A stretch of 19,750 nt of DNA from an uncultured archaeon (GTDB lineage: Archaea; Asgardarchaeota; Lokiarchaeia; Sigyniarchaeales; SOKP01), in assembly GCA_964632315.1 (NCBI GenBank), contig CAZWEM010000061.1, positions 1 through 19,750 of the forward strand, given 5' to 3'. The translations under genes and the position numbers were made by a program. Below, piece by piece: positions 1-19,750 of the stretch; the first letter of the stretch is position 1; each line of letters starts with the position of its first letter. Below the pieces are notes generated by a model. That model searched no databases, was not told where the DNA came from, and was given only the letters and a program-made list of their open reading frames with translations.

Positions 1-1
1 C

Positions 2-545
2 TCCAGTGCCGAAGAACCTGATGATGATGGTAATTTTGATCTCACGTGGACGGAATCTTCAGATGCAAATAATTATTCGGTATATGTCTATTCAAGCTAT
101 ATCACTGTTATCAACGAAAGCTTAACTTCTTTATGGAATGAGAGAACAGAATCAAATTTAGCCATAACTGGTTATTCAGATGGAATCTATTATTTCATCG
201 TTGTTGCTCATAACAATATTGGTGTTACATCTTCGAATTGTATTGAAATTACTGTGGACATTCCAAGACCTCCTGGAAATTTCACTTTATCCTCAAATGC
301 TGGAAATCCTGATGATAATGGCAATTTTGACTTGACTTGGACAGCATCTTCAGATGCGGATAATTATTCTGTTTATCGCGGCTCAAGTTTCATCACAGAA
401 ATAAATGGAAATCTAACTATATTAACTGATGAGATCACCGATTTAGAATTAGCATTAAGCGATTATGGGAATGGAGTGTACTATTTCATCTCAGTTGCGC
501 ATAATTATTATGGAGATACGCTTTCAAATTGCATTAAAGTCATGA
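2..545 (+). repeat. Two copies (first one partial) of an intragenic protein-domain repeat, period 291 nt / 97 aa
   Basis: PDDDGNFDLTWTESSDANNYSVY begins at 17 and PDDNGNFDLTWTASSDADNYSVY begins at 308. Both units end YYFI.VAHN..G.T.SNCI. Confidence 0.9.
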
Positions 546-652
546 TACAGAAACTAATAGTTCCTGGATATGATCCATTATGTATAATTGCAATATTAGG
601 CATAGTTATACTCTTGATAAAGAAGAAGTTTAATATCCAAGAAAATCCGTAA
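2..652 (+). CDS. 5'-truncated cell-surface protein with tandem ~97-aa FN3/Ig-like repeats and a C-terminal PGY-TM-basic (Loki-CTERM-like) sorting tail
   Basis: The frame of the 254..652 ORF is open from position 2 (SSAEEPDDDGNFDLTWTESSDANNYSVY...), so the GTG at 254 is internal. Two repeat units show LTW..S..A.NYSVY and G.YYF..VAHN..G.T.SNCI. The protein ends IVPGYDP-hydrophobic helix-KKK. Confidence 0.85.
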   Translation, partial: SSAEEPDDDGNFDLTWTESSDANNYSVYVYSSYITVINESLTSLWNERTESNLAITGYSDGIYYFIVVAHNNIGVTSSNCIEITVDIPRPPGNFTLSSNAGNPDDNGNFDLTWTASSDADNYSVYRGSSFITEINGNLTILTDEITDLELALSDYGNGVYYFISVAHNYYGDTLSNCIKVMIQKLIVPGYDPLCIIAILGIVILLIKKKFNIQENP

Positions 653-659
653 ATATCAA

Positions 660-673
660 ATTTCTTTTTTTCT
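660..673 (+). terminator. Oligo-T tract, probable archaeal terminator of the surface-protein gene
   Basis: TTTCTTTTTTTCT begins about 8 nt after the TAA at 652. Confidence 0.4.
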
Positions 674-823
674 CAACTTTATTTTCTCCAATAACAGTTC
701 CTTTTCGTTTAATTATCGGCTGAGAATCATCACTTGAAAATTTGGAGGTTCCTTTTTGTAAAATACTTTCTATTAATATTGAACATCAACCATCTTTCGA
801 TTGTATCTCTAGACTTTTTCAGA

Positions 824-3067
824 TTAATCATCTAGAAACGCTTGATACTTTTTCTTCACTGGTTTATAATTACTTGATTGTTGTTGATTGGGGAAAGTTT
901 GTGATAATTCCTTCTCTTTGATTAGTGGAAATATATCAGCATAATTACTAGTTTGGGAAGCATTGCGTTTTATGGGTTTCTGATGCGAAGGAACTTGATG
1001 ATTTTCAACTTCATAGCTAAATTGCGCCATCCATTCAGAAGATAAATGCTCATTGATGAGGATAAAATCTTCTTCCAATAATTCAATGGGCTTTTGATAG
1101 AAGGGAATGGAAAACTCCGAACCAACGTGTTTAAGCGAGTGGAAATGGCGATAGAGTAGATACCCGATACATCCTCCATACACAAATATCAATCCAAAAC
1201 CTAAAGATATGAAAAATCTGATCACTTCTTGAAGTCCCATTATCAAGAAGAAGCTGAAGAGCACTCCATAAACTAGGAATGGTAATGAAAATAATTCTAA
1301 TTGCTTGAATGTGGACATTTTAACGTTCTTTACCTTCAATATTGCGTTCTGAGAAGTATCATGACGAATCAAGAGCCTATATTTCACTTCCAAGTATTCT
1401 AAAAGCTCATCAAGCTGATCGTAGGATATCACGTGGAGATTTAATCCTTGCTGGTAGGCATAGGGGAGTGTTTTTTCCATGCAATATACTCGTGAATCAG
1501 ACAATAGCACGGGGTCTATGATGACTTGGTACTCGATTTCACCTGAACCCAAGTATAACCGTTGGTTCTTGAAGGTTAAATCTGCTTTCATTAAAATTCC
1601 GATATAACGGGCAACTAAGGAAATAAGAGAATGACCATTAATCATATCTGAAAATAAATATTCACGGGCTTGTAGCAACTTCTTGGTGTGGGTGTTGATC
1701 GCCATGTTCTGAGCTGTCGTAGGATTACTATTTATTTTTCCAGTCATGACATGCGAATCCCAAACATAGACGGGATCTTCAGTAATCACGTGTTTGATAG
1801 GAACTAGTAAGATAATACAACGACCATTATCTCCCCTCATAGGCTTACATGCAAGGAGATCCACTGCACGAAAGACTTCCCGTAGTTCTGGGTTGTTCAT
1901 TGGAATCTCGATCATGCCTGCCTCGCGGATCACTTGTAAGATCTTCTGGGCTGACTGCTGTCGTTGAAATAATTGTTCAGCATTTGGTAAATTCTTAATC
2001 CTCTGTTCTCGATAGGGAATTCTGGACTTTTTTACTTTATCCTTAATTGCTGTATCATCTCCCAGAAATTCTGACTGTGTTTGAAAAAGATCTTGTTCAT
2101 CTTCGACCTCTATTATCGTCTTTTTTGAAGGAAAAATGGGAGTCTTGAGTGGAGGTAAATCTACTTCTTCCAGGAAACGATTTTTCTGAGGTAGTCTTGT
2201 ACAAGCATCATTAGATTGTTCTTGATCTAAATCTTCAATACTCAGGACTTCTTCCATCTCTTCTCCTATAGTCGGAAATTCTTCCTCTTCTGGATATTTT
2301 TCCTTTAAATCTTCAATCTGAACTTCAATCTCTGGCACTCTTCGTTCTACTTTATTTTTGGATACGATTTTTATTTGTTGCCGTAAATCTTCTGCATAAT
2401 GACTTGATTCCTTTCGATTGTGAAATTCTTTAATTGTTGTTGGAGAACTTTTGGAAGGTCTTACTGCCCACTCTGAAAGCTTCGATTCGGAACTATGTTT
2501 CTTTTGTTTGACTTCAACTTCAGATGACCCATTAATTGCTGAACGATCTCCAAGTTTTTGATACGGTGTTGGAGTATGAATTGAGGGCCCTTGAGGTACT
2601 GCCTCACCAGATGATGAAGAATTTTTATTCTTCAAATATGCTTGAGCGTTGTCTATGATCTTTTGGGCAGTTGAAATCCCCACTCCTGGTACACTAGTTA
2701 ATCGTTCGGGAGTACTGGAGGCAAGATTTTGGACGGAACTAAATCCATTCGAACGCAATTTTAAAGCAGTACTCTCTCCAATTCCTTTCACTTCCGAAAG
2801 ATCTACAGTGATATCACTTTCAGAAAACGTGGATCTTTCGTGAGATCCCTTTTCAAATTTAATCTTAGCCGAATATTCATTGAGAATCGCTTGGAACTTT
2901 TCTGCCCAATCTCTATTTCCTTGTTTCTTGGCTTGTTCGAGGGCTCTTTTCGCGATCATCTTGACTTGGGCTTCATCATTCAATTCTTGAGCTTCAGTCA
3001 ACATTTTCCTCAAGAACGAGAGATCCCATTCTTTCTCTGATGAAACTTGTGATTCTATACTTACCAT
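824..3067 (-). CDS. Membrane-anchored tandem helix-hairpin-helix DNA-binding protein (HhH2, long acidic linker, degenerate PD-(D/E)xK-like domain, 2 TM helices)
   Basis: 747-aa ORF. HhH motifs LSEVKGIGESTALKL and LTSVPGVGISTAQKI at about 2645-2803. Low-complexity E/S/P-rich middle. Two hydrophobic helices LFSLPFLVYGVLFSFFLIMGL and FFISLGFGLIFVYGGCIGYLLY at about 1150-1295. No N-terminal signal peptide. Confidence 0.8.
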   Translation of the reverse strand: MVSIESQVSSEKEWDLSFLRKMLTEAQELNDEAQVKMIAKRALEQAKKQGNRDWAEKFQAILNEYSAKIKFEKGSHERSTFSESDITVDLSEVKGIGESTALKLRSNGFSSVQNLASSTPERLTSVPGVGISTAQKIIDNAQAYLKNKNSSSSGEAVPQGPSIHTPTPYQKLGDRSAINGSSEVEVKQKKHSSESKLSEWAVRPSKSSPTTIKEFHNRKESSHYAEDLRQQIKIVSKNKVERRVPEIEVQIEDLKEKYPEEEEFPTIGEEMEEVLSIEDLDQEQSNDACTRLPQKNRFLEEVDLPPLKTPIFPSKKTIIEVEDEQDLFQTQSEFLGDDTAIKDKVKKSRIPYREQRIKNLPNAEQLFQRQQSAQKILQVIREAGMIEIPMNNPELREVFRAVDLLACKPMRGDNGRCIILLVPIKHVITEDPVYVWDSHVMTGKINSNPTTAQNMAINTHTKKLLQAREYLFSDMINGHSLISLVARYIGILMKADLTFKNQRLYLGSGEIEYQVIIDPVLLSDSRVYCMEKTLPYAYQQGLNLHVISYDQLDELLEYLEVKYRLLIRHDTSQNAILKVKNVKMSTFKQLELFSLPFLVYGVLFSFFLIMGLQEVIRFFISLGFGLIFVYGGCIGYLLYRHFHSLKHVGSEFSIPFYQKPIELLEEDFILINEHLSSEWMAQFSYEVENHQVPSHQKPIKRNASQTSNYADIFPLIKEKELSQTFPNQQQSSNYKPVKKKYQAFLDD

Positions 3068-3095
3068 GGTTCCTAAAGATCATTTTATTACGATA

Positions 3096-3103
3096 TTTAT
3101 AAA
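3096..3103 (-). promoter_or_regulatory. TATA box of the HhH membrane-protein gene
   Basis: TTTATAAA lies about 29 nt upstream of the ATG at 3067. Confidence 0.5.
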
Positions 3104-3388
3104 GAAAAAATCTGAAGAAATCATCAAGACAAGATTTTTTTTTATATATAATCACGAAGATTTAGTATTTGATGCTTGAAAAGAAAGTGATGATTACTGA
3201 CACTGGAATTTTTGTCTCCTCAACAAAATATTAATCCTTTTATGCCCTTTCATACTCGTTCGTTTCAAGCATTTTCTTTTTTTTCCATAAACTTGACATC
3301 AAAAAATTAATAATAATGGATATAATTACATTTCTCTCTTTTAGATGTAATTTTATTTGGAATACCGGTATAAAACTCAATTTTTCTC

Positions 3389-3396
3389 TTTAAAAG
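3389..3396 (+). promoter_or_regulatory. Candidate TATA box of the Hel308-like gene (leaderless-type spacing)
   Basis: TTTAAAAG ends 22 nt before the GTG at 3418. Confidence 0.4.
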
Positions 3397-3417
3397 CATC
3401 TACCCAGTTTTAAGAAC

Positions 3418-5934
3418 GTGTCTCTTAAAAAATACATTCAAACCCTCGATCCCGAATTAGATGGTACCCCTGAAGTTATGGAGTATATCAAGGATGAAAG
3501 GATGGTGCGAGTCCTTTTAGAACGGAAAATTTTTTCCTTTCGGAACATCCAAAAAGAAGCTATCCAAAAGGGTTTATTTTTTCGCAAGTCATTCTTAGTG
3601 TGTGCTCCAAGTGGCAGCGGAAAGACGTTAATCGGAGAAATGTGCGCGATGCACGGCATTCTCAACAAGTTTGGAAAGTCTACCTACTTGGTACCGTTTA
3701 AAGCACTTGCTTCGGAAAAGTATTATTCATTCAAGCACGATTACGAGCGATTTGGTATCAAGGTGGAACTTTCGATTGGAGATCAAGAACCTGAAGAAGA
3801 AGCCCTTCAAGATGCTGACCTTATCATCACGACATACGAGAAAATGGATAGCATTCTACGAAACTTTCATGAGAAGCCGTGGATTTCGGAAATCAGCACC
3901 ATCATCATCGATGAAATTCATGTCATATCTGAATCTGATAGAGGCCCGCGATTAGAATCTCTTATCGTCAGATTAAACGAATTTCTTGAGAACTTACAGG
4001 TTATAGGGCTTTCTGCCACAATCGCTAATCCAGAATTTTTCAATCAATGGCTCACGTCTCTGGATAATCAGACCGAACTGATCAAATCTAACGAAAGACC
4101 AGTTCCATTATATTTCCACCTCAATATTACAAAGAATAAAGACTCTACCATCAAAAAAATCGTAAATAAAACACTCTCGGAAGAAGGACAAGTATTAATC
4201 TTCGTGAATAAGCGTAGCTTGACTCAAATGCTAGCAAAAAGCTTACAACAAGTAGTTTTTAGCCACTTAACTGATAAGGAAAAAACAGAATGCAAGCATG
4301 TAGAAGAAAAACTTGCAAAGATTCGAGGTGGGATCTCTGATCTCAAGAAAGCTGTAAAGCACGGATTAGCTTTTCATCATGCAGGGCTCCTTTCAAATGA
4401 ACGAAAAGCCGTCGAAGAGTCGTTTCGCAAGCATTTGCTTAAGGTAATTATATGTACGACCACATTATCGGCAGGGATCAACCTTCCCGCGAGAGTCGTG
4501 GTACTTAGAGATTTCAAGAAGTATAGTACTTCAGGAAAATACGTGAGAAATTTTGAAGGATACTTCGAAGAGTCAGATGGGTTCAACTTTTTCCTCCCAT
4601 TTTCGGGCAATGAGGTGTTTCAAATGTTGGGCAGAGCTGGACGCCCTGGATTAGATTCTGAAGGCCATGGCGCTATTTTAGTGAGTGATGTTAACGAGTT
4701 AAATTGGGTGGAAGATCATTACTTTACAAATGATAATCCAAAGGCACCCCTCGAACCTAAGTATAATGATTTAGGCTCTGGTTTAAACGACATCAATACA
4801 CTAAAAGAGCAAGTTCTTCTTCGCGTGTATGAAGAAGGCAATATTTCGGTTGAATCACTCGTTTCTTTCTTCAAACGTACTTTCTTCTGGTACTGCATGC
4901 AACAAAAGATGGGAGAGAATGCCGTCCCTATTGAACAATTATTATTAATTCAAGAGATTACTCCCAGAAATCTGATGAAATTACATGCCAATCCAAACAT
5001 CATATCTAAAGTAAAAAAAAAAGGATATGCAATAAAACTCGGTTGTTTTACCAAGTCCGCAATCGGTGGATACGTGAAGACCAATTATGGTGTGCAGTCG
5101 GTCAAGTTTGATTGTGAAAATGGAATCCAATGTTCGTGCGGGTTTGAAAACGGGATGTCCGATGGGTATGCCAATCCGAAGTTTTCGTTTGAATTTTGTG
5201 AACACGTGACTGCTTTCTTATACCACCTCTTAAGCATTCCCGATCCCTCTTTCCAAAAACATGTGAATGATATCATCCCTCAATGCTTACGGGCTCAATA
5301 TATCCTTAATTACTTGTTTGAAAAAGGATTACTATTGAAGAATGAAGATGGAACCTTAAAATGTTCCTCGTTTGGAAAATTGATCATTAAACTCTACTTG
5401 TATCCCATCTCGGGTGTTTTAATGCGATCCAAGTTAGAACGATTTGAAATTAATTCATATCGAGATATGATCCGAGAAGCATATGAAGTATTGCGAGCAG
5501 AACGAAGGGTGAGAGACTATAAGCTCTTAGAACCCTTGATCGAATGGATCGATGAAGAACCGGTGGAATCGATCTTGGAAAAACATCATGTCATGGCGGG
5601 AGACCTCTATGGTATGAAGGATAACATCGAACGCATCATCACCTTCATGGGGATCATTGCCATTCATTTAGCCGAGACGGGCTTAGAAATGCAAGAAAAA
5701 TTAATGAAAGTGGCAGAAATGGCAGAAACTCTAAAGATTCGAGTACATTACGGCATCAGAGAGGAATTGTTCGATTTAGTATTGCGATTAACTAATGTTG
5801 CGCGGGTAAGAGCACGGATCTTGTATGATGCAGGATATCATACCTCGACTCAAGTTAAAAAAGAACATCCTTCAATACTACACAGGAAGACCGGTATGGG
5901 GTTAAAATTGGTTAAGAGCATCATCAAAGAATAA
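3418..5934 (+). CDS. hel308: Ski2-like SF2 DNA helicase, Hel308/Hjm/HELQ family, with inserted SWIM zinc finger
   Basis: Motifs APSGSGKT (I), LVPFKALASEK (Ia), TYEKMDS (Ib), DEIH (II), LSAT (III), AFHHAGL, TTTLSAGINLPA (V) and QMLGRAGRPG (VI). C-terminal LTNVARVRARILYDAGY resembles the Hel308 domain-5 RAR motif. CSC-x19-CEH at 5131-5205. It may be a paralog rather than the canonical ortholog. Confidence 0.88.
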   Translation: MSLKKYIQTLDPELDGTPEVMEYIKDERMVRVLLERKIFSFRNIQKEAIQKGLFFRKSFLVCAPSGSGKTLIGEMCAMHGILNKFGKSTYLVPFKALASEKYYSFKHDYERFGIKVELSIGDQEPEEEALQDADLIITTYEKMDSILRNFHEKPWISEISTIIIDEIHVISESDRGPRLESLIVRLNEFLENLQVIGLSATIANPEFFNQWLTSLDNQTELIKSNERPVPLYFHLNITKNKDSTIKKIVNKTLSEEGQVLIFVNKRSLTQMLAKSLQQVVFSHLTDKEKTECKHVEEKLAKIRGGISDLKKAVKHGLAFHHAGLLSNERKAVEESFRKHLLKVIICTTTLSAGINLPARVVVLRDFKKYSTSGKYVRNFEGYFEESDGFNFFLPFSGNEVFQMLGRAGRPGLDSEGHGAILVSDVNELNWVEDHYFTNDNPKAPLEPKYNDLGSGLNDINTLKEQVLLRVYEEGNISVESLVSFFKRTFFWYCMQQKMGENAVPIEQLLLIQEITPRNLMKLHANPNIISKVKKKGYAIKLGCFTKSAIGGYVKTNYGVQSVKFDCENGIQCSCGFENGMSDGYANPKFSFEFCEHVTAFLYHLLSIPDPSFQKHVNDIIPQCLRAQYILNYLFEKGLLLKNEDGTLKCSSFGKLIIKLYLYPISGVLMRSKLERFEINSYRDMIREAYEVLRAERRVRDYKLLEPLIEWIDEEPVESILEKHHVMAGDLYGMKDNIERIITFMGIIAIHLAETGLEMQEKLMKVAEMAETLKIRVHYGIREELFDLVLRLTNVARVRARILYDAGYHTSTQVKKEHPSILHRKTGMGLKLVKSIIKE

Positions 5935-5942
5935 TAATGTCA

Positions 5943-6164
5943 TTAGGAGTTCCAATTATAATACCTGTATCTTCGTCGCTTTTTATATGGTCTCTCTGGA
6001 CGCTGAAAGTAGCAATTAGGACAATATACCCCAATTAAGGGATTTTCATACAATTCTTTCGCATCCGATTTTGACAAAAATGGGTGCATTGCCATGAAAT
6101 GAGCAAATGGGATGGGAATATCGCAATCACAGCAATGTTTTAATTTCAGTGTGTCTTGGACCAT
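5943..6164 (-). CDS. Small Zn-finger protein (73 aa) with a basic C-terminal tail
   Basis: ATG at 6164 (MVQDTLKLKHCCDCD...YCPNCY...YKKRRRYRYY) is preferred over the TTG at 6209. TTTATAAG lies about 26-33 nt upstream on the minus strand. Confidence 0.7.
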   Translation of the reverse strand: MVQDTLKLKHCCDCDIPIPFAHFMAMHPFLSKSDAKELYENPLIGVYCPNCYFQRPERPYKKRRRYRYYNWNS

Positions 6165-6307
6165 TATGAAAAAGAATAGGATTTTCACGCTTATAAAGTT
6201 CAGAGTCAAGGGATTAATTAATTTATATTATTGCTTTTTGTAAAGGAAATTTTTTCCTTTAATAATCTTCTCATATAAGATGTTTAAAGCTGTGAGGTGA
6301 GAATTTC

Positions 6308-6574
6308 ATTCTAGACGATGAAGATCCGTTATTTACACCGAAGCGAAAGCCGCTTAAGATCCGAGAGTATTTAGTACTGACAAAGGAGGAAGAAGGAAAG
6401 GTTAATTACATAATCAAATCGTTAGATTCTTCCAAGGAAGATGCTTTAAGTGCCTTGGAGTTCCTCAAGAATGAAATCAGCTCGTTTAATGAATTATCTC
6501 CCTTACAAAAAATCGAATATTGTAAGAATCAGCGGAAACTTATTAAATTATACTTGAAATTGCTAAATGGTTGA
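6308..6574 (+). CDS. Unannotated 88-aa hypothetical helical protein with a probable ATT start codon
   Basis: Stop-free frame (I/M)LDDEDPLFTPKRKPLKIREYLVLTKEEEGKVNYIIKSLDSSKEDALSALEFLKNEISSFNELSPLQKIEYCKNQRKLIKLYLKLLNG*. GAGGTGA at 6294-6300 lies 7 nt before the ATT, and there is an in-frame TGA at 6293-6295. The ORF fills an otherwise empty gap. Confidence 0.6.
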   Translation: MLDDEDPLFTPKRKPLKIREYLVLTKEEEGKVNYIIKSLDSSKEDALSALEFLKNEISSFNELSPLQKIEYCKNQRKLIKLYLKLLNG

Positions 6575-6647
6575 ATATTAGAAATATAAAAAGGCGGTAT
6601 TTAATTAGTGGAATTAGTCTATAAAATTAATGAATAGTACGTCGAGA

Positions 6648-7775
6648 TCAAGAGGGAGTGAATGTATCTTGTAATGTGGAGTGTAAATTTATTTTAGTTT
6701 TGAAGAATTTAATTATTCCTCTTCCTATATAAATTAGAAGCAAGCAAAAAAAGTAAACTGTGAAATAGTTGCCGATTTTAAAAGGATGTAAAATGAGTAT
6801 GACTGGTCTTTGTAATAAAAAGAGGTTTGCGGAATGTTTGCCATTGAAATAAAAAAATCTGCTTTTATTGAATTTAATAAAAAAAGTTAAGAGGAAAATT
6901 ATTGTAAATAACGAATAATAGAGATTCACCCAAGAATAATAAGTAGATGCTGAATCTAAATTGTAGAAGTTATACTCAATGAAATCTTGATTAATGAATA
7001 GGAATAGTACAAAAAAGAAATATGTAATTGTTGTAACATAAAAGATCTTTTTTTGACTCATGAAATTCTTTATTTTAACATAGTTTTTACCAAAAATATA
7101 TCCAAGTAAAAAAAACGGGATCATGAATAATATTAAAAAGCATTTCGTGATGTTAATGGGAATCATGTAGTTATTAATACTAACTTCAGTAATAATTAAG
7201 GTTCTACAAAAAAGGTCAAATAAATAAGGATTACTATAAATAACTGTTATGATTAAAATTGACAGGGTCAAGAATATCAGCACTATTGAGTCCTTTTTTT
7301 TAATTAAAAATTTCAAAAAAAATGGAAAAATCAAATAAAAGTAAAATAAAACATATAAGAACCATATCGTTTGTACATTTCCCAATAGAGAATTTGTCAA
7401 ATAATAAACGATAAATACATTAAAGCTATAATGATAATCCTGTAAATTTCCAAGAAATAATATTATAAAGGCATATATAAAGTAAGCAAGTAAGTAGTAA
7501 TGGAACCTACTTTTATAAAATTCTTTCAAATCTATTTTATCTTTTGTACTATATTTTAACGTCAATGAAAATGCAGATGCAAAGAAAAAAAAAGGGACTG
7601 CAAAATTATAAAAAAGTGTTTTAAAAATTATACCTTTGAAGAGATCCACGTGTGTAGCTATTACAAATAGGATTGAATATCCTCTTGCTAAATCTAATTC
7701 TCTTATCCTCTTTTTAGCAATATTTACATTTTTGTTATTATAATTTATATTGATATCTTGCATGTCATTAGGCAT
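6648..7775 (-). CDS. Acyltransferase family 3 (OafA/YiaH-like) multi-pass membrane O-acyltransferase
   Basis: RIRELDLARGYSILFVIATH (R..D..RG...V...H), AVPFFFFASAF, F.K.RF, WFLYVLFYFYLIFP and GKHS..LFL. About 10 hydrophobic helices. Very AT-rich. The start could be the second Met at 7763. Confidence 0.85.
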   Translation of the reverse strand: MPNDMQDININYNNKNVNIAKKRIRELDLARGYSILFVIATHVDLFKGIIFKTLFYNFAVPFFFFASAFSLTLKYSTKDKIDLKEFYKSRFHYYLLAYFIYAFIILFLGNLQDYHYSFNVFIVYYLTNSLLGNVQTIWFLYVLFYFYLIFPFFLKFLIKKKDSIVLIFLTLSILIITVIYSNPYLFDLFCRTLIITEVSINNYMIPINITKCFLILFMIPFFLLGYIFGKNYVKIKNFMSQKKIFYVTTITYFFFVLFLFINQDFIEYNFYNLDSASTYYSWVNLYYSLFTIIFLLTFFIKFNKSRFFYFNGKHSANLFLLQRPVILILHPFKIGNYFTVYFFCLLLIYIGRGIIKFFKTKINLHSTLQDTFTPS

Positions 7776-7925
7776 TACATTGGTAAATTCAAATAAAAGT
7801 TATTTAGTTTAATAATTTTGGTTATGACTTTCATTTTTACTTTTTATTATAATTATAACACGAATACTACTATCGCTCCAAACACCTTTTCTGGAGGATT
7901 CCAGGAAACTAAAGTTCATTTGTTT

Positions 7926-7933
7926 TTTATATA
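7926..7933 (+). promoter_or_regulatory. TATA box upstream of the 71-aa ORF
   Basis: TTTATATA ends 22 nt before the ATG at 7955. Confidence 0.45.
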
Positions 7934-7954
7934 TACATAGATCGTATCATATAT

Positions 7955-8170
7955 ATGAGTTCTAATAGTACCAAAGAACTAAGAAAGACTCAATTGTACT
8001 CGGAGAACACTGCGGACGTGCCGCTTGGACGGGTGTTATCGGAAATAATAGTGTCATTTTCATCTTTCATCCCTCCACATGCCGAGAACGTACCTTCCAA
8101 GCGGAGTCCCATCCACCTTGCACTTTTAAAGATCGAGTTTGAGGATGCGTGTAAAAAATTTTTCGAATAA
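7955..8170 (+). CDS. Hypothetical small protein (71 aa)
   Basis: ATG-initiated ORF in an intergenic gap, with higher GC than its flanks and a well-positioned TATA box. It converges on the 8191 gene without overlap. No motif recognised. Confidence 0.5.
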   Translation: MSSNSTKELRKTQLYSENTADVPLGRVLSEIIVSFSSFIPPHAENVPSKRSPIHLALLKIEFEDACKKFFE

Positions 8171-8190
8171 TTTAATAAGAATAATTGAAT

Positions 8191-8721
8191 TTAAACACTG
8201 TAAAGATCTTTCTTTTGAAATAATCGTTCTTCTCTAAGAGCTTTCCGAATTAGTGAAGGGATTTCTGAAAGAGGGATTCCTGAACTTTTTGCCATGATAT
8301 CAATTAAATATCGTGGAAATTTTTTATACCTTGCATTAATTTTAACTAACATTTCAAGAAAAAGAGTATAATTGTCCTCCTCTCCTTCAATAACATGAGC
8401 ATAAATAGAGCGATTTACACTTGTTTGGATGAAATCATTGGTTTTGGGCAAAGAAAAACCCCTCTCTGATACAAGATCCGGACTTCTTCCTAACTCTTTT
8501 TGAGCTAATTCATTTTGTAACATTTTCACTCGCTCCACTGCCTTAGTCATTCCTTTTACTATCTCGCCCTTTCTTAAAAGATTTTGAACTTTATGAATGT
8601 GATTACATCTCAAGCATTTTTTAGTCTTTTGAGTGGTCTTCACGTAGGAGTACTGTTGGCACTTGGAACACTGAAAGATCAAGTAGGTATTTTCGTCCTT
8701 TTTCCATCTTCCTTCTTCCAT
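8191..8721 (-). CDS. Zn-ribbon protein (DUF1922-like N-terminus) with a possible C-terminal winged helix
   Basis: YLIFQCSKCQQYSYVKTTQKTKKCLRC resembles the archaeal DUF1922 ribbon. The ATG directly abuts the TAG of the upstream helicase, with GGTGA upstream. The C-terminus ...GIPLSEIPSLIRKALREERLFQKKDLY is wHTH-like. Confidence 0.7.
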   Translation of the reverse strand: MEEGRWKKDENTYLIFQCSKCQQYSYVKTTQKTKKCLRCNHIHKVQNLLRKGEIVKGMTKAVERVKMLQNELAQKELGRSPDLVSERGFSLPKTNDFIQTSVNRSIYAHVIEGEEDNYTLFLEMLVKINARYKKFPRYLIDIMAKSSGIPLSEIPSLIRKALREERLFQKKDLYSV

Positions 8722-10845
8722 CTAAGATTTCTCACCTTCACGATGATTGGCTATAATGCTTTTCAAGATGAACGTAAGTTCTTCGGGGAAATCAATACAT
8801 ATCACGGTCAATTCTCTCCGTTCTCCCTCCTGTGTGAGTTTTTGCTTGAGTAACCGCTTCTCTCCCTCGAATTCTTCATAATATCCTTCAAAATCGAAGA
8901 CAAATAATGTTAATTCATATTTTTGAGGTAAATTGAATTCATTATCAATACTTTCTTTAGGATCTAATAATTTGAGTAATGCTCTCCCAAAAAAACTGAT
9001 TGTCAACCCATTTCCTTTCATCGCAAATTTAACTCCTTCCTCACGTAATAACTTTCGAACGCCAAACTTACCTGGAAAGTCGAAGCTAATAATGATATCA
9101 GTAGTTTCTTCGATGGATCGATAATTATTTAACCTTGAATCATTCGATTCTATGAAAGATAACAATGTAGGTTGAGATGCTTTCCTTTCTTTAGGAGATA
9201 ATTCTTGCAATGTTTTAGGCTCTTTTTTTATTTTGCTCATAATATTCGCTGGATCTTCTTGTTTTATTCCATTCCGCAAGTTTGCATTCATTCGTTTAAG
9301 TTTCATCAAGGCAATTCGTAAGTATACTTCATCATTAGTATTTTGAGTATAAAGCAATACCACTCGACCTTCCTTTTTACGGGCAGTACGTCCTTTCCGT
9401 TGAATGTATCGAATCTCGGAGGCCACGATGTCATAAAACACCACCATATCGCATTCTGCGATATCCAAGCCTTCCTCTGCTACGCTTGTGGCAATCAACA
9501 CGTTTACCGTGCCATTCTTGAATTCCTCCAATATCTGAAGCTGCTTGGTTTGCGAGATGCCCTTATCCTTCTTAGATTTAGTAGCTTGTCCAACAAACCT
9601 TTGAGCCCTGATTAGGGGATAACTTTTTAAATAGGATACAATGTTCAATATGGAATCTCTTAACTTTACAAACACCAAAATTCGAGATTGAGGGTCTTTT
9701 ATTATTTGTTCTAATAATAACTGTTTCAAAATGAGTAACTTGGGATGGATCAATACTTCAGGACATTCACTTTGATGTTTTAGCAATTCTAACCGCATTC
9801 GACGCATTCTCCTATCGGATGCCAAAATGCGATTTGCTTTAGAACTATTTTTCTTGGAAGCATCTTTGAATAGCTTTTCTAAATATAGAAGCAAGGCATC
9901 AAGTCCTTGTTGTTCGATGAGTTCTAAGATGTGGTACATGATGAGTGCTTGAGCGTTAACGGAAATTGCTGCATAAATATTGCTTTCCTTACCCATAGAA
10001 GATGCTTTTGCGACTAACTCGGTATTTAATTCCACTAATTTTTTACGGTTTATTTTTGATACTAAATTCTCTGCAGTTTTCTCTAAAAATCCAAACCGCA
10101 TCAAATATTGTAGGCGTTCTTCAATGAGTTGGTTTGTAATAAGGCGAGCATCTTGCATTAAGTCTGTCATACCTACTCCCATTTTATGAATATCCATGGG
10201 CTTTAAGTATCCCTTGACATCCTCATCCTCTCTTGTTCTCACGTGTACGTTTTGCTTTTGGATATGTAAAGTTTCGCATAATTCGTCGATTCGTTCTTGA
10301 GATGAACCAGGGGAAGCCGTTAATGCTAAAACGATACCGTCTGGGTTTTGTTCGACAAATACATCCGAGATGTATCTATAAGGATAATCTCCGCTCGCAT
10401 GGTGCGCTTCATCAAAAATGATTAAACATGTGTCTTCCAATCTATAACGTCCAGCAACCAAGTCATTACGAAGCGTTTGAGGGGTAAAAAAGAGTATTTG
10501 AGATTCTCGGAATAATTGCGGCCTCTTATCTGAAGCAACATTACCCATCAATTCTGTCATTTTGTCGGAAGGAATGCTTAAAAATTCTCGAAAGGATTCA
10601 TGATGTTGCGTGATCAAGGGCCGAGTAGGAGCTAGTATCACCACCTTTGAACCAGTAGGAAATGATTCCAAGACTTCTGCAACTACTAAAAGCGAGATGA
10701 TGGTCTTTCCCAAGCCAGTAGGAATGACCACCAATGAATTCGCATTGGCACATTTCCTCGCAATGTCTACTTGATACTTTCGGGATTCCAATTTACTTTC
10801 TTTAAGAAAACGGAGGTGAATGTTCTGATTCATTGTCTTAGACAT
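8722..10845 (-). CDS. hef: Hef/FANCM/Mph1-like SF2 helicase with a degenerate C-terminal ERCC4-like domain
   Basis: ESRKYQ (Q motif), IPTGLGKT, LAPTRPL, TPQT, IFDEAHHA, LTASPGS, HPKL, RFVGQA, ATSVAEEGLDI and IQRKGRTAR. The start is placed at ATG 10845, just after the upstream stop at 10850; 10857 and 10833 are alternatives. Confidence 0.9.
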   Translation of the reverse strand: MSKTMNQNIHLRFLKESKLESRKYQVDIARKCANANSLVVIPTGLGKTIISLLVVAEVLESFPTGSKVVILAPTRPLITQHHESFREFLSIPSDKMTELMGNVASDKRPQLFRESQILFFTPQTLRNDLVAGRYRLEDTCLIIFDEAHHASGDYPYRYISDVFVEQNPDGIVLALTASPGSSQERIDELCETLHIQKQNVHVRTREDEDVKGYLKPMDIHKMGVGMTDLMQDARLITNQLIEERLQYLMRFGFLEKTAENLVSKINRKKLVELNTELVAKASSMGKESNIYAAISVNAQALIMYHILELIEQQGLDALLLYLEKLFKDASKKNSSKANRILASDRRMRRMRLELLKHQSECPEVLIHPKLLILKQLLLEQIIKDPQSRILVFVKLRDSILNIVSYLKSYPLIRAQRFVGQATKSKKDKGISQTKQLQILEEFKNGTVNVLIATSVAEEGLDIAECDMVVFYDIVASEIRYIQRKGRTARKKEGRVVLLYTQNTNDEVYLRIALMKLKRMNANLRNGIKQEDPANIMSKIKKEPKTLQELSPKERKASQPTLLSFIESNDSRLNNYRSIEETTDIIISFDFPGKFGVRKLLREEGVKFAMKGNGLTISFFGRALLKLLDPKESIDNEFNLPQKYELTLFVFDFEGYYEEFEGEKRLLKQKLTQEGERRELTVICIDFPEELTFILKSIIANHREGEKS

Positions 10846-10849
10846 CTCA

Positions 10850-11428
10850 TTACTCATCCCCAATATGAATGAATTGTTTATCAATTTTGAGTGTAGTTAT
10901 AGTTCGATTGAGCTTAGCATAAATTCTCAATTCTGCGCCAATCTTAATAGCCAACGAAGTGGGGTACAACAAACTATTTCTATTTTTTTCCATCAAGTAA
11001 GGATGCCTTGAATGTAGCTTCTTAGCGTTTTGACAGAGCTCGGAATGAATTAGCTTAGGATCAAATCCCTTACCAATTTTAATATGTTGATATACGTATG
11101 TTAAATCTAAGAGGGTTCTTGCTTCCTTTGAGGATAAATATACATGTCTAAGTTTAGGACTGTTCTCGTCTTTCTCGCTTGATGGGACTAAATTTAGGTA
11201 ATTCGTTCCATTTCTCCGTTCTAACCAGAGCCGATATCCCTTAAAATCATCTTGAAAGAGCGACTGAAACTGCAACACGAGATCCACGAGTGCCGTGAGC
11301 TGCTCATTTGACAACTTATAACACGCGCCGAAACTGGCCATATTAAGCTGGCATTTCGGTTTCTGTTTGAGGGGTTTAAGGGCTAAAATGAGGTCTCGCA
11401 CGGCAGAAGAATTGATCTCGTGTTGCAT
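10850..11428 (-). CDS. Hypothetical protein (192 aa), possibly winged-helix-like; first gene of the hef operon
   Basis: ATG ORF with an AT-rich TATA-like upstream region. Its stop is 4 nt from the hef start. It has an internal degenerate repeat and a C-terminal HPYL....LLYPTSLAIKIG wing-like segment. Confidence 0.7.
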   Translation of the reverse strand: MQHEINSSAVRDLILALKPLKQKPKCQLNMASFGACYKLSNEQLTALVDLVLQFQSLFQDDFKGYRLWLERRNGTNYLNLVPSSEKDENSPKLRHVYLSSKEARTLLDLTYVYQHIKIGKGFDPKLIHSELCQNAKKLHSRHPYLMEKNRNSLLYPTSLAIKIGAELRIYAKLNRTITTLKIDKQFIHIGDE

Positions 11429-11547
11429 TATGAGAAAAATAGCTTAAATTTATTTAAATAAAAAATCAATAATTCTGGATATTGAATTTCAAATACCTAT
11501 CAATTATAGGCATAATTAATATATTCTTAATTTCGCTCTCAATTTTT

Positions 11548-12366
11548 ATGAAATCAATTGATAAGATGACGATTATGGTAACAGGTTCTACAGATGGTAT
11601 TGGGATGTTAACAGCAACGCAATTGGCAAAATTAGGAGCTAAAGTCATTGTTCATGGTAGAAATTCTCAAAAGCTTGCCCATGTTATGGATGATATTAAG
11701 AGCAAATCTGGTAATTCTAATATAGAGGGTTATATTGCTGATTTTAATGCACTCAAAAATGTAAGAGAGTTAGCATCAAACGTATTAAAGGAACACCCCA
11801 AGTTAGATGTACTCATTAATAATGCCGGGATTGGATTAACTGGTAAGCGTAAAGTTAGTCAAGATGGCTATGAATTGAGGTTTGCAGTTAATTATCTCGC
11901 ACCTTTTCTTCTCTCGCATCTCTTAATTCCCGCATTAAAAAAGACCGCTCCTTCGAGGATTGTGAACGTCTCTTCAATTGGACAGCACCCTATAGATTTC
12001 GAGGATATTATGCTTGAGAAAAATTTTGATCCACATCAAGCATATCGCCAAAGTAAACTTGCGTTAATCATGTTTACTTTCACTTTAGCTGAAAAATTAA
12101 AAGATTTCGGAATTACAGTCAATGCGTTACATCCCGGAACTTACTTGGACACTAAAATGGTTACAGAAGCAGGAATTACACCAATGGGCACGGCTGAGAG
12201 TGGTGCTAAGGCAGAGGTGTATCTAGCAATATCCCCCGAATTGAATGCAATTGGCGGACAATATTTTGATAGGATGGAGAAATCAAGAGCAATTAAGCAA
12301 GCATATGATGTTAAAGCTCGTGAAAAATTATGGACCCTAAGCATGAAATTAACTGGGCTTCTATAA
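11548..12366 (+). CDS. Short-chain dehydrogenase/reductase (retinol dehydrogenase-like classical SDR)
   Basis: TGSTDGIG (TGxxxGxG), LINNAG, FAVNYLAPF, RIVNVSS, YRQSK (YxxxK) and ALHPG. The start is more likely ATG 11548 (MKSIDKM) than TTG 11482. Confidence 0.93.
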   Translation: MKSIDKMTIMVTGSTDGIGMLTATQLAKLGAKVIVHGRNSQKLAHVMDDIKSKSGNSNIEGYIADFNALKNVRELASNVLKEHPKLDVLINNAGIGLTGKRKVSQDGYELRFAVNYLAPFLLSHLLIPALKKTAPSRIVNVSSIGQHPIDFEDIMLEKNFDPHQAYRQSKLALIMFTFTLAEKLKDFGITVNALHPGTYLDTKMVTEAGITPMGTAESGAKAEVYLAISPELNAIGGQYFDRMEKSRAIKQAYDVKAREKLWTLSMKLTGLL

Positions 12367-12399
12367 AGTCAAAGAAATAGAGAAATAAAAAAAAATTAT

Positions 12400-15309
12400 T
12401 TATACGTTTATCTTGTCTTTTTTGTTATCGAGAAGACGCTTAGAAATAAATAAGGTCGCACTAGGAACAGATATGAATCCAATTATCATTCCTACTCCCG
12501 TGGTGATCTCATCTTGTTTCAGTGGATTGGGATTAGGATTGACTTCAGGTGGTGTAGATACGCCTATATATATCTCTCCAACAGCATTATCGGTTTTATT
12601 GAAACCATCGTTTAGATATAGGTCAATAGTATAATTTCCATGATTTAAAGGTACGTAAGAAAGCGAAAACTCACTGTAATCGATCGCATCATCTCGAGCC
12701 ATAGTAACTGTGCGTAAGTATGAGCCCTCCTTAAAAATTTTTCCGAAAGCATTACCATGCGAAAGTGAAACTTTAGCTGACCCGCACAATTGAGTCGCGT
12801 TTAGTGAAACTACGATCATTCCTGATTCATTTTTCCACGCAAAATTAGTAAGTAAATCATAGGTGGTTTGGAAACTAATTGGTTTTCGTTTGATTTCGTT
12901 TAATCCATCGTATACGCTCAAATTCCCTTCGATTAATGGAAAATAAGATGGCTCCATTGGAATAGTGAAATTAACGTGGTGAGTCCCATCTGGCTCCACG
13001 GTAAAAATCTGTGTTCCTAAAAGATCTGATAGGAACTTGACGGTAGCATAATCTCCTAACTGTGATAACACCATATTTCCAATTGATACGGTAATCTCTT
13101 GTGTTCCTCCCAAAGGTACTATGTTGTTCATCTGAACGGCGATATTCACTTCATTATTCTTGCCCATCTCTATAATCCATCCAAATGCCCTCGGTTCAAT
13201 GGTCTTAAGATTGAGAGAAGTATAGAAATTGTTCGAATCAGCATCATAGGTCATTTGAATCAGATTCTGGGTAGCTTCGATATCGAAATCAAACTCTAAA
13301 TCATATAACTCTTTAATCTTGTATGTAAAATAGATATTTTTCATATTCCCATAGTCTATATTATTTTGAAGATATTCTGTGACTGCTTGATGGTTCACAT
13401 CAGGTTCTCCTAAGCTTCGTAAAATGTAGTATGCTTGATAGGTGTGTTCTAATATGTCTTCGGGTAATGTCCCATAGCGTGGCTGGAAATATAGTCCCTG
13501 CATCTGGTCCATGTTGTGAGCAATATAACTAACTAAAGCATTAGAATCTAGTAAAAATTCTGAGACTGTTTGGTTTATTCCGAGTAAATTAGAGAGAATT
13601 TCTATGATCTTAACAGCATGATATGTATTTTCTAAAAAGATAGTCTTAGCTTGAGAAGTGCTGGAAAATCGTACCATGCGAATAGAACTCATAAATCCTC
13701 CATAAAGTTTCAGGTCTTCATCATTTAAATATTGGGAATTAATTACTCCATTAAGCACGTGGGTAAGGTCATAGTGATATGGTAAATCGTCAAGTTTATA
13801 GATCGCGTTCAAGGTTTCCAGTGCAAGAGAAGTCCATTCAATGCTGGTATAAGAGTTCAAGTAGGGAATGATCTGATGAGCACAACTAGTGGTAAACTCA
13901 ATGGGATGAGATCGAAACCACGCTCGATCTGGATACATGCCTGTTGCGCCCCCAAATTCCATTCCGTTTTCGGTATAAATGGTAAATAAAACTCCTTTAA
14001 CAGCCTCATAAAGAGATTGAAGGGGAAGCTCGTTAGCCCGATTCATTAGTCGGAAAGATGTCGCAAGCGCATGTAATTGGGTAATCGCTTGGTAATCGGG
14101 AGGAACAGGTGCATATCCTTTTAAGGATCGGAACAATGCAACAAAACTACTCACTTCAGCCAAATCCTCATATGATAAGGAAGTTATTTCTCCAACATTC
14201 TTTAAAGATCGTACCACCTGAAAGGTATCAATGAGTTCATGATAAGGAACATTCGTTGAGCAACTCCACCCTCCAAGGGTATTCCTTCCCTTAAGTATGA
14301 ATTCTATCAGTTCTGGACGATTTATCCCAGTAAAAGATGATAAATCCGATAGTTCCAAGCCGAGAGCACTGGCGATGATATTTGATTCATTGTTATAATA
14401 GGGATATTCGGAGATTTGACAGAAATTGCGAACGGGATCATACAAACCTGTAAGATAGTTCTTAAAGTCTGCCATGCGGACTGTTTCAAGCATATCCAGC
14501 ATCTCAAGTGAACGGAGTGCAAAAAACGAGGAAAGTAGTCCCGGTTCATAGGTAACTAAAGAATCGAAAATATAATCCTTATCATTGAAAAACCCACCAT
14601 TGGCGTCTTGGGAACTGCTAATGAAATTCATAATCGCATCCCGTTCTGAGGAATGATCACTCCAATCAAATCCCAAGGCATCTAAAGCAAGTAACGCATA
14701 ATAGATATTATCCATGGTGGCTATTTTTAATTTTGAGTCCAAACCGACTTGATAAGGTTGACCGATGAATCCTGAGGTGACTGGTTGATAACAGCTCCAT
14801 ATAAAATCAAAAATTTTTTTTGCATCGATACGGTTTATTTGCTCTAAAATGTCCAAGGATAAAAGAGCATAGCAAGTAATTTCCAAGTATGACTGCAAGG
14901 GATAATAATATTGATCAAAATCCAAGTAACGGAGAACAACTGAATCAATGAAACTGCTATTATCAGCGGTATAATAGTCTATGATGTACTCTGCGATTTG
15001 AGTTTCATTCACTTGCGATAACCCGCCAATTGATTTTAAGATACTTATCGCATGATAGGTAGCTTGAAGGGTTGGCTGATAATAACTTGAAAAATATCCA
15101 TTAGATTGATATCCTAGAACTTCCTGGTCTAAAAGAGAATCGATAAATGCAGAAGTTGTACTAGAACCTGCTGGTCTTGTATCATTTTGCATTGTCCCAT
15201 TCAAAATGGGTGAGGAACTTGAAGTATTACCCATTTGTGAAATTAACAACATCAAGCAAAACCCCACGAACATAATCGATACCATTACTTTTCTATTCAA
15301 ATTTTTCAT
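12400..15309 (-). CDS. Large secreted, membrane-anchored protein with prenyltransferase/squalene-cyclase-type alpha/alpha repeats and C-terminal Ig-like domains; C-terminal third resembles ribophorin II
   Basis: N-terminal signal peptide (MKNLNRK + hydrophobic stretch). Repeated FIWSCYQPVTSGF, FISSSQDANGGF, FILKGRNTLGGW and TY.A...L..L units. Beta-rich region, P/N linker, then C-terminal TM + KR. Several N-x-S/T sequons. Confidence 0.8.
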   Translation of the reverse strand: MKNLNRKVMVSIMFVGFCLMLLISQMGNTSSSSPILNGTMQNDTRPAGSSTTSAFIDSLLDQEVLGYQSNGYFSSYYQPTLQATYHAISILKSIGGLSQVNETQIAEYIIDYYTADNSSFIDSVVLRYLDFDQYYYPLQSYLEITCYALLSLDILEQINRIDAKKIFDFIWSCYQPVTSGFIGQPYQVGLDSKLKIATMDNIYYALLALDALGFDWSDHSSERDAIMNFISSSQDANGGFFNDKDYIFDSLVTYEPGLLSSFFALRSLEMLDMLETVRMADFKNYLTGLYDPVRNFCQISEYPYYNNESNIIASALGLELSDLSSFTGINRPELIEFILKGRNTLGGWSCSTNVPYHELIDTFQVVRSLKNVGEITSLSYEDLAEVSSFVALFRSLKGYAPVPPDYQAITQLHALATSFRLMNRANELPLQSLYEAVKGVLFTIYTENGMEFGGATGMYPDRAWFRSHPIEFTTSCAHQIIPYLNSYTSIEWTSLALETLNAIYKLDDLPYHYDLTHVLNGVINSQYLNDEDLKLYGGFMSSIRMVRFSSTSQAKTIFLENTYHAVKIIEILSNLLGINQTVSEFLLDSNALVSYIAHNMDQMQGLYFQPRYGTLPEDILEHTYQAYYILRSLGEPDVNHQAVTEYLQNNIDYGNMKNIYFTYKIKELYDLEFDFDIEATQNLIQMTYDADSNNFYTSLNLKTIEPRAFGWIIEMGKNNEVNIAVQMNNIVPLGGTQEITVSIGNMVLSQLGDYATVKFLSDLLGTQIFTVEPDGTHHVNFTIPMEPSYFPLIEGNLSVYDGLNEIKRKPISFQTTYDLLTNFAWKNESGMIVVSLNATQLCGSAKVSLSHGNAFGKIFKEGSYLRTVTMARDDAIDYSEFSLSYVPLNHGNYTIDLYLNDGFNKTDNAVGEIYIGVSTPPEVNPNPNPLKQDEITTGVGMIIGFISVPSATLFISKRLLDNKKDKINV

Positions 15310-15618
15310 GATAAATCTACAATTATTGTATTTTCATTACTTTCGTGGGGGATACTTATAAAAAACAAAACTCCTCATCTTGTCTATAAAACTTTTTAAT
15401 AAGATCTGATTTTGATTTTCATTCTCTTTCATTGGAGATGACATGAAGAATCATCATCGCATAAAATTAATCATCTACCCATTGATTTTGATCGTTACTA
15501 AGCATACTCCCCTAAGAAAATTATGCATAGAAACCTGATCCATATTACAAACTACTGACCCAACAGTTAGATTGCTCATTTAGGAATACTAAAAAATGGA
15601 GCGGAACCTAAATTTTAA

Positions 15619-15634
15619 GTCCGTATGAACGGAC
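15619..15634 (-). terminator. Perfect 6-bp hairpin immediately downstream of the TFB-like gene
   Basis: GTCCGT-ATGA-ACGGAC lies 6 nt past the stop codon at 15641-15643. Confidence 0.3.
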
Positions 15635-15640
15635 CATGAG

Positions 15641-16888
15641 TCAAAGTATTGCAGTTAACTCTGGAGGACCTTTCGGATATGGATACATGAAATTGCTAAG
15701 TTCAATTGAGAATCTCTCTCTCCCATTAACTCCATCAGGATTAATGTTTTTATATTGTATTGGGAACTTTTCACTATGGAGATCTCCTTCCGTTAATATA
15801 AAACAGCCAAAAGTGGTCGTTACGGCATAAATGTAATATTCCATCGATTCATGAGCATTGAACACGTCGGTGGCATTTCCAATCTTGATTCTTAATATCG
15901 ATACGGGTTGAGGATCTAATGCCAAATCATCCTCGATAACCCCTAGCTTGACCATTAGCTTGCGAAGTAGCTCAGAGGATCGTACTAAGCTCTCAAAACC
16001 TTCCACGCGTAATCTTTCAAATATTTTTTGCTCGATCTGCCGGTGAATCGTACTCATTTGAATTCCAACATGATTACATATAGTACTGACCTTTAAATCT
16101 CGCTCTGCTTCACATAGAGCAATAATACTGGTGCACACACCTGCCACTACATCATCTTTCGTGTTCTTAATAATTTGCCAAAACTTTTCCAATACTTTTT
16201 CAGCTGCGTGATAAAATTGCATGTCTTGGTTGAGTGCTGCCGTGATGTTCATGATCTTTTGAAGGATATATTGTTTTCGATCTCGTGAATAATATTGGGG
16301 GATGTAATCTCGTAATTGTAGTTTAAAACTGTTGAATTCTTTCTTGCTAATTTCTGATTTTTCCAAGAGCTCTTGCTCGTTTATTCCCTTACAATTTAAC
16401 TTAAAATAGAGATAGATCGTTATCGGGACTAACTTGCGAACACTACGATATTTCGTTCCCTTCTGTAAGCATTTACGTAGCTTTAGAAAGAGCTTCAATA
16501 CAGGATCAACCTCCCTTAAAGAAAGTCCTAAATTGGATAAGATCTTTTTGATTTCAAAACTCGCACTTACTTTAGCTCGCTCATCAGCATTTCTTTCAGA
16601 ATCTAATTTGCTCAATTTATCCAAACGTAGCGATTTTTCATTGCAGAATCGTTCTTTCACCGTCCCGATCTGAGTCCTACCCTTAGGAGCATGATGAATT
16701 ATTGATTCAGTATACGGACGATGATATTCCATTATGAGTCTCGAGAGAACAATACCGCAATCACCACAGACATACCCTTCGGGAGTCTTCTGGATATTTC
16801 GTGAGTGACATGCATCACATGAATCGATATCGATATCCTGATAATGTTCTATATCGTCTTGATATCTCTTGATCCTATCACTAGCCAT
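15641..16888 (-). CDS. tfb: Divergent TFB/TFIIB-family transcription initiation factor paralog with a C-terminal extension
   Basis: Zn ribbon CDAC...GYVCGDCGIVL. First cyclin-like repeat EIKKILSNLGL...KGTKYRS...ITIYL. Second cyclin-like repeat ending STICNHVGIQMSTI (BRE-binding HTH position). Followed by about 95 extra residues. ATG 16888 is preferred; GTG 16900 is possible. Confidence 0.8.
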   Translation of the reverse strand: MASDRIKRYQDDIEHYQDIDIDSCDACHSRNIQKTPEGYVCGDCGIVLSRLIMEYHRPYTESIIHHAPKGRTQIGTVKERFCNEKSLRLDKLSKLDSERNADERAKVSASFEIKKILSNLGLSLREVDPVLKLFLKLRKCLQKGTKYRSVRKLVPITIYLYFKLNCKGINEQELLEKSEISKKEFNSFKLQLRDYIPQYYSRDRKQYILQKIMNITAALNQDMQFYHAAEKVLEKFWQIIKNTKDDVVAGVCTSIIALCEAERDLKVSTICNHVGIQMSTIHRQIEQKIFERLRVEGFESLVRSSELLRKLMVKLGVIEDDLALDPQPVSILRIKIGNATDVFNAHESMEYYIYAVTTTFGCFILTEGDLHSEKFPIQYKNINPDGVNGRERFSIELSNFMYPYPKGPPELTAIL

Positions 16889-16958
16889 TTTTTTAACCAC
16901 TTTTTTTTGTTATTTATTTTTTATGAAAAAAATGACCTCGATTTTCTAGGCCACGATC

Positions 16959-16966
16959 TTATATAC
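16959..16966 (-). promoter_or_regulatory. Candidate TATA box of the TFB-like gene
   Basis: GTATATAA on the minus strand, about 70 nt upstream of the ATG, followed by G-ATCGT. Confidence 0.3.
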
Positions 16967-17511
16967 GCTAGAGTTTGGTTTTTAAAGTTTATCTTCGATC
17001 AAAAAATATTAGTTGTTTCTTAATTTAAATGCTCCAAAAAACGTGAACTATTAAATTTAGGATTTTTGATTTACCTATCTTTTCTTAAATGCCTGGATTT
17101 TCATATTATCAGTTAAGAATTAGAATTTAAAATTATGATTTTTGGTTATCAGGAAGTGAAAAAACCAAAATTTCACGATCCGTGATACACCCCTTGAAAT
17201 TAATCTTGAAGAAAAAGGTGGTATATACACTTTTAATAAAGAATTGCTTCTACTTTTTATTAAAATTAGATTTAACCAACCTAATCTTAGATAAAGATCT
17301 ATTGATCGAATGAGATAAGCGCGTAAAGCCGTGTCTTCCCGACACTTTTTAGAATAACATTTCTCGCTTTCTACTCTTAGTTCATAAATAGTTATTTAAA
17401 CTCAATGTTTTTTGAGGTAATCAATATTATTTGACAATTTTCTCTCAGTTTAAATTGAAAATCAAAATATGCGATTTTTTTCTTTATTAGTGACCATTTC
17501 AACAATATTAC

Positions 17512-18288
17512 ATGTATCTAGCGATTGATTTTTGGTACTGGGTTCTTGGTATTTGGATTGTCTCTCAACTTTCCTGGTATTTATATTCCTTTGCTCGGGG
17601 TGTATTTCGTGCTTGTTTGAACATCCTTTTTTTCCTGGGGGTTATAGTTCATGAATTTAGTCACTTCATCGTGAGTTTAATATGTGGAGTACCCGTGGAA
17701 CGGATCGAAATTAGATGGAGAAGCTCTAATGGATTTAGCATAGGTCCCCATGGATCAATAGCCACTGGGGATTTTCCACACAGGTCGTTTATGAAAGGCT
17801 TGATGATCTCTTTTGCACCACTGTTAATGTCTACATTTTTGTTATTTGGGTGTATTGACATTATTTCAGTTATCAAAACTAGTTTCTTCATTAAAATTTT
17901 AGCAATAATTTTTGCAATTTCCTTATTATTAACCGCTGCCCCTTCAAAGCAAGACTTAAATGTTGTAGTATTGGCCGTATCAAATGATACCTTACTTGCT
18001 TTTTTTCAGGCTGCGTGCTTTGGAATTTCTTTACTTTTTAGCATTACACTCATAAATTTCTCGAAATTTCAATTGCCGTTTGAATTCATGTATTACATAT
18101 TATATTTTCTAGCAAGTATTGTGGTCTACTTTGTCATTTTTTATTCCTTGAAGTGGACGGGAATGGGAATTTGGACGATTTATCGAAAACTTTCCAGGAG
18201 AGACAATTCGTTATCCAATCGAAGCTTGAATCGCAAACGGATAAAGTCCAAAAAGCATCCGAAAGAAAAAGAAGGAGAGTGGTGGTGA
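17512..18288 (+). CDS. Integral-membrane zinc metalloprotease, M50/site-2-protease-like (M50B/DUF3267-type)
   Basis: GVIVHEFSHFIV (HExxH inside a hydrophobic helix), ISFAPL, and APSKQD (candidate third-ligand Asp). About 6 TM helices and a basic C-terminal tail. Confidence 0.78.
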   Translation: MYLAIDFWYWVLGIWIVSQLSWYLYSFARGVFRACLNILFFLGVIVHEFSHFIVSLICGVPVERIEIRWRSSNGFSIGPHGSIATGDFPHRSFMKGLMISFAPLLMSTFLLFGCIDIISVIKTSFFIKILAIIFAISLLLTAAPSKQDLNVVVLAVSNDTLLAFFQAACFGISLLFSITLINFSKFQLPFEFMYYILYFLASIVVYFVIFYSLKWTGMGIWTIYRKLSRRDNSLSNRSLNRKRIKSKKHPKEKEGEWW

Positions 18289-18290
18289 AA

Positions 18291-18632
18291 ATGAAGGGAA
18301 TGTGTTTTTTGATAGTTGCCTTTGCTCTAATCCTTTCCTATCAAAAAAATCCGCTTGGGACCATAATAATTGGAGGAATAGGTATCGTAATTTATGCCGT
18401 CTTCAAATCAAGGAAAAAGAGTACTGGATCGCGAAGGGGATGGATATTTAATAAGGGAAGTGCCCATCAAATCTCACAAATGGATGACCTGATTAAATTG
18501 TTAGTGGTTCAAAATTTTTTGAATGATAGAAGAGAGACGGTAGAAACACGAGAGGAAAAAGAACCTTCCAAAAATTTCAAGGATCTTGAAAAAATAAAAA
18601 ATGAAACCCTCTCTCTATTTGATGAGGTTTAG
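18291..18632 (+). CDS. Small membrane protein (113 aa): N-terminal 2-TM hairpin plus charged cytoplasmic tail
   Basis: The ATG at 18291 follows GGTGGTGA, which contains the upstream stop. Sequence is CFLIVAFALILSY / LGTIIIGGIGIVIYAVF-KSRKK followed by a helical tail. Confidence 0.7.
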   Translation: MKGMCFLIVAFALILSYQKNPLGTIIIGGIGIVIYAVFKSRKKSTGSRRGWIFNKGSAHQISQMDDLIKLLVVQNFLNDRRETVETREEKEPSKNFKDLEKIKNETLSLFDEV

Positions 18633-18636
18633 AAAT

Positions 18637-19338
18637 GTGGAAAACATTATCTCACTAATAAAATGCCATCTGAATGGAGATAGCGAAATACTTTCTCTCT
18701 CAGGACCATCAGCTTCGGGAAAGACAACATTAGCATTACAAATCATCAGTAATTTAATCAAACCAAATAAACAAGAAAAATCGATCTGGATTCAAGCAAG
18801 TGAGCTTTTTCCGAAGAGGAGATTGGATGCCCTCCTTCTTAAGAATTTATCTCAAAAAAAATATGTTTTACAAAATACCTTTATTTTTCCTTCCGATCAC
18901 GTACTTTCTTCTTTCGAAGAACAACAAGAATTATTGCGGAGACTTACCACTCAATTATACCCTCCTGAGACAAAATATCTCGTAATTGATAACATCTCCC
19001 ATCACTTGCGATTAGCTCTATCCTTACAGAGGGATTTATCTCAATGCTCAAAGTTAGTGAATCAATTTTTCGATGAGGCTTTATTTCCACTTATTATGAG
19101 ATGCAAGAGAGAACAAATAAACTTAATAATGATCCATGAGGTGTCTCAAGACCCTCACTCTGGGGAGATTCGTCCTTTTTATAACAAATTATTTAAAAGA
19201 ATTGAATCACTATCGGTTTACTTTCAAGGTTTAATTCGTTTCGGGACCCAATCATTACGTGTTACTCCTCGAGAAAAGCCTACATTTCGACTTTTATATG
19301 AATTAAGAGATGAAGGAGTTTTCACTTGTTCTTTATAA
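18637..19338 (+). CDS. RecA/Rad51-superfamily ATPase, RadB-like paralog (no N-terminal HhH domain)
   Basis: ILSLSGPSASGKTTLALQI (Walker A), SIWIQASELFPKRRL, YLVIDNIS (Walker B) and INLIMIHEV. About 233 aa. GAGGT at 18624-18628 precedes the in-frame GTG at 18637; ATG 18622 is the alternative start. Confidence 0.8.
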   Translation: MENIISLIKCHLNGDSEILSLSGPSASGKTTLALQIISNLIKPNKQEKSIWIQASELFPKRRLDALLLKNLSQKKYVLQNTFIFPSDHVLSSFEEQQELLRRLTTQLYPPETKYLVIDNISHHLRLALSLQRDLSQCSKLVNQFFDEALFPLIMRCKREQINLIMIHEVSQDPHSGEIRPFYNKLFKRIESLSVYFQGLIRFGTQSLRVTPREKPTFRLLYELRDEGVFTCSL

Positions 19339-19360
19339 ACTCTCACCGTAAATCACCTTC

Positions 19361-19747
19361 ATGGACGTCTTGGAGAAAGGCACTAAAATTCAAGAAATTC
19401 GCTGTTGTATCTGTCATGCGGTTATCACATCCATAGAGGGAGTGTATCAATCCCCTTTTAATTATGCTCTTGCATGTAAAGCCTGTTCAAGTTTATTCAC
19501 CAAAGATGACCTCGAAATGATGATGAGCCTTTTTTTTCTTTTTGGGGGCTATTTTGGAGAACTTGGAAGTGAGCTGTTTAATTTAGAAGTAGTATTAGAT
19601 TCGATTGGTGAATCAATTCCTATAGATTTTGATGATTTAGAATCTATTAACCAAAGAGTAATGCATGTTGCTCTCTTACATGGGCTTGGTCCTTCAGATT
19701 TCAATAGGATCTTGAAGGGATATATTGAATCAGAATTTGAGGATTAA
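19361..19747 (+). CDS. Zn-finger-containing hypothetical protein (128 aa), last visible gene of the protease-RadB-like operon
   Basis: RCCICH...LACKAC, followed by a helical acidic domain. It starts 22 nt after the RadB-like stop. Confidence 0.75.
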   Translation: MDVLEKGTKIQEIRCCICHAVITSIEGVYQSPFNYALACKACSSLFTKDDLEMMMSLFFLFGGYFGELGSELFNLEVVLDSIGESIPIDFDDLESINQRVMHVALLHGLGPSDFNRILKGYIESEFED

Positions 19748-19750
19748 AAT

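Follow-up and report, generated by a model that had tools for sequence, protein, structure and literature searches.

Conserved core of a Lokiarchaeia-type accessory gene block encoding a divergent TFB paralog, a putative S2P-like protease and a RadA-paralog-like ATPase

Several described systems resemble parts of the Asgard archaeal locus reported here. The RseP/RseA/sigma-E and ECF sigma systems share with it a gene for an S2P-type protease (HExxH and a distal Asp) beside genes for an alternative basal initiation factor and for a small membrane protein. By contrast, the factor here is a TFB instead of a sigma factor, a PDZ domain is missing from the protease, there is no evident site-1 protease, and the small protein pairs two membrane helices with a C-terminal tail in place of an N-terminal anti-sigma domain, its gene tracking that of an ATPase and not that of the factor. 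SpoIVFB of Bacillus sporulation, a compact S2P and the best structural match to our protease (8vjl, Z 8.6), acts on an initiation factor itself (pro-sigma-K) and has a small 2-TM inhibitor, BofA. Here, however, the similarity is at the level of the fold only (13% identity), the protease lacks a CBS domain, and the minimal TFB of a second architecture, described below, bears no obvious pro-sequence. In the TFB3 DNA-damage programme of Sulfolobales (Ups pili, Ced DNA importer), a non-canonical TFB likewise sits amid, or governs, genes of membrane machinery and of recombination or repair, and a more general parallel comes from alternative TFB paralogs that have regulons of their own. TFB3 is truncated and without the cyclin core, whereas the present paralog has its full length, carries an additional extension at the C terminus and shows an altered BRE helix, and it belongs to another lineage with another gene set; to our knowledge, no private BRE-like element has been described for TFB3. 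RadB/aRadC and the Rad51 paralogs (Rad55-Rad57, XRCC3; Shu/SWS1 zinc-finger partners) are comparable to the ATPase, a small RecA-fold protein with intact Walker motifs and no HhH, encoded beside a zinc-binding protein and a RadA-family recombinase. This ATPase scored far under the RadB equivalog cut-off (TIGR02237, 42 vs 172 bits) and its translation is coupled to that of a membrane protein and a protease, an arrangement that we know of for no Rad51 paralog.

The window is the whole stretch of DNA analysed, 19,750 nucleotides of contig CAZWEM010000061.1. The original prediction had placed five ORFs in positions 15641-19747, four of them separated by gaps of 2, 4 and 22 nt; all five were found, and coordinates and junctions were confirmed from the sequence (Table 1). 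The identities assigned to them (TFB, M50-like protease, 2-TM protein, RadB-like ATPase and zinc finger) agreed with folds, profiles and alignments.

Table 1. Genes and promoter elements of the locus, in window coordinates
Feature	Position	Strand	Details
BIG surface protein	12400..15309	-	969 aa
BIG promoter-like element	15353..15371	-	T-rich stretch and TATA, ~53 nt before ATG; PWM score 11.8
Divergent TFB paralog	15641..16888 or 16900	-	From ORF list; 415 aa from ATG 16888, 419 aa from GTG 16900
Protease-operon promoter	17475..17490	+	T-run and C (17475-17482) abutting TATA-like TTTATTAG (17483-17490), 29 nt before ATG; PWM score 15.8
S2P/M50-like protease	17512..18288	+	258 aa
2-TM protein	18291..18632	+	113 aa
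RadB-like ATPase	18637..19338	+	~233 aa from GTG 18637; ORF also open from 18601 / 18622
ZnF promoter TATA box	19332..19339	+	Overlaps ATPase stop codon; 29 nt before ZnF ATG; T-rich element ahead
ZnF (4-Cys zinc protein)	19361..19747	+	128 aa

The 2-TM gene was translationally coupled to both flanking genes. The protease stop codon (TGA, 18286-18288) is followed after 2 nt by ATG 18291, with GGAG/GGTGGTG lying over the stop, and the 2-TM stop codon (TAG, 18630-18632) is followed after 4 nt by GTG 18637, with GAGG 10 nt upstream of the GTG. This spacing agrees with the peak of G seen genome-wide at -12 to -8, and reading of the sequence revealed no such SD motif ahead of the in-frame ATGs at 18601 and 18622. 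At the third junction, 22 nt separate the ATPase stop codon (TAA, 19336-19338) from ATG 19361. The ZnF TATA box was kept at -28 to -32 in 18 of 18 loci and in three loci of other genera, and comparison of related loci showed no such promoter element upstream of the 2-TM and ATPase genes. The coupled operon comprises the protease, 2-TM and ATPase genes only, and ZnF is promoted separately; the earlier description of four tightly coupled genes holds for the first three but not for ZnF, which has its own conserved TATA promoter.

Conservation of the gene order and of the adjacent tfb, proposed with the original prediction as a check, was borne out. All 17 loci of the genus kept the order of a TFB gene divergent from protease, 2-TM, ATPase and ZnF genes, and so did 8 of 10 type-1 loci in four further genera of the family (g12, g13, g15 and g17); since order and orientation are kept at only 30-55% protein identity within the genus, the arrangement is not due to chance. 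In G153 and G258 (95% complete), protease, TFB and ATPase were absent together. The locus forms the conserved core of an accessory gene block of the Lokiarchaeia type (Promethearchaeota). In a second architecture (type 2), a 25%-identical protease paralog lay directly 3' of a same-clade, 302-aa TFB in 5 of 7 loci, no 2-TM protein accompanying the pair, and in one genome (G017) three of four such TFBs adjoined three of four proteases (chance ~2e-8). What three architectures share is the pairing of TFB with protease.

Absence of the block from some near-complete genomes of the genus would fit a mobile element or antiviral defence system with the protease and ATPases as effectors or sensors, as would the HerA-like ATPase of the type-2 relative, which matched the defence-associated mad8 and HerA models, and the TFB homologs encoded by Asgard viruses and mobile elements (bioRxiv 10.1101/2021.07.29.453957). 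However, comparison of the type-1 proteins with PADLOC and PHROG families gave nothing beyond generic P-loop matches, two IMG/VR queries returned no relatives, the window holds no integrase, and the flanking synteny (Hef, g10850) recurs across genomes; we regard a mobile or defensive origin as highly improbable.

The protease carries H47-E48-xx-H51 within a membrane helix and an invariant P144-S145-xx-D148 (alignment A2), together with a beta hairpin (62-85) and a basic cytoplasmic tail. Retention of HExxH and the distal Asp among homologs had also been put forward as a check, and of the 29 related family members set against the window protease, distant Asgard families included, 27 kept HExxH, APL and PSxxD. 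Pfam and NCBIfam matches all fell under the curated cut-offs. When the AF2 model (pLDDT 86.6) was searched against 48,161 chains, S2Ps took the first four places (Z 8.6 to 7.1), the best being SpoIVFB, RseP and MjS2P, and S2Ps led the Foldseek results too, the matches being moderate throughout (Z 7-8.6, Foldseek E 0.02). Motifs and model point to an S2P-like intramembrane zinc metalloprotease with an intact active-site signature. BIG, which has a signal peptide, a prenyltransferase-type alpha/alpha toroid domain (PF00432, E 1.5e-18) and a C-terminal membrane anchor, adjoins the TFB gene in most related loci; in the distant Asgard families f16 and f19, a BIG homolog lies directly 3' of the protease gene, and no TFB is present. 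The oldest partner of the protease is the large surface protein, not a TFB. In f19, a small Rad51/RecA-like ATPase again follows protease and surface protein, so the link between ATPase and membrane is an old one.

The 2-TM protein, for which profile and similarity searches found no known family, has an N-terminal 2-TM hairpin followed by a ~75-aa cytoplasmic tail with two conserved helices (alignment A3). Its gene was always directly 5' of the ATPase gene, even where apart from the protease gene (locus L072), and the two form the tightest pair of the cluster. The original prediction had cast the 2-TM protein as a membrane anti-TFB: the RadB-like ATPase would sense ssDNA or damage and trigger cleavage of the 2-TM protein by the protease, freeing the TFB, in analogy to RseP/RseA/sigma-E and SOS-type signalling. 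All the parts are present and kept together with tfb, the catalytic signature and the two-helix cytoplasmic tail are conserved, and the TFB C-terminal extension is found only in architectures with extra accessory proteins (types 1 and 3, not type 2). Yet the split cluster at L072 leaves the 2-TM gene with the ATPase and not with TFB or protease, the type-2 pair does without a 2-TM protein, the distant families join protease to surface protein with no TFB, and no site-1 protease candidate was seen. Moreover, S2Ps normally cleave N-in (type II) helices, and freeing the C-terminal tail would require cutting the second, oppositely oriented helix. An ECF-sigma/SOS-like proteolytic switch at this locus is speculation, and its anti-TFB form appears quite unlikely.

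The TFB paralog has a zinc ribbon with four cysteines, a pair of cyclin folds and, at its C terminus, an extension of ~100 aa ending in KGPP. Its profile matched the TFIIB cyclin core and the TFB zinc ribbon in the PDB at the right positions, the core of its AF2 model aligned to 1d3u_B with a TM of 0.78 and an rmsd of 3.2, and the best 30 Foldseek matches were all TFIIB, TFB or Brf. By these models it is a strongly divergent yet structurally genuine TFB. Alignment showed its BRE-recognition helix to read MSTIHRQ, as against TEVTLRSR in the genome's 7 canonical TFBs. The C-terminal extension is conserved and poorly folded in the AF2 model; it is present in the type 1 and type 3 architectures and absent from type 2, whose TFB has no N-terminal extension either.

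Such an extension could be the inhibitory part of a pro-TFB, trimmed by the protease as in the SpoIVFB system, with the 2-TM protein sitting in the active-site cleft until a signal arrives, like BofA, itself a small 2-TM protein. The pairing of TFB and protease in three architectures is consistent with this scheme, and SpoIVFB in complex with pro-sigma-K was the top structural match; that rank means little, however, because all solved S2Ps score alike. The type-2 TFB, bare of any extension, is still paired with a protease, and neither the relatives checked nor alignment A1, inspected by eye, revealed a hydrophobic segment by which the TFB could reach the membrane. We consider this kind of processing very unlikely.

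The ATPase has invariant Walker A (GxSGxGKT) and Walker B (VIDNISH) motifs (alignment A4), and no N-terminal HhH domain was found. Profile matches in the PDB were Rad57 (4e-11), XRCC3 (3e-8), RadA (3e-6) and RadB (4e-5), and the protein is a RadA-paralog (RadB/Rad51-paralog-like) P-loop ATPase. The ZnF protein has four invariant cysteines (C15, C18, C39 and C42) ahead of a helical domain with the motif FGGYFG (alignment A5), and similarity searching returned only hypothetical proteins of Promethearchaeota. A radA paralog (Pfam Rad51 domain, 1.4e-68) lies 124 nt 3' of ZnF, just past the end of the window, in L062, a 100%-identical metagenome contig. The contig also codes for Hef- and Hel308-like helicases.

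One transcript might carry two unrelated functions, with ATPase, zinc protein and radA forming a recombination-mediator set like that of Rad51 paralogs and a zinc-finger partner, protease and 2-TM protein serving the envelope or surface protein, and the TFB a mere neighbour. The occurrence of radA 3' of ZnF in most related loci, the ranking of Rad57 and XRCC3 as best ATPase matches, the helicases on the same contig and the pairing of protease with a surface-protein homolog in f16 and f19 all agree with such a division. Against it, conservation extends to the 4-nt SD-coupled junction that links the 2-TM and ATPase genes, the pair holds when apart from all else, and the f19 ATPase follows protease and surface protein. 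On balance, this division is unlikely, though it keeps some weight.

Most transcription units of the contig share a rare promoter type, a T-run and C where the BRE sits, then TATA, typically 29-36 nt before an ATG without SD. Upstream regions genome-wide showed an SD peak and no TATA at -29, and only 10 tRNA upstream regions were usable for the canonical BRE of the genome. With a PWM built solely from other genomes, which is AT-rich and gives many high scores inside genes, the rare promoter was assigned to 78 of the 3721 genes of this genome (G000; 2%) and to 6 of 13 on the contig (Fisher 1e-7), or 4 of 11 with orthologous sites left out (p 5e-5). Ahead of the protease operon, 15 loci of the genus kept it at -29 to -36 and other genera at -29 to -34, and the BIG element recurred at -57 to -63 in related loci. 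Because no SD motif precedes the protease ATG, the protease-operon mRNA is probably leaderless.

The explanation we favour, at a probability of roughly one half, is that the TFB paralog, its BRE-recognition helix unlike that of all seven canonical TFBs, would be the block's own initiation factor, acting at the rare promoter that heads most contig units, the protease operon, ZnF and BIG genes among them. We infer the assignment of TFB to promoter from their co-location and the changed helix. The protease operon would primarily be a target of the TFB; as it carries the rare promoter like most contig units, it looks at least as much the TFB's target as its regulator. Protease, 2-TM protein and ATPase may form a membrane complex in which the 2-TM protein tethers the RecA-like ATPase, and this complex would act together with BIG and feed into the neighbouring recombination genes. 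The protease might in addition feed back on the TFB, by cutting a tether or the extension of the TFB itself. Against the membrane complex, the ATPase might act simply as a recombination mediator, physically unconnected to the membrane proteins. The match between the motif and the promoter of the TFB gene itself was weak (10.2 bits here, and below zero in most relatives); therefore, something else must switch the TFB gene on.

The window is the entire contig C61 of an Asgard archaeal genome (G000; 4.45 Mb, 119 contigs) whose relatives carry the label Promethearchaeota in databases; the sequencing runs listed for the sequence are DNA only, from salt-marsh and marsh metagenomes. ORF calling found the five genes at the positions originally assigned to them, and the gaps of 2, 4, and 22 nt between the plus-strand genes agreed with the sequence, the 4-nt gap using a GTG at 18637 with GAGG 10 nt upstream. 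Since curated libraries gave sub-threshold matches only, each identity was checked with ortholog alignments from related genomes (alignments A1–A5). The observation is confirmed, and its original interpretation finds partial support; the components are new representatives of known superfamilies, combined in an undescribed conserved arrangement.

Coordinates of the genes and elements discussed (window positions unless a contig of the genome, C, or a locus, L, is named)
Feature	Location	Strand	Remarks
747-aa gene	824-3067		putative membrane-tethered HhH protein
Best promoter-matrix match	3100-3118	-	22.3 bits
Surface protein	12400-15309	-	969 aa
TFB paralog	15641-16888	-	divergent clade
TFB upstream region	about 16940-16990	-	poor fit to promoter motif; also in L024-L039, L066, L067, L077
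Protease	17512-18288	+	S2P/M50-like
2-TM protein	18291-18632	+
ATPase	18637-19338	+	RecA/Rad51 superfamily
ZnF TATA box	19332-19339		overlaps ATPase stop codon
ZnF protein	19361-19747	+
radA paralog	L062:4606-5826	+	406 aa; third gene of the RadA family; Rad51 domain 1.4e-68; starts 124 nt after ZnF gene
421-aa RadA	C77 (L055:1144-2409)
Split radA ORFs	L024:8746-10039, L030:8844-10113, L033:2026-3202, L036:2195-3413		two overlapping ORFs each
Canonical TFBs (n=7)	C16, C20, C25, C3, C58, C24, C34
Divergent-clade TFBs (n=3)	window; C65:13434-14264; C66:9717-10418		the last two shorter
Type-2 loci	L040, L041, L043, L052, L070		other genomes; TFB > protease > HerA-like ATPase > large protein
RExxH protease paralogs	L046:5836-6804, L050:1100-2020		family f2
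Surface-protein homologs	L083:1905-6842, L084:2874-6887		distant Asgard families
207-aa ATPase, family f19	L084:2243-2866		Rad51/RecA-like

In the protease alignment (A2), H47, E48, H51, A102-P103-L104, and P144-S145-x-x-D148 were invariant or nearly so. The AF2 model was confident (pLDDT 86.6) and placed HExxH within a transmembrane helix (residues 30–57) and D148, of the invariant P-S-x-x-D, at the start of helix 146–158, making D148 a candidate third zinc ligand. Foldseek searches with the model returned SpoIVFB and MjS2P on top at weak E-values (0.02–0.08). An independent all-against-all structural aligner ranked SpoIVFB, two RseP orthologs, and MjS2P 1–4 of 48,161 chains (Z 8.6, 8.6, 8.2, and 7.1; 121–130 residues, within 20–160; rmsd 4.5–5.3), followed by unrelated helical proteins at Z 6.9. 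The protease scored below the curated cut-offs of PF13398 (16.7 bits, cut-off 26) and PF02163 (14.0 bits, cut-off 27.2), the NCBIfam RseP model matched it only around HExxH, and a few distant members of its family matched PF13398 or DUF3267 at 1e-5. The family is sizeable: at E ≤ 1e-3 it had 1052 representatives, of which 91 reached E ≤ 1e-30, and its annotation is only as hypothetical. Compared with the window's protease, HExxH and the distal Asp within PSxxD persisted in 27 of the 29 related members examined, which come from five Asgard families; the two exceptions are paralogs with RExxH. The RExxH paralogs of family f2, which also carry PTxxD for PSxxD, are probably catalytically dead versions.

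On its predicted structure, the protein encoded divergently from the protease is a real but remote TFB paralog. The core of its AF2 model (residues 100–320, pLDDT 77–93) forms two cyclin-fold repeats; prediction was poor at the N-terminus, in the B-reader region, and over the final 100 residues. Foldseek returned TFIIB, TFB, and Brf almost exclusively, including 7egb_R (E 2e-7) and the P. woesei TFB core 1d3u_B (TM 0.78, rmsd 3.2 Å over 203 columns, E 1.6e-5). At the N-terminus, the zinc ribbon residues C28, C31, C45, and C48 were invariant among 15 sequences, and the profile of the 15 orthologs matched the P. furiosus TFB zinc ribbon 1pft and, at the corresponding position, human TFIIB in its first cyclin repeat. 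The Pfam Zn_Ribbon_TF match was weak (E 0.03), and the Pfam TFIIB repeat PF00382 gave no match to the paralog at E ≤ 1; a PF00382 scan of the genome recovered the seven canonical TFBs, the paralog not among them. Where the second cyclin repeat ends, in the helix known from TFB/TBP/DNA structures to read the BRE, the divergent clade has a near-invariant MSTIHRQ. In an alignment with the paralog, all seven canonical TFBs of the genome carry TEVTLRSR or TEVTVRNR at this position, and the TEVT-x-R-x-R type of helix was not present in the paralog. With seven canonical and three divergent-clade TFBs in this genome and 7–11 canonical ones in related genomes, TFB has undergone a large expansion.

The ATPase, originally described as RadB-like, is a RecA/Rad51-superfamily member with invariant Walker A (G28, S30, G33, K34, T35) and Walker B (V121 to S126, VIDNIS) motifs (A4). 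Its profile matched Rad57 (4e-11), XRCC3 (3e-8), RadA (3e-6), and RadB (4e-5). Against the RadB equivalog TIGR02237, it scored 42 bits, far below the cut-off of 172.4, and it is therefore a RadA paralog, not a RadB ortholog. The 2-TM protein combines a tight hairpin at its N-terminus with a basic stretch and a tail in which two helices are conserved (A3), and the ZnF protein has four invariant cysteines followed by a helical domain (A5). No known family was found for the 2-TM protein in the Pfam and NCBIfam libraries and the ESM Atlas, or for the ZnF protein in the ESM Atlas, where both resembled only Promethearchaeota hypothetical proteins. The genome assembly ends just before a further radA paralog, present on a metagenome contig (L062) that is 100% identical to the window and extends 1.6 kb further. 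The encoded protein has N- and C-terminal HhH segments, the extra C-terminal one following an acidic linker; in most relatives, too, this gene comes after ZnF. A canonical 324-aa RadA is encoded elsewhere in the genome (C28), as is a 421-aa RadA whose HhH and ATPase core is preceded by a long acidic linker and, at the N-terminus, by a CxxC...H segment resembling a zinc finger. In four relatives' loci, the radA paralog was called as two ORFs of about 253–291 aa and 140–141 aa overlapping by about 8 nt; a conserved split, a programmed frameshift, and an assembly error common to all four are conceivable causes.

The gene order and the adjacent tfb are conserved. The protease gene was present in 19 of the 24 other genomes of the genus, and at all 17 genus loci where the contig allows, protease, 2-TM, ATPase, and ZnF genes were intact in this order with TFB divergently upstream, at protein identities of 30–55%, the order surviving insertions around and inside the cluster. 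In four other genera of the same family (g12, g13, g15, and g17), the arrangement of surface protein and TFB genes divergent from protease, 2-TM, and ATPase genes (type 1) was kept in 8 of 10 type-1 loci, and the protease was found in 53 of 68 genomes family-wide. Two 95%-complete genus genomes lacked the protease, the TFB clade, and the ATPase, all three together. In one further genome (G201), where the protease alone appeared to be lost, the contig breaks exactly at the 2-TM gene.

Two other architectures also join TFB and protease. In type 2, a 252-aa protease paralog (25% identical) lies directly downstream of a 302-aa divergent-clade TFB in five of seven loci, followed by a HerA-like ATPase (DUF87; PADLOC mad8 7e-18) and a 1000–1350-aa protein without known domain. 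Type 3, found in family f2, groups a 411-aa TFB with a 1070-aa surface-protein homolog, a 294-aa protease, and a different set of accessory genes. In a single genome (G017), three of four divergent-clade TFBs adjoin three of four proteases, for which chance accounts at about 2e-8. Families f16 and f19 have, directly after the protease, a 1337–1645-aa homolog of the surface protein, with a prenyltransferase-type toroid and Ig-like domains, and in f19 a 207-aa Rad51/RecA-like ATPase comes after the pair. No TFB was found near these pairs. The association between protease and surface protein, whether or not a RecA-like ATPase accompanies it, is therefore older than the link to TFB. PADLOC and PHROGs gave only generic P-loop matches for the window's proteins, and two scans of IMG/VR viral contigs found no relatives of either protease type.

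The recurring adjacency of TFB and protease keeps a regulatory link plausible. In the original prediction, the RadB-like ATPase would sense damage, the protease would cleave the 2-TM protein as a membrane anti-factor, and the alternative TFB would be freed. However, the 2-TM gene was not found in type-2 or type-3 clusters, and at L072, where the cluster is split, it remains beside the ATPase gene, the two lying 3.6 kb from the protease gene, still mutually adjacent and with their own promoter. Co-variation of the putative anti-factor gene with the TFB gene thus came out negative in types 2 and 3 and at L072, and this mechanism is unlikely. The 2-TM and ATPase genes are the tightest gene pair of the cluster.

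Upstream regions point to a different relationship between TFB and its neighbors. TTTTTYC and then TTTAWAWA form a conserved element located 29–36 nt upstream of the protease ATG, 57–63 nt upstream of the surface-protein ATG, and, in 18 of 18 loci, 28–32 nt upstream of the ZnF ATG. Nothing comparable was found upstream of the 2-TM and ATPase genes in the compared loci, and these internal starts carry SD-like motifs. Of the four genes proposed to be coupled, therefore, protease, 2-TM, and ATPase form the coupled operon, and ZnF is a separate unit with its own conserved promoter element, probably leaderless.

A PWM was built solely from the protease and surface-protein promoters of other genomes and used at a threshold of ≥11 bits. 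It matched upstream of 78 of 3721 genes in G000 (2.1%), compared with 6 of 13 on the window contig (Fisher 1e-7); without the two orthologous sites, 4 of 11 contig genes matched (p 5e-5). The best intergenic match of the whole genome lies on this contig, 36 nt ahead of the 747-aa gene's ATG, and the other matching unit heads are a Hel308-like gene (−89), the g10850/Hef operon (−30), and the surface protein, protease, and ZnF genes. The T-run/C-TATA element was rejected as the ordinary promoter of these organisms, as only 2% of genes carry it genome-wide and the general upstream signal is of SD type, with a peak of G between −12 and −8 and without a TATA signal at −29. Among the fetched loci, 12% of the "other" genes carried the element, but these controls belong to the same gene block, and most matches to a simple regex for the motif fell inside genes. 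An attempt to derive the canonical BRE from tRNA genes of the genome found 11 tRNAs with 10 usable upstream regions.

Given the rare promoter class on the contig and the changed BRE helix, the simplest reading is that the TFB paralog serves these promoters. It would be the factor for the T-run/C-TATA promoters of the block, and the protease operon would then be its target. We put a private TFB with a target membrane/recombination module at even odds (about 0.5). That the S2P-like protease in addition switches the private TFB on post-translationally, the 2-TM protein acting as its tether or inhibitor and the RecA-like ATPase supplying the input, seems improbable, and a SpoIVFB-like variant, in which the protease directly processes TFB, is very improbable. 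Complex prediction of protease and 2-TM protein with TFB as partner scored 0.00, which counts neither for nor against binding, and a literature search on site-2 protease, archaea, and TFB found no relevant description.

Archaeal transcription is thought to be regulated mostly via bacterial-type repressors and activators, and we know of few clear cases of a TFB paralog with its own promoter code. A full-length divergent TFB with a rewritten BRE helix, together with a rare element at the BRE position, provides a directly testable factor/promoter pair in Asgard archaea. To this are added the S2P subfamily with its catalytic conservation, the operon structure, and the associations of the protease with TFB and with the surface protein. 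Three genomic associations appear to be undescribed, namely those of the TFB clade with an undescribed S2P subfamily, and of the S2P-like protease with a large alpha/alpha-toroid surface protein and with small RecA-like ATPases. These associations point to a link from membrane to DNA, in signaling, recombination-mediator tethering, or DNA handling at the envelope, for which we know of no worked-out precedent. If the protease controls TFB, this would be an archaeal counterpart of sigma-like proteolytic switching, the first control of a basal transcription factor by regulated intramembrane proteolysis in archaea, and a functional equivalent of sigma/anti-sigma signaling in the nearest lineage to eukaryotes, by which a signal from the envelope or from DNA would be coupled to an entire block of recombination genes. 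Otherwise, several new protein families specific to Asgard archaea are still defined by the module, which offers a clear starting point for experiments.

The upstream region of the TFB gene itself fits the promoter motif poorly, in the window and in related loci. A different conserved element was present there, reading ACTGGTGATCTT or ACTCCCCATCTTC depending on the locus in genus g1 and AACTCCTTCCTTATATT in g12 and g13; it is possibly an operator for whatever switches TFB on.
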